Positions 1 to 32,000 of a stretch of 32,000 nucleotides of DNA are shown here, in pieces. The stretch covers positions 90,870 to 122,869 of the forward strand of contig NC_000909.1 in NCBI RefSeq assembly GCF_000091665.1. Reading direction: 5' to 3'. How positions within the stretch are numbered: position 1 is the first letter of the stretch; the number at the start of each line of letters is the position of its first letter. The notes below the pieces were generated by a model. That model was not told the DNA's origin. It saw only the letters and a list, made by a program, of their open reading frames with translations, and made no database searches. This DNA comes from Methanocaldococcus jannaschii DSM 2661. GTDB taxonomy: Archaea > AGJL01 > Methanococci > Methanococcales > Methanocaldococcaceae. Made by a program: the position numbers and the translations under genes.

Positions 1-172
1 TTAAATGAAAACTTTTTGAGTTTTTGTAGCCAGAATTGAAACTTTCTGTTTCATCAAAATTTTTATGAGCATCCCTCGTAGAAAGGGATTCCAACCTATT
101 GGACATTAATTGCCCCTGTAAGGGGCAACTTAATGGACATGTGATATCCCAATAGGAGGCATCCTCCTATGG
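1..172. repeat. GC-rich modular hairpin cassette, copy H1 (left end cut by window edge), abutting the stop codon of aIF2-beta
   Basis: Run of short stem-loops in AT-rich DNA: ATCCCT-cgtagaa-AGGGAT (71-90), GGACATTAATTG-CCCC-tgtaa-GGGG-CAACTTAATGGAC (101-138), CCCAATAGGAGG-cat-CCTCCTATGG (148-172). Bases 1-60 align with 6386-6452. Bases 101-172 share both terminal modules with 10775-10964 and 19392-19465. Confidence 0.8.
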
Positions 173-175
173 TAT

Positions 176-607
176 TTAAATCATTCTTATTGGTCTTATA
201 GCACCACAAGCCATACATTTGAGTAAATGAACTCTTCCCTCCTTAATAATCTTGGTATCTGGCTTACCGCACTCTCTACAGATAACATACTCCCTCAAGA
301 AGTCATTAATTCTTGATTTTAATAACTCTGGGCTGATTCTTCTCTGTAAGATTAATCTACCTCCCTCTAAGTTACCAGCACTACCAGTCTCTTTTAAAAG
401 ATACTTAGCAAAGAATTCCTCATCTCTATTAACTGCCTTAGCCAACTCTCTAAAGTTTCTTATTATTGTTCTATTTCCTTCTATCAAAATCTCAATTTCT
501 GGAAGTTCAAATCTATCTTTTTGGAAAACGTAATCTGGAATCTGACTTCTTGCTCTCTTTAATAATGCCTTATAATCATAATAGTCAATATTTTCAAGGT
601 CGCTCAT
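176..607 (-). CDS. eif2b: translation initiation factor aIF2 beta subunit
   Basis: 143-aa ORF with a C-terminal C4 zinc ribbon (CRECG...CMACG) and an a/eIF2-beta/eIF5-type core (FFAKYLLKETGSAGNLEGGRLILQ). Confidence 0.95.
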   Translation of the reverse strand: MSDLENIDYYDYKALLKRARSQIPDYVFQKDRFELPEIEILIEGNRTIIRNFRELAKAVNRDEEFFAKYLLKETGSAGNLEGGRLILQRRISPELLKSRINDFLREYVICRECGKPDTKIIKEGRVHLLKCMACGAIRPIRMI

Positions 608-685
608 TTTATCACCAAAATAAGATTATCAAAAAACTATAACTTTTAATTTATATAAAAAACTATCCCAATTGCCAAATGGTAA

Positions 686-759
686 TATAGTGTCTTTCAA
701 AATTTATAAAGCTTATTTATTAATAAGGAAAATTTCAAAGTGTTTTGAAAGATACTATA
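686..759. promoter_or_regulatory. class A inverted-repeat pair (17 bp, 1 mismatch) between the L37e 3' end and the aIF2-beta promoter
   Basis: TATAGTGTCTTTCAAAA (686-702) versus TTTTGAAAGATACTATA (743-759). The same motif recurs at 1253-1269, 3971-3986 and 4058-4073, always intergenic. Confidence 0.6.
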
Positions 760-802
760 AATTCAATTAAAAAAGAATAAAATTTCTAATTAATTATTTT
801 AA

Positions 803-988
803 TTATTTTATTCTCTTACCATTAACTTTCTTATTTTGCCATGAATATTTTCTCATTCTTTTATTTGGAAATCCACATGCAGCACATCTCTTTTTTCTTA
901 CGTGGTAGGCTCTTCTCCCACATCTTCTACATCTTATGTGATATGAACCTTTGTTTCTTTTACCCATTGATGGAGTTCCTTTTGACAT
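803..988 (-). CDS. rpl37e: 50S ribosomal protein L37e
   Basis: 61-aa very basic ORF with a C4 zinc ribbon (CRRCG...CAACG) and the N-terminal [13 protein letters not shown] typical of L37e. An AGGTGAT SD lies just upstream. Confidence 0.95.
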
Positions 989-1207
989 AAGTTATCACCT
1001 TAAAATCTTTAATTTGTGTTTTTATAGTTTTTGCAAATATTTAGAATACATTAAGGCATATAATGAACGCCTTCTTATAGAAGGCGGTCAATCTTCCTTC
1101 GTCAATTTAATAACTTTTGCAAAAAACCATATATCCTCTTTTTGTTGTTATAAAAACATTGATTGACTATAATAGCAGATTATGCTATTTAAACTTTACC
1201 TTCTTTG

Positions 1208-1334
1208 AATAGGACTTTAGCAGTTTATATACTATTATCTTTATATGAGAATTGTAGTATCTTTCAAAACATTATAGAATTTATATGAAGGTAGATATAA
1301 GTCAAGAAATATTTACTCCTACAAAAGTCCTATT
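1208..1334. promoter_or_regulatory. class B inverted-repeat pair (AATAGGACTTTAGCAG / CTACAAAAGTCCTATT) enclosing TATA-like sequence and one class A half-site
   Basis: The 11-bp perfect core AATAGGACTTT (1208-1218) pairs with AAAGTCCTATT (1324-1334), 14/16 when extended. Homologous arms occur at 11739-11828. Confidence 0.55.
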
Positions 1335-1385
1335 ATTGAAGTTATAAATTTATTTATAAATATTTAAAAAATAGAATTTAATTAG

Positions 1386-1662
1386 TATTTTATTCCAGAA
1401 ATCTGATTTTGCGATATTTTGTTTAAATTGTTTCCATTCCGAAACGGTCTGATTTTAATAAATTTGCAAGCAGAATTCCCATATAATAAAATTAGTTTCC
1501 ATCCTCTAAGAGGTCTTATTTTAATAAAATCATGCCAAAACAGAAGATTGATAAGGATAAAGATTTCCATCCTCCAAGAGGTCTTATTTTAATTGTTACT
1601 CTACCTGTTTTTGCCGTGATTTCTCTACCTAATTTCCATCCTCCAAGAGGTCTTATTTTAAT
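1386..1662 (-). CRISPR. CRISPR array 1: 5 repeats (1 degenerate), 4 spacers, two repeat variants, no cas genes in window
   Basis: Repeats on the + strand: 1386-1413 (degenerate), 1430-1459 GTTTCCATTCCGAAACGGTCTGATTTTAAT (30 nt), 1495-1525, 1563-1593 and 1632-1662 (A/G)TTTCCATCCTC(T/C)AAGAGGTCTTATTTTAAT (31 nt). Spacers are 16, 35, 37 and 38 nt and unrelated to each other. Orientation is inferred from the leader at the high-coordinate side and repeat decay at the far end. Confidence 0.9.
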
Positions 1663-1954
1663 AGGGTAATCATTCACAACATAATATATTTCATCACTCT
1701 TAATATTTAAGCTTTTCTATACCATATTTTTCTAAGGATAAATAACCATCTTACAATATAAACCTTTTAGTATTTAAAATTTTATCTCTTTACTAAAACA
1801 GAGTATTTTTATCTTTTTAAATCCAAAAATTTAACTTATTTGTTAGAGAAATCTTATTTACTTGCCTAATTAATCCTAATTTTCAAAAATTCAAATAATT
1901 TGATTAAGTTAAATATTCTAAACAATCAAACCAGCAAACCCTTAGAAATTAAAT
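1663..1954 (-). promoter_or_regulatory. CRISPR leader (long-repeat segment); conserved part 1762-1954, preceded by ~100 bp of extra sequence
   Basis: 1762-1954 aligns almost end to end with 17484-17674, for example TATTTAAAATTTT...AAAACAGAG...AAAAATTTAACTTATT-GTTAGAGAAATCTTATTTA...CAAACCAGCAAACCCTTAGAAATTAAAT. Confidence 0.8.
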
Positions 1955-2032
1955 AAATATTATTTAAATAAAGAAATAAAGCCTTTAAATTTATTAAACA
2001 TAAGTCTAAACTCTTTCAGCGTGATAAATATA

Positions 2033-2428
2033 TTACTCAAAAATCTCAATTGCTTTAAATGGACAGGCTTTTAAACAGTTTTTACAGCCGACACAGTCCT
2101 CTTCTTTGAATACTACATTATAATCCTCATCCATATAAATTACATTAATAGGGCATTGGGTTATGCAACAGCCACAATGCACACACTTCTCCAAATCCCT
2201 TTTTATAACTTTAGAGATTTCCTCAACTTCTCCAAATTTTGATAGATAATTTAAAGCTTTCTCTATAGTTTCTTTACTACCAAACAATTCCAATATCAAA
2301 AATGCCTCCTGTGGCTCTACCTTAGCTTTTAATATGTTTATCTTAACTCCTGTATTTAATATAGTATCGGAAATAACTGGCTTGTTTATATGCTCTGAAT
2401 CTGTCCAGTAATACACTCTCTTTCTCAT
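2033..2428 (-). CDS. NIL-domain / 2x[4Fe-4S] ferredoxin protein (homocysteine biosynthesis partner)
   Basis: 131 aa. The N-terminal region is NIL-like and the C-terminus carries [12 protein letters not shown] and [12 protein letters not shown] ferredoxin motifs. It overlaps the upstream gene by 4 nt, suggesting translational coupling. Confidence 0.8.
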
Positions 2429-3954
2429 TTTTTCCCTCCGAATAATCTTGAGATATCTTCAGATGTTACAATGCCCACAACTCTTCTGTAGTCATCAACC
2501 ACTGGAACACCAGAAATGTTATATTTACTCATTTTTATCGCTACATGGTCAACGGGTTCATCTTCATGAGCAGTTATTACATTTCTTGTCATAATCTCTT
2601 CAATTGTCTTTTTGTTTTGAGCAAGAGCTTTAGCTATATCCCACGATGTAATTATTCCCACTAACTTCCCATGTTCATCAACTATAGGAAGATGGTTTAT
2701 ATTATGCTTTATCAAAATCTTAGCAGCTTCCATAATGGATATATTGCTATGAGCAGTTATTGGTGGTTTGCTTAAAATATCCTTAACTAATGTTATTGGT
2801 GACTTCATTGGCTTGTTTTCAGCTCTTCCTAAAGTATCAACCCTCTCAGTTAGTAAAAACTTCCCATCCAAAATCCACTGTTTGAGGGTTTCAGCAACCT
2901 CTCTTGCCATCTTATAACTTGAAACAGAACCAGTTTTTACGGTTTTTTCAACATCTTTCCCATCTATATTTACATTTAATGTTATTTTTCCACTTCTTAA
3001 CACTTTATAGTTTGTTTTTGCTATTAATGGTCTATCCCTCCTTGGAAATCCATAATCATAGATTGGCACTTCAATATCTTCATCTCTAATAGCACATCTC
3101 TCAGCTATCTTTTCATTTAAAACTGGGATTGGGATGCCTATACCAACATACAACGTGCTTCCATACCTTGGCATTGTAGCAGCCCTTATAAATTTAGGAT
3201 TCATCTGTTTTAAATCTCCTTTAACCATTAATGTTCCAAATGGTGGGTTATGCTGTGTACCCTCACCAATTACATATCCAATTCCTCCTCCTAAGAAAAT
3301 CCTTGTTCCAATACCTATGGTATTAAATGATTTTGTTTCTGGGTTATAATCATTCTGTAAAGGATTTAACTGTCCAGCGCCTGAATAATGAACGTTGTTA
3401 TATTCAGGAAGTAGAATGCCCATGTAGGTGTATATTTTCTCCTCCCTACTGTTTGTTGCTGCAGCATAAGTTTGATAGCAATTTCTTGGATTAACCATAA
3501 TTGCCTGATTAACATCATCTAACGTTATTCTAACATTAACCTCCTTCCTTGGATAGCAGTCAGTTGTATATCCCTCAGCATAAAGCTCAACTTCCTTTCC
3601 TCTAACTAAATCCTCTATAACATGAGCTCCTCCGTAATCAATATCTACATCTGGGTCTTCGTTCGGTTGTGCAGCTCCTATATAAGCATCAACAGCAGCT
3701 AAACCTCCATAAGCTTCAACATTGTTTAAATAAATCCTTAACATCTTTATTGGCGGGTCTGAATGTCCAAAGTTTATAAATACTCCAGATGAGCACATAG
3801 CTCCAAATGTTCCTGTTGTAACAACATCAACATAATCAGCCGCTCTTTTAGCTCCTTCTTCCTCAACTATTTTTATCATCTCTTCCGCTGTTACAACAAC
3901 AGCCTCTCCTTTTTTAATCTTTTCATTAATCTCTTTGATTGTTTTCATAATCAT
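2425..3954 (-). CDS. COG1900 (DUF39) domain protein with C-terminal CBS pair; sulfur-incorporating homocysteine biosynthesis enzyme family
   Basis: 509 aa. A long N-terminal COG1900-type domain is followed by two CBS motifs ([20 protein letters not shown] and [20 protein letters not shown]). The start is more likely the third codon (ATG at 3948), given GAGGT spacing. Confidence 0.85.
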
Positions 3955-3970
3955 AACCTCTACAAATTTT

Positions 3971-4073
3971 TATAGTGTTTTTCAAATGTTTTACGGTATA
4001 AGGTATTTATAAAAGCCCTATAGGCTTTTATATAAGTGCCTTAGAAATTTTATTAAGTTTGAAAAACACTATA
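3971..4073. promoter_or_regulatory. class A inverted-repeat pair (16 bp perfect) with a central 10-bp-stem palindrome, directly upstream of the COG1900-CBS operon
   Basis: TATAGTGTTTTTCAAA (3971-3986) versus TTTGAAAAACACTATA (4058-4073). The central palindrome is TATAAAAGCC-ctata-GGCTTTTATA (4008-4032), which also contains TATA-box-like sequence on both strands. Confidence 0.65.
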
Positions 4074-4180
4074 GGTAATCCCTAAAATATATAAAAAGAG
4101 ATATAAAAATTTTAAACTTCTAAAGTATTTGATTCTATTATATCTGAGATTAAAATTGCTAAATAGAAAATAAAAAAGAA

Positions 4181-5536
4181 TTATCCTTCCTTAAACATTA
4201 ATTGTCTCATTATTTGTCCTAAAGGTCCTCCAATTCTCAACATCTTACCCTTTCTCAACTTATCTATGGCATTTTTTGTTGTTTCATAATATCTTAAAAC
4301 CTCCCTAACATCATTTTCTGTAGTTCCAGAACCTCTTGCAATCCTTCTGATTCTTGAAGCTTTAATAATCTTTGGATTTTCTCTCTCTTCCTTAGTCATT
4401 GAACTTATAATTACCTTATATTTTTTTATCTTTGCCTCAGTTAAATGAGAAAGCTCTTTAGGCATAGCTCCTCCAAATCCAGGAATCATACTTAGGATTT
4501 TTTTCATTGAACCCATGTTTTCAATTGCTTCTAATTGAGTCATCAACTCATTTAAAGTAAATTTCCCTCTCATTATTGCATCTATGCTTTCTTCTGTTTT
4601 CTCATCAACCATGTCTTCAGCTTTTTCTAATAGGCTCTCTAAATCTCCCATCCCTAACAGTCGAGATATAAATTTTTTAGGGTCGAATGGTTCTAAATCA
4701 TCAATCCCCTCCCCAATTCCAATGAATTTTATAGGTGCTTTTGTCTCAGCAACCGCACTTAACGCCCCTCCTCCTTTAGCAGAACCATCTAACTTAGTTA
4801 CTATTATACTCCCAATCTCTCCAACTGCCTCTTTAAACGCTTTAGCTTGAATTCCTGCTTGTTGCCCAATAGTCCCATCTATAACCAATATGATTTCATC
4901 TGGATTTGTTATCTCTTTAATTTGCTTCATCTCTTCCAATAAACCTTTTTCCTCTTTATGTCTTCCAGCAGTATCTATAATTAAAACATCTGCCTTCTTA
5001 AATTTCTCCATCCCCTCTTTAACAATATCTACTGGTGATTTTGTTCTTGTCTCATCCCCATATATTGGCACGTGGATTTTTTCAGCTAACTGCTTTAACT
5101 GCTCATAAGCCGCTGGTCTGTAGGTATCAGCTGCGATTAAAGCAGGTTTTAACCCTCTTTTTTGGATATACCTTGCTAATTTTGCTGCAGTTGTTGTTTT
5201 TCCTGAACCTTGAATACCAACTAATAAGATAACATTTTGTTTTTTTGGATTTAACTCTAATTTTTTTGCCTCTTCTCCCAATAATTTGACTAATTCTTCA
5301 TAGACAATCTTTATGATATGCTCTTTCTTTGATAAACCCTTTGGTGTCTTTTCCTCTAAAGCTCTCCTCTCTATTTCTTTACTCATCTTTAAAACCAATT
5401 TTACATTAACATCTGCCTGTATTAAAGCCCTTTGAATATCTTTTATAACTTCTTTTATTAATTTTTTATCAACAAAGGCAGCAGCTTTTAGTTTGTTTAG
5501 GGCTTTGTTTAAATTTTCTCCTAATTTATCGAGCAT
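4181..5536 (-). CDS. srp54: signal recognition particle protein SRP54
   Basis: 451 aa with N, G and M domains: [11 protein letters not shown]-loop, DTAGR, TKLDG, and a Met-rich C-terminal M domain. Confidence 0.97.
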
Positions 5537-5629
5537 GATATCACCAAATTAAACTATACAACACTTAATAAAATATTATATTTCTTCAATTAAAAATTTT
5601 ATTGTTTTCAGAAATTTTAGAATTATACT

Positions 5630-6184
5630 TTAAACAGTTCCCCATCTTTTAAATAAGCTATTATCTATTCCCAAAATATCTAAAACTCTTCCAACAACAA
5701 AATTAATTATATCATTTACATTTTTTGGTTTATTATAGAAAGCAGGAATTGGAGGCATTACTATAGCTCCCAAATTTGAAAGTTTTAACATATTTTCTAA
5801 ATGTATGCTATTAAATGGCATCTCTCTTGGCATAATTATCAATTTCCTTCTTTCTTTTAAAGCGATATCACAAACTCTAACTATTAAATTTGCTGAGTAT
5901 CCGTTGGCTATGGCTGATAAAGTTTTCATTGAGCAAGGCACAACTACAACAGCATCAAATTTGTTTGAACCAGATGCAAGAGGTGAGAAAAAGTCATCAT
6001 TCTCATAATAGTCCGTCGCTAATTTTTTTATTTCTTTCCAGTCAATATCAAGCTCTTCTTTAATTATTTTTTTAGCTGAATTTGAGATAATTAGATTAAC
6101 TTCAGCTCTATCTTTCAATACCTCTAACAATCTTTTTGCATAAATGACTCCACTCGCCCCGGTTATACAAACAATAATTTTCAT
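5630..6184 (-). CDS. ubiX: flavin prenyltransferase UbiX/Pad1 family
   Basis: 184 aa. MKIIVCITGASG flavoprotein N-terminus, PCSMKTL motif, and family-typical length. Confidence 0.9.
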   Translation of the reverse strand: MKIIVCITGASGVIYAKRLLEVLKDRAEVNLIISNSAKKIIKEELDIDWKEIKKLATDYYENDDFFSPLASGSNKFDAVVVVPCSMKTLSAIANGYSANLIVRVCDIALKERRKLIIMPREMPFNSIHLENMLKLSNLGAIVMPPIPAFYNKPKNVNDIINFVVGRVLDILGIDNSLFKRWGTV

Positions 6185-6294
6185 AAATTCACCATTAAAA
6201 ACTGTTAAGTTAAGATTTAAAAAATAAATACTATTTAAAAATAGTTAATCCATAAATCTAAAAAAATAAATATAACAACCTAAAATAAAATAAT

Positions 6295-6556
6295 AAAATG
6301 GTGCCGAGGGAGGGATACAAACGAAACTTTTAGAAAAAGTTAAACAAAATCTTTCAGATTTTGTAGCCCGAAGCTAACGCTTCGGTTAAATGAAAACTAA
6401 AAGAGTTTTCATAGCTGGAAAGCGTAGCTTTCCATTTCATCAAAATAGGATGCATTGCCTCGCTACGCTCGGCAATGCCTCTTAAAAGAAAGTGGGGTTG
6501 CCTCTGGCAACCCTGCTCTGAGTATCCCAATAGGGCGAAGCCCTATGGAATAAAAA
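6295..6556. repeat. hairpin cassette H2 plus a duplicated tRNA-Met 3' end (att-like)
   Basis: The 22-nt direct repeat AAAATGGTGCCGAGGGAGGGAT occurs at 6295-6316 and 6553-6574. Between them are at least 8 consecutive stem-loops, e.g. ACAAAATCT-ttc-AGATTTTGT, CCGAAGC-taac-GCTTCGG, ATGAAAACT-aaaag-AGTTTTCAT, TGGAAAGC-gta-GCTTTCCA, GCATTGCC-(11)-GGCAATGC, GGGTTGCC-tct-GGCAACCC, CCCAATAGGG-cgaa-GCCCTATGG. Confidence 0.85.
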
Positions 6557-6668
6557 TGGTGCCGAGGGAGGGATTCGAACCCTCGACCTCCCGGTTTCCC
6601 AGGACCCAGGCGTAAAGCCTGGGATATCCGTATGAGCCGGGCGCTATAACCAGCTAAGCCACCTCGGC
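6557..6668 (-). tRNA. tRNA-Met (anticodon CAU) with a ~35-nt intron 3' of position 37; CCA encoded. An Ile2-type CAU tRNA cannot be excluded.
   Basis: The reverse complement reads GCCGAGGTGGCTTAGCTGGTTATAGCGCCCGGCTCATA[intron]ACCGGGAGGTCGAGGGTTCGAATCCCTCCCTCGGCACCA. Acceptor, D, anticodon and T arms all pair. Confidence 0.9.
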
Positions 6669-6694
6669 ACGCAACATCATTATAATTACAAACC

Positions 6695-6746
6695 CATATA
6701 TATACTTTTCGGCGTAAGTTTTATATAGGGAGGTTTATAAATAAAA
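6695..6746. promoter_or_regulatory. divergent tRNA promoter region with TATA-like boxes
   Basis: On the minus strand AAAGTATATATATGGG lies ~32 nt upstream of tRNA-Met. On the plus strand GTTTTATATAGG and GTTTATAAATAAA lie 20-40 nt upstream of tRNA-Leu. Confidence 0.4.
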
Positions 6747-6759
6747 TTTGCCTTTAAGG

Positions 6760-6847
6760 GCGGGGGTCGCCAAGCCAGGTCAAAGGCGCCAGATTGAGGG
6801 TCTGGTCCCGTAGGGGTTCGCGGGTTCAAATCCCGTCCCCCGCACCA
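6760..6847 (+). tRNA. tRNA-Leu (anticodon GAG), long variable arm, CCA encoded
   Basis: GCGGGGGTCGCCAAGCCAGGTCAAAGGCGCCAGATTGAGGGTCTGGTCCCGTAGGGGTTCGCGGGTTCAAATCCCGTCCCCCGCACCA folds as a class II cloverleaf. Confidence 0.93.
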
Positions 6848-6962
6848 AATATTTGATAGCGGGTTAGAAGAGGCATTGCTTCCATTAGGAAGCAATGTAT
6901 CCTGGGTATAGCAATAGGGCGAAGCCCTATGCTTTAAACCCCATCCCCCGCACCAAATATTT
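6848..6962. repeat. hairpin cassette H3 plus a duplicated tRNA-Leu 3' end (att-like)
   Basis: The 19-nt direct repeat TCCCCCGCACCAAATATTT occurs at 6837-6855 and 6944-6962. The insert contains GCATTGCTTCC-atta-GGAAGCAATG and GCAATAGGG-cgaa-GCCCTATGC stem-loops. Confidence 0.85.
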
Positions 6963-6967
6963 TGAGC

Positions 6968-6974
6968 TTTTTTT
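6968..6974 (+). terminator. oligo-T tract after the distal tRNA-Leu repeat copy
   Basis: T7 run, the typical archaeal termination signal. It lies downstream of the cassette rather than directly after the tRNA. Confidence 0.4.
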
Positions 6975-7088
6975 AATTTGGACAATATTAGTAACTGCAA
7001 AATCTTCTTTTAGAATAATAATAACCCAATATAACAAGATTGTTTAAATTGTTTTTAATTAATGTAAATATTTGAATGTTGTGGGATT

Positions 7089-8390
7089 ATGGTGTGCTTA
7101 GATTTATCACAATACAGGATGATAACCGACGTTAAAAACAAAGATAACACATTAATCCTTGAAATAAACAAAATTTATGAGATTGAAGTTGAAATTCCTT
7201 ATGAAGAGGTTGAAATTGATGGCTCAATAATAAAAATTAATGCTCATCCAAAAAGAGCTGAAAATATAAAGGTTGGGATTTTAAACTTAATTTCTTATAG
7301 CATAGCTAACAATTTAAAGAGCAAAATAACAAAGAGAAAAACTATATATATAAATGAGCCAATTCCTCTAATAGGGCATACTGCCTTTGGTTTAATTGAA
7401 AGAGGTAGAAATATAATCCAAGTTAGAGGGCATTGTGGCTGTAATTTAAACTGCATATTTTGCTCAGTGGATGAAGGAGAGTTTTCTAAAACAAGAAAAA
7501 ATGATTACTATGTTGATTTAGAGTATTTAATTGAGAATTACAAAAAGATTGTTGATTTTAAGGAAAATAAGTTTATTGAGGCACATTTAGATGGGCAGGG
7601 AGAGCCAAGCCTTTATTATCCATTAGTTGATTTAGTTCAAGAACTGGCAGAGATAAATAAAAAAGGTAATGGTATCGTTTCCATGCAAACAAACGGGACA
7701 GTTTTAAATTATAAACTAATAGATGAGTTAGAAGAGGCCGGGTTGCATAGGATAAACTTATCTATCAATGCCTTAGATGAAAAAATGGCTAAAATGCTCT
7801 CTGGTAGGAGAGATTACAATATTAAGAAGATTTTAGATATTGCTGAATATATAAAAAACTCTAAGATTCATCTATTGATTGCTCCCCTTTTATTGCCAAA
7901 CATAAACGATGAGGAATTTAAGAGAGTTATTGAGTATGCTGTTGATTTAGAGCAGAAAAATCCTCAAAACATTATTAATCCATTAACCGGGAAAAAAGAC
8001 CCCATTTTAGGTTGCCAACTTTGTAGGGTTTATCAATTAGGTAGAAGACCTAAAAAAATGAAGGTTTGGGATTTTGAGAAGTTTTATTATTTGTTAGGGA
8101 AATATGAGTTAGAATATAAGAAGAAAGGTATAGAGGTTAAGCTCATAACTTCACCAAAGGATTTTGGAACGCATAAGAGGAAAAGATTGCCTTATCCATT
8201 CAAAGTTGGTGAGGTAACAAAAGTAAAAGTTGTTTTAGATGGAAGAGTTAAAGGAGAAGTTTTGGGAGTTGCTAAGGATAGGGTAATTCAGATAATTAAC
8301 TGCAATAATGAACAAAATCTAATAGGGAAGACAGTTAAAGTGAGAATTTTGAGAAATAAGGATAATATAATAGTTGCAGAATTGGTTTAA
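7089..8390 (+). CDS. radical SAM protein with a C-terminal TRAM-like domain (uncharacterised, COG2100-type)
   Basis: 433 aa. CNLNCIFC is a CX3CX2C radical-SAM motif. The C-terminus (FKVGEVTKVKVV...GKTVKVRILRNKDNIIVAELV) resembles TRAM beta-barrels of MiaB/RumA-type RNA enzymes. Confidence 0.8.
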   Translation: MVCLDLSQYRMITDVKNKDNTLILEINKIYEIEVEIPYEEVEIDGSIIKINAHPKRAENIKVGILNLISYSIANNLKSKITKRKTIYINEPIPLIGHTAFGLIERGRNIIQVRGHCGCNLNCIFCSVDEGEFSKTRKNDYYVDLEYLIENYKKIVDFKENKFIEAHLDGQGEPSLYYPLVDLVQELAEINKKGNGIVSMQTNGTVLNYKLIDELEEAGLHRINLSINALDEKMAKMLSGRRDYNIKKILDIAEYIKNSKIHLLIAPLLLPNINDEEFKRVIEYAVDLEQKNPQNIINPLTGKKDPILGCQLCRVYQLGRRPKKMKVWDFEKFYYLLGKYELEYKKKGIEVKLITSPKDFGTHKRKRLPYPFKVGEVTKVKVVLDGRVKGEVLGVAKDRVIQIINCNNEQNLIGKTVKVRILRNKDNIIVAELV

Positions 8391-10365
8391 AAGTGGTGAT
8401 AGCTTGAATTTAGTTGATTTATACGTAAAGAAATTCATGGATTTGATTGAGATTGAGAGAAGATGTGAGATGGATTTTCATAAAAATGAGATTATTAAAT
8501 TAGGCAAAAAGAGAGAGAATGTTGGAAGAGCAATTTTAAATTTAAAAGGGAAATTTTTAGGAGAGAGCTTAGGTTGCACCATTGTAAGATTTGGGAGAAA
8601 AAAGCCATTTAAAACAGAAATATCTCCGGGAGACGTTGTTTTAGTTAGTAAAGAAAACCCATTGCAGAGTGATTTATATGCGAATGTCATATACGTAGGA
8701 AAGAACTTTATAGATGTTGCCTTTGATGTTGATGTCCCAAAATGGGTTTATAAAGAAAGAGTAAGAGTTGATTTATACGTAAATGACATAACATTTAAAA
8801 GAATGAAAGAAGCTTTAAGAGAATTTGCAAGAAAGAGGGATAAATTAGCTTATATAATATTAGGCATTGAACACCCAGAAAAACCTTTAAGAGAGGACAT
8901 CAAATTAGAGTTCTATGATAAAAATTTAAATGAATCACAAAAATTAGCAGTTAAAAAGGCAGTTTTAAGTAGGGATTTGTATTTAATTCACGGCCCTCCA
9001 GGAACTGGAAAGACAAGAACTATAACAGAGGTTATCGTCCAAGAGGTTAAATTTAACAAACATAAGGTTTTAGCTACAGCAGATTCAAACATAGCAGCAG
9101 ATAACATCTTAGAGTACCTAATAAAAAAATATCCAGATTTAAAAGTTGTTAGGGTAGGGCATCCAACAAGGATTTCAAAGGATTTGATTCAACACTCTCT
9201 CCCCTATCTAATTGAAAATCATGAGAAATATCAAGAAATCCTAGCTTTAAGAGAGAAGATTAAAGAAATTAAAGAACAGAGGGATAAATTTTTAAAGCCC
9301 TCCCCAAGATGGAGGAGAGGAATGAGTGATGAGCAGATTTTAAAAGTAGCTAAAAGAAAGAAATCCTACAGAGGGATTCCTAAGGAAAAAATCGTTAGTA
9401 TGGCAGAATGGATTATAAGAAATAAAAAGATTAAAAGAATCATCAATAATTTGGATGAAATTACTGAAAAAATCATGAATGAGATTTTAGCAGAGGCAGA
9501 TGTTATCGTAGCAACAAACTCTATGGCTGGTTCAGAAATTTTGAAAGGCTGGGAGTTTGATGTGATTGTTATTGATGAAGGAAGCCAAGCAATGGAGCCT
9601 TCTTGCTTAATTCCAATTGTTAAAGGAAGAAAGCTAATCATGGCTGGAGACCATAAGCAATTACCACCAACAGTTTTAAGTGAGAATGAAGAGCTAAAAA
9701 AGACTTTATTTGAGAGATTGATTAAAAAATATCCAGAATTTTCATCAATATTGGAGATTCAGTATAGAATGAACGAAAAAATCATGGAATTCCCAAATAA
9801 GATGTTTTATAACAACAAATTAAAGGCAGATGAGAGCGTTAAAAACATCACTTTATTAGATTTAGTTAAAGAGGAGGAGATTGATGAGGTTGATAGAGAT
9901 ATTATAAACGAAATCCCAGTTCAATTTATAAATGTTGAAGGGATTGAAAGGAAAGATAAAGAATCTCCATCTTATTACAACATAGAAGAGGCGGAGAAGG
10001 TTTTAGAGATAGTTAAAAAACTTGTAAAGTATAAGATACCAACAAACGTTATAACTCCTTACGATGCCCAAGTTAGGTATTTGAGGAGGTTGTTTGAAGA
10101 GCATAACATAGACATAGAGGTTAATACAGTAGATGGATTCCAAGGAAGGGAGAATGAGGCTATAGTTATCTCATTCGTTAGAACAAAGAACTTTGGATTT
10201 TTGAAGGATTTGAGGAGGTTGAATGTTGCCATAACAAGAGCTAAGAGAAAGCTAATTTTGATAGGCAATGAAAATCTATTGAAGCAAGATAAAGTCTATA
10301 ATGAAATGATAAAGTGGGCAAAATCTGTTGAAGAAGAACACAAAAATAAAATTATCCAAAAATAA
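8374..10365 (+). CDS. superfamily 1B helicase, Upf1/DNA2/NAM7-like
   Basis: 663 aa with GPPGTGKT (motif I), VIVIDEGSQ (II), QYRM, VDGFQGRE (V) and NVAITRAK (VI). It overlaps the upstream radical-SAM gene by 17 nt. Alternative starts are possible at 8404 (TTG after GGTGAT) or 8437. Confidence 0.85.
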   Translation: MQNWFKSGDSLNLVDLYVKKFMDLIEIERRCEMDFHKNEIIKLGKKRENVGRAILNLKGKFLGESLGCTIVRFGRKKPFKTEISPGDVVLVSKENPLQSDLYANVIYVGKNFIDVAFDVDVPKWVYKERVRVDLYVNDITFKRMKEALREFARKRDKLAYIILGIEHPEKPLREDIKLEFYDKNLNESQKLAVKKAVLSRDLYLIHGPPGTGKTRTITEVIVQEVKFNKHKVLATADSNIAADNILEYLIKKYPDLKVVRVGHPTRISKDLIQHSLPYLIENHEKYQEILALREKIKEIKEQRDKFLKPSPRWRRGMSDEQILKVAKRKKSYRGIPKEKIVSMAEWIIRNKKIKRIINNLDEITEKIMNEILAEADVIVATNSMAGSEILKGWEFDVIVIDEGSQAMEPSCLIPIVKGRKLIMAGDHKQLPPTVLSENEELKKTLFERLIKKYPEFSSILEIQYRMNEKIMEFPNKMFYNNKLKADESVKNITLLDLVKEEEIDEVDRDIINEIPVQFINVEGIERKDKESPSYYNIEEAEKVLEIVKKLVKYKIPTNVITPYDAQVRYLRRLFEEHNIDIEVNTVDGFQGRENEAIVISFVRTKNFGFLKDLRRLNVAITRAKRKLILIGNENLLKQDKVYNEMIKWAKSVEEEHKNKIIQK

Positions 10366-10366
10366 A

Positions 10367-10711
10367 TTAATACATTCTAAATGTTATCTCTACATGGATG
10401 GATTCATATTTAACACATTTAGCAAATCCCAACATTTCCAATTGAACCCTTCCAGCTATAATTTCCTTCTCTTCAAAGCCGTTTATCATTTGAGGGACTA
10501 AAGAGACATTTATAACCCTTCCTAAAATTCCTTCAGTTCCATTCCTCAAATCTTCCCTAAGTGTTGATGTTATAAAAACCAAATCTCCTTCTTTTAGGTT
10601 TTTAACTGTCTCTAAGTTTAATGCATTGATTATAGTGAATGTCTTTATATGATTTTCAATAAAATCATTAATTGCATTTTCATTAATTCCAAATAATCCA
10701 TAAACCTTCAT
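10367..10711 (-). CDS. hypothetical protein (114 aa)
   Basis: The ORF-track version extends to 10825 through repeat H4. ATG at 10711 is preceded by GGTGG, so I trimmed it. I recognise no family. Confidence 0.6.
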   Translation of the reverse strand: MKVYGLFGINENAINDFIENHIKTFTIINALNLETVKNLKEGDLVFITSTLREDLRNGTEGILGRVINVSLVPQMINGFEEKEIIAGRVQLEMLGFAKCVKYESIHVEITFRMY

Positions 10712-10774
10712 AATACCACCAAAATACCAATTCGAAAGTTTTAGCATATTCAAACAATATAAAATCTTCAGATT

Positions 10775-10964
10775 GGACATTAATTGGGACTGAAAGTCCC
10801 AACTTAATGGACGTGTGGTATCCACACCATAAAGGGGCTACGCCCCTCTTGGGATACTCCCCTAATATTGCTAATTTACACCTCCGAGCATAAGCGAGGA
10901 GGTGTTAGGTTTTGATGAACCTTTTACTAAAAGGTTCATACCAATAGGAGGTTTCCTCCTATGG
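10775..10964. repeat. hairpin cassette H4 (longest full copy), abutting the stop codon of the PAC2-like gene
   Basis: Modules: GGACATTAATTG-GGAC-tgaaa-GTCC-CAACTTAATGGAC (10775-10812), GTGTGG-tat-CCACAC, AGGGGC-tac-GCCCCT, ACACCTCC-(12)-GGAGGTGT, ATGAACCTTTT-act-AAAAGGTTCAT, CCAATAGGAGG-ttt-CCTCCTATGG (10941-10964). Confidence 0.85.
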
Positions 10965-10967
10965 TAG

Positions 10968-11672
10968 TTAAATGTACATTGGATATTCCTTTCTACTCTT
11001 TGACATCATCTTTAAATGTTGCTCTGCCAGTTCTTTAAGTTTGTTTTCAATAGCTTCAGCCTCTTTGATGAGATTTTCAATATTTACATTTAGATTGAAC
11101 ATTTTATTCAAAACCTCTAATAGATTAGCCCCCCCTCTTGGGTCTGGTCTAATTCCAACAGTTTCAGCCAACAAACCAATAGCATCAAACCCATTGTCAT
11201 GGCATTTTATTAATAAATTTCCCCCCATTCCTCCCACAACTCCAAAATCAAATATTTCAACATAATTTTTTAAATCTTCTATCAACTCTTCTTTATTTGC
11301 TATTCCAAATACTTTTTCTGATTTTCCTGCCATTATTCCTCCAAGAGAAACAAATAGTTTTGGATTTTTGTTTGAAAATGTTTTAACTATAAACTCCGCC
11401 AATCCATTAATCTTAAATGGAGAGATTATTATATCTGAAAATAAAATAATAAAATCTTTGTTTGCATACGCTCTCACTGGAGGGTAGGGAATGCCTTTCT
11501 CAATAGTTGTGAGTGGAAGGATTCCATCAACTTCAAAGTATCCAAAATATTTTAGGTTTAGGTCTTTTATTATTTGAAAACCTGCTATGCTTCCAACTAA
11601 TCCAGTTCCAGGAAATGCTTCAATAACTATGGGATTTTCAAACTCTATTTTTGCTTTTTCTACGAACTTCAT
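10968..11672 (-). CDS. PAC2 / PbaA-like proteasome assembly chaperone family protein (COG1938)
   Basis: IEAFPGTGLVGSIAG N-terminal motif and a C-terminal HbYX-like tail (..PMYI). The ORF-track start is TTG at 11684; ATG at 11672 follows GGTGGA. Confidence 0.75.
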   Translation of the reverse strand: MKFVEKAKIEFENPIVIEAFPGTGLVGSIAGFQIIKDLNLKYFGYFEVDGILPLTTIEKGIPYPPVRAYANKDFIILFSDIIISPFKINGLAEFIVKTFSNKNPKLFVSLGGIMAGKSEKVFGIANKEELIEDLKNYVEIFDFGVVGGMGGNLLIKCHDNGFDAIGLLAETVGIRPDPRGGANLLEVLNKMFNLNVNIENLIKEAEAIENKLKELAEQHLKMMSKSRKEYPMYI

Positions 11673-11738
11673 ACTATCCACCAAATTTAGCTAAGTATAA
11701 ATTATGTTTTAATTTAATTACATTTATAGTTTTCATTT

Positions 11739-11828
11739 TAAGACTTTCGCAGTATTATATATTAAAAGGCATTTAGATGCCCTTAAGCATAAATTTTCTT
11801 TAAAAAATTTATTTCTACGAAAGTCCTA
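11739..11828. promoter_or_regulatory. class B inverted-repeat pair in the divergent promoter region between the PAC2-like and DHPS-like genes
   Basis: TAAGACTTTCGCAG (11739-11752) versus CTACGAAAGTCCTA (11815-11828), 12/14 complementary. A central GGCAT-ttag-ATGCC hairpin is present. The arms are homologous to those at 1208-1334. Confidence 0.55.
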
Positions 11829-11863
11829 AATCTTATATTGACTATGAAAGTTTGAGGGAGATT

Positions 11864-13429
11864 ATGAAAATTCTAATAATCACTGGAAAATTAGCTGAAA
11901 GGAAAGTTAAAGATGCTGTGAAAAAATATGATTTTATAGATGTGCATGTAGCAAATATCTCTGTAGCTGCTTTTTTAACACCTAATTTAATAATTAAAGA
12001 AATTAAAAAATTAGAAAACAAATTAGGAAAAAAATTAAAAGATATTTATGATTTTGTTTTAGTAACTGGGTTGATAAGACATGATTTAAAGAATGTTGAG
12101 GAAGAAACCGGAATAAAATGCTTTAAATCTACAAGAGAAGCTTCTGATATTCCAATATTGATTGAAAATCTGGATAAGATAAAACTATCAACTAAAGAGT
12201 ATGCCGATTTGCAGTTATTAGAAATTATTAGAAAGAAATGTGAGGAGGAGATTAAGAAAGCAGAGGAGCAGGAATTAGGAGAAGGAGATATAAAGATAGG
12301 CAAATTAAAAGTTGGAGATAAATTCCCAATGAGAGTTTTGGGAGAGATAGTCCATGCCCCATGGCTAAAAGAGAAAGAGTTGGAGGAGAAAATAATATAT
12401 TACTTAGAAAGTGGGGCTGATATGATTGATTTGGGAATGGTTAGCAATGAAAATAATGCAGATAAAATTAAAGATATGCTAAAGATAGCGAGAGATTTAA
12501 CTGACAATCCAATTAGTGTAGATACATTAAACACAAAAGAATTAATTGAGGCAATAAATTTAGGGGCAGATATGATTTTGAGTGTTGATGCTGGGAATTT
12601 AGATGAGCTAATTCCATATTTAAAAGATTCAGAAACGGCAGTTGTTGTTCTGCCAACAAATTATAAAACAAACTATGTCCCAGAGACTATTGAAGGCAAA
12701 ATTAAATCCTTAGAGGAGAATATAAAAAAGCTAATAGATGCTGGAATTGAAAAAATAGTTGCTGACCCAATATTAGAGCCAATAAACAATGCCGGATGCA
12801 GTTTTATAGAGAGCGTTATTGCATGTAGAGAATTTAAAAAAAGAAATAAATTGCCACTATTTTTTGGTGTTGGAAATGTTACAGAGCTTTTTGATGCTGA
12901 TAGTAATGGAGTCAATGCTTTGTTAGCAGCTATTGGGGCTGAGATTGGAGCTAATATATTATTTACACCAGAGGCAAGTGCTAAGTGTAAATTTTCAATA
13001 AAAGAGTTAAAGATTGCCTCAAAGATGATGTTTTTGGCTAAAAAAAGGAACTCTCTGCCAAAGGATATTGGCTACAATTTGATAAATTATAAGGATAAAA
13101 GATTTGAGGAGGAAATAACCTTCAATAGTTACAATATCCCAATAATTAAAGCTGAAGAAGATGAGAGGCAGATATTGGATGAAGGAAGTTTTAAAATAGA
13201 AATTGATAGGAAGAACAAAGAGATAGTAGCAATATACTTTAATAAAAGAAGAGAACCAGTTTTAATAATTAGAGGAAAGAAACCAAAAGAAATTTATGAA
13301 ACCGCGATAAGATTAAATTTAATAAAAAAGTTAGACCATGCATCTTATTTTGGTAGAGAGTTAGCTAAGGCAGAGATTGCTTTAAGGATAGGTAAAAAAT
13401 ACAATCAGGACTTTGATTTGTTCCTATAA
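11864..13429 (+). CDS. dihydropteroate synthase-like pterin-binding protein (pterin/methanopterin metabolism)
   Basis: The central region has DHPS-type TIM-barrel signatures (GADMIDLG, VDTLN, GADMILSV, GVGNVTELFDADS). The ORF-track start is TTG at 11852; ATG at 11864 follows GAGGGAG. Confidence 0.7.
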   Translation: MKILIITGKLAERKVKDAVKKYDFIDVHVANISVAAFLTPNLIIKEIKKLENKLGKKLKDIYDFVLVTGLIRHDLKNVEEETGIKCFKSTREASDIPILIENLDKIKLSTKEYADLQLLEIIRKKCEEEIKKAEEQELGEGDIKIGKLKVGDKFPMRVLGEIVHAPWLKEKELEEKIIYYLESGADMIDLGMVSNENNADKIKDMLKIARDLTDNPISVDTLNTKELIEAINLGADMILSVDAGNLDELIPYLKDSETAVVVLPTNYKTNYVPETIEGKIKSLEENIKKLIDAGIEKIVADPILEPINNAGCSFIESVIACREFKKRNKLPLFFGVGNVTELFDADSNGVNALLAAIGAEIGANILFTPEASAKCKFSIKELKIASKMMFLAKKRNSLPKDIGYNLINYKDKRFEEEITFNSYNIPIIKAEEDERQILDEGSFKIEIDRKNKEIVAIYFNKRREPVLIIRGKKPKEIYETAIRLNLIKKLDHASYFGRELAKAEIALRIGKKYNQDFDLFL

Positions 13430-13444
13430 TGAATTTTGGTGGGA

Positions 13445-14779
13445 ATGATGAGAAAAACTAAAATTTTAGTCACTTTAGGACCATCCTTAGAAAATAAATT
13501 AGATAAAGCAATAAATTTGATAGATGGAGTTAGATTTAACATGTCTCATGCCACAACAGATTATTGTGAAAAGTTTTTGAATATATTGGAAAAAAATAAT
13601 ATCGCCAAAGTTATGGATTTGAAGGGAATAAAAATTAGAATTAAAGAAGTTAAATTAAAAAATAAAATATTAAAAATGGGGGAGAAGGTTGTTATTGGAG
13701 AGGATATAAAGCTCAACTACAATATAGACACAATTGAAGAAGGGCATTTTATTTTAATAAACGATGGGAAAATTAAGCTAAGAGTTGTAGAAAAAACTGA
13801 TAAAATTATCGCAGTTGTAGAAGTTGGGGGAGAGATTAAAGAAGGTATGGGAGTTAATCTTCCAGATACAAGGATAGAACTCCCAATAATTGATGAAACT
13901 GATTTGAAGAATATAAAATTCGCTGTAGAAAAGGACTTTGAATATATTGCTTTATCATTTGTTAGGAATAAGGAAGATGTTAAGGAATTAAAAGATATTA
14001 TATCAGAATACAAAGGAGATTGTGAGGTAATATCAAAAATAGAAACTAAGGAGGGATTAAAGAATATAAAAGAGATAGCAAGAGAAAGTGATGGAGTGAT
14101 GGTAGCAAGGGGAGATTTGGGTGTAGAGGTTCCAATAGAAAATATTCCAATTGAACAAAAGAATATATTGAGAATAGCTAATAGATATGGAATTTTGTCA
14201 ATAACAGCCACACAAATATTGGATTCTATGATAAACAATCCATTTCCAACAAGAGCTGAGGTTACAGACATAGCTAATGCCATATACGATGGAACTGACT
14301 GCTTAATGCTCTCCAACGAAACAACTATTGGAAAATACCCAATAGAGGCGATAAAGGTATTAAATAAGGTTGCCAAAGTGGCAGATGAACATTATGAGGA
14401 GTTTGGTGATAGAGTTTGTTTAGAGGTTGAGAGCATTGATGAAGGTTTAGTATATGCTGTTTATGAGCTATATAAGAAGCTAAATACTAAGTTAGTTATA
14501 ACTCCAACATATTCTGGAAGAACTGCTAAGTTAATATCTAAATTAAGGATAAATAGTAAAATAATAGCTCCAACGCCAAATATAAGAACTTTAAAAAGGT
14601 TGAGATTGGTTTGGGGAGTTGAAAGCTGTTTGATGGAAGAATTTGATGATATGGAGAAAATAATCAACACCTGTAGAGAAATGGCTAAAAAAGAAATTGG
14701 AAAGGGGATTTACTTAATCACATTAGGTCATCCAATAGGTCAAAAGAAAACTAACACTATAAAAGTTGAAAGTATCTAA
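13445..14779 (+). CDS. pyk: pyruvate kinase
   Basis: RKTKILVTLGPS, MVARGDLGVE and MLSNETTIGKYP motifs. The ORF-track TTG start at 13436 lies upstream of GGTGGGA; the ATG at 13445 or 13448 is likelier. Confidence 0.95.
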   Translation: MMRKTKILVTLGPSLENKLDKAINLIDGVRFNMSHATTDYCEKFLNILEKNNIAKVMDLKGIKIRIKEVKLKNKILKMGEKVVIGEDIKLNYNIDTIEEGHFILINDGKIKLRVVEKTDKIIAVVEVGGEIKEGMGVNLPDTRIELPIIDETDLKNIKFAVEKDFEYIALSFVRNKEDVKELKDIISEYKGDCEVISKIETKEGLKNIKEIARESDGVMVARGDLGVEVPIENIPIEQKNILRIANRYGILSITATQILDSMINNPFPTRAEVTDIANAIYDGTDCLMLSNETTIGKYPIEAIKVLNKVAKVADEHYEEFGDRVCLEVESIDEGLVYAVYELYKKLNTKLVITPTYSGRTAKLISKLRINSKIIAPTPNIRTLKRLRLVWGVESCLMEEFDDMEKIINTCREMAKKEIGKGIYLITLGHPIGQKKTNTIKVESI

Positions 14780-14791
14780 AAATATTTAAGG

Positions 14792-15550
14792 TTATAAGAG
14801 GTCTAAAATTATATCTAACATTTCTTTGCTATTTGCTACAATAATATTCAATCTATCTGTTGCATTTAGGTCAAATTTCAGTTCATCTCCATTTTCATCT
14901 GTTATTAAGGCTCCTGCTTCTTTGCAGATTATATATGATGAGGCAATATCAACAGCTCTAACCTTAGGTCTTACATCAAAAACAGCATCTAAAGTCCCTT
15001 TAGCTACATAACACATTTCTAAACCAAAAGCTCCAAATATTCTCACTCTTTTAACTTTGTTCCTTAATTTTTCTAAATCTATTTTTTTGCTTGGATAGTA
15101 GCTTATAACTATATTATTTGGATTGAAGTCTTTAACTTTAATCTTTCTTCCGTTTAAATAAGCTCCTTTTCCTTTATATGCCTCATAAAAACTTTTAGTT
15201 AAAAATTCGTAGGTTAAGCCATAATATGGCTCATTATTTTTAAATACTCCAAAGCAGAATGCAAAAAATGGAATTCCATTTATAAAATTAAAAGAACCAT
15301 CTATTGGGTCAATAACTACAGTCCATTCGCTACTGTTATCTATAACACCCAACTCTTCACTCACGATATTAACATTCAGCGATTTTAAATATTTTAAGGC
15401 AATATCTTCACTAATTTTGTCAAAAATTTCTGTTTCATCTCCGCTTGGAGAAGTTCCAACAACGTAAGATTTATCTTTTCTTCCAAAATATGGTAAAATT
15501 TCTTTTTCAATCTCTTTTGCAATATTTTTCCCAATTTCATCCCATTTCAT
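14792..15550 (-). CDS. suhB: bifunctional inositol-1-monophosphatase / fructose-1,6-bisphosphatase (IMPase family)
   Basis: 252 aa with WTVVIDPIDGSFNF (DPIDG motif). The sequence matches what I recall of the structurally characterised M. jannaschii enzyme. Confidence 0.93.
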   Translation of the reverse strand: MKWDEIGKNIAKEIEKEILPYFGRKDKSYVVGTSPSGDETEIFDKISEDIALKYLKSLNVNIVSEELGVIDNSSEWTVVIDPIDGSFNFINGIPFFAFCFGVFKNNEPYYGLTYEFLTKSFYEAYKGKGAYLNGRKIKVKDFNPNNIVISYYPSKKIDLEKLRNKVKRVRIFGAFGLEMCYVAKGTLDAVFDVRPKVRAVDIASSYIICKEAGALITDENGDELKFDLNATDRLNIIVANSKEMLDIILDLL

Positions 15551-15610
15551 TTTCTCATCCTATGCTTTATTTTTAAATTTAAATATACAAAATAAGATAA
15601 TAGTCAATAT

Positions 15611-15661
15611 CTAAGATTTCTTCATCTCTTCCTTTATTTTAAGATAGGTTATCGGTATCGC
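15611..15661 (-). pseudogene. relic duplicate of the last ~15 codons plus stop of the adjacent SemiSWEET-like gene
   Basis: The minus strand translates ..IPITYLKIKEEMKKS*, against IPITYLKIRDEMRKS* for the intact gene end (15742-15792). The match is ~78% nt identity, gap-free and codon-phased, and all three aa changes are conservative. Confidence 0.7.
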
Positions 15662-15741
15662 AAGCATATAGAGGAACCTCTATTACTATACTCCGAGTGG
15701 GCTTTACTATGTTCAGCCCCACTTTCTATATTTAGCTTTCA
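15662..15741. repeat. hairpin cassette H5 between the SemiSWEET-like gene end and its relic copy
   Basis: ATAGAGG-aa-CCTCTAT and AGTGGGC-(13)-GCCCCACT stem-loops form a GC-rich island in AT-rich spacer. Confidence 0.65.
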
Positions 15742-16011
15742 TTAAGATTTTCTCATCTCATCTCTTATTTTCAAATAAGTTATCGGTATCCAAAACATTA
15801 AAGACAAAATGTTAAATACTATTATTGGGTAATCATTTCTTAATATTCCATATATTAACCAGAGTGTCAGTCCAGTTGTGAATGTTATAACAAAAGCTAA
15901 TGAGATGTTGCTCATATCTTTCTCCTTCAAAGACTTTATTAATTGGGGGAGAGATGCAAAGGTTGTTAAAGTTCCAGCAATATAGCCGATAACAGTTATA
16001 TCAAAGTCCAT
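15742..16011 (-). CDS. SemiSWEET / PQ-loop (MtN3-like) small membrane protein, 3 TM helices
   Basis: 89 aa from ATG 16011 (GGTGAT SD; the ORF-track GTG is at 16023). The motif is LTTFASLPQLIKSLKEKDMSNISL...LWLIYG...N. Confidence 0.8.
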   Translation of the reverse strand: MDFDITVIGYIAGTLTTFASLPQLIKSLKEKDMSNISLAFVITFTTGLTLWLIYGILRNDYPIIVFNILSLMFWIPITYLKIRDEMRKS

Positions 16012-16088
16012 ATTAATCACCACAAATGTTATAAATTTTAAAAGAGTTTGTTAAAATTTACCAACTTATATAGGTATAGGTGGGATAA

Positions 16089-17279
16089 ATGGATATATCA
16101 AAACTACTGAAAGATAGAAAAATACTGATTTTAATTATATTTGTTACTCTATCTGTATTCTTAATCGTATTTAAAGGACTTGATTTTGGGATTGATTTAA
16201 GTGGAGGAACGATTATTGTTTTAAAAGCAGAGAAACCAATGAGTGACAAAGAAATAGAGGCAACAATTAAAATTATTACAGAAAGATTGAATTATAATGG
16301 ATTAAACGATGTAGTAATATATCCAAGAGGAAATGATGAAATTATTGTAGAAATTCCAAAAAGTTGTGATACTGATAGGATAATTAAAATATTGAAACAA
16401 CAAGGGGTTTTTGTAGCAAAGATTGACAATATAACTGCATATACTGGAAGTGATGTGCAGAATGTTGAACTTCCAACAAAGATTCCACAAGGGGAAACTT
16501 GGGCTTATGGAGTTCCTTTTGAATTAACATTAGAAGGAGCTAAAAAGTTTGCCGAAGTTGCTAAAGGTAAGGCATATCATAAAGTTGAGTTGTATATGGA
16601 TGGAAAGTTAATCTCAGCTCCTGTCTTATCTCCAGACTTAGCTGATGGAAAACCTCATCCACAGCAGGTTATTACTGTTGGAGCATACCCTCCAACTAAA
16701 GAAGAGATTGACGAAGCAATGGCTATTTATTCAGCTCTAAAATCTGGAGCTTTGCCAGTAAAATTGGATATTGAATATATATCTACAATATCTCCAGAAT
16801 TTGGTAAAGAATTTTTAAAAGGAACAGCTATTGCTTTATTATTGGCGTTTATAGCTGTTGGGATAATAGTCAGTATTAGATACAAACAGCCAAAGATAGC
16901 AATCCCAATTTTAATAACCTGTATATCAGAAGTTATTATTATATTGGGCTTTGCTTCTTTAATAGATTGGAAGTTAGATTTACCTTCAATAGCAGGGATT
17001 ATTGCTGCTGTAGGAACTGGAGTTGATAACCAAATTGTCATAACTGATGAGGCATTAAAGAGAGGAGCTGGTAAGATAAGGGCAAGCATTAAAAGGGCTT
17101 TCTTTATAATATTTGCCTCTGCGGCAACATCCATCGCAGCTATGCTTCCTCTATTTGTTCTTGGGGTGGGAATGTTAAAAGGATTTGCAATAACTACAAT
17201 AGCAGGGGTTTTAATAGGGATATTTATAACAAGACCCGCATTTGCAAGAATTATAGAAGAGATGTTTAAAAAGTTTTAA
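16089..17279 (+). CDS. secD: protein-export membrane protein SecD
   Basis: 396 aa: N-terminal TM helix, large periplasmic-type domain, and a C-terminal 5-TM SecD/SecF block (AVGTGVDNQIVITDE). A GGTGGGA SD is present. Confidence 0.9.
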   Translation: MDISKLLKDRKILILIIFVTLSVFLIVFKGLDFGIDLSGGTIIVLKAEKPMSDKEIEATIKIITERLNYNGLNDVVIYPRGNDEIIVEIPKSCDTDRIIKILKQQGVFVAKIDNITAYTGSDVQNVELPTKIPQGETWAYGVPFELTLEGAKKFAEVAKGKAYHKVELYMDGKLISAPVLSPDLADGKPHPQQVITVGAYPPTKEEIDEAMAIYSALKSGALPVKLDIEYISTISPEFGKEFLKGTAIALLLAFIAVGIIVSIRYKQPKIAIPILITCISEVIIILGFASLIDWKLDLPSIAGIIAAVGTGVDNQIVITDEALKRGAGKIRASIKRAFFIIFASAATSIAAMLPLFVLGVGMLKGFAITTIAGVLIGIFITRPAFARIIEEMFKKF

Positions 17280-17382
17280 AAATCCAAACTATTAAATTTA
17301 TTTCTATTTTTTTAGAAACTAAAAGAGTTAAAAATTTAGTTCCTATTTTTCAAATTTATTGAATTAGACTAAATAAAAAATT

Positions 17383-17483
17383 ATTTTTATTCCATATTGG
17401 TCTGATTTTAATGAAATGTTTATTCTTGGAGAGCCACACATTATTTGTGATGAGTTTCCATTCCGAATCGGTCTGATTTTAAT
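17383..17483 (-). CRISPR. CRISPR mini-array 2: 2 repeats (one degenerate), 1 spacer, with full leader
   Basis: 17454-17483 is GTTTCCATTCCGAATCGGTCTGATTTTAAT. 17383-17412 is ATTTTTATTCCATATTGGTCTGATTTTAAT (6 mismatches). The spacer is 41 nt (17413-17453). Confidence 0.8.
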
Positions 17484-17674
17484 TCTTTTAATATTTAAAA
17501 TTTTCTCCCTTTAATAAAACAGAGCATTCTTATCTCCTTAAATTCAAAAATTTAACTTATTAGTTAGAGAAATCTTATTTAGATAATTATTTAATTTTTA
17601 TTTTTAAAAATCTGAATAATTCAATAAACTCAAATATTCTAAATAATCAAACCAGCAAACCCTTAGAAATTAAA
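17484..17674 (-). promoter_or_regulatory. CRISPR leader (long-repeat segment), copy 2
   Basis: Aligns with 1762-1954 over ~190 bp at high identity. Confidence 0.8.
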
Positions 17675-17821
17675 TTTAAAACCTCTAAATAAATAATTCC
17701 TAAATACTCTTATTTTCAAAATCCAAACATATTCAACAAGACAATCAATAAACCAAACAACAAAATCAGAAATTCCAAACCTACAATTTTTCTTTTTTAT
17801 AAAAATATTTAAATAATGTAT

Positions 17822-19288
17822 TTAAGCTGTTTGATTCTTCTCCTTCCATTCTTTTAATATCTTATCCCAGTTATTTCTTAAGAAGTCACCAACTTGAGAT
17901 GAATCTCTTGTTCCAACAACACATGTCCAGCCGGTTTTGTCTTCAATATCTCCTCTTGTAGAAGCAGCTAAAGCTGGCAATATTATTATCCTGTGGCTAA
18001 CTTTATCAGCGATTCCTGTCTCTTCAATTAATTTTTTAGCATTTTCTCCATTATACTGCCCTCCTGCAACTGAAACATCAACAGCCTTTCCTCCAGTGTC
18101 CATAACCAATAGCCAGCAGGTAACGTTATCTTTCTCAAAGTCTCCTGTAACTGTGTAGAATGTTAATGAGAAGTTTGTTGTTAATATAACTGGGCTGTTT
18201 TCGTCTGGATTGCCAATTGGGTATAAGCCTGGCTCAACTGCCTGTGGCTTTCTTGGGTCTGTATAGATACACTGTCTCAATGTTAGGACTGGCATTAATT
18301 CCCATATATCCATTCCATGCATAATTAAAGCATCTGCATATCTGTTCATCAATGTATTGGCTATTGTAGCCTCAAACATCTTAGCAACAACCTCTTTATC
18401 CTCAAAAAATCCAGAGATTGGGCATTCATTTTTTAAAGCATAATAATAAGCGTTAATTGGTAAATTTAATATTGGAAATCCTAAGTATTTATCTTCCTTC
18501 TCAATAGCACTCCTCCTAATCATTACATTCAAATCTAATGTTTCAGCGATATTTTCTGGGTATGTGTGAGGTTCTAAAACTAAATCTTCAATACCATTAG
18601 CTAAGCACTTTGCAGCCATGTTTTTTAAATCTTTAACATTATTTGATGATAAAACCAAAACAACGTCCTTTTTAACTTCTTTAATAACCTTTATGAAATC
18701 ATTTAACGTTTCTTTTGTTGCGGCATAGACCATTGGCTTTGATTTAACAACTTTTAAAGCTTCCTTTATAACCTCCGGATTTAATGAGGCAATGCAAATA
18801 GGCATCTTTGTTTCTTTTTCAACAATTTCTATAGCTTTTTTAAACTTCTCAACATCTCCAGATGCATTTCTTATAACAATAAAGTCTAATTTTAACTTTT
18901 CTCCAGTTCTTTCAAATACAAAGTTCTCTATTTCCTTAGCTCTATTTTTAATTTCTTCTTCACTTAACTCGTCGCTAATATCAACACCAATTGGTGTAGG
19001 GTTAAAGAATGATAACTGATATCTATACATTACCTCGTCTCCACCCATAACCGCCTTTTTTTCTTCGTTCCCAAACCAAACTTCTTTTACTGGTGGAGAG
19101 ATAAGCTCTATAATCTTCTTTTTATTTTTCTCAAATTTTGGGGTGTTTAATATAGGACATTGGTCAATTGTTGCCTCTTTCTCTAACAGTTTTGTAGCAA
19201 ATGCCATGCATGACGGATAACCGCATTTTTTACAGTTTGTTTTTGGCAGTAATTTGTAAATATCCATTGCACTAATCTTTTTTGGCAT
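17822..19288 (-). CDS. cdhE: acetyl-CoA decarbonylase/synthase gamma subunit (corrinoid/Fe-S protein large subunit)
   Basis: 488 aa. The N-terminal CX2CX4CX16CP [4Fe-4S] motif is CKKCGYPSCMAFATKLLEKEATIDQCP, followed by a TIM-barrel and a corrinoid-binding C-terminus. Confidence 0.93.
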   Translation of the reverse strand: MPKKISAMDIYKLLPKTNCKKCGYPSCMAFATKLLEKEATIDQCPILNTPKFEKNKKKIIELISPPVKEVWFGNEEKKAVMGGDEVMYRYQLSFFNPTPIGVDISDELSEEEIKNRAKEIENFVFERTGEKLKLDFIVIRNASGDVEKFKKAIEIVEKETKMPICIASLNPEVIKEALKVVKSKPMVYAATKETLNDFIKVIKEVKKDVVLVLSSNNVKDLKNMAAKCLANGIEDLVLEPHTYPENIAETLDLNVMIRRSAIEKEDKYLGFPILNLPINAYYYALKNECPISGFFEDKEVVAKMFEATIANTLMNRYADALIMHGMDIWELMPVLTLRQCIYTDPRKPQAVEPGLYPIGNPDENSPVILTTNFSLTFYTVTGDFEKDNVTCWLLVMDTGGKAVDVSVAGGQYNGENAKKLIEETGIADKVSHRIIILPALAASTRGDIEDKTGWTCVVGTRDSSQVGDFLRNNWDKILKEWKEKNQTA

Positions 19289-19391
19289 TCTATCACCTTT
19301 AGATTAATAATTACAATTATATTACAATTTTATGCCTTTGCCACAATCTAATCGTAGTTGTTGGTGTTTATCTTACGTATTTAACTAAGCT

Positions 19392-19465
19392 TGGACATTA
19401 ATTGGGGCTGATAGCCCCAACTTAATGGACGGGAGGTATCCCAATAGGAGGTCTCCTCCTATGGG
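19392..19465. repeat. hairpin cassette H6 (minimal two-module copy) between cdhD and cdhE, overlapping the cdhD stop codon
   Basis: GGACATTAATTG-GGGC-tgata-GCCC-CAACTTAATGGAC (19392-19429) and CCCCAATAGGAGG-tct-CCTCCTATGGG (19438-19465). Confidence 0.85.
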
Positions 19466-20646
19466 CTGACAATCCACTCATAGTTGTTTGTGTTTAGTTT
19501 AACCTCTCCTGGCTTGGTTGTTAGAGTTTTTCCAATCTCTTTCAGTGTTTTAACTGATATTGGATTGAGCATCATGAATAAATCTACTCCACACATCATC
19601 ATCGTAATTCCAGTAGTTATTTCCCATAATGGTAATCTATACTCTCTTGGCCCCCATTCAGGATTGTTCATCCATGCCTCTCTTGCTCCAATAGCGTTTG
19701 TTGTTCCAGATGACATTGGCATATTAACCAACTCATCTCCCTTCAATCCATTTAATCTTAATCTAACCATTGCGTTGATTGAGAACTCAATCCCATAACC
19801 TAAAGCACATGTTGTTGGATCCATAACTATTCTATTTGGGTCCAAACCAGCTTCAACAAGTTTTCTATTTAAATCTCTCGCCATATTTGGGTCCATAATA
19901 CTCCATGCTAATACGTTGTGGTCATATTTCATAGCTGCATCAACTATCTTTTTATAATCCAACTCCAAGTTTGCTGAAGCTAATAAGCATCTATCTCCTT
20001 CTGCTACTTCAGCACATGCTTCCAAAACTAAAGGGTCTTTTTGAGGATTTCCACTACCTCCAATAACAAATGGAACATCAACTGCCTGTAATAAATCTTC
20101 CATTAATTTTGCAGCTTCTTTTGGACTTTTATCTTTAATTTTTGGGTCTGTGGAGATGTGGTGAATTGTTATCATATCTGCCCCAAATTCTTTAACACAC
20201 TTCTTTGCCCATTCGCAAGGGTCTTCCATAACATCCTGGAAAAACTGCCTAATTGGTTTTGGTAATCCTGGCATTGGTATATCGAATATATCGAAAGTAA
20301 CAACTGGTGGATTTGGCTGTGGTTCTTCAAATCTATATAAAGCTCTCTGTCCCCCAATTTTCACAACTTTTCCTCTTCCTCCTTCTGATTTTGGTTTTCC
20401 AAATTGGACTTCTCTTATATATCCAGGATATTTTTCAACTGGTGGTTCCCAATCTAACTCTGGGACATCTTTAATTTCTATAATTCCTTCTTCAGCCAAT
20501 TTTTCTTTTATTGATGGTGTTTGAGGAATAACTATTGGAGGGGCTGATGGGATATTTATAATTAATTCATCTGCGGTGATTTTTATATCCTCAATCTCAA
20601 TTCTACCAACTTTTTCAATGATTTTTATCAAAGTATTTAAATCCAT
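19459..20646 (-). CDS. cdhD: acetyl-CoA decarbonylase/synthase delta subunit (corrinoid/Fe-S protein small subunit)
   Basis: Family-typical sequence throughout. The ORF-track start at 20676 is possible, but ATG at 20646 follows a strong GGTGAGG SD. Confidence 0.92.
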   Translation of the reverse strand: MDLNTLIKIIEKVGRIEIEDIKITADELIINIPSAPPIVIPQTPSIKEKLAEEGIIEIKDVPELDWEPPVEKYPGYIREVQFGKPKSEGGRGKVVKIGGQRALYRFEEPQPNPPVVTFDIFDIPMPGLPKPIRQFFQDVMEDPCEWAKKCVKEFGADMITIHHISTDPKIKDKSPKEAAKLMEDLLQAVDVPFVIGGSGNPQKDPLVLEACAEVAEGDRCLLASANLELDYKKIVDAAMKYDHNVLAWSIMDPNMARDLNRKLVEAGLDPNRIVMDPTTCALGYGIEFSINAMVRLRLNGLKGDELVNMPMSSGTTNAIGAREAWMNNPEWGPREYRLPLWEITTGITMMMCGVDLFMMLNPISVKTLKEIGKTLTTKPGEVKLNTNNYEWIVSP

Positions 20647-20843
20647 AACCTCACCCAATCTGTCATTATAAATCATTATAGATTAAGATTAAGTTATTAC
20701 CAAACTTCATATATAAACGTTATTATTTCAATTTTTTAAAGGAAAATTTCTAAAAAATAAAAAATATTTTATTTTATCTTAAATTGACAAACAGTATTCG
20801 TTATTAGATATTTTAATAGCTATATTACATTTTGTATGAAAAA

Positions 20844-20857
20844 CTTTTATATATTTT
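20844..20857 (+). promoter_or_regulatory. TATA-like box upstream of tRNA-Sec
   Basis: CTTTTATATATTTT lies ~40 nt upstream of the mature 5' end. Confidence 0.35.
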
Positions 20858-20896
20858 GGATGTCTATCAATATTACTGCCTACTACCCATTAATGT

Positions 20897-20985
20897 GGCG
20901 CGGGGTACCGGGCTTGGTAGCCCGGGGCGGACTTCAGATCCGTCGAGGGCGAGAGCCCTCGGGGTTCGATTCCCCCCCTGCGCCG
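20897..20985 (+). tRNA. tRNA-Sec (anticodon UCA), 9/4 acceptor/T-stem architecture, CCA not encoded
   Basis: GGCGCGGGG/CCCTGCGCC is a 9-bp acceptor stem. The D-stem CCGGGC/GCCCGG is long, the anticodon loop is CTTCAGA, the extra arm is GAGGGC-gaga-GCCCTC, and the T-stem is 4 bp (GGGG-TTCGATT-CCCC) with discriminator G. Confidence 0.9.
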
Positions 20986-21004
20986 TCATTATTTTTGTGA
21001 GATT

Positions 21005-21916
21005 ATGGAGAAAGTGTATTCAAAATTTGGAAGAATTGAAGATTTAAAAGAAATTATTTCTGGATTGGTTAATTTTACAGGAATTATTAGAATAGACAAT
21101 GCCCTTCTCTTTTACATTGACTCAAAACTTATCTCATCAAAGTTTAATGGTAGAGAAAAAAGTTTAGAAGAGATATTTTCACAAATTCCAGACGAGTTTT
21201 TAATAGAGATTTATCAAGGAAATGAAAAGGAAGTAAAATCTGCTCTTATAAATTTTAAACCAGAGGAATCTATTGTTGAAATTTCTAAGCTAAGCCTGGT
21301 TTTTGAGAATGAGGTTATTTTGAATTCTTACAACGATGTATATAAATATTTAACTTACATAAATAAAGTTATTTTTATGCCAAAAAGATTTAAAAATGAA
21401 AAAGGGATTGTTGTTTATAAAAACAAGAGAGAGGTTTTTGCAGTATATTTTGGTAGAAAAACTTTATTTGGGAAGAAAGCAATTAGCAAACTAAAAACAA
21501 CATTTGCCGTTAGTGAAATAATTGCAAAAATTGAGAAAATATCCAATGAAGAATTAAATTCTTTAAAAAATCAATATCCTGAAGGCGTTTTATTGTTTGG
21601 AGATTCAATTAACGATGTTGTTAAGAAAATAATATCTTCAAAAAAACCTATAATCTTAGAAAATGTTTCATTGATTGATGCTCTATCTTACGGAACATGT
21701 TTAATTAAGATTGAGGGTAGTGAAATTGGATATATTGTAGCTAAAGATGGAAAACCAGTATATGCATTTTTAAATGATTATGATGGAGAAAAAAGTTACA
21801 GATTGTTAAAGAGCATGTGTATTGTTGAAGATGTTAAATACTCCATCTATAAGCTATCAAAAGAAGAGTATGACATGTTTAAAACATTTCAGGAAAACAA
21901 AATCCCATTATCTTAA
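21005..21916 (+). CDS. hypothetical protein (303 aa) with an apparent threefold internal repeat
   Basis: Intact ORF. Three ~55-aa segments each end in similar strings: [22 protein letters not shown] and [12 protein letters not shown] recognise no family. Confidence 0.6.
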
Positions 21917-22380
21917 TCCTTATCAATCATTTTTATAGCCATTTCATAGGCTTTCTTTAAATCTCCTGTCTCTAAGATACATTTTTCAGCAATATCTTTT
22001 GGAATGCCTTTTTTAACAAAAACTTCCACTGCCTCTTTAAAAAACTGGCTATTTCTTATAATTTCCTCAGCAAGCTGTTTTTTTAGCTCCATGTATTCAT
22101 CTGGACTTATGTTGTTTTTAGCAAGCTCATAATCCCTGTAAGGGCAGGGTTTTGTTATTTTACAACACCAAACTAAACTACCAAAGCATGTATTTTCTCC
22201 TAAACCAAGTTTTGTCCTCTTTCCAAATTCTTCCTTTATTCTTATAAACTCCTCTGGTGACATTTTCAATACAGCTAACGCTTTATGAATAGGACAGTAT
22301 TTTATTGGAGGACAGCAAAAAGCTAAACCTCTCAAATCTCCTCCCCTACATATATGAGATGGAGCATTCTCCCAGCCCAT
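21913..22380 (-). CDS. Cys-rich conserved hypothetical protein with a duplicated CC-x5-CP ... SP(E/D)E(F/Y) module
   Basis: 155 aa. [10 protein letters not shown]...[13 protein letters not shown] is repeated as [10 protein letters not shown]...[13 protein letters not shown]. Confidence 0.65.
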
Positions 22381-22384
22381 AATT

Positions 22385-23062
22385 TCACCTTATCATTTCT
22401 TTTATTTTTTCAACAACTTTTTCTATTGCGTTATTCAAAATTTTCTCTCCAAGTTTTTTATCCAACTTAACTCCAAATCTTTTAACAACTTTTGCCTCTT
22501 TATCTATTGCTTTGTTGTTTTCTCTTGCCTCTTTTAGCCCAACCATTCCTACTTCAGGATATTTTTCAAAGTTGTTGTGCTCTTTCAAAGTTTCTTCATC
22601 AGCTTTAGCTATTCCAATAATGTAACCAACAGAAACCTCCTCAGTTGATGCATGTGTAAAGGTTATATTTATCATCTCAACCTTTATATCAAACTCATAC
22701 TCTAAATCTTTTAAAAAACTTTCAACTAAGATGTTTCCCCCATGGCAATTAACTATCAAAAACTTCTCTACACCAATTTTTTTACCTTCATTTATCAAAA
22801 ATCTCATATAGCTATAAACTTCCTCTGGTTTGTTGTGAATGCCATGCTTAACATACTCATATTCAGTTGATGGAATAACAACTCCTAAAAACTTAGCCCC
22901 AGTTAAAATAGATGCCTTTAAAGCTATATAAGATGCTATCTTTATATCAGTGTCTATTGGCAAAACAGCTCCATGATTTTCTAAGAATGACCCAAGGGCA
23001 ATAATCCCCACTTTATGGACTTTTTCATTTAATACATTTCCTGATGATAATCTAAGTTGCAT
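22385..23062 (-). CDS. arfB: creatininase-fold formamide hydrolase ArfB (2-amino-5-formylamino-6-ribosylaminopyrimidinone 5'-phosphate deformylase)
   Basis: 225 aa with creatininase-family features (GSFLENHG...D, NCHGGN). Position and sequence match what I recall of the characterised M. jannaschii ArfB. Confidence 0.75.
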
Positions 23063-23103
23063 AATATCCCAGAAATGTAAAATTTTGATATAAAAAAAGA
23101 AAA

Positions 23104-23277
23104 TTACTCTGCCTTATTTTTATTTTTTAAAGCTCTTTTTAACATTCTCCTATATTTTCCCCATCTATCCTCTAAAGAAAATTTTGGTGGTTTTGGAATT
23201 ACCGTTTTCTCTCCACATTTTGGACAGATTTCTTTTAAAGTATATAGCCCGCATTTTGGACATTTTTTCATTCTCAT
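23104..23277 (-). CDS. nop10: H/ACA RNP protein Nop10
   Basis: [22 protein letters not shown] zinc ribbon followed by [15 protein letters not shown]. The ORF-track GTG start is at 23286; ATGs occur at 23277 and 23271. Confidence 0.95.
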
Positions 23278-23292
23278 CTCTACCACTTATCT

Positions 23293-24084
23293 TTATTTCT
23301 TACTCTCCCTATAGTAAGTTCCTTCTCCACCAAGTTTTTTAATTGTTGCTACTGCCTTTTCACAAACTTTTTTAAAAACCTCCTCTCCACTCTTGTAATC
23401 TGGAGCTATAACAACAACCCTATACTTTGGAGCTCCTATATAGGTTATCTTAACCTCAACATCCTCATAAGGGTTAGCTTTTAAGGCTGTTGTTAATGCT
23501 TTCTTTATTTGTTTAATTCCATCTGGGGCGTAAGATTTCATCTCAATAACTCCTTCAACTTCAACGTTTGTTAGCTCAATACTCTCCTTAGCTACTTCAT
23601 ATAAAACATTTTTCCATTCTTCACTAATCTCTAAATCATCTAAAACTTCTTTCCCTTCAATAACCATTGTTTCAAAGGCATTGTATAGCTCCCCAAACTC
23701 ATCCTCCAACAAATAGCCAACCTCTTCCCAAGCTTCCTCTAAGCTTTTACCCAATTTTTCAGCAGCTCTTTCAAGCATCTTTGAAGCTCTTTGGAATCTC
23801 TTCCATTCTTGAACTTTTGCCCTTTTTTGCTGCTCAGTAACTCTCTTTAAGGATAAATCAATATGTCCCTTCCTCTCATCAACTCTCAAAACCTTTGCAA
23901 CAACTCTCTGCCCAACTTTAACGTGGTCTCTAATGTTTTTAACCCATCCTGATGTAACCTCAGAGATGTGAATCATTCCTTCCTTTCCTGGGTATTCTAA
24001 AAGCTCTACGAATGCTCCATACGGCTTAACATCCTTTACAGTTCCTATAACTATATCTCCTTCTTCTGGAAATTCTCTTCTCAT
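23293..24084 (-). CDS. eif2a: translation initiation factor aIF2 alpha subunit
   Basis: N-terminal S1 domain (EGDIVIGTVKDVKPYGAFVELLEYPGKEGMIHISEV) plus helical and alpha-beta domains. ATG at 24084 follows AGGTG; the ORF-track GTG is at 24093. Confidence 0.95.
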   Translation of the reverse strand: MRREFPEEGDIVIGTVKDVKPYGAFVELLEYPGKEGMIHISEVTSGWVKNIRDHVKVGQRVVAKVLRVDERKGHIDLSLKRVTEQQKRAKVQEWKRFQRASKMLERAAEKLGKSLEEAWEEVGYLLEDEFGELYNAFETMVIEGKEVLDDLEISEEWKNVLYEVAKESIELTNVEVEGVIEMKSYAPDGIKQIKKALTTALKANPYEDVEVKITYIGAPKYRVVVIAPDYKSGEEVFKKVCEKAVATIKKLGGEGTYYRESKK

Positions 24085-24345
24085 AATAAACACCTCATAA
24101 AATTAGATTCTGTTCCTTTAAAATTAATTATAATGTAGTAATATAAAAAGATTGAATTGGTGAATTTGCTTTTTCATTATTTGAGTTTAAGAGATATATA
24201 TTACTTAGGTTTATCCGCAAACTTTATTTATGAATTTAGATAATAAAATTTAAATTTTTAATTTTCTTAAAGTAATATTAAATTTATCGAAAGTATTATA
24301 AAGGTTGAAAGAAATAGTAGAGTTATGAAAAATGAGGTGAAATTT

Positions 24346-24828
24346 ATGAGTGAAGTGATAAAGGTTGTTGATGTAAAAATATTTCCACACAGATATTTGA
24401 AGGCAGAAACTACAGAGAAGGTATTAAATGAGATTTATGATTTGGATGGAATTGTTAGGGTTATAGTTCATGGACAACCCTTGCCAAAAACTGTTCCATT
24501 TGGTCCTGCAAGAGGATTGCCTGTAAATCACCAAGATAGAAAAGTTATTAAGGTTAAAGGCGAAGAAATGGAATTGAGAGTTAAAGTTGGAGAGATAATT
24601 ATAACAGTTGAAGGAGAAAAACTTGAAAAGATAATGGATGGAATAGAAGAGATATGTAAAAGAAACTTCCCATTTGGATATGATATCTATGTAGGTGCAT
24701 TTACTAAAATAAAGCCAACTGTAACTGATTATATGAAGTATGGAGATATTAGCAGTATAGACCCAAGATTGATTGGCATGGTAGATGCATCAGCAAGATT
24801 AAAAGATTCTGTAAAGATGATAAAATAA
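24346..24828 (+). CDS. mrtD: methyl-coenzyme M reductase operon protein D homologue (McrD/MrtD), stand-alone
   Basis: KIFPHRYLKAETTEKVLNEIYDLDGIVRVIVHGQPLP is a typical McrD N-terminus. ATG at 24346 follows GAGGTGA; the ORF-track start is 24325. Confidence 0.85.
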   Translation: MSEVIKVVDVKIFPHRYLKAETTEKVLNEIYDLDGIVRVIVHGQPLPKTVPFGPARGLPVNHQDRKVIKVKGEEMELRVKVGEIIITVEGEKLEKIMDGIEEICKRNFPFGYDIYVGAFTKIKPTVTDYMKYGDISSIDPRLIGMVDASARLKDSVKMIK

Positions 24829-24853
24829 ATAATTAAAAAAATATTTTTTATTT

Positions 24854-25498
24854 TTAAAATACTTTCAAATCAATACCTTCTATATAAACTCTTTTTCCCT
24901 CAACTTGCACTACTACTCCAGAATGAACCTTCTGCATCATACAGTGTTTTGGGATAAATTTAACAGTTTTTCCAACCTCTGGAACTTTACCTTCTACAAT
25001 TCCCTCAAATGCAACAACTATCGCTATACCAACATCTTTATACTCTATTTTTTCCCCAGTTATCCTATGGCTCGGTCCCACTACATGGATTATATAAAAG
25101 CCATGATACTCATCGATTATTTTAGCAAAGTGTGGAATTGGACAACCTAAAGGTCTATATCTTATATAATCTCCAACTTTAAGCTCTTTTTTATCCATAA
25201 TTAATAGTGTCTCTCTACAAGAACATTCATTTGGTAGAGGTTTTAATAGAAAATCTGCCTCATATCCATCAATAACTCCAATGTATTTTTCCTCTTTTTT
25301 AATTTTTCCTTTAATCTTTAAAATCTCTTTTAATTTTTCATAGTTTTCTTTAAATCTCTCCCTAAGCAAAAATGGGCAGTCCTCTAATTTTACATCTTTA
25401 TTTAATAATGCCTCAGCAAATAAATCACATCTCTTATAACCACAAGCTCCACAATTGAATCCTGGAAGATATTTGGTAATTTCATTTACATCGACCAT
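24854..25498 (-). CDS. protein with an N-terminal CdhE/RnfB-type [4Fe-4S] domain and an unknown beta-rich C-terminal domain
   Basis: [27 protein letters not shown] has the same CX2CX4CX16CP spacing as the CdhE N-terminus in this window. The likely start is ATG 25498, one nt after the upstream stop and preceded by GGGGAG. Confidence 0.7.
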
Positions 25499-25499
25499 T

Positions 25500-26201
25500 T
25501 TACTCCCCTTCATATTCCATGAATCCATCTATTCTTCTTAAAATTCCTCTGTGATACTTTTTACTAACTCTTGTCTCTCCAACACATAAGGTGCAAATAC
25601 ACAATGGAGCGTTGTGTCTTAGCTCTTCATTTTCTAAATCTTTAATATCTTTGCTTTCAATAATCTCCTTGGCTATTTCAACACATCCCTGCCCTGTAAG
25701 TCCATTAACTTCATAAATTCTACAATTTGGGTTCATCTCTAAAACTCTTTCTCTAAAAACTTCTCTTTCAGCTTGAGAGATGATATCTCCTTTGGTTATA
25801 ACTACAATATCTGCACTTGTTAAGAACGGCCCTACTTTTCTTGGCGTGTTCGGCCCTGAAGTGGCATCAATGACACAAATTCCCAAACTGTTTTTTGTGT
25901 AAGGGGCACATCTATGGCAGAGACCAGCAGTTTCTATTAGTAAGATATCTCCCTTATCCTTAGCCCAATCAACCATTTCTTCAAAGTTGTATATTGCAAA
26001 GTGGTCTGGGCACATATCCTTACTTAAACCAACTAAAACAGGGATGCCCAATTTTTTATACCTGACATCATCGTCAGTATATAAACAGTCAATTTTTACA
26101 ACTACTGGCTTATATCCTTCATTAATTAAGGTTCTTATTGTGTGAATTAATACTGAAGTCTTTCCAGCTCCAGGGGTTCCTGCAACTATTGCCACTTTCA
26201 T
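25500..26201 (-). CDS. G3E-family (HypB/UreG/CobW-like) P-loop GTPase, putative metallochaperone
   Basis: [10 protein letters not shown]-loop, [12 protein letters not shown] (switch II followed by a Cys/His cluster), TKGD (NKxD-like), and a C-terminal CICTLC. The start overlaps the upstream stop (ATGA). Confidence 0.75.
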
Positions 26202-26983
26202 CCTTTCACCATTAGGCTTATATCTTCATGAGTCAATCTCTCTCCAAACCTAATCTTTTCTCTTAAAGAGAGTAGCCAGTTATCAACCTCATTTATTTTT
26301 CTTGAAATTTCCTTCTCTTCTTCAGTAGTTTCTATAATCTTCTGCATTCCTCCGTTTCTCATCACTATCCTTCTATCAGTCATTAAAGCCAAGACAGGGT
26401 CGTGAGTTATAACTAAAACAATCTTTCCATATCCTGCCAATAACTCTAAAGCCTCATGCTTCTTTATTCCAGCGTTTTCAATCTCATCTATTAAAACTAT
26501 GGGAGAATCGCTTATTACAGCTACATCAGCAACCATTAAACTTCTTGACTGCCCTCCACTTAGGATTGTTAAGTTGTAGTCTTTCTTTATTGGCTCTCCT
26601 GTTAATCTATTTGCTAATTCTATGACTTCATCAACAATATTTTCTCTATAAACTCCCCTACTCTTCGCATGCATTAAAATAAACTCCTCTACAGTCATGT
26701 CTGCTAAAAAATTCATGTTTTGAGATAGTTGGGCAATTCTTCTCTTTTTTGGGTCTCTTCTCATCTCTATTGGAGGAACTTCTCCATTAACTAAAATTCT
26801 TCTCTTGGAGATGGTATCTCCTTGAGCTAACTGCTCTATATCGCTGATTAAATTTGATTTCCCACTTCCTGTTGGCCCAACAACACCGACAATCTCTCCT
26901 CTTTTTATTGTAACCTCCCTTACAGGTTCTGGATTGCCGTTCTTGTCATAACCACCGATAATTGTTATCTCCTTAATTTCCAT
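26198..26983 (-). CDS. soluble ABC-type ATPase (single nucleotide-binding domain, no permease partner in the operon)
   Basis: GPTGSGKS Walker A, LSGGQ signature, VLIDEIE Walker B and ITHD H-loop. Confidence 0.85.
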
Positions 26984-27189
26984 ATTCCCATCCTAAAAAT
27001 TATTTTTTCTTATAAGAAAAATTGATATATATATTTACATTATAAGGTTATTTACAATTACTATTGGATAAACAGTTTTATATAATTTTTGATTTTTTGC
27101 AGAATAATTTAATCTATTAATTTAAATTAATAAATATAAAAGATAAAAAAAGAAAACACCTCTTAGATGAAATTTATTTCTAAAAAAAG

Positions 27190-27312
27190 ATGTATCTACC
27201 CTTGGAAAACCGTGGCCTTCATTGAAGCCATAACGGCTACTCGGCACGGCCGCCTTGTGGGTAGAATGCCGAGGTGGTTTCATCCCCTGCGGAAGGTCGC
27301 CACCCGGGACAT
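27190..27312. ncRNA. GC-rich structured island, candidate ncRNA or 3'-UTR structure of unknown class (strand unresolved)
   Basis: ~120 nt of ~60% GC in AT-rich spacer. Helices: TCTACCC (27195-27201)/GGGTAGA (27259-27265), GGTGG (27273-27277)/CCACC (27300-27304), and an internal CCGTGGCC hairpin. An alternative helix CTCGGCA (27240-27246)/TGCCGAG (27267-27273) is possible. ACA triplets follow the stems on either strand. Confidence 0.5.
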
Positions 27313-27361
27313 ATATTAATTTATGCAAATTGTGGTATATATATTTTATTCCAACAATTAT

Positions 27362-28276
27362 TTATTTCTCAAGCCAGCCAAAGTATTTTTCTATTATATA
27401 CCAAGCTCCCTGTGGAGGAATTAACCCCACCTCTGTTATTATAGCATCTATATACTTAGCTGGTGTTACATCAAATGCGGGATTCCTAATTTTTATTCCT
27501 TTGTATTTATCTTCAAAAACTGCAACTTCCTCTGGGCTTCTTTCTTCTATCTCAATTAGCTCTCCAACTATAGTCTTTGGATGGAATTTGTATGTTTCAG
27601 CGGCTGTTAAAAAAGGTACTCTACTTTCATTTGCTATTAAAGCAATTTGTGAAGTTCCTATTTTATTTACAAGGCAACCATTTGCTGTTATGGCATCAGC
27701 TCCAACGACGACAATATCTATCTCTTTTATAAAGTACCTCACTGCAGAATCTACTATTAGGGTTACATCAATACCATAATCATAGAGGGTTTTAGCTGTT
27801 AAATATCCCTGATTTCTTGGTCTTGTCTCTGTGCAGAAAACTTTGATATCTTTTCCTTCATCGTAAGCAGTTTTTATAACGCTTATTGCAGCTTCAGAGT
27901 TGCAGTGAGTTAAGATAGTGTCTCCATCTTTTATTCTATTTGCTCCAAACTTTCCTATATTTTCAATTGCCTTTAATGATGAGTTGATGAATTCATCAGC
28001 TCTCTCTATAACTCTTTCTTTTGGATTTTCTTCATTTAAGCCCTTTAATACATACTTTACAACATTTGGTAGAGAAACAGCTGTAGGTCTTGCTGATATT
28101 AATATATTTCCTGCCTCTCTCATTTTATTTTTGAATTCTTCTTCATTTAAATGGCTAATTTTTAGAGCATATTCTTTTAATGCCTTAGCTGCTGCTCTTC
28201 CTATTCTCCCCGCCCCCCTAATCTCCATATTTTTGATTTTTTCATAGGTTTCTTTTATAATATCCATTTCACTCAT
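27362..28276 (-). CDS. eIF-2B alpha/beta/delta-family protein, ribose-1,5-bisphosphate isomerase-like (e2b2)
   Basis: IRGAGRIGRAAA motif, TRP..QG and VVVGADAITANG motifs typical of the family. ATG at 28276 follows GGTG; the ORF-track TTG is at 28288. Confidence 0.85.
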   Translation of the reverse strand: MSEMDIIKETYEKIKNMEIRGAGRIGRAAAKALKEYALKISHLNEEEFKNKMREAGNILISARPTAVSLPNVVKYVLKGLNEENPKERVIERADEFINSSLKAIENIGKFGANRIKDGDTILTHCNSEAAISVIKTAYDEGKDIKVFCTETRPRNQGYLTAKTLYDYGIDVTLIVDSAVRYFIKEIDIVVVGADAITANGCLVNKIGTSQIALIANESRVPFLTAAETYKFHPKTIVGELIEIEERSPEEVAVFEDKYKGIKIRNPAFDVTPAKYIDAIITEVGLIPPQGAWYIIEKYFGWLEK

Positions 28277-28322
28277 TTTAAACACCAAAAATTTATTTTA
28301 AATTAATTTTTTATCTCTTTTA

Positions 28323-28655
28323 TCATATAAGTTTTTGTATGATTTTTAATTCAATCTCATCACATTCATTCTTAGAAAAATAGTTTCTTAATTCGTTCTC
28401 AAACTTTATGCCATGGTTTATTGATTTTATTTTAAAGTGTATAAGTTCGTGTAATATTATATAGTGGAGAAGTTCCTCATCAAAATTTTCAACAACATAT
28501 TTGTTTAATCTTAAAGTCTTTGTTTTAAAGGAAAATGAAGCAATTTTTTGTTTCATTGGTTTTATTTCTATATTTATGCTTTCATTGATATTTAATGAAA
28601 TTAAAATTTCATTAACAATGTCTTTAATATCTTTTTTATTTTCATTGATTTTCAT
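28323..28655 (-). CDS. small HExxH zinc-metallopeptidase-like protein (DUF45/YgjP/SprT-like C-terminal module)
   Basis: 110 aa with ILHELIHFKIKSINHGIKFENEL (HExxH-x7-H). It overlaps the hsdR 3' end by 14 nt. Confidence 0.7.
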   Translation of the reverse strand: MKINENKKDIKDIVNEILISLNINESINIEIKPMKQKIASFSFKTKTLRLNKYVVENFDEELLHYIILHELIHFKIKSINHGIKFENELRNYFSKNECDEIELKIIQKLI

Positions 28656-31600
28656 AATTCTCTCCCCATATTTCTTTTAAGATGAATTCAGAAACTAAAT
28701 TATCTGATAATTCAGCCACTTTTTTAGCGTCTTCATCTTTAATTTTTCCTTTTAGCTCTTTTAATAAATCTTCAAGTAATGCACATGACAATTCTTTTTT
28801 GAATTTTTTTCTTTGTAATTTTGATAATTTATTTAAATTTTGCATTTTAGTAATTAGTTTTTCAGTATTTTCTAAGTTCAATTTAATATCTTGGTCTTTT
28901 AATATATTTTCGCCTATATAGGTGCTTATTGATTCTTTTATTCTTTCAATTGATGATTTTCCTTTTATTTTTTTATCGTAGTTGTTTTTTAATTCCATAA
29001 GGTTTTTTATGGCGTTCAAATAAATTTTGTCATCTATCCTCTTCATAATCCAGTCTCTTCTTAATCTTTCCAATCTTTCTAATATTTCCTTATATATTGG
29101 GTCGTGCTGTTTATCTAAGATGCTATTTTTTAAAATAAAATAGTAATTTGCTACTGCTCTTTTTATCTCTCTCTTTCCAATATTTTCTTTTAAAATCTTA
29201 TCTAAATCATCAGGGTTGAGATTTATCTCTTCAATTACAGTTAAATCATCAACAAGCATTTTATTGTGTATAAATGATATTAATTCCTCCCAGAATTTTC
29301 TATTTGATTTCTTTTTTGGCTTTAGTTTTTTTATTAAGTAAGCATATATGAAGGATAGAAGTTCAATATCCTCAATATAAAAAATCTTTTGTGGATAAGA
29401 ACCTAATGCTTTATAAAGTTTGATTACTGCTTTTAAATCATCTATAAGCTTTAAAATTCTCGCATTTTTTCCGTCTTCTGCATAAAATGCAATTAAATCC
29501 AATTTTTCTTTTAACTCATTGTTATTGAAATCTTTGTTTTTTGTTAAAGTTTTAAGAGTATTTACATCTATGCTTAAATCCTCATCGTTAATTTTTAAAT
29601 TTTTTAATGATTCTTTAACCATTTCTAACTTTAATTTAAATTCTTGGAAAATCTCATCAATTGAACTAATTAAATTGTTTTTGAAATCTTCCCTAATCTC
29701 TTCCTCCGCCAACATGTTGTATAATGCCATAGTTTCGGTTAAAACTTTAAATAATCCAACAGAATCAACTATTAAACCAAATTCTTTGTCTGGATATGGT
29801 CTGTTAGTTCTTGCTATTGCTTGTAGTAATCTATGCCCATACAGTGGTTTATCCAAATACATAACCTTTAATCTTGGAGCGTCAAAGCCTGTTAAAAGCA
29901 TATCTGTAACTATCAAAATTTTTGGATTTTCTGAATTTAAGAATTCTTCTCTAATAATTTGGTTAATCTCATTAAAATCGTTAGAATTTCTTTCTTTTTT
30001 AAGTTTTTTCATGTATTCAATAATTTCTTTCTCTTCTTCGTTGTGGTGATATGTCATCACAACTTCAGCCCATTTCTCTGCCTCATCTCCAAACTTTTCT
30101 TTTAAATACTTATCAAGTGCTTTTTTAAATCTAACACACCCCAATCTATTGACTGCAACAACCATTGCCTTAAATTTGAAGTTTTCAGTATCTTCTTCTA
30201 TCCTATCAACTATATATTTTGCAACTTTATCAATTCTTTTGGGGTTTAATAAAATTGTTTTTGATTTATTTATATATTTTGGAAGTTTTTTTCTATCAAA
30301 TAGGTTAATATCTTCCCCCCTTTTAATCCACTCATCAATAAATTCTTTTATATCTTCTTCATCCAATGTAATTTGAATTCCTTCTGATTTGATATCTCCT
30401 TCTTTTACAATTTGATAAGTTAATGGGAGGGTAAATTTGTCTTTTATGGAATCTCCTATGAAATACACATCTAAATAAAACTCTCCCTTTTCTGGATACG
30501 AAAATTCTGTAAATGTGTTTTTTTCATTTTTAAATACTGGTGTTCCTGTAAATCCAAATGTAATGGCATTTGGAAATGTTATTTTTCTCATACCTCCCAA
30601 AATTCCGTATTGTGTTCTGTGAGCTTCATCTATCAGTATTAGAATATGTTTTCTTTTGATATTTCCTAAGTTTATTAGGTATTCTTCTTTTTTATCTTTA
30701 TCTTTTAGTTTTTTTAGGTTTTCTATATGTTTTTTATATTCTTCAGGGTTTTTTTCTTTTAGATGTTTTAGATATATGAATGCCAATATTATTAAAAGGT
30801 CTTTTAATCCTTTTATTTTTCCTTCTTTTTCTTCTTTTTTTAATTTATCTTCAATTTTTTTGATAATCTCTTCAATGGGTTTTGATAAATCCAAATCTTC
30901 GTCATCTTTATCCTTTTCCTTATTATTATCCTTTTCTTTTTTACTTCTTTCATATTGAAATTTTTGTATTGTTGTTGTGTAAATACCCCTAACAATAACT
31001 TTATTACTTAATTCACTCATTTTTATTGATTTTATGACTTCATAAAGCTTATTTATGCTGTCAATTCTTTTTAAAATGGTTTTAAATTTTTTCTCTTGGA
31101 TTGCTTCATAAAACTCTTTACTCTGCCTTTCTAAATCAACCCTATCAACTACAAAGAAAATAACAGGATTTTCTGAGAAGTATTTGTCTAAAAAATAATT
31201 TGCTATAAAAAACATAGTGTAAGTTTTTCCACTACCCTGCCAGTGCCAAATTAAACCCTTATTTTTACTGTCTCCACTTAAATATTCATCTATTCTTTTC
31301 ATTGCCTTCTTTGTGGCAAAGTATTGGTTGTATCTTGCGATGATTTTGCTTAAAGTTTTTGTTTTGCTGTATTCGTCTTTTCTGTAAAATATGAAGTATC
31401 TTATTATTTCAAGCAATATGCTTGGATTTAAGATATAGAAGATGTCATCTTTAACAACCTTTTTTCCATTAATTTTTTGTCTAATTCTCCAATAGTATGC
31501 TGGTAAGTGTATATTTTCTTTATACCAGTTTGGCATTGTTGGAGTATATAACTGCTCTTCTCCATAAGATATTGCAAACTGAACGAACCTAAATAAATCA

Positions 31601-32000
31601 GGGCTAAATTTTTCATATCTTCTTATTTGGCTTATTCCTTCTAAATGAGAGTCAATTTTTAATGTTGCCTTTGCCTCTATTATTACAACAGGGATTCCGT
31701 TAATGAACAAAGTTATATCAGGTCTTGAATTTTTTGGATTTCCTTTAAATTCTGCTTCGCATAAATAAAAAAATGTATTTTTATCTATATTTTTATAATC
31801 AATGAGTTTAAATTTTCTTTTTTCACTTTTTTTAACTACAACTTCAATACCGTATTTTAGGTAGTCCAATATTTTTATTTCATCTGCATTTTTAAGTTCA
31901 TTTTTTATAAAATCAATAACTTCTTTAACCTCTTTTGGAGTTAAATAACTTAGTAGAGTTTTATTTATCTCCTTAAATTTTTCTTCAAAAAAGTTTGGTA
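28642..32000 (-). CDS. hsdR: type I restriction enzyme R subunit (HsdR), 5'-partial; the reading frame stays open to the window edge
   Basis: PD-(D/E)xK nuclease motif PDITLFINGIPVVIIEAKA, helicase motifs WQGSGKT (I), LIDEAHRTQ (II), FGFTGTP (III) and QAIARTNR (VI). The ORF-track start is TTG at 31869, but the frame has no stop from 31870 to 32000. Confidence 0.9.
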   Translation of the reverse strand, partial: PNFFEEKFKEINKTLLSYLTPKEVKEVIDFIKNELKNADEIKILDYLKYGIEVVVKKSEKRKFKLIDYKNIDKNTFFYLCEAEFKGNPKNSRPDITLFINGIPVVIIEAKATLKIDSHLEGISQIRRYEKFSPDLFRFVQFAISYGEEQLYTPTMPNWYKENIHLPAYYWRIRQKINGKKVVKDDIFYILNPSILLEIIRYFIFYRKDEYSKTKTLSKIIARYNQYFATKKAMKRIDEYLSGDSKNKGLIWHWQGSGKTYTMFFIANYFLDKYFSENPVIFFVVDRVDLERQSKEFYEAIQEKKFKTILKRIDSINKLYEVIKSIKMSELSNKVIVRGIYTTTIQKFQYERSKKEKDNNKEKDKDDEDLDLSKPIEEIIKKIEDKLKKEEKEGKIKGLKDLLIILAFIYLKHLKEKNPEEYKKHIENLKKLKDKDKKEEYLINLGNIKRKHILILIDEAHRTQYGILGGMRKITFPNAITFGFTGTPVFKNEKNTFTEFSYPEKGEFYLDVYFIGDSIKDKFTLPLTYQIVKEGDIKSEGIQITLDEEDIKEFIDEWIKRGEDINLFDRKKLPKYINKSKTILLNPKRIDKVAKYIVDRIEEDTENFKFKAMVVAVNRLGCVRFKKALDKYLKEKFGDEAEKWAEVVMTYHHNEEEKEIIEYMKKLKKERNSNDFNEINQIIREEFLNSENPKILIVTDMLLTGFDAPRLKVMYLDKPLYGHRLLQAIARTNRPYPDKEFGLIVDSVGLFKVLTETMALYNMLAEEEIREDFKNNLISSIDEIFQEFKLKLEMVKESLKNLKINDEDLSIDVNTLKTLTKNKDFNNNELKEKLDLIAFYAEDGKNARILKLIDDLKAVIKLYKALGSYPQKIFYIEDIELLSFIYAYLIKKLKPKKKSNRKFWEELISFIHNKMLVDDLTVIEEINLNPDDLDKILKENIGKREIKRAVANYYFILKNSILDKQHDPIYKEILERLERLRRDWIMKRIDDKIYLNAIKNLMELKNNYDKKIKGKSSIERIKESISTYIGENILKDQDIKLNLENTEKLITKMQNLNKLSKLQRKKFKKELSCALLEDLLKELKGKIKDEDAKKVAELSDNLVSEFILKEIWGENYENQ

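Follow-up and report, generated by a model that had tools for sequence, protein, structure and literature searches.

Why do two adjacent tRNA genes of Methanocaldococcus jannaschii DSM 2661 each carry, behind a short stretch of hairpins, a second copy of their own 3' end? The initial annotation of the window (the whole 32,000-nucleotide stretch of DNA analyzed here) had offered two answers: an attL/attR footprint of integrated elements that were reduced to hairpin scars, or a non-autonomous hairpin element that is mobilized in trans into gene 3' ends. The two loci are composed of the following features.

6295..6322, unstranded: distal, decaying copy of the tRNA-Met duplication, 28 nt with 2 mismatches
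6323..6552, unstranded: composite hairpin cassette of tRNA-Met, 230 nt, from folding and module matches; absent in L007, L003, and L009
6553..6580, unstranded: proximal (functional) copy of the tRNA-Met duplication, made up of the terminal 24 nt of tRNA-Met and 4 flanking nt
6557..6668, minus strand: tRNA-Met(CAU), intron containing, CCA encoded; Rfam tRNA score of 60.6 bits (Rfam span 6560-6668), anticodon CAT read from the sequence
6760..6847, plus strand: tRNA-Leu(GAG), called by ARAGORN and Rfam
6825..6854, unstranded: proximal copy of the tRNA-Leu duplication, the last 23 nt of tRNA-Leu plus 7 nt of flank
6855..6932, plus strand: X-Y two-hairpin element of tRNA-Leu, 78 nt, with the canonical X-Y unit at 6868-6932; also found in L001, missing from L007 and L009
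6933..6962, unstranded: distal copy of the tRNA-Leu duplication, 30 nt with 3 mismatches; the native flank TGAGCT and a T7 run come next

Behind tRNA-Met, the annotated 22-nt perfect direct repeat AAAATGGTGCCGAGGGAGGGAT was recovered at 6295-6316 and 6553-6574, with 236 nt between the perfect cores. With mismatches allowed, it lengthens to 28 nt (93% identity, 6295-6322/6553-6580). The 19-nt perfect repeat TCCCCCGCACCAAATATTT of tRNA-Leu was also real, and its distal copy lay at 6944-6962 as annotated; its first copy, at 6836-6854, had been placed one base off. Here, 89 nt separate the perfect cores and 78 nt the copies of the extended repeat (30 nt, 90% identity, 6825-6854/6933-6962), which reaches into the T arm as had been noted. 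The number of such repeats expected by chance was 0.00 for tRNA-Met (100 shuffles) and likewise 0.00 for tRNA-Leu (shuffles). ARAGORN miscalled the minus-strand tRNA-Met because of its intron. Both inserts, described earlier as back-to-back GC-rich hairpins, folded far better than shuffled sequence (z = -6.2 for Leu and -6.9 for Met). The Met cassette contains a W'-Y two-hairpin unit (6489-6548, plus strand), an X module (6448-6484, minus strand), and more hairpins to the left of X. The T7 run was confirmed at 6968-6974, past the Leu cassette. Archaeal RNA polymerase terminates at oligo-T. Cotranscription of the Leu cassette with tRNA-Leu is plausible, and the Met cassette is probably not cotranscribed with tRNA-Met because TTTTT (6556-6552) comes straight after the CCA on the tRNA's own strand.

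Relatives carry the insert-free alleles that the initial annotation had proposed to look for: the tRNA-Met locus of L007, L003, and L009 and the tRNA-Leu locus of L007 and L009 each possess a single repeat copy. The native flank TTGAGCTATTTTT stands directly 3' of tRNA-Leu in L007, and in the window the distal duplication copy continues into native downstream sequence. Within M. jannaschii no allele polymorphism was observed: window positions 6100-7150 are 100% identical to assembly GCA_013329685.1 (1,051 bases compared), and 8 of 8 contigs with an identical flavoprotein matched the window at 100% over their extent, L163 being the only one of them to span both tRNA cassettes. The distal copies could be imagined as the last traces of full-length tandem tRNAs that have decayed, and the imperfect similarity does reach into the T arm. 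This explanation is refuted. The similarity ends after 28 to 30 nt, exactly at the element boundary, so that the distal copies lack a full-length tRNA body; upstream of them lies a hairpin element that is present at many other loci; and a second tRNA was found neither by ARAGORN nor by Rfam, which at a permissive threshold returned the two tRNAs and nothing else between 6200 and 7050.

Modules of the tRNA cassettes recur in the window at 1-175, 10775-10965, 15668-15742, and 19391-19464, and in about 100 copies on vent metagenome contigs. By these module matches, the tRNA cassettes belong to a family of GC-rich hairpin repeats that is modular and dispersed. Flanking direct repeats were scored if the local-alignment score was at least 18 and the right copy lay no more than 8 nt from the motif CCTATGG; they were detected at 64 of 97 non-redundant element copies versus 2 of 76 shifted controls. 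The recurrent "repeats" AAATCAGACCGTTTCGGTATGGAAAT and AAATCAGACCTCTTGGAGG were left out of the duplication counts because they are themselves element modules, and L072 was omitted as a tandem-repeat artifact. On the vent metagenome contigs, 40 distinct target sites displayed the layout of gene end, element, and copy, mostly at ends of protein genes; further tRNAs were struck in L116 and L145. Duplication lengths formed a continuum between 20 and 89 nt (median, 43.5), and the inserts (median, 78 nt; range, 29 to 257 nt) contained no open reading frame (ORF). Long, variable duplications are thus a general property of the hairpin-element family. The first four duplications, at 28 to 35 nt, had resembled the 30-nt CRISPR repeat length and suggested a Cas1/casposase; this idea was dropped because of the continuous spread in the larger sample.

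These numbers bear on the att interpretation, in which integrated elements at tRNA 3' ends were deleted down to hairpins and left attL and attR behind. In its favor, the repeats cover tRNA 3' ends, where integrases classically insert, and two adjacent tRNAs are affected. However, at least 36 sites outside tRNA genes have the same structure, many of them protein-gene ends, with very different repeat lengths, and the inserts are one dispersed repeat family instead of remnants of unique integrated elements. No integrase remnant is present in the two inserts, which consist of 78 and 230 nt of hairpins. An attP-bearing element was not found in viral contigs or plasmids either: the 18-nt cores returned nothing, or two unrelated high-GC phage tRNA arrays, from the limited IMG/VR collection, and the repeat regions returned nothing, or chance matches in Klebsiella plasmids, from the similarly limited PLSDB collection. 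The att interpretation is therefore largely refuted.

Further members of the family in the window are listed here.

1..175, plus strand: composite of hairpins, truncated where the window begins and directly adjoining the eIF-2-beta stop codon (gene at 176..607, minus strand); modules in common with the Met cassette
10725..10967, plus strand: composite of hairpins (V ... Y), from module matches, with the stop of a PAC2-family gene on one side and the start of a DUF473 gene on the other
15612..15798, unstranded: 56-nt direct repeat with 80% identity (15612-15667/15743-15798), from repeat alignment, flanking a Y'-W hairpin element (15668-15742)
19343..19375, unstranded: distal copy of the cdhD 3' end, continuing into the ancestral C-terminus ...IVAKA-stop at 19330-19342, outside the copy
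19376..19468, plus strand: cdhD insert with a V-Y hairpin element (19391-19464); empty site in L171
19469..19501, unstranded: proximal copy of the cdhD 3' end, the present end of the gene (cdhD, 19459..20676, minus strand)

At cdhD, the present stop codon TAG (19459-19461) sits within hairpin Y, and the gene now ends ...WIVSP-stop. The orthologue P0001 ends ...NNYDWIVAKA, and the distal copy translates to ...NNYD-stop-IVAKA-stop. As read from this translation, the distal copy still codes for the ancestral C-terminus of the orthologue, which the duplication model had predicted and which was then borne out. The 56-nt repeat with its Y'-W element is located at the 3' end of the ORF 15742..16023 (minus strand) and has a third, partial copy at 15549-15578; window positions 15560-15757 are missing from L007. 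The site between the PAC2-family and DUF473 genes is empty in L007 (13-nt spacer) and holds different module combinations in L001 to L004; a flanking duplication of the window's element is no longer recognizable there. In L001, an X-Y element lies between the two copies of a 50-nt duplication of a gene 5' end, at a site where the window, L003, and L007 have no insert. True MITEs with a TA duplication adjoin hairpin elements in L003 and in the window and look quite different.

Because of the empty sites, the 64 flanked copies, and the cdhD distal copy with its ancestral C-terminus, we consider it likely that the tRNA 3'-end repeats are long target-site duplications of small, non-autonomous mobile hairpin elements and not integrase scars. 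The cassettes are insertions that stem from the repeat family. The second answer of the initial annotation is thereby supported and extended to many loci. In the proposed course of events, insertion of an element at a gene end would duplicate about 20 to 90 bp of the target; an insertion starting in the last tens of bases of the gene would regenerate an intact gene end on one side, and the second copy would be left free to decay. Because the duplication is so long, insertions in gene ends would survive and therefore accumulate at the termini of tRNA and protein genes. We infer that gap filling follows either two strand breaks or transfers whose spacing is wide and variable, or priming behind a growing strand, and that a separate enzyme mobilizes the element in trans. 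Near-perfect duplications (64/65 in L064, 26/26 in L061, and 51/52 in L120) suggest that the family was recently active.

Several observations speak against target-site duplication as the whole account. About one-third of the element copies have no recognizable duplication; age could account for this, or target duplication may not accompany every insertion. Arrays of repeat-element-repeat-element at some loci (L120) would need additional steps, for example unequal crossing-over or several rounds of insertion. Both tRNA-Leu repeat copies share a lineage-specific base, in the window and in L001, which would therefore demand gene conversion or independent insertion. Finally, about 25 elements are in sense orientation to the gene with the duplicated end versus 1 to 3 in antisense, and this strong bias is not accounted for by insertion and tolerance alone.

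The ends of the elements allow competing routes of spread to be weighed. The right end is fixed: hairpin Y finishes in CCTATGG, and the right duplication copy begins 0 to 6 nt later. The left module ends are constant and usually stand against a target TAA (TAA/GAGGCAYTGCC, TAAA/GTGGGGC, and TAA/TTTACACCTCC). Terminal inverted repeats were not found, since the left ends TAAGAGGC..., GTGGGGC..., and TTTACACC... are not inverted copies of ...CCCTATGG. The hairpin foot CCAATAG...CTATGG is conserved, and hairpin pairing is preserved by compensatory changes.

One competing route is template switching during replication or repair, without a dedicated transposase: a nascent strand would leave the target, copy a hairpin element from another place in the polyploid genome, and return upstream of its exit point, which would generate variable duplications. 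The variation of duplication length over 20 to 89 nt is consistent with this, as are the lack of a detected transposase and of terminal inverted repeats and the small indels beside the CCTATGG junction, seen even in recent events. Chimeric hairpins in L096 and L122 have their breakpoint within a conserved loop and thereby demonstrate recombination between element copies. However, the element ends are sharp and identical at dozens of sites, at CCTATGG on the right and at the constant module ends on the left, and the right junction lacks consistent microhomology beyond 2 to 3 nt. Close relatives also diverge strongly in copy number, as they would with an active mobile element (6 Y-type hairpins in the 32-kb window versus 0 in 22 kb of L007). 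Overall, template switching appears unlikely.

Even less probable, to a degree that makes it hard to credit, is an RNA-mediated, SINE-like route in which cassettes transcribed as 3' trailers are copied into nicked targets and a variable second-strand nick creates variable duplications. Target-primed reverse transcription (LINE/SINE) typically gives variable-length duplications, which the observed lengths fit. The strong sense bias downstream of genes, the fixed 3' end of the element, and the position of the Leu cassette between tRNA-Leu and the first strong oligo-T run would also suit this route. Yet the left (5') ends are constant and not randomly truncated, the element has no 3' tail, and modules occur in both orientations inside one cassette (Met). 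Moreover, the T5 directly after tRNA-Met would stop transcription ahead of the Met cassette. A reverse transcriptase was not seen in the fetched sequence, which is a weak test.

For the favored reading, target-site duplication by an element mobilized in trans, neither a transposase nor an autonomous copy was detected in about 0.5 to 0.9 Mb of Methanocaldococcus-like sequence. A pattern search of 524 kb for an X left end and a distant Y end with an ORF between them gave no hit, and clustering of ORFs of at least 150 amino acids from 928 kb yielded only syntenic orthologues and no multi-copy gene. An inverted Y pair 1.8 kb apart in L062 was rejected as an autonomous element; it encloses just ordinary ferredoxin-type genes and genes of unknown function.

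The elements reshape genes: they swap the C-terminus, as at cdhD, duplicate start regions, and would supply tRNAs and mRNAs with structured 3' trailers. The strong sense-orientation bias may point to an influence on the 3' ends of RNAs. Partial tRNA duplications of this kind do not flag integrated elements, which calls for caution in att-based mapping of archaeal proviruses and islands. A long-known and unexplained repeat family of a model hyperthermophile (probably MJRE) would turn out to be an active mobile element with an unusual duplication signature, the mechanism of which is now open to testing at dozens of cleanly resolved junctions and empty sites. More tentatively, and with doubts that outweigh our confidence, these cassettes could represent an undescribed form of DNA mobility in Methanocaldococcus, in which hairpins without ORFs or terminal inverted repeats generate variable duplications of 20 to 90 bp by a mechanism unlike that of MITEs, REPs, integrases, or casposons and, as a by-product, rewrite gene termini into new C-termini (cdhD), decoy start sites, and tRNA 3' trailers.

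How do the elements compare with known systems? Bacterial REP/BIME/REPIN sequences are mobilized by RAYT Y1 transposases. Like the hairpin elements, they are GC-rich imperfect palindromes downstream of genes, form mosaics in either orientation, and show compensatory hairpin changes and lineage-specific abundance. In contrast, REPs have no target duplication, whereas 64 of 97 copies here are flanked by 20 to 89 bp; the REP tag is GTAG/CGTC, and the foot of hairpin Y reads AATAG. With integrases that target tRNAs and with casposons, the elements share an insert flanked by a duplicated tRNA 3' end. Integrase repeats reflect attP homology and involve one element and one tRNA, whereas the hairpin elements occupy any gene end over a more than fourfold range of lengths. 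In CRISPR integration, duplication length is set by the repeat length. The casposon duplications of Hickman and Dyda 2015 and Beguin et al. 2016 are reportedly fixed at about 14 to 15 bp and accompanied by terminal inverted repeats; such a Cas1 molecular ruler contrasts with the continuous spread seen here. SINE-like retroposons have variable duplications in common with the hairpin elements, which differ in lacking 5' truncation and a tail. Classical MITEs (Correia, Sulfolobus SM) are bounded by terminal inverted repeats and create target duplications that are short and fixed, at 2 to 10 bp (PMC2229807). They are similarly small, non-autonomous, multi-copy, and polymorphic for presence or absence among relatives, but the hairpin elements have no terminal inverted repeats and much longer, variable duplications (20 to 89 nt). 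The MITE-like C/D-box sRNA elements of Pyrobaculum (PMC6009581) were considered and set aside as a different phenomenon.

Two sources describe MJRE1-3 of Methanocaldococcus jannaschii as small, palindromic, non-coding, multi-copy, and mostly extragenic elements that sometimes extend into coding sequence (PMC2229807, PMC2996958). The hairpin family probably corresponds to these MJRE elements, which it resembles in organism group and in small, palindromic, multi-copy nature. Our literature search found no description of long duplications around Methanocaldococcus repeats. The 2005 abstract of Suyama, Lathe and Bork on MJRE1-3, FEBS Lett 579:5281, reportedly makes no mention of long flanking target duplications. 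To our knowledge, IS1634/IS1549 are the only prokaryotic elements documented with long direct repeats of variable length. These elements differ in being insertion sequences of 1.5 to 2 kb that encode a DDE transposase between terminal inverted repeats, whereas the hairpin elements measure 54 to 257 nt, are devoid of ORFs and terminal inverted repeats, and had no IS1634-type DDE transposase detected nearby. Insertion of IS1634/IS1549 (IS1634 family) creates direct repeats of 8 to 514 bp, for which no mechanistic model exists, and the family is "remarkably diverse in archaea" (PMC2266710). IS1634/IS1549 are the closest precedent for the long and variable duplications that surround the hairpin elements.

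The region carries two divergently transcribed tRNA genes, both with repeated 3′ ends.

tRNA genes of the region
6560-6668 (6557-6668 with the encoded CCA), minus strand, tRNA-Met, Rfam 60.6 bits
6760-6847, plus strand, tRNA-Leu(GAG), ARAGORN and Rfam

Read directly, the minus-strand gene has the anticodon CAT with an intron of ~36 nt after it, which identifies it as tRNA-Met; the ARAGORN call for this gene was wrong. A tRNA-Sec gene lies at 20897-20985. The 22-nt tRNA-Met repeat AAAATGGTGCCGAGGGAGGGAT was found at 6295-6316 and 6553-6574, exactly where the initial annotation had placed it. For the 19-nt tRNA-Leu repeat TCCCCCGCACCAAATATTT (6836-6854 and 6944-6962), the annotation was right about its existence and its distal copy, but was 1 base off for the proximal copy in the functional gene end. 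Chance expectation was 0.00 for each repeat (100 shuffles), and with mismatches they extended to 28 nt (Met; 93%) and 30 nt (Leu; 90%). Both tRNA-Leu copies read CCAAATATTT in the window (6825-6962) and CCAGATATTT in the related genome L001 (8400-8540), a lineage-specific base shared by the two copies, which implies either gene conversion between copies or independent same-site insertions.

The inserts between the copies (the Met and Leu cassettes) are chains of GC-rich hairpins, as originally proposed, with folding z scores against shuffles of -6.9 (Met) and -6.2 (Leu). An Rfam search of the tRNA region returned no family for either cassette. Both contain a 37-nt module, GTAT(C/A)(C/G)CAATAGGGCGAAGCCCTATG, which is 84% identical between them. 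A hairpin scan of the window detected related clusters at 1-175, 10775-10965, 15668-15742, and 19391-19464, and alignment revealed modules in common across these clusters; the Met cassette, for instance, shares modules with the element that opens the window. The cassettes are thus members of a dispersed repeat family. Positions 6100-7150 (1,051 bases compared) were 100% identical to assembly GCA_013329685.1, and seven shorter contigs with the same flavoprotein were also identical as far as they extend.

Hairpin modules of the family
Module X: TAAGAGGCAYTGCC...GGCARTGCATCC
Module Y: GGTATMCCAATAGG-stem-loop-CCTATGG
Module Z: AATTTACACCTCC...GGAGGTGT
Module W: AAAGTGGGGC...GCCCCAC
Module V: TTGGACATTAATTG-hairpin-CAACTTAATGGAC

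Pairing in both hairpins of X-Y elements is maintained by compensatory changes. The tips of hairpins X, Z, and W (e.g., window 6448-6484 and metagenome loci L062 and L090) share a conserved structural motif, GA-R-C-GNA-G-Y-GA, consisting of tandem G·A pairs, a covarying R-Y pair, and a GNA triloop; a GCGAAGC mini-hairpin is frequent in hairpin Y. The modules very probably correspond to the MJRE palindromic elements of M. jannaschii (Suyama et al. 2005, as cited in PMC2229807 and PMC2996958), and the element family itself is very likely already known.

Syntenic loci of related Methanocaldococcus were retrieved by a protein-anchored scan of species genomes, and sites were judged occupied or empty by four-way alignment and direct reading. 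This comparison, which the annotation had suggested, uncovered insert-free alleles of both tRNAs. In L007 (sp. 16A), L003 (sp. 28A), and L009, the Met cassette is missing and there is a single copy of the tRNA-Met 3′ end. The Leu cassette is missing in L007 and L009; there the native flank TTGAGCTATTTTT directly follows tRNA-Leu, and in the window this flank comes after the second copy of the repeat. L001 contains the Leu cassette, and its distal copy has decayed further. The absence of the cassettes from relatives marks them as lineage-specific insertions. L003 carries a different, classical AT-rich MITE (8484-8566 and 13182-13290; terminal inverted repeats TAGTTGTGTGTAAAA ... TTTTGCACACAACTA, TA duplication), with one copy exactly at the tRNA-Leu 3′ flank, the position of the Leu cassette; it is missing from the window, L001, and L007. 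Further differences were seen nearby. In the window, an ~100-bp element bounded by terminal inverted repeats (TATAGTGTTTTTCAAA ... TTTGAAAAACACTATAG) separates two minus-strand genes (3977-4085); L003 has a shorter version, and L001 and L007 lack it. Three-way absence (window, L003, and L007) applies to two L001 features: a 96-nt insert between the divergent tRNA promoters (8199-8294; 11-nt terminal inverted repeat GGGCTTTATGC / GCGTAAAGCCC, internal hairpins) and a 158-nt A-rich, low-complexity in-frame extension of a helicase gene 3′ end (11958-12115). Isolated CRISPR repeats and mini-arrays (Rfam CRISPR-DR13 and DR39) occur at window 1430-1662 and 17454-17483, with leader-like sequence conserved in L001.

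Long duplication around hairpin elements is not tRNA specific. A V-Y element (19391-19464) lies between copies of a 33-nt repeat (82%) of the cdhD 3′ end. Here we had set the expectation beforehand that the distal copy would run into the ancestral end of the gene, and its translation is ...NTNNYD*IVAKA*. P0001, the closest orthologue, has the C-terminus ...NTNNYDWIVAKA, and the locus that encodes it (L171) is an empty site whose downstream spacer and next gene match those beyond the window's distal copy. The window's cdhD (3′ end 19459-19475) now ends ...EWIVSP*, with the stop codon within hairpin Y. The hairpin insertion has exchanged the ancestral C-terminus ...WIVAKA for ...WIVSP, a clear instance of a protein end being rewritten by a mobile element. 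A 56-nt repeat (80%; 15612-15667 and 15743-15798) surrounds a Y′-W element at the 3′ end of a further gene, with a third partial copy nearby; this region is missing in L007. In L001, an X-Y element separates two copies of a 50-nt stretch comprising a ribosome-binding site and the gene's first codons, and the window, L003, and L007 all lack an insert there.

A Y-module pattern scan of metagenomes yielded at least 120 stretches, mainly on vent contigs of 28-35% GC, and by eye most copies had long direct repeats of host DNA on either side. For quantification, the 450 nt left of Y were locally aligned with the 150 nt right of it, and copies scoring ≥18 whose right copy started ≤8 nt from CCTATGG, the element's fixed right end, were counted as positive. 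Flanking repeats were detected in 64 of 97 nonredundant copies, versus 2 of 76 when the right flank was shifted 400 nt. Removal of redundant loci and recurrent modules left 40 distinct target sites, with repeats of 20-89 nt (median, 43.5) and inserts of 29-257 nt (median, 78). Six repeat pairs were ≥95% identical, indicating recent insertion. Two more tRNAs (L116 and L145) show the repeat-hairpin-repeat structure; targets are mainly the final 20-70 nt of protein genes, stop codon included. The left junction is usually a TAA adjoining the element, the right copy begins immediately past CCTATGG, and ~25 elements are in sense orientation versus 1-3 antisense relative to the gene with the duplicated end. 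Three near-perfect, recent duplications (L064, L061, and L120) nevertheless have a 1-nt insertion ~3-5 nt into the CCTATGG-adjoining copy, which may be a mechanistic scar. L120 (7013-7853) also holds a ferredoxin-type gene end followed by a threefold repeat-element array of three different elements, with repeat copies 1 and 3 identical at 51 of 52 positions, a pattern that suggests several insertions or unequal crossing-over at a single hot spot; in L090, this gene carries one insertion. On contig Ga0256843_1000173, two composite elements with different targets (L096 and L122) are ~99% identical over ~190 nt starting in the first hairpin's loop, leaving chimeric, nonpairing hairpins and suggesting that copies recombined or underwent gene conversion at the conserved loop.

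We consider it likely that the repeats arose as target-site duplications when a non-autonomous hairpin element inserted. A non-autonomous hairpin element mobilised in trans into gene 3′ ends was an alternative that the annotation had raised, and the empty sites and the repeat family support and extend it. The annotation's attL/attR reading does not hold, because the targets are many and unrelated, repeat lengths vary, and no attP-bearing element was found when cores and repeat regions were searched against IMG/VR viral contigs and PLSDB plasmids. Tandem tRNA pseudogenes with full-length bodies, also considered there, were rejected since similarity ends at the element boundary. Under target-site duplication, an insertion with two breakpoints straddling a tRNA or ORF end would leave one complete gene end, and insertions elsewhere in genes, of which we saw none, would presumably be lethal. 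The unusual duplication length would thus account for the elements' position exactly at gene ends.

Archaeal RNA polymerase terminates at oligo-T. tRNA-Leu has only T3 after CCA, and its first strong oligo-T is the T7 at 6968-6974, past the cassette and distal copy, as annotated; transcription therefore probably continues through the Leu cassette, giving the tRNA a structured 3′ trailer. A T5 directly follows tRNA-Met, so that the Met cassette is probably not co-transcribed.

There is a substantial chance that the mechanism behind the duplications is new. The literature searched, in which Suyama et al. (2005) figures through citations, contained no description of long variable target duplications, nor of the gene-end regeneration rule and empty-site evidence. 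Searches covering as much as 928 kb of related locus and contig sequence turned up no transposase, terminal inverted repeats, or multicopy ORF. Template switching during replication or an RNA-mediated route could possibly generate such duplications, yet the element ends are sharply defined, which speaks against both. The spread of repeat lengths rules out a fixed molecular ruler (Cas1, casposase, or IS1202-like). Long direct repeats of variable length have just one documented precedent, IS1634/IS1549, where they measure 8-514 bp and there is “no mechanistic model” (PMC2266710); the hairpin elements, with 20-89 nt, share the long variable repeats.

Follow-up and report, generated by a model that had tools for sequence, protein, structure and literature searches.

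Hairpin cassettes in the window

The DNA analyzed here, referred to as the window, is a stretch of 32,000 nucleotides from Methanocaldococcus jannaschii DSM 2661. Its gene order agreed with MJ0093-MJ0098 and onward, and the PAC2-like open reading frame at 10968-11684 was 100% identical over 238 amino acids to MJ0106 of M. jannaschii DSM 2661. Several genes of the window are adjoined by cassettes of short hairpins, which form GC-rich islands in a genome of 31% GC. The cassette at 10775-10964 (190 nt, plus strand) lies between the stop codon of PAC2/MJ0106 (10968-10970) and the start of a DUF473 gene (10711). It begins with a hairpin element, module 1 (10775-10812), followed by a hairpin (10813-10827), a degenerate inverted copy of module 2 (10828-10851), a hairpin with tandem G.A pairs (10877-10904; CCGAGC-AUAA-GCGAGG), and a further hairpin (10915-10939), and it ends with module 2 itself (10941-10964). 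This copy was predicted to fold into a row of hairpins on either strand, with a stability far above that of shuffled sequence and z scores of -8.1 for the plus-strand RNA, -7.6 for the minus-strand RNA, and -10.5 for DNA; the folding energies of its two strands are nearly equal.

The same two modules terminate two other cassettes on the plus strand. One of them, at 1-175, is the right-hand 175 nt of a 284-nt cassette that is visible in full in L063/L064. It adjoins the aIF2-beta stop codon (176-178) on the side of the next gene and contains a hairpin (71-89), module 1 (101-138), and module 2 (149-172). The other was found at cdhD (19340-19495). Here, an insert of 95 nt (19370-19464) starts with 23 nt of AT-rich sequence, which are followed by module 1 (19393-19430) and module 2 (19441-19464); on either side of it stand diverged duplicates of about 30 nt from the cdhD 3' end (19340-19369 and 19465-19495, 81% identical). 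On inspection of the sequence, no oligo-T terminator signal was found to accompany these three cassettes.

Further cassettes of the window end with variants of module 2, showing that the family is not limited to the three copies recognized before. Adjacent to an intron-containing tRNA gene (6295-6574, plus strand), about 236 nt (6317-6552) with five hairpins and a terminal module-2 variant (6527-6548) are enclosed by direct repeats of 22 nt (6295-6316 and 6553-6574), which consist of the tRNA 3' end plus 4 nt of trailer. At tRNA-Leu (6832-6965, plus strand), a cassette of 83 nt (6857-6939), comprising a hairpin (6874-6897) and a module-2 variant (6911-6932), stands between direct repeats of 25 and 26 nt (6832-6856 and 6940-6965) that correspond to the tRNA-Leu 3' end and trailer. 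The cassette at the PQ-loop gene (15612-15798, minus strand) holds 75 nt (15668-15742) in reverse orientation, with its module-2 variant at 15667-15685, and the direct repeats on its two sides (15612-15667 and 15743-15798; 56 nt, 80% identical) duplicate the 3' end of that gene.

Sequence and fold of the terminal modules

Module 1 has the form GGACATTAATTG-N13-CAACTTAATGGAC. Exact matches occurred in the window only at 101-138, 10775-10812, and 19393-19430, all on the plus strand, and dinucleotide-preserving shuffles of the window yielded none. Module 2, CCAATAGGAGG-NNN-CCTCCTATGG, matched exactly only at 149-172, 10941-10964, and 19441-19464, again on the plus strand of the window, as against zero matches expected by chance. 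The presence of three copies with two common terminal modules, as described in an earlier note on this DNA, was thus confirmed.

Module 1 was predicted to fold into a hairpin of about 17 bp. Its closing pair is followed by an invariant tandem G.A/A.G and, further inward, by nine pairs with one bulged C on the 3' side, a variable GC stem of 4 bp, and a loop of the UGAAA type. In the window copies, a constant G-C pair encloses apical stems of CCCC/GGGG, GGAC/GTCC, and GGGC/GCCC, with loops of TGTAA, TGAAA, and TGATA. The compensatory character of the stem changes, previously proposed from these three copies, was verified with 26 distinct module 1-module 2 units collected from the window and relatives. 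Pairing was retained in 99.2% of the cells, four pairs (the closing pair and three apical pairs) varied on both strands of the stem, and the covariation score was reached by no shuffle. For the closing pair, 14 copies have A-U and 11 have G-C, and intermediates were not seen; the apical stem exists in five variants. Compensatory changes in module 1 are thus real. The lower-stem invariance is partly fixed by the search pattern and counts as weak evidence only.

The tandem mismatch of module 1 is G.A on the plus strand only; the minus strand would give C.U/U.C. A tandem G.A motif is also present in the hairpin at 10877-10904, combined with an AUAA or GUAA (GNRA-like) loop. The tandem G.A is the sole indication that the plus strand is the folding strand. 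Within one cassette, individual modules can point either way, so that no single strand holds every G.A motif. When wobble pairs were compared with A.C mismatches in the stems, the strand signal was not significant (5 versus 2).

For module 2, a hairpin of about 12-14 bp was predicted, in which a single A bulges out on the 5' side (NC-A-ATAG...CTAT-GN). Its 5' flank, GGGTAT, is conserved, and the GTAT of this flank precedes the module at more than 40 of 61 sites. The inner stem has over 12 fully complementary variants, with 190 Watson-Crick, 6 wobble, and 13 mismatched pairs. The outer pair alternates between CC/GG and GC/GC.

Empty orthologous sites and target duplications

Orthologous regions were located by protein-anchored look-up in M. 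bathoardescens, M. fervens, Methanocaldococcus sp. 16A, M. indicus, M. infernus, and vent strains. Every cassette site of the window proved to have an empty orthologue in other Methanocaldococcus. At the aIF2-beta site, a metagenome-assembled genome (MAG), L062, reads TAA-GGGAAATT-ATG, as opposed to the 284-nt cassette in the window lineage. The PAC2-DUF473 spacer of sp. 16A measures 13 nt and has no cassette; in the other five of the six genomes compared (M. jannaschii, M. bathoardescens, M. fervens, and two vent strains), it is occupied by five different cassettes. Four of these place a module-2-type hairpin against the stop codon, and in M. fervens another hairpin intervenes. The cdhD-cdhE spacer, 170 nt long in the window, is 10-31 nt in L072, M. 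indicus, and M. infernus. Both tRNA-adjacent cassettes are missing from M. bathoardescens, M. fervens, and sp. 16A, and the cassette at 15668-15742 is missing at the orthologous site in L045. A reciprocal case was also observed, in which L045 has an insert at a gene start that is missing from the window. The cassettes are insertions. All of these presence/absence contrasts are between species at 85-93% identity, and thus no recent movement is demonstrated by them.

At cdhD, the insertion has rewritten the end of the protein and supplied a stop codon. The insertion break fell three codons ahead of the stop, a TAG within module 2 now ends the reading frame, and the displaced copy has decayed. 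The CdhD C terminus accordingly reads ...NNYEWIVSP* in place of ...NNYDWIVAKA*.

Target duplications were detected at no fewer than 12 independent inserts and measured 22, 25, 30-33, 33, 35, 36, 40, 43, 47, 55, 56, and 57 nt. Those of the window are 22 nt (tRNA), 25 nt (tRNA-Leu), 56 nt (PQ-loop gene), and about 30 nt (cdhD) long; the cases outside the window, most of which come from metagenome assemblies, are 33, 35, 36, 40, 43, 47, 55, and 57 nt long. For the aIF2-beta and PAC2 cassettes, no target duplication was detectable. A flanking repeat with at least 20 identities was seen at 13 of about 33 non-CRISPR module-2 sites, compared with 5.2% of 1500 random positions, and empty sites, where available, hold a single copy of the repeated sequence. 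The duplicated sequence differs from site to site, being derived from two tRNAs, gene starts, gene ends, and CRISPR repeats. Neither a short target duplication of fixed length nor a conserved target motif was found at the junctions.

The two ends of the inserts are of different kinds. In nearly all cases, module 2 provides a precise end at ...CTATG(G/C), which lies directly against one target duplicate or within a few nucleotides of it. The opposite end is imprecise: module 1, another hairpin, or unrelated AT-rich sequence may be found there, and the unrelated stretch measures 0-40 nt. Where additional nucleotides separate the left duplicate from module 1, they were identified as a diverged part of the duplication in L003b; the same derivation was rejected for L006, L003a, and the third window copy, at cdhD. 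In one type of insert, module 2 is missing, and the boundaries are module 1 and the foot of a different hairpin. The insert boundaries in L009 lie at hairpin feet, the sequence between the two duplicates running GGAC...GTTTCC.

A rule by which the copies occupy gene 3' ends in one orientation, as stated in the earlier note, holds for the three window copies. At aIF2-beta and PAC2 (copies 1 and 2), module 2 lies 3 nt and 3 nt, respectively, from the stop codon of the minus-strand gene on its right, and at cdhD (copy 3) it overlaps the stop by 6 nt, with the TAG of cdhD inside the module. The rule does not extend to the wider sample of module-2 sites, where stop and start codons, the 3' ends of tRNAs, and CRISPR repeats are all found next to the module-2 end. 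The closeness to stop codons can be explained by insertion into the 8-31-nt operon junctions of a compact genome, and an element set against a stop codon would be harmless because the duplication leaves one complete copy of each flanking gene end.

Exchange of modules and distribution of the family

The modules recur between loci in differing combinations and in both orientations. The internal block 10813-10940 of the PAC2 cassette was found as a whole, at 85-94% identity, in at least 10 other loci. The hairpins inserted between the terminal modules of this copy are consequently not unrelated sequences, as had been assumed, and one of them (10828-10851) is the degenerate inverted module 2 mentioned above. 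Inverted copies of module 2 are confined to some of the long forms. The description of the elements as mosaics of exchangeable hairpins, and their comparison with bacterial REP/BIME elements, was apt, as modules do recombine between loci.

An exact-pattern scan detected module 1 in Methanocaldococcus sp. 16A and in vent MAGs, and it was present in about 35 Methanocaldococcus metagenome contigs. Taken together, the family was seen in M. jannaschii, M. bathoardescens, sp. 16A, and vent MAGs. Module 2 did not occur in the roughly 21 kb examined of M. indicus and of M. infernus each. Viral, phage, and plasmid collections contained no counterpart and returned nothing or chance coding matches only. 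In this sample, the family is limited to one lineage.

Enzymes that could move the cassettes were sought in the same material. No transposase, reverse transcriptase, integrase, or HUH nuclease was encoded in the window or beside any copy in about 0.6 Mb from relatives, which is a weak negative; this search covered the HUH/RAYT-like and IS200/IS605 transposases that the earlier note had named as candidates. Pfam analysis of a 387-amino acid open reading frame of M. fervens, a 243-amino acid open reading frame of M. bathoardescens, and the open reading frames of the window likewise gave no transposase, reverse transcriptase, or integrase. RAYT was not found among the neighboring genes of the copies. 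A related autonomous insertion sequence with matching ends was found neither in the 0.6 Mb of loci nor in the viral, phage, and plasmid collections.

A probable mobile-DNA explanation

The cassettes exist as described, and selfish mobile DNA accounts for them better than a dedicated RNA element would. We consider it probable, at roughly 0.7, that the cassettes are non-autonomous selfish mobile DNA consisting of strings of short GC-rich hairpin modules, which spread in Methanocaldococcus genomes. Because they are absent from orthologous sites and are accompanied by long target duplications, mobility is their best-supported property, rather than a function at mRNA 3' ends.

The defined end of the mobile unit would be the foot of module 2 (GGGTAT-NNC-A-ATAG-stem-loop-stem-CTATG[G/C]). 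The opposite end would vary, such that neighboring modules and 5-40 nt of extra sequence could be carried along and mosaics would arise. Each insertion would duplicate 22-57 nt of the target, and landing in an operon junction of 8-30 nt, a tRNA 3' end, or a CRISPR repeat would leave each flanking gene with one intact copy. Compensatory change may keep the hairpins in place because a propagating intermediate, or a protein binding to it, needs the fold. The folded strand would most likely be the plus strand, read from module 1 to module 2, in the form of single-stranded DNA or RNA. That the tandem G.A pairs form on the plus strand only makes a single-stranded plus-strand intermediate likely. The target might then prime copying at the 3' end of this single strand, formed by module 2, while a second, staggered break would be made at a distance of 20-57 nt. 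Target-primed copying is the mechanism that we prefer, inferring it from an insertion footprint that matches that of target-primed retroposition. Consequences for the host would be side effects: genes of an operon spaced apart, the C terminus of CdhD altered, and CRISPR arrays capped in some strains.

The footprint of non-LTR retroposons and SINEs is similar in several respects: the 3' end is precise, the 5' end varies and may include additional or chimeric sequence, target duplications differ in length or are lacking altogether, and copies are mosaic. The likeness concerns the footprint only, as the cassettes have neither poly-A nor any other 3' tail. To our knowledge, these genomes encode no reverse transcriptase, and we know of no elements of the non-LTR type in archaea; a reverse-transcriptase domain was not found in the open reading frames examined.

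Alternative explanations

The cassettes might instead be derivatives of the MITE or REP kind that are moved in trans by an enzyme encoded elsewhere, such as an IS200/IS605 Y1 (HUH) transposase, a RAYT, or a DDE transposase of the IS1634/IS1549 type, an alternative that we regard as a lesser possibility. The terminal modules are imperfect hairpins with a single bulge each (C in module 1, A in module 2), their lower stems are conserved in sequence while the apical stems vary in a structure-keeping way, as is typical of hairpins recognized by proteins, and the conserved GTAT flank of module 2 recalls the GTAG-hairpin of REPs. Module 2 is moreover self-complementary and could represent two abutted inverted ends. 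Y1/HUH and REP/RAYT systems, however, leave no target duplication and need a fixed tetranucleotide, whereas the duplications observed here span 22-57 nt and no motif was found. The two ends of an insert are unrelated, one of them is imprecise, and none of the open reading frames examined was a candidate gene.

Each of the systems concerned resembles the cassettes in part. REP/BIME elements share with them imperfect GC-rich palindromes of 20-40 nt, a conserved 5' flank, mosaic arrangement, and a location between operon genes near stop codons, where such elements can affect the mRNA; REPs are linked to RAYT and make no target duplication, in contrast to cassettes with one precise end, duplications of 22-57 nt, and no RAYT in sight. 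MITEs and PATEs are likewise small non-autonomous repeats with terminal or subterminal hairpins that are present in some strains and absent from others. MITEs, though, have terminal inverted repeats and short duplications of fixed length, unlike the unrelated cassette ends and the duplications of 0-57 nt, and PATEs, which are IS200/IS605-derived repeats of haloarchaea and cyanobacteria, produce no duplication and use a fixed tetra- or pentanucleotide target. Insertion sequences of the IS1634/IS1549 type provide a prokaryotic precedent for direct repeats of tens of bases and variable length. Such sequences are autonomous, measure about 1.5-2 kb, and have a DDE transposase together with inverted terminal repeats; none was found here.

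It appears unlikely that the cassettes are host-selected cis-acting RNA elements of 3' untranslated or intercistronic regions, which would block exonucleases, cause RNA polymerase or ribosomes to pause, or uncouple the genes of an operon; such a role could coexist with mobility. The distances of 3, 3, and -6 nt between the window copies and the stop codons of co-oriented upstream genes agree with this idea, as do the probable co-transcription of copies within operon junctions, the very stable predicted folds, and the covariation of the stems. At the PAC2 site, each of the five cassettes found in six genomes has a module-2-type hairpin at or near the stop codon. Two observations weaken a role at mRNA 3' ends, however. 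In each of the three window copies, the G.A pairs form on the strand antisense to the upstream genes, and sister species have the orthologous genes without a cassette. Moreover, what adjoins module 2 across the family follows no rule, with start codons, stop codons, tRNAs, and CRISPR repeats all represented, and an oligo-T signal is lacking.

Template switching during replication or break repair (MMBIR/FoSTeS-like), in which no dedicated enzyme takes part, is equally doubtful. A polymerase would stall at the foot of a hairpin, jump, copy, and return upstream of its starting point, thereby generating the duplication. The variable duplication length, insert boundaries at hairpin feet (e.g. in L009), and filler sequence at one junction would follow from such events; so would the mosaics, the use of both orientations, the lack of a transposase, and the structured nature of targets such as tRNA genes and CRISPR repeats. 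What this process leaves unexplained is the recurrence of module 2, with its GTAT flank and bulged A, as the terminus of most inserts, together with the strong conservation of module sequences across species.

Two further readings are very improbable. GC-rich islands at 31% genomic GC, stable folds, and motifs of the G.A and GNRA type would also be expected of independent high-GC small non-coding RNA genes, the Hgc class known from GC screens of AT-rich hyperthermophiles, to which the earlier note had tentatively assigned the cassettes; an Rfam search of the whole window, Hgc families included, matched only tRNAs and CRISPR repeats at gathering thresholds and at E <= 0.5, a separate search of 10700-11050 gave chance-level hits only (E > 4), and multicopy mosaics that are missing at orthologous sites and flanked by target duplications are unlike RNA genes. 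The tRNA-flanked cassettes could be read as decayed integrase-mediated elements (attL-remnant-attR) that left hairpins behind, given that direct repeats of a tRNA 3' end (22 and 25 nt) around foreign DNA are the classic signature of tRNA integration, but the same architecture at starts and ends of protein genes and at CRISPR repeats, with a different duplicate each time, excludes a single site-specific integrase, and inserts of 53-395 nt share their modules with non-tRNA copies and have no viral or plasmid counterpart that we could find. An integrase-type element was rejected for the family at large as well, there being no att core common to all sites. The duplicated tRNA 3' ends mimic integrase att sites (attL/attR).

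Relation to repeats described before

Passages in PMC2229807 and PMC2996958 record that palindromic repeats of M. jannaschii were reported in 2005. In themselves, the elements described here are ordinary, and the earlier note most likely rediscovered part of that repeat set. The catalogue of Suyama, Lathe and Bork (FEBS Lett 2005) reportedly lists 141 palindromic repeats in three groups, MJRE1-3, which make up about 6% of the extragenic DNA and include a few copies in genes. The window cassettes most likely belong to this catalogue, the two having been likened by description. MJRE1-3 and the cassettes occur in the same organism as multicopy, short palindromic hairpins, mostly extragenic and in some instances reaching into coding sequence, and both are regarded as selfish insertions. 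As far as we know, the MJRE description comprises no long variable target duplications, no precise module-2 end, no empty orthologous sites, no shuffling of modules, and no CRISPR trailers. In the literature searched, we located no account of target duplications or of CRISPR-trailer hairpins in Methanocaldococcus.

The cassettes also resemble the Rickettsia palindromic elements (RPE), selfish palindromes that enter or fuse with coding sequence while the gene is preserved, as was observed here for the C terminus of CdhD. RPEs differ in that they are 100-150 nt long, belong to a bacterial lineage, lie mostly in-frame within genes, and have no reported long target duplication.

The way in which the mobile cassettes move may be of wider interest, since the combination of long variable duplications, one precise end, and shuffled modules fits no established mechanism of archaeal transposition. 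Apart from the rewritten end of CdhD, their visible effects include the splitting of operon junctions. The elements are relevant to the annotation of att sites, small RNAs, terminators, and array ends in Methanococcales, and we consider the insertion footprint and the association with CRISPR trailers worthy of follow-up.

Elements at the ends of CRISPR arrays

The two CRISPR arrays of the window contain no trailer element. In vent strains, a subfamily with the A-U closing pair fills the last-spacer position of about 20 distinct CRISPR arrays, and in some strains the trailers of nearly every array examined are occupied. The element is preceded by a repeat whose 3' end is altered and followed by a final repeat without its first bases. 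It was located on the crRNA sense strand, and the leader lay upstream of it in 16 of 16 testable arrays. In many arrays, the repeat to its left is of another type than the remaining repeats of that array, which suggests that the partial repeat moves together with the element and recombines within the TCAGACC core.

Tentatively, and with considerably less confidence than in mobility as such, we propose that Methanocaldococcus may possess an undescribed form of DNA mobility, in which hairpin strings ending with module 2 would be copied from a single-stranded plus-strand intermediate into staggered breaks, CRISPR arrays being capped and perhaps seeded in the process. If this were true, target duplications of 20-57 nt would represent a retroposition-like footprint in an archaeon.

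In M. bathoardescens, the long form of the element is located upstream of a leader instead.

Hairpin units at the ends of CRISPR arrays

In vent strains of Methanocaldococcus, the position of the last CRISPR spacer is held by a unit consisting of module 1 and module 2, the conserved terminal hairpins of the cassettes, and belonging to the AGAC...GGAT subfamily. The unit was found in both a short and a long form. Sites were located in the vent-strain loci L045 (480-630) and L072 (4434-4615 and 11358-11429) and in about 20 further metagenome loci (L010-L056). On one side of the unit is a repeat whose 3' end is altered (…GGAGGTTAAAGTTT), and on the other side is the final repeat of the array, which is truncated at its 5' end. 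The unit lies on the crRNA sense strand. A long-form cassette in reverse orientation was present in M. bathoardescens JH146 (L077 2921-3150), where it spans the gap from the stop codon of the SHMT gene to the leader of a CRISPR array of at least 15 repeats.

The two CRISPR loci of the window are both encoded on the minus strand, and their leaders are homologous (1759-1975 versus 17480-17696, 82% identical). In locus 1 (1430-1990), three repeats share one type, and the terminal repeat after them is of a second type. Locus 2 (17383-17720) is a mini-array of one repeat and one degenerate repeat. The hairpin element was absent from the trailers of both loci.

Inserts at gene starts and gene ends

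At L045 1992-2110, a 73-nt hairpin insert is accompanied by a 47-nt duplication of the gene start. The duplication places a second Shine-Dalgarno sequence, an ATG, and 11 codons upstream of the gene, resulting in a short upstream open reading frame that runs into module 2. In several inserts in relatives (L006 5676-5800, L003 5867-6010, and L063 ~1800-1865), the AT-rich sequence at the end opposite module 2 contains TATA-like and Shine-Dalgarno/ATG-like motifs facing the adjoining gene. One example, CGTTTATAAAAAG, lies 25 nt upstream of the gene that follows aIF2-beta. In a genome with 31% GC, these motifs are candidate expression signals, and the inserts might provide such signals or take the place of existing ones.

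The 3' end of cdhD was altered as well (19459-19500). Upon insertion, the C terminus of CdhD changed from the ancestral ...DWIVAKA-stop to ...EWIVSP-stop, and the present stop codon comes from module 2. A premature TAG has arisen in the copy of the gene end that was displaced (19340-19369).

An intron-containing tRNA gene and the module-2 core

On the minus strand, a tRNA gene (6557-6668) that contains an intron of 37 nt lies beside a cassette. A second copy of its last 18 nt, including CCA, together with 4 nt of trailer, is found at a distance of 236 nt. The tRNA-Stop reported by ARAGORN at 6557-6642 was a miscall of this gene, for which Rfam placed the full tRNA at 6560-6668. Elsewhere in the window, a tRNA-Sec gene (20897-20984) scored 72.5 bits against its Rfam model.

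The most frequent core of module 2 is GCGAAGC or GCGGAGC (6530-6546, 6914-6930, and many loci). d(GCGAAGC) is an unusually heat-stable DNA mini-hairpin motif, and a core of this type would suit a hairpin forming in single-stranded DNA at 85 °C.

Sequences outside the hairpin family

The earlier note had listed a possible cassette near 27190-27312. The GC-rich stretch of ~120 nt found there (27195-27312), 3' of an aIF-2B-family gene, matched no Rfam family, did not resemble the hairpin modules, and showed only a weak folding excess (z about -2.1 to -2.3). It does not belong to the family. Two perfect intergenic hairpins, CGCCTTCT-tat-AGAAGGCG (1068-1086) and TATAAAAGCC-ctata-GGCTTTTATA (4008-4032), likewise fall outside the module families. 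The right end of the window is occupied by a gene for a type I restriction R-subunit (28642-31869).

Follow-up and report, generated by a model that had tools for sequence, protein, structure and literature searches.

The 3' end of a housekeeping gene, MJ0110 of Methanocaldococcus jannaschii, recurs a short distance downstream beyond a GC-rich hairpin insert, and this raises the question of how the gene came to possess more than one end. The window, meaning the whole 32,000-nucleotide stretch of M. jannaschii DSM 2661 DNA that was analysed, contains MJ0110 with SecD upstream in divergent orientation and MJ0109 downstream on the same strand. MJ0110 is a SemiSWEET, its ORF being identical (100%) to MJ_0110 of this strain. 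A sequence-only reading of the window had already proposed that the two copies of the gene end diverged while both were coding, and that an incoming element bearing its own version of the end displaced the resident one.

Gene-end copies and the hairpin element at MJ0110

The features of the locus are as follows, in the direction of transcription.

15742..16023, minus strand: MJ0110, SemiSWEET/PQ-loop transporter gene, 93 aa from GTG and 89 aa from ATG, with Pfam PQ-loop and MtN3_slv
15742..15798, minus strand: copy A, the working 3' end of MJ0110 (..MFWIPITYLKIRDEMRKS, then stop), with stop TAA at 15742-15744
15662..15741, minus strand: the 80-nt GC-rich hairpin repeat element hp2, reading TGAAAGCTAAATATAG-AAAGTGGGGCT..AGCCCACT-CGGAGTATAGT-AATAGAGGTTCCTCTAT-ATGCTTGC
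15696..15723, no strand assigned: inner imperfect GC-rich hairpin of hp2, AGTGGGCT / AGCCCCACT, a AAAGTGGGG-type module
15668..15683, no strand assigned: terminal hairpin of hp2, ATAGAGG-AA-CCTCTAT (ATAGAGGAACCTCTAT), from reading the sequence
15611..15667, minus strand: copy B, the displaced former gene end (..AIPITYLKIKEEMKKS, then stop), with stop TAG at 15611-15613
15586..15610, minus strand: 25-nt vestige of an earlier element of the same type (ATATTGA joined to CTATTATCTTATTTTGTA), from the L021 alignment
15547..15585, minus strand: copy C, the oldest gene-end relic (TATTTAAATTTAAAAATAAAGCATAGGATGAGAAAATGA), direct-repeat family D1, from the L001/L030 comparison
14792..15550, minus strand: MJ0109, inositol-monophosphatase family gene, downstream of MJ0110 on the same strand

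The last 16-17 codons of MJ0110 are repeated in frame and without a gap as copy B. Translated on the minus strand, 15742-15801 (copy A) gives LMFWIPITYLKIRDEMRKS and a stop, and 15611-15661 (copy B) gives AIPITYLKIKEEMKKS and a stop, with further stops preceding it. Eleven differences over 51 nt correspond to the 78% identity given by the sequence-only reading, and the three conservative amino-acid differences (R/K, D/E and R/K) are likewise those that it named; both stop codons are present. A direct-repeat search extends the match to 56 nt (15612-15667 versus 15743-15798), the identity being 80% and the period 131 nt. At their heads A and B have an identical 13-nt core, GATACCGATAAC, after which they diverge. 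The sequence-only reading overlooked copy C, which is more decayed than B and whose TGA end overlaps the ATG of MJ0109. Along the 3' region of MJ0110 the order is thereby A, hairpin element, B, element remnant and C. The locus is identical in all ten M. jannaschii contigs, so that no strain polymorphism is usable. Within the spacer between B and C, TATATTTAAA at about 15575-15585 is a candidate that may serve as MJ0109's own promoter.

The 80 nt between A and B comprise two GC-rich hairpins and linkers, as the sequence-only reading described, and their modules match those of other elements. The AAAGTGGGG-type module recurs at 6488-6515 and in the metagenomic locus L039. The right-end module, GGAGTATAGTAATAG-stem-loop-stem-CTAT, is found also in elements at 6912 (tRNA-Leu) and 6528, in L051 and L006, and in others. 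In 185 kb comprising the window and the compared loci, this module (GGTAT..AATAG-stem-loop-stem-CTAT) has 26 copies, and its hairpin, of folded form GGTATCCCAATAGG..CCTATGG, has 8 stem variants, all of them fully paired. The 32-kb window has 7 element sites marked by GC-rich hairpins. The 80-nt insert, which bears the right-end module as well as the AAAGTGGGG hairpin, is a member of a modular, multicopy family of hairpin repeats in Methanocaldococcus. RNA folding of the insert on both strands predicts the hairpins with an ordinary energy (z=-1.06), and the element ends have weak end-to-end complementarity (GAAAGCTAAATATAGA versus the reverse complement GCAAGCATATAGAGG).

Rfam returned no family at gathering or E<=1 thresholds, the end module had 0 matches in viral contigs, and a blastn-short comparison of the insert with the window found short module matches only, among them 12405-12420, which lies within a gene and is probably a chance match. 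Between A and B there is neither an integrase nor any other gene, the sole ORF being a 27-aa chance ORF. A promoter and terminator scan of bacterial type was uninformative, the host being an archaeon.

The junction in related genomes and duplicated ends of other genes

The stretch running from 'MFW' as far as the start codon of MJ0109 was compared across orthologous loci drawn from complete genomes, MAGs and contigs of metagenomes. The SemiSWEET protein of Methanocaldococcus sp. 16A (L001) terminates in ..KIKDEMRK, and the TGA stop of its gene shares bases with the ATG of MJ0109 (ATGA); the ATGA junction of M. villosus (L030) is alike apart from a loss of 3 nt. Both are insert-free, and their working gene end is the same sequence as M. 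jannaschii copy C. This comparison establishes, on sequence grounds, the insert-free junction as the ancestral state and copy C as its remnant, and the ATGA overlap indicates that MJ0110 and MJ0109 were ancestrally translationally coupled.

A new gene end, ..KK(A)S and stop (TCTTAG/TCTTAA/TCTTGA), is common to M. jannaschii copies A and B and to L002 (Methanocaldococcus sp. 28A), L021, L031 and L051. In these lineages it is followed by a spacer and then by a remnant of the old junction, ..GAGATGAGAAAATGA running into AATGG; the distal copy of L002 is still full length (GATACC...AAAAAATGA). Copy B and its downstream spacer are colinear in alignment with L021's own working end and the spacer that follows it, with TCTT(A)GATATTGA, CTAT(A/T)ATCT(T/A)ATT and the old junction in common. 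B is therefore a former working end that has been displaced, and the next 25 nt are what is left of an element of which L021 retains a longer version; the left end (TATTGA) and right end (CTAT(A/T)ATCT(T/A)ATT) of this remnant are shared. Compared with the L021-like state, M. jannaschii has 131 extra nt, consisting of A and the intact 80-nt element, placed between TTTTG and GATACC. The junction between element and relic, CTAT(AT)GCTTGC followed by GATACC, is identical in M. jannaschii, L002 and L051, and the element bodies at this identical junction differ, measuring 80 nt, 32 nt and 40 nt respectively. L006 has the same element subclass in opposite orientation. Directly after YLKI(K/R)(D/E)E, the SemiSWEET tail differs in nearly every lineage.

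Because the other species are about equally distant from M. jannaschii (84-92% nucleotide identity), the order of events and the assignment of alleles rest on about 10 informative sites in 50 nt. The SemiSWEET body is nearest to L004 and MJ0109 nearest to L021, differences that are weak and non-significant, and a recombination breakpoint drawn from these flanking-gene affinities was dropped on that account.

The layout of MJ0110 is not peculiar to it, and the further genes with displaced 3' relics beside hairpins that the sequence-only reading proposed to look for were found in the window and on most of 11 metagenome contigs. In the 32-kb window, significant flanking direct repeats are present at 4 of 6 testable element sites.

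6825-6854 / 6933-6962: duplicated 3' end of tRNA-Leu, 30 nt
6295-6322 / 6553-6580: duplicated 3' end of an intron-containing tRNA, 28 nt, around 235 nt of hairpin modules
19343-19375 / 19469-19501: duplicated 3' end of ORF 19459-20676, 33 nt
15612-15667 / 15743-15798: duplicated 3' end of MJ0110, about 56 nt

The tRNA duplications have 19-22 identical nt in common. At ORF 19459-20676 the relic reads KINTNNYD and stop, and the working copy, which is without that stop, continues as ..NTNNYEWIVSP into the element before its own stop. The element here (19395-19465) is reversed relative to the gene, as is that of L036. A metagenome scan with the conserved end module CAATAGGAGGNNNCCTCCTATGG yielded 11 vent contigs, nearly all of which have the element enclosed by a duplicate pair of the adjacent gene's final 10-16 codons with the stop. 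The repeats at these metagenomic loci measure about 30-56 nt. The flanking repeats are imperfect, 24-62 nt in length and often extend past the stop codon, the relics usually retain frame and stop codon, and the inserts between repeats are 40-235 nt of hairpin modules. The duplicated targets are unrelated (trpB-like, RFC-like, ferredoxin-like, tRNAs and MJ0110). Element plus duplicated gene end is thus a general layout of this hairpin repeat family.

Arrays of the form (gene-end/element)n are frequent. In the direct-repeat search L039 and L041 have three gene-end copies with different elements. In L039 the outer copies S1 and S3 are the same and S2 is diverged, with a head, TGCTGG, common to S2 and S3. 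L044 has two 118-nt units that are 100% identical, and its working copy departs from them at four third positions. The relic tails of L045 and L040 differ, and the older relics (copy C, L006 and L021) are decayed with indels. Some metagenome contigs, of which L040 is a candidate, are possibly chimeric at repeats. TTAC stands directly before the element in L035, L037 and L044, and is absent at MJ0110.

Divergence between the copies and the history of the locus

Copy B reads as a mosaic. Its head, TAT CTT after the common junction, matches relic Y of L002 and L051, and its tail, AAG AAA TCT TAG plus (A)TATTGA, matches the working ends of L002 and L021, a composition that points to a relic-like head joined to a working-end tail. 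When the nine A/B differences that outgroups polarise are assigned, seven fall on working A (including AAG>AGA twice, C/TTG, ACT and TAA) and two on relic B. Were B a neutral in-situ copy, it should have taken about three quarters of the changes (P=0.0013). On this sequence evidence A and B look like two alleles rather than a parent and a decaying copy.

The position of the differences within codons carries the same message. At MJ0110 alone 6 of 9 are at third positions, which is not significant. Pooled over 10 loci, with events in common counted once, copy differences are distributed 5/12/42 over codon positions 1/2/3, so that 42 of 59 (71%) are at third positions (P=3e-9 relative to an expectation of one third, and P=1.5e-4 relative to one of 47% for a constrained copy paired with a neutral one), and it follows that the copies diverged as working coding sequence, as the sequence-only reading had supposed. 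The trpB-like end provides a second measure: L037 and L038 have 39% third-position divergence over 400 codons and unalignable intergenic DNA, and only 3 of 36 nt distinguish their relic copies (P=4e-5). In L044 four third-position differences fall within the 42 coding nt of the unit, its 89 non-coding nt being identical (Fisher P=0.0096). An identical target duplication followed by neutral decay of the relic does not readily account for these patterns, which point instead to homologous exchange that recurred both within lineages and between them, with putative breakpoints inside the gene-end copies. Lineage-specific states are also found within single genomes, CCG in both A and B versus CCA in both copies of L002 and L051, and GGT/GGT versus GGA/GGA in the trpB copies, so that some in-situ duplication or gene conversion has occurred too.

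The history that we propose for the locus, and to which we give an even chance, is a three-generation stack in which an old element insertion came first and an unequal homologous crossover with a diverged allele came later. The starting arrangement, evident from the relatives, is a SemiSWEET stop overlapping the MJ0109 start (..GAG ATG AGA AAA TGA/ATG AAA TGG), which survives unchanged in Methanocaldococcus sp. 16A and with a slight modification in M. villosus. A member of the GC-rich hairpin family then entered the ATGA junction, an event recorded in the descendants L002, L021, L031, L051 and M. jannaschii and of inferred mechanism. About 44 nt of the gene end (GATACC...AAAAT) was duplicated, the proximal copy gaining the end '..K K S' and stop from the left edge of the element (AAA T joined to CT TAG) and the distal copy retaining the ATGA junction before MJ0109. 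Such a long target duplication would require some activity of unnamed kind. In M. jannaschii only, an unequal homologous crossover would subsequently have paired gene-end copies of different alleles, one partner being the distal relic of an L051/L002-like allele with an intact element and the other the working end of a diverged, L021-like allele with a decayed element. The result would be a 131-nt unit (A plus the 80-nt element) placed before the resident end, which would thereby turn into relic B. These alleles could have been brought together through inter-lineage DNA transfer, or could have existed side by side as polymorphism in a polyploid population. Since A and the tail of B would then be two alleles that both evolved as coding sequence, their synonymous and conservative differences are explained. 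Unequal crossover is the simplest event that gives the order A, intact element, mosaic B, decayed element and C, and recombination between duplicated gene ends would build, shuffle and presumably delete such arrays. The donor and recipient alleles are inferred, none having been seen directly among the loci compared. As a counterpoint to the crossover, the CCG/CCG versus CCA/CCA states resemble in-situ duplication or gene conversion.

Two other accounts place the origin of the repeat in the insertion itself, and each strikes us as unlikely. In an in-situ long target duplication an enzyme would cut with a stagger of about 50 nt, leaving A and B identical at birth and free to diverge later. The general repeat-element-repeat layout, the occurrence of elements in either orientation relative to the gene, the variable repeat lengths running past stop codons and the within-genome states at MJ0110 and trpB all suit such a process, the AAA T/CT TAG junction resembles a cut inside the ATGA overlap, and there is precedent in insertion sequences of the IS1634/IS1549 type, which generate long, variable direct repeats of tens to hundreds of bp. 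Set against this are the excess of polarised changes on working A, the pooled third-position bias, the conservation of relics across diverged lineages, the junction that is identical in three lineages despite different element content, and the three-copy arrays with similar outer copies and a diverged middle copy. In-situ duplication is more plausible for the first insertion than for the A/B event. The account of the sequence-only reading instead makes the 131 nt a mobile unit of gene end and hairpins that integrates and displaces the resident end, with an att-like site-specific reaction and a single-crossover (Campbell-type) integration of a circular form as routes that, taken jointly, are just as improbable. 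It would accommodate the identical 13-nt core followed by divergence, the coding-like divergence itself, the identical element-relic junction, the classic integrative-element signature of the two duplicated tRNA 3' ends in the window, and L044, where S1 differs and spacer, element and S2=S3 are identical, as for a pop-in with a foreign gene end. However, nothing resembling an integrase or any other gene lies between the repeats, a double-stranded circle of 80-131 bp is physically awkward, and a separate process would be needed to make the first gene-end and element unit at each locus. The element family occurs beside numerous unrelated genes, with a separate duplication at every one of them, and therefore has no common att site. 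The sequence-only reading is thus upheld as to displacement, B being the displaced working end by its colinearity with L021, and is not supported as to hp2 being the integrating carrier of a gene end; mosaic B is better fitted by unequal recombination of diverged alleles that already carried an older insertion.

The remaining explanations concern the relics rather than the insertion. Selection could have kept B and the other relics as an alternative 3' end, as a regulatory or 3'-UTR element or as a homology arm, and the conserved trpB relics beside unalignable intergenic DNA, together with the usual retention of frame and stop codon, are what this would lead one to expect. We consider it very improbable: no reading frame joins relics to a start, older relics decay with indels, the fold of the insert RNA is not unusually stable, and the direct repeats cannot pair into a splice-type structure. 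Removal by splicing of the BHB type was likewise rejected because direct repeats cannot form the required helix. Chance similarity, which AT-rich sequence of low complexity (K/R/E codons) might favour, is effectively refuted, as is the view that the repeat is left over from a complete tandem paralogue of MJ0110. The flank-versus-flank local alignment of A and B scores 33, a score reached by 0 of 300 shuffles (mean 10.6, maximum 19.5; p<0.003), the layout is found at many loci, and homology ends at the element with no gene-body similarity past 15667. A decayed tandem paralogue was rejected, as the frame upstream of the relic reads PLGV, three stops and RFLYMLA, which is the hairpin element. Neither a longer decayed paralogue nor a lack of insert-free alleles combined with identical duplications in all relatives, the two findings that the sequence-only reading named as fatal to it, was encountered.

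Comparison with known systems and significance

The hp2 family probably corresponds to MJRE1-3, the palindromic repetitive elements described in M. jannaschii (Suyama, Lathe & Bork 2005, FEBS Lett 579:5281, cited in PMC2229807). On the abstract-level description of MJRE1-3, both are short, GC-rich, palindromic, hairpin-forming, multicopy and mostly extragenic, with low identity within groups and a few members that enter coding regions with the frame intact, as at window position 19459. That same abstract-level description is not known to mention the 24-62-nt duplications of gene 3' ends, the arrays or the coding-like divergence, all of which are found here. In the literature searched, the 2005 MJRE paper appeared only through citations of it. 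We describe these as hairpin repeats with previously unremarked long gene-end duplications, within the limits of an abstract-level description; the full MJRE paper may have noted the flank repeats.

Several classes of mobile DNA have part of this architecture. Integrative elements (attL/attR) duplicate the 3' end of a tRNA or protein gene on both sides and leave the working gene intact, and they too have a short identical core followed by divergence and form stacks at one target. The 3'-end duplication with an identical core is present here (13 nt at MJ0110, 19-22 nt at the tRNAs), but the insert is 40-235 nt of hairpin modules in both orientations, and having neither integrase nor common att it is not an integrase-mediated element. 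MITEs, REP/BIME, IS200/IS605-derived PATEs and REP-RAYT are likewise non-coding, modular, hairpin-forming and intergenic, lie in mosaic clusters and have a conserved structured end module with covarying stems. The two-hairpin architecture of hp2 recalls the IS200/IS605-derived PATE and REP-RAYT elements, and the TTAC before the element at L035, L037 and L044, though not at MJ0110, recalls IS608-type elements. MITEs make short target duplications of fixed length and IS200/IS605, PATE and REP elements make none, whereas those seen here are long, variable and specific to gene ends. The lack of a short fixed duplication thus rules out a MITE, and the presence of long flanking ones argues against IS200/IS605-type and REP elements. 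Insertion sequences of the IS1634/IS1549 type resemble these elements in the length and variability of their target duplications, but they are full insertion sequences with a transposase and identical repeats, in contrast to non-coding hairpins flanked by repeats with mainly synonymous differences.

Outside transposition, the orphan tips of polymorphic toxin loci (Rhs/CdiA) offer a likeness in which a new end is proximal, the old end is pushed downstream as an orphan, and the orphan retains a piece of the conserved region. The growth of CRISPR arrays offers another, with (repeat-insert)n-repeat arrays and a different insert at each position. Unlike either, the arrays described here carry no toxin or immunity cargo and have no ruler length, their repeat being the housekeeping gene's own end. 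CRISPR arrays and casposons have a fixed length (a repeat of about 30-37 nt or a TSD of 14-15 nt), and the 24-62 nt found here, lacking any such ruler, exclude both. True CRISPR repeats are present elsewhere in the window.

The MJ0110 locus is a clear multi-generation example of a general gene-end/hairpin pattern. A tentative extension, which we think rather unlikely, is that the GC-rich hairpin repeats of Methanocaldococcus may be a distinct kind of mobile DNA, organised at gene 3' ends in (gene-end/element)n-gene-end arrays and spread among genome copies and lineages by homologous recombination with the duplicated ends as homology arms, either transposase-free or with an enzyme that duplicates 24-62 nt. 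Under such an arrangement relics would be coding-like since each transfer would refresh them from working genes, and multi-hairpin mosaic clusters would be collapsed arrays. For annotation, the finding is a warning that tRNA or gene fragments beside hairpin repeats should not be taken as signs of an integrated virus or plasmid. If the pattern is genome-wide, it would offer a testable handle on the insertion and spread of archaeal REP/MITE-like hairpin repeats, a question open since their description, and a route by which the C-termini of genes could be renewed, extended or swapped, as the SemiSWEET tail illustrates. It would also provide a way of uncoupling translationally coupled genes, the ATGA overlap of MJ0110 and MJ0109 having given way to a 191-nt spacer, and relic gene ends, as 'fossil alleles', would be natural markers of inter-lineage recombination in vent methanogens.

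Gene ends duplicated around hairpin elements

Outside the SemiSWEET gene MJ0110, 3' ends are also duplicated around GC-rich hairpin elements at two tRNA genes and at a second protein gene in the window.

6560-6668, minus strand: intron-containing tRNA
6760-6847, plus strand: tRNA-Leu
19459-20676, minus strand: ORF, with a duplication region at 19343-19501

The tRNA-Leu 3' end and 10 nt of its trailer (TTCAAATCCCGTCCCCCGCACCAAATATTT) in the 6825-6854 region recur at 6933-6962 with 27/30 identity. Within 6825-6962 the two copies are separated by a 78-nt hairpin element (..GGGTATAGCAATAGGGCGAAGCCCTATGCTTT) that shares its subclass with the MJ0110 insert. The 3' end of the intron-containing tRNA, which ARAGORN wrongly calls 'tRNA-Stop' because of the intron, is repeated together with 4 nt (AAAATGGTGCCGAGGGAGGGATTCGAAC) at 6295-6322 (26/28). 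Here the copies, spanning 6295-6580, enclose about 235 nt with at least five hairpin modules, a stretch that may represent a collapsed array. At the ORF the relic, the displaced duplicate of the gene end, translates as KINTNNYD*, while the working copy carries a TAG to TGG change and now reads ..NTNNYEWIVSP*, terminating within the CCTCCTATGG hairpin of its element. The element lies in the opposite orientation relative to this ORF.

Two further elements of the TTGGACATTAATTG..CAATAGGAGGNNNCCTCCTATGG type adjoin gene stops, and no flank repeats are detectable at either, the first of which lies at the window edge.

95-172: element adjoining a gene stop at 176
10775-10965: four-hairpin composite adjoining a gene stop at 10968

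Several stretches of the window, within 1430-1662 and at 17454-17483, match CRISPR repeats and may be mini-arrays or orphan repeats.

1430-1459, minus strand: one CRISPR repeat
1495-1662, plus strand: three CRISPR repeats, matching a different Rfam model
17454-17483, minus strand: solitary CRISPR repeat just downstream of SecD

Junction sequences

Where the duplicated MJ0110 segment has its 5' boundary, the gene sequence reads GGATACC (W-I-P; 15654-15660 and 15785-15791), the reverse complement of GGTATCC, a conserved linker of the element family. This match, spotted post hoc, may reflect microhomology guiding the junction. In three loci (L035, L037 and L044) a ACCTCCGAGCG-type element starts directly 3' of TTAC, and the native downstream sequence of L044 likewise carries ..CAATTTAC|A. 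The position of TTAC before the element recalls single-strand transposons of the IS608 type, which target TTAC.

Arrays and mosaics in vent metagenomes

In the metagenome contig L040 (region 2582-2602), the sequence as far as the relic of gene A shows 98.5% identity to L045, and that from the next element on (relic of an RFC-like gene end) shows 99.1% identity to L035. L040 reflects either a genuine rearrangement joining two loci that bear elements, or a chimera produced at the repeat during metagenome assembly. In L039 (7221-7620) the element following the third gene-end copy joins the first-hairpin types of both preceding elements, being composed of an AGTGGGG hairpin, a TAAGAGGCATT hairpin and the end module. 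This element suggests that multi-hairpin mosaics form when relic gene ends drop out of arrays.

SemiSWEET tail and MJ0109 start

The SemiSWEET tail and the old junction, where the ancestral SemiSWEET stop overlapped the MJ0109 start, were compared across loci including L003/L004, L027, L028 and L046-L049. In the protein alignment the C-terminal tail varies in almost every Methanocaldococcus lineage directly after YLKI(K/R)(D/E)E. Immediately upstream of the MJ0109 start, most lineages still carry what is left of the old ..GAGATGAGAAAATGA junction, which may have been retained as the ribosome-binding region of MJ0109.

Follow-up and report, generated by a model that had tools for sequence, protein, structure and literature searches.

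Gene organization at the locus

The window considered here is a stretch of 32,000 nucleotides from the genome of Methanocaldococcus jannaschii DSM 2661. Three minus-strand genes at positions 24854-26983 of this window encode, in order of translation, an ABC ATPase, a G3E P-loop GTPase, and an Fe-S protein of family COG2000, as established from the sequence and a check of the open reading frames (Table 1). An earlier note on this DNA had described the genes as a translationally coupled operon, and the details bear this out. The first two genes share an ATGA overlap (26201-26198), whereas the GTPase stop codon TAA (25502-25500) is followed by a single A (25499) and then by the ATG of the COG2000 gene (25498-25496), which is preceded by GGGGAG. 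An alternative in-frame ATG for this last gene is listed at 25528. The start that leaves the 1-nt gap agrees with the arrangement of MMP0271 and MMP0270 in Methanococcus maripaludis (270743 / 270741) and with that of M. vannielii.

The operon had been described as divergent from mrtD, but that gene (24325-24828, plus strand) is in fact convergent with it, the 3' ends lying 25 nt apart. The cdhE gene (17822-19288) is 5.6 kb from the operon, with unrelated genes in between. No transmembrane (TM) segments are predicted in the ABC ATPase, the GTPase, or the COG2000 protein.

A search of the literature found no report on MJ0119-0121 or MTH1671-1677, and no biochemical or genetic tests or mutants of any of the three proteins, in accord with the note's remark that no function has been assigned. 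A paper from 2025 notes that the module colocalizes with ComA or cysteate synthase genes and calls its role unknown (PMC12068725).

Table 1. Genes, domains, and motifs of the operon, with positions given in the window.
Feature	Position	Strand	Remarks and basis
ABC ATPase gene	26198..26983	-	261 aa; M. maripaludis orthologue MMP0272
ABC Walker A GPTGSGKS, residues 36-43	26855..26878	-	Sequence and alignment
ABC signature LSGGQ, residues 141-145	26549..26563	-	Sequence and alignment
G3E P-loop GTPase gene, distinct subfamily	25500..26201	-	233 aa; M. maripaludis orthologue MMP0271
GTPase Walker A GTPGAGKT, residues 8-15	26157..26180	-	Sequence and alignments
GTPase invariant C64-P-D-H67	26001..26012	-	Aligned by phmmer to the Ni-binding CPH of UreG chains 4hi0_E and 5xkt_A; invariant in the family alignment
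GTPase switch II / Walker B ETAGLCHRC, residues 90-98	25908..25934	-	C95, H96, and C98 invariant; alignments
GTPase invariant C203-x-x-C206 in C-terminal tail	25584..25595	-	Family alignment and AF2
COG2000 Fe-S protein gene	24854..25498	-	214 aa; M. maripaludis orthologue MMP0270
COG2000 N-terminal [4Fe-4S] domain, C16, C19, C24, C41	25370..25468	-	PF04060, identity to CdhE, Foldseek
COG2000 C-terminal beta-rich family-specific domain	24857..25297	-	Invariant D82, R95, R115, C119, H123, C186, H192
AT-rich spacer upstream of ABC gene with TATA-like boxes	26984..27120	-	Presumed operon promoter, from reading of the sequence

The ABC ATPase

The first protein scores 56.4 bits against PF00005 (ABC_tran; cut-off 25), and its Walker A, Q-loop, LSGGQ, Walker B, and H-loop motifs are kept in an alignment of 77 homologues. 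Its closest solved relatives are the NBDs of MacB, ArtP, and BceA (~1e-12), all of them generic transporter NBDs. This likeness, along with the former annotation of the M. maripaludis proteins as putative nickel transporters, might point to an orphan transporter NBD that energizes a permease encoded elsewhere, with sulfite, sulfonate, or a metal as the compound taken up and the other two proteins in accessory roles. However, the scores against all NCBIfam transporter models fall far under their cut-offs, and the gene for the ATPase always occurs coupled to those of the other two proteins. Furthermore, a protein with at least four TM segments is encoded within two genes of the module in only 7 of 104 related loci, and these proteins belong to five unrelated clusters. 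The earlier note had reasoned that homologues consistently encoded beside permease genes would make the module a conventional transporter; across the 104 loci, no conserved permease was found. Its opinion that the ABC protein is unlikely to be a transporter subunit therefore holds, and the evidence supports a soluble single-NBD ATPase that has no permease partner. An orphan transporter component is extremely improbable.

The G3E GTPase

The second protein scores 52.9 bits against PF02492 (cobW; cut-off 20.7) and falls under the equivalog cut-offs for both HypB (TIGR00073, 51.2 versus 121.2) and UreG (TIGR00101, 35.6 versus 204.2). The best structural matches of its AF2 model in Foldseek are UreG (4hi0_E, 5xkt_A) and HypB (2hf8), each with a probability of 1.0 and TM scores of 0.6-0.7, which agrees with its prior description as a GTPase of the HypB/UreG/CobW type. 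The Cys/His clusters noticed at the same time, ETAGLCHRC and CICTLC, are present; within CICTLC, C203 and C206 alone are invariant throughout the family. Neither the CxCC motif nor the CobW_C domain of COG0523 zinc chaperones was found in the sequence or by Pfam, and the score against the ZigA model is 15 bits (cut-off 600). The G4 motif, T136-K-G-D139, is family-invariant and keeps the Lys and Asp of the usual NKxD, with the Asn replaced.

Sequence identity among the proteins of Methanocaldococcus, Methanobacteriales, and a Bacteroidales MAG is 68-72%. The C-terminal tail (residues 197-233, 37 residues) is nearly invariant, and the AF2 model leaves it unfolded with pLDDT below 50; it probably folds on a metal or a partner protein. 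A NifH-like role in electron transfer was considered, but no NifH-type structure stood among the 50 top-ranked matches listed, and the idea survives only as part of the "sulfite synthase" version discussed below. Hydrogenase and urease maturation genes do not occur as conserved neighbors across 166 loci. In M. maripaludis, MMP0271 co-elutes with Strep-tagged HypB, as do ACDS subunits (PMC13202556), and thus a link of the module to nickel is possible.

The COG2000 Fe-S protein

The third protein has 667 homologues at 50-70% identity, and relatives are present in 277 GTDB species genomes. Its AF2 model has a pLDDT of 86.9. The earlier note had recognized a CX2CX4CX16CP motif and a CdhE-like cluster domain at the N terminus, and both assignments are well founded. 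The motif C16-x2-C19-x4-C24-x16-C41-P42 is present, the protein scores 51.7 bits against PF04060 (FeS; cut-off 23), and the domain shares 40% identity across 55 aa with that of the CdhE encoded in the window (E 2e-11). The model superposes on the CoFeSP structures 2ycl_A (prob 1.0, rmsd 2.2 A) and 4c1n_G over the N-terminal domain only. Against the full-length CdhE model NF003195, the score is 37 bits (cut-off 306), with matches limited to residues 16-70.

The remainder of the protein is more unusual. Its invariant residues make up a Cys2His2 site and two arginines, in an alignment that includes members at only 29-36% identity. No Pfam model covers this domain, and no significant fold match was found in the PDB; matches to the barrels of eIF2-gamma and of the A-ATPase B subunit were set aside (TM 0.16-0.2, E >0.01). 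A search of 1.84 billion representative proteins returned 77 matches to the C-terminal domain but no domain fusions that could serve as Rosetta-stone clues, since all 77 share one architecture of about 210-230 aa or are fragments. Because the COG2000 protein itself carries an invariant Cys2His2 site, it is the simplest client of the GTPase.

The cluster domain held in common with CdhE/CoFeSP was one of the reasons to think of a nucleotide-driven module for metallocenter insertion or reductive activation that would serve a Ni or corrinoid enzyme, either ACDS or MCR, as the earlier note had proposed. The position of the operon near mrtD and cdhDE in the M. jannaschii genome and the presence of both MMP0271 and ACDS subunits in the HypB eluate can be counted in favor of the same idea. 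However, PF04060 is a generic redox domain that occurs also in RnfB, and a further test of the proposal comes from the genes that accompany the module in other genomes.

Conserved gene neighborhoods

Nearly all of 166 loci show the same gene order, ABC>GTPase>FeS, with the genes mostly overlapping or 1 nt apart, and a recurrence of this kind is not the work of chance. The hosts include several methanogen orders, ANME-2, and MAGs labeled as Clostridia, Bacteroidales, and Spirochaetes, although these bacterial labels are taken from the MAGs and at least one locus (L078) looks mis-binned. Several of the bacterial-labeled contigs have bacterial-type neighbors such as FabG/FabF, T9SS, or two-component systems. 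This distribution does not fit an ACDS or MCR client. Likewise, mcr and cdh genes are never conserved neighbors in the 166 loci, and adjacency to mrtD is confined to three Methanocaldococcus loci, where the genes are convergent. The portrait of the module as an operon with a soluble ABC protein, a G3E fold, and a CdhE-type domain thus stands, whereas its assignment to a Ni or corrinoid enzyme is not supported and must be called very improbable.

The conserved neighbors are instead enzymes of sulfonate biosynthesis. Among the 53 complete loci left after dereplication, 42 have ComA (22 loci) or cysteate synthase (CS; 20 loci) as the immediate neighbor in the same direction. One or the other occurs somewhere in the locus in 45 of the 57 dereplicated loci that have enough flanking sequence, and neither is within reach in the remaining 12, which come from Methanocaldococcus (this window included), Bacteroidota, Spirochaetes, and others. 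By comparison, ComD or MMP16 is immediately adjacent in only 7 of 53 loci, most of which have cysteate synthase upstream, and ComE in none. The cysteate synthases score 457-601 bits against TIGR03844 (cut-off 325), and other neighbors were identified by scores above the NCBIfam cut-offs for TIGR03845, TIGR03846, and TIGR03287. Several recurring neighbors were discounted as lineage synteny, namely CofE, TFIIE-alpha, HD, and PK_C-domain genes in Methanobacteriales and LarC in Methanococcales.

The arrangements differ among lineages. ComA lies upstream of the module in Methanobacteriales and Methanococcales. In Methanosarcinales-type and high-GC loci (the genes of L071 and L081 being called from the ORF list with guidance from homology), the order is CS>module>ComDE<MMP16, which places the module within a coenzyme M operon. 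M. acetivorans retains CS-ComDE-MMP16 with no module alongside, and so the module is either dispensable there or encoded elsewhere. The order is module>CS>BioF/SPT-like acyltransferase>SDR in Sporobacter and Clostridiales loci, module>CS>acyltransferase in Anaerofustis, and module>CS>aminotransferase on one bacterial contig where FabG and FabF also occur. By analogy, the Clostridia-type clusters appear sulfonolipid-like, given that the sulfonolipid pathway consists of cysteate synthase, CFAT, and ketocapnine reductase (PMC11211663). Such clusters require no thiolation step.

The best explanation for the conserved association with ComA, cysteate synthase, ComDE, and MMP16/ComF is that the module plays an accessory role in sulfonate biosynthesis, which leads to coenzyme M in archaea and to cysteate-derived products in bacteria. 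Protein-level data from M. maripaludis are available for four of the genes concerned. ComA (MMP0273), MMP0272, MMP0271, and MMP0270 have all been detected by proteomics; MMP0270-0273 rise together under phosphate limitation (log2 0.87-1.15), and MMP0273, MMP0272, and MMP0271 fall together under H2 limitation (-0.79 to -1.23) (PMC2723118). The module is thus co-regulated with ComA at the protein level in this organism.

What the module contributes to the pathway can be imagined in several ways. One is a helping or reserve function in the reductive thiolation of sulfoacetaldehyde, in which the module would either work with MMP16/ComF or stand in for it. The location inside coenzyme M operons next to ComDE and MMP16 would suit such a late role, and a backup route for ComF is reported in M. 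acetivorans (PMC12068725). However, the module also adjoins cysteate synthase in the sulfonolipid-like clusters and in the aminotransferase cluster with FabG and FabF, in neither of which is there a thiol product, and adjacency favors the first enzyme of the pathway over the last (42 loci versus 7). Help with the late step is consequently improbable.

Alternatively, the module might be a maturation factor, in which the GTPase and the ABC protein insert a metal or Fe-S center into a pathway enzyme such as MMP16/ComF or the oxygen-sensitive ComDE, the COG2000 protein serves as a scaffold or donates electrons, and sulfite chemistry plays no part. The metallochaperone fold and CPH-like motif of the GTPase and the co-elution of MMP0271 with HypB would be expected of such a factor, as would the clustering of ComDE and MMP16 with the module in one operon block in the Methanosarcinales-type loci and the presence of MMP16 as the gene just before it in L114 and L118. 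Against this, the immediate neighbor in 42 of the 53 loci is ComA or cysteate synthase. ComA is an Mg2+ enzyme and cysteate synthase a PLP enzyme, and neither requires a metallocluster. Also, the Clostridia-type clusters have neither ComDE nor MMP16, and the COG2000 protein, with a metal site of its own, offers the GTPase a simpler client. Overall, a maturation role for another enzyme of the pathway seems rather unlikely.

A possible role in sulfite supply

The two enzymes that the module most often adjoins are unrelated. ComA is a TIM-barrel protein that acts on PEP, cysteate synthase is a PLP enzyme that acts on phosphoserine, and sulfite is the only substrate that they have in common (PMC3087415, PMC12713407). 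The synthesis of coenzyme M needs sulfite, and its source in methanogens grown on sulfide has been debated since the 1980s with no convincing enzyme coming forward, the earlier candidates Dsr-LP and alSir being absent from some methanogens (PMC3448663, PMC6286981). A literature search on the source of sulfite, and on sulfonolipids in connection with sulfite, found no matching report. Because the module nearly always adjoins enzymes that attach sulfite to carbon, we tentatively favor the reading that it makes or delivers the sulfite used by ComA and cysteate synthase for C-S bond formation. This proposal deserves serious attention, although it may still prove wrong, since linkage is guilt by association and another shared need of the pathway would fit equally well. 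The 12 loci that have neither enzyme within reach, and M. acetivorans with its CS-ComDE-MMP16 block free of the module, also count against it.

Anatomy, conservation, gene linkage, and coexpression with ComA are the foundations on which a mechanism can be sketched; its substrate, its metal, and the direction of its chemistry are proposals. In anaerobes that live on sulfide, the module would make or hand over sulfite as the S(IV) substrate. The COG2000 protein would be a redox-active metalloprotein whose [4Fe-4S] relay domain feeds or drains the Cys2His2 metal site, and the two invariant arginines flanking this site could hold an oxyanion. The UreG/HypB-like GTPase might load or gate the site, possibly with nickel. 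The ABC ATPase might perform ATP-driven conformational work, either for assembly or to push an unfavorable redox step. To judge from the residues conserved, the Cys2His2 site and two arginines of the COG2000 protein and the CPH-like motif of the GTPase are what would be expected if a metal site had its own G3E protein to serve it.

A more specific version of sulfite supply can also be entertained, in which the module is a strictly anaerobic "sulfite synthase" driven by NTP. At the Cys2His2 site, sulfide or a protein persulfide would be oxidized to S(IV), electrons would leave through the [4Fe-4S] domain, the cost of moving them uphill in a highly reduced cytoplasm would be met by the GTPase, the ABC ATPase, or both, and the product would be channeled straight to ComA or cysteate synthase, keeping free sulfite away from MCR. 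This version is possible but doubtful. A point against sulfite supply in its general form as well is that six-electron sulfide oxidation is not known for any small Cys2His2/[4Fe-4S] protein, and that no ABC ATPase or G3E GTPase is known to drive redox chemistry.

The question matters because no methane is formed, and neither methane nor alkanes are oxidized anaerobically, without coenzyme M. Its sulfonate group derives from sulfite, and yet most methanogens grow on sulfide, and sulfite is unstable in the methanogen cytoplasm and toxic to MCR. MMP0270-0272 represent a concrete candidate for the source of sulfite that can be tested genetically. If the proposal is true, it would bear on cysteate synthesis for sulfonolipids in anaerobic bacteria of the gut and of sediments, and a "sulfite synthase" would be a new kind of enzyme system. 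The module could also offer a methanogen-specific target for inhibition. Should sulfite supply prove not to be its function, the operon would still present three new things: a subfamily of G3E GTPases, an ABC ATPase with no permease, and a protein domain that has no solved relative.

Comparison with known systems

Each component of the module resembles a characterized protein in part. The GTPase has the G3E fold, Walker A, and ExxG switch II of UreG and HypB, and its Cys-Pro-(Asp)-His sequence aligns with the Ni-binding CPH of UreG. It differs from both in its additional invariant cysteines (C39, C95, C98, C203, and C206), its 37-residue tail, its TKGD in place of NKxD at G4, and its setting, which is between an ABC ATPase and a COG2000 protein and never beside urease or hydrogenase genes. 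The N-terminal domain of the COG2000 protein shares the CX2CX4CX16C motif with CdhE/AcsC and with RnfB (PF04060). However, with 214 aa against 488 aa for CdhE, the protein has no corrinoid-binding or TIM-barrel domain, and its remainder is the family-specific beta domain with the Cys2His2 site.

SufC, of the SufBCD system for Fe-S assembly, and the MCR component A2 (AtwA) are cytoplasmic ABC ATPases that have no permease and that power metallocofactor or activation machines rather than transport. The ABC ATPase of the module might be comparable, being likewise cytoplasmic and permease-less, but no specific sequence kinship to either protein was found. Furthermore, A2 has two NBDs and is about twice as large, and SufBD is unlike the G3E GTPase and COG2000 partners seen here.

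Among systems that handle sulfur oxyanions, CysDN is a GTPase-coupled ATP sulfurylase in which GTP hydrolysis drives an unfavorable step. It is built from an EF-Tu-like GTPase and a PAPS-reductase-like ATP pyrophosphatase, which are other protein families than those of the module, and it starts from sulfate. An analogy to sulfate activation by CysDN and APS reductase was dropped, as the chemistry of ABC and G3E proteins is unfit for it and sulfate is not a sulfur source for Methanothermobacter growing on sulfide. Dsr-LP and alSir would serve the same need as that suggested for the module, providing ComA or cysteate synthase with sulfite in methanogens grown on sulfide, but they are siroheme proteins proposed to run in reverse and are unrelated to it (PMC3448663, PMC6286981). 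They are also not linked to com genes, whereas the module adjoins the enzymes that use sulfite.

Operon structure and genomic setting

The three genes of the module reside in an AT-rich window (G+C ~31%) that also carries cdhD/cdhE, mrtD, tRNA-Sec, and methanogen marker genes, a content that marks a Methanocaldococcus-type genome. Both gene junctions described in the earlier note can be read in the sequence: the ABC and GTPase genes overlap exactly through an ATGA at 26201-26198, and the GTPase and COG2000 genes are joined by TAA, 1 nt, and ATG at 25502-25496, preceded by GGGGAG. The same 1-nt junction is found in the annotation of M. vannielii and M. maripaludis. The operon had also been called divergent from mrtD, which is wrong, as the two are convergent. 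This gene is a stand-alone mcrD/mrtD homolog whose 3' end is 25 nt from that of the operon, and it adjoins the module solely in Methanocaldococcus (three loci).

Coordinates and strands of features in the window
Feature	Coordinates	Strand	Details
CRISPR-type direct repeats	1430-1662		four, near window start
COG1900 gene and partner gene	2033-3954	-	509 aa and 131 aa
tRNA gene	6560-6668	-	109 nt
tRNA gene	6760-6844	+
CRISPR-type repeat, lone copy	17454-17483
cdhE	17822-19288
tRNA-Sec gene	20897-20984	+	72.5 bits
303-aa ORF	21005-21916	+
Methanogenesis marker 9 domain protein	21913-22380	-	TIGR03277, 197 bits
mrtD	24325-24828	+	TIGR03260, 232 bits
COG2000 gene	25498-24854	-	214 aa, PF04060 FeS domain
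GTPase gene	26201-25500	-	233 aa, cobW/HypB/UreG domain
ABC gene	26983-26198	-	261 aa, ABC_tran
GC-rich island	27193-27330	-

The GC-rich island lies in an AT-rich spacer, with the gene for ribose-1,5-bisphosphate isomerase on one side and the ABC gene on the other. Its two hairpins, with GA-rich loops and an ACA after each, look like those of an archaeal H/ACA guide sRNA; the Rfam match is weak (Pyrobaculum H/ACA sRNA 201, E 0.56) and the fold z-score of -1.28 is not significant. Judging from its length, the 109-nt tRNA gene probably contains an intron. The lone CRISPR-type repeat is distant from any array. The marker 9 gene overlaps the end of the opposite-strand 303-aa ORF by 4 nt, and a family search with this ORF gave no match. 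The 509-aa protein groups with MMP16/ComF, and the 131-aa gene overlaps the end of its gene; the two are probably the partner proteins of L-aspartate-semialdehyde sulfurtransferase, which acts in homocysteine synthesis.

Component proteins

All ABC motifs are present in the ABC protein. Transporter families and structures match it at 45-59 bits only, with every curated cut-off far higher, and no transmembrane segment is predicted. No conserved permease was found near the module among the loci checked. Adjoining permease genes had been proposed as the sign of a conventional transporter; since homologs lack such neighbors, the module is not one, and a role of the ABC protein as an orphan transporter nucleotide-binding domain is extremely improbable.

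The Cys/His motifs claimed for the GTPase are present ([15 protein letters not shown]). UreG and HypB match its AF2 model (prob 1.0, TM 0.6-0.7), and its scores lie below both the HypB and UreG equivalog cut-offs. The nickel-binding CPH of UreG aligns with the invariant C64-P-D-H67, and C39, C95, H96, C98, C203, and C206 are also invariant. The C-terminal 37 residues are near-invariant although predicted to be disordered, which suggests that this tail folds on a metal or partner. Identity is 68-72% across Methanocaldococcus, Methanobacteriales, and one Bacteroidales MAG. MMP0271, equated with the window GTPase as its ortholog by annotation and by its position adjoining comA, co-elutes with Strep-HypB (2026 JBC paper, PMC13202556). 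In five Methanococcales loci (L003, L008, L009, L023, L166), from Methanococcus and Methanothermococcus, a convergent LarC-type nickel-insertion gene (PF01969) lies directly downstream of the module, which may be lineage synteny or another nickel hint.

In the COG2000 protein, the C16-x2-C19-x4-C24-x16-C41-P motif and the reported resemblance to CdhE (40% identity over 55 N-terminal residues) both hold. The AF2 model (pLDDT 86.9) has a CoFeSP-type [4Fe-4S] N-domain matching 2ycl_A (prob 1.0); its beta-rich C-domain gave no significant match in a PDB fold search. Among 1.84 billion representative proteins, the C-domain has 77 matches, all of one architecture and none a fusion. The four cluster cysteines and D82, R95, R115, C119, H123, C186, and H192 are invariant in an alignment that takes in members with just 29-36% identity. 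As read from this alignment, the C-domain residues constitute a putative Cys2His2 site plus two arginines.

Distribution and gene neighborhoods

COG2000 relatives occur in 277 species genomes of the genome collection, and a metagenome scan added 80 loci. The best 80 of the 277, with 50-60% identity to the query throughout, include archaea (Methanococcales, Methanobacteriales, Methanolobus, Methanomethylovorans, ANME-2) and MAGs labeled Sporobacter, Clostridiales, Anaerofustis, Spirochaetes, and Bacteroidales; taxon names of bacterial loci are MAG labels. One 'Anaerolineales' contig (L078), with archaeal-type cysteate synthase (CS) and fused ComDE downstream, is probably mis-binned, because its genes (GGR, radical SAM, ABC, GTPase, FeS) have the order and lengths found in an ANME-2 contig (L079, Ca. 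Methanocomedens).

The order ABC>GTPase>FeS is held in nearly all loci. Neighbors were identified by scores above curated cut-offs, and loci were dereplicated at 85% COG2000 identity. Among the 57 groups whose flanks were long enough, 45 have ComA (23) or CS (22) within the locus and the other 12 have no linked sulfite-using enzyme. ComA or CS is the immediate co-directional neighbor in 42 of the 53 groups with a complete module. ComA>module is the arrangement of Methanobacteriales and Methanococcales, and CS>module>ComD>ComE<MMP16 that of Methanosarcinales-type and high-GC loci; gene calls are approximate in the high-GC contigs. L114 and L118 show MMP16>module. Sporobacter and Clostridiales loci carry module>CS>BioF/SPT-like acyltransferase>SDR, and Anaerofustis carries module>CS>acyltransferase; one contig with module>CS>aminotransferase>PanE-like reductase also encodes FabG and FabF. 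In Bacteroidota loci the module stands alone with Rrf2 (CymR-like) and Crp regulators, or with a histidine kinase and a NarL-type regulator.

Further arrangements were observed. In six ANME-2-type loci (L078, L079, L125, L126, L128, L131), the module is immediately preceded by genes for a geranylgeranyl-reductase-family flavoprotein and a small TatD-associated radical SAM protein (TIGR04038). A 2.36-Mb metagenome contig (L096, 4970-14442) holds two tandem copies of the whole ComA-ABC-GTPase-FeS-CofE block, which may be a genuine duplication or an artifact of assembly. At L152 (7926-8657), a COG2000 gene without detectable neighboring ABC or GTPase genes adjoins a geranylfarnesyl diphosphate synthase gene.

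Proposed role

ComA and CS are unrelated enzymes that act on different carbon substrates and have sulfite in common (PMC3087415, PMC12713407). In each lineage the module accompanies the one that is in use there, and this extends to bacterial clusters that make no thiol. It is therefore likely an accessory part of sulfonate biosynthesis. Because sulfite is what its two partners share, we tentatively favor, at somewhat below even chances, the view that in anaerobes dependent on sulfide it supplies or delivers the S(IV) used to form C-S bonds. COG2000 would be the redox metalloprotein, the GTPase would load or gate its metal, possibly nickel, and the ABC ATPase would provide the energy input. Two papers describe the sulfite source for coenzyme M as unresolved (PMC6286981, PMC3448663).

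The same linkage could reflect a maturation factor for another pathway enzyme, which we consider rather unlikely given the tie to either ComA or CS. A late thiolation helper of ComF is a decidedly unlikely role for a module also found where no thiol is made. Maturation of ACDS or MCR, suggested in the earlier note, is highly improbable, as neither distribution nor neighborhood tracks Ni or corrinoid enzymes.

Comparison with known systems

No mention of MJ0119-0121 was found in the literature. A figure legend in Chadwick et al. (PLoS Genet 2025, PMC12068725) states that coenzyme M biosynthesis genes are often colocalized with an ATPase, a Ni-binding GTPase, and a COG2000 Fe-S protein, whose role it calls unknown; colocalization with com genes is already published, and the function is not. 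In M. maripaludis, ComA (MMP0273) and the module proteins MMP0272, MMP0271, and MMP0270 were all detected; the four rise jointly under phosphate limitation, and MMP0273, MMP0272, and MMP0271, for which values were retrieved, fall jointly under H2 limitation (Xia et al., PMC2723118).

The CS-acyltransferase clusters of the Sporobacter/Clostridiales type parallel a published sulfonolipid route (PMC11211663). The module falls outside HypB/UreG proper, ABC transporters, and CdhE by membership tests, and no characterized system has its composition or linkage. Its functional side rests on association; as a system it is new, with components that come from known superfamilies.
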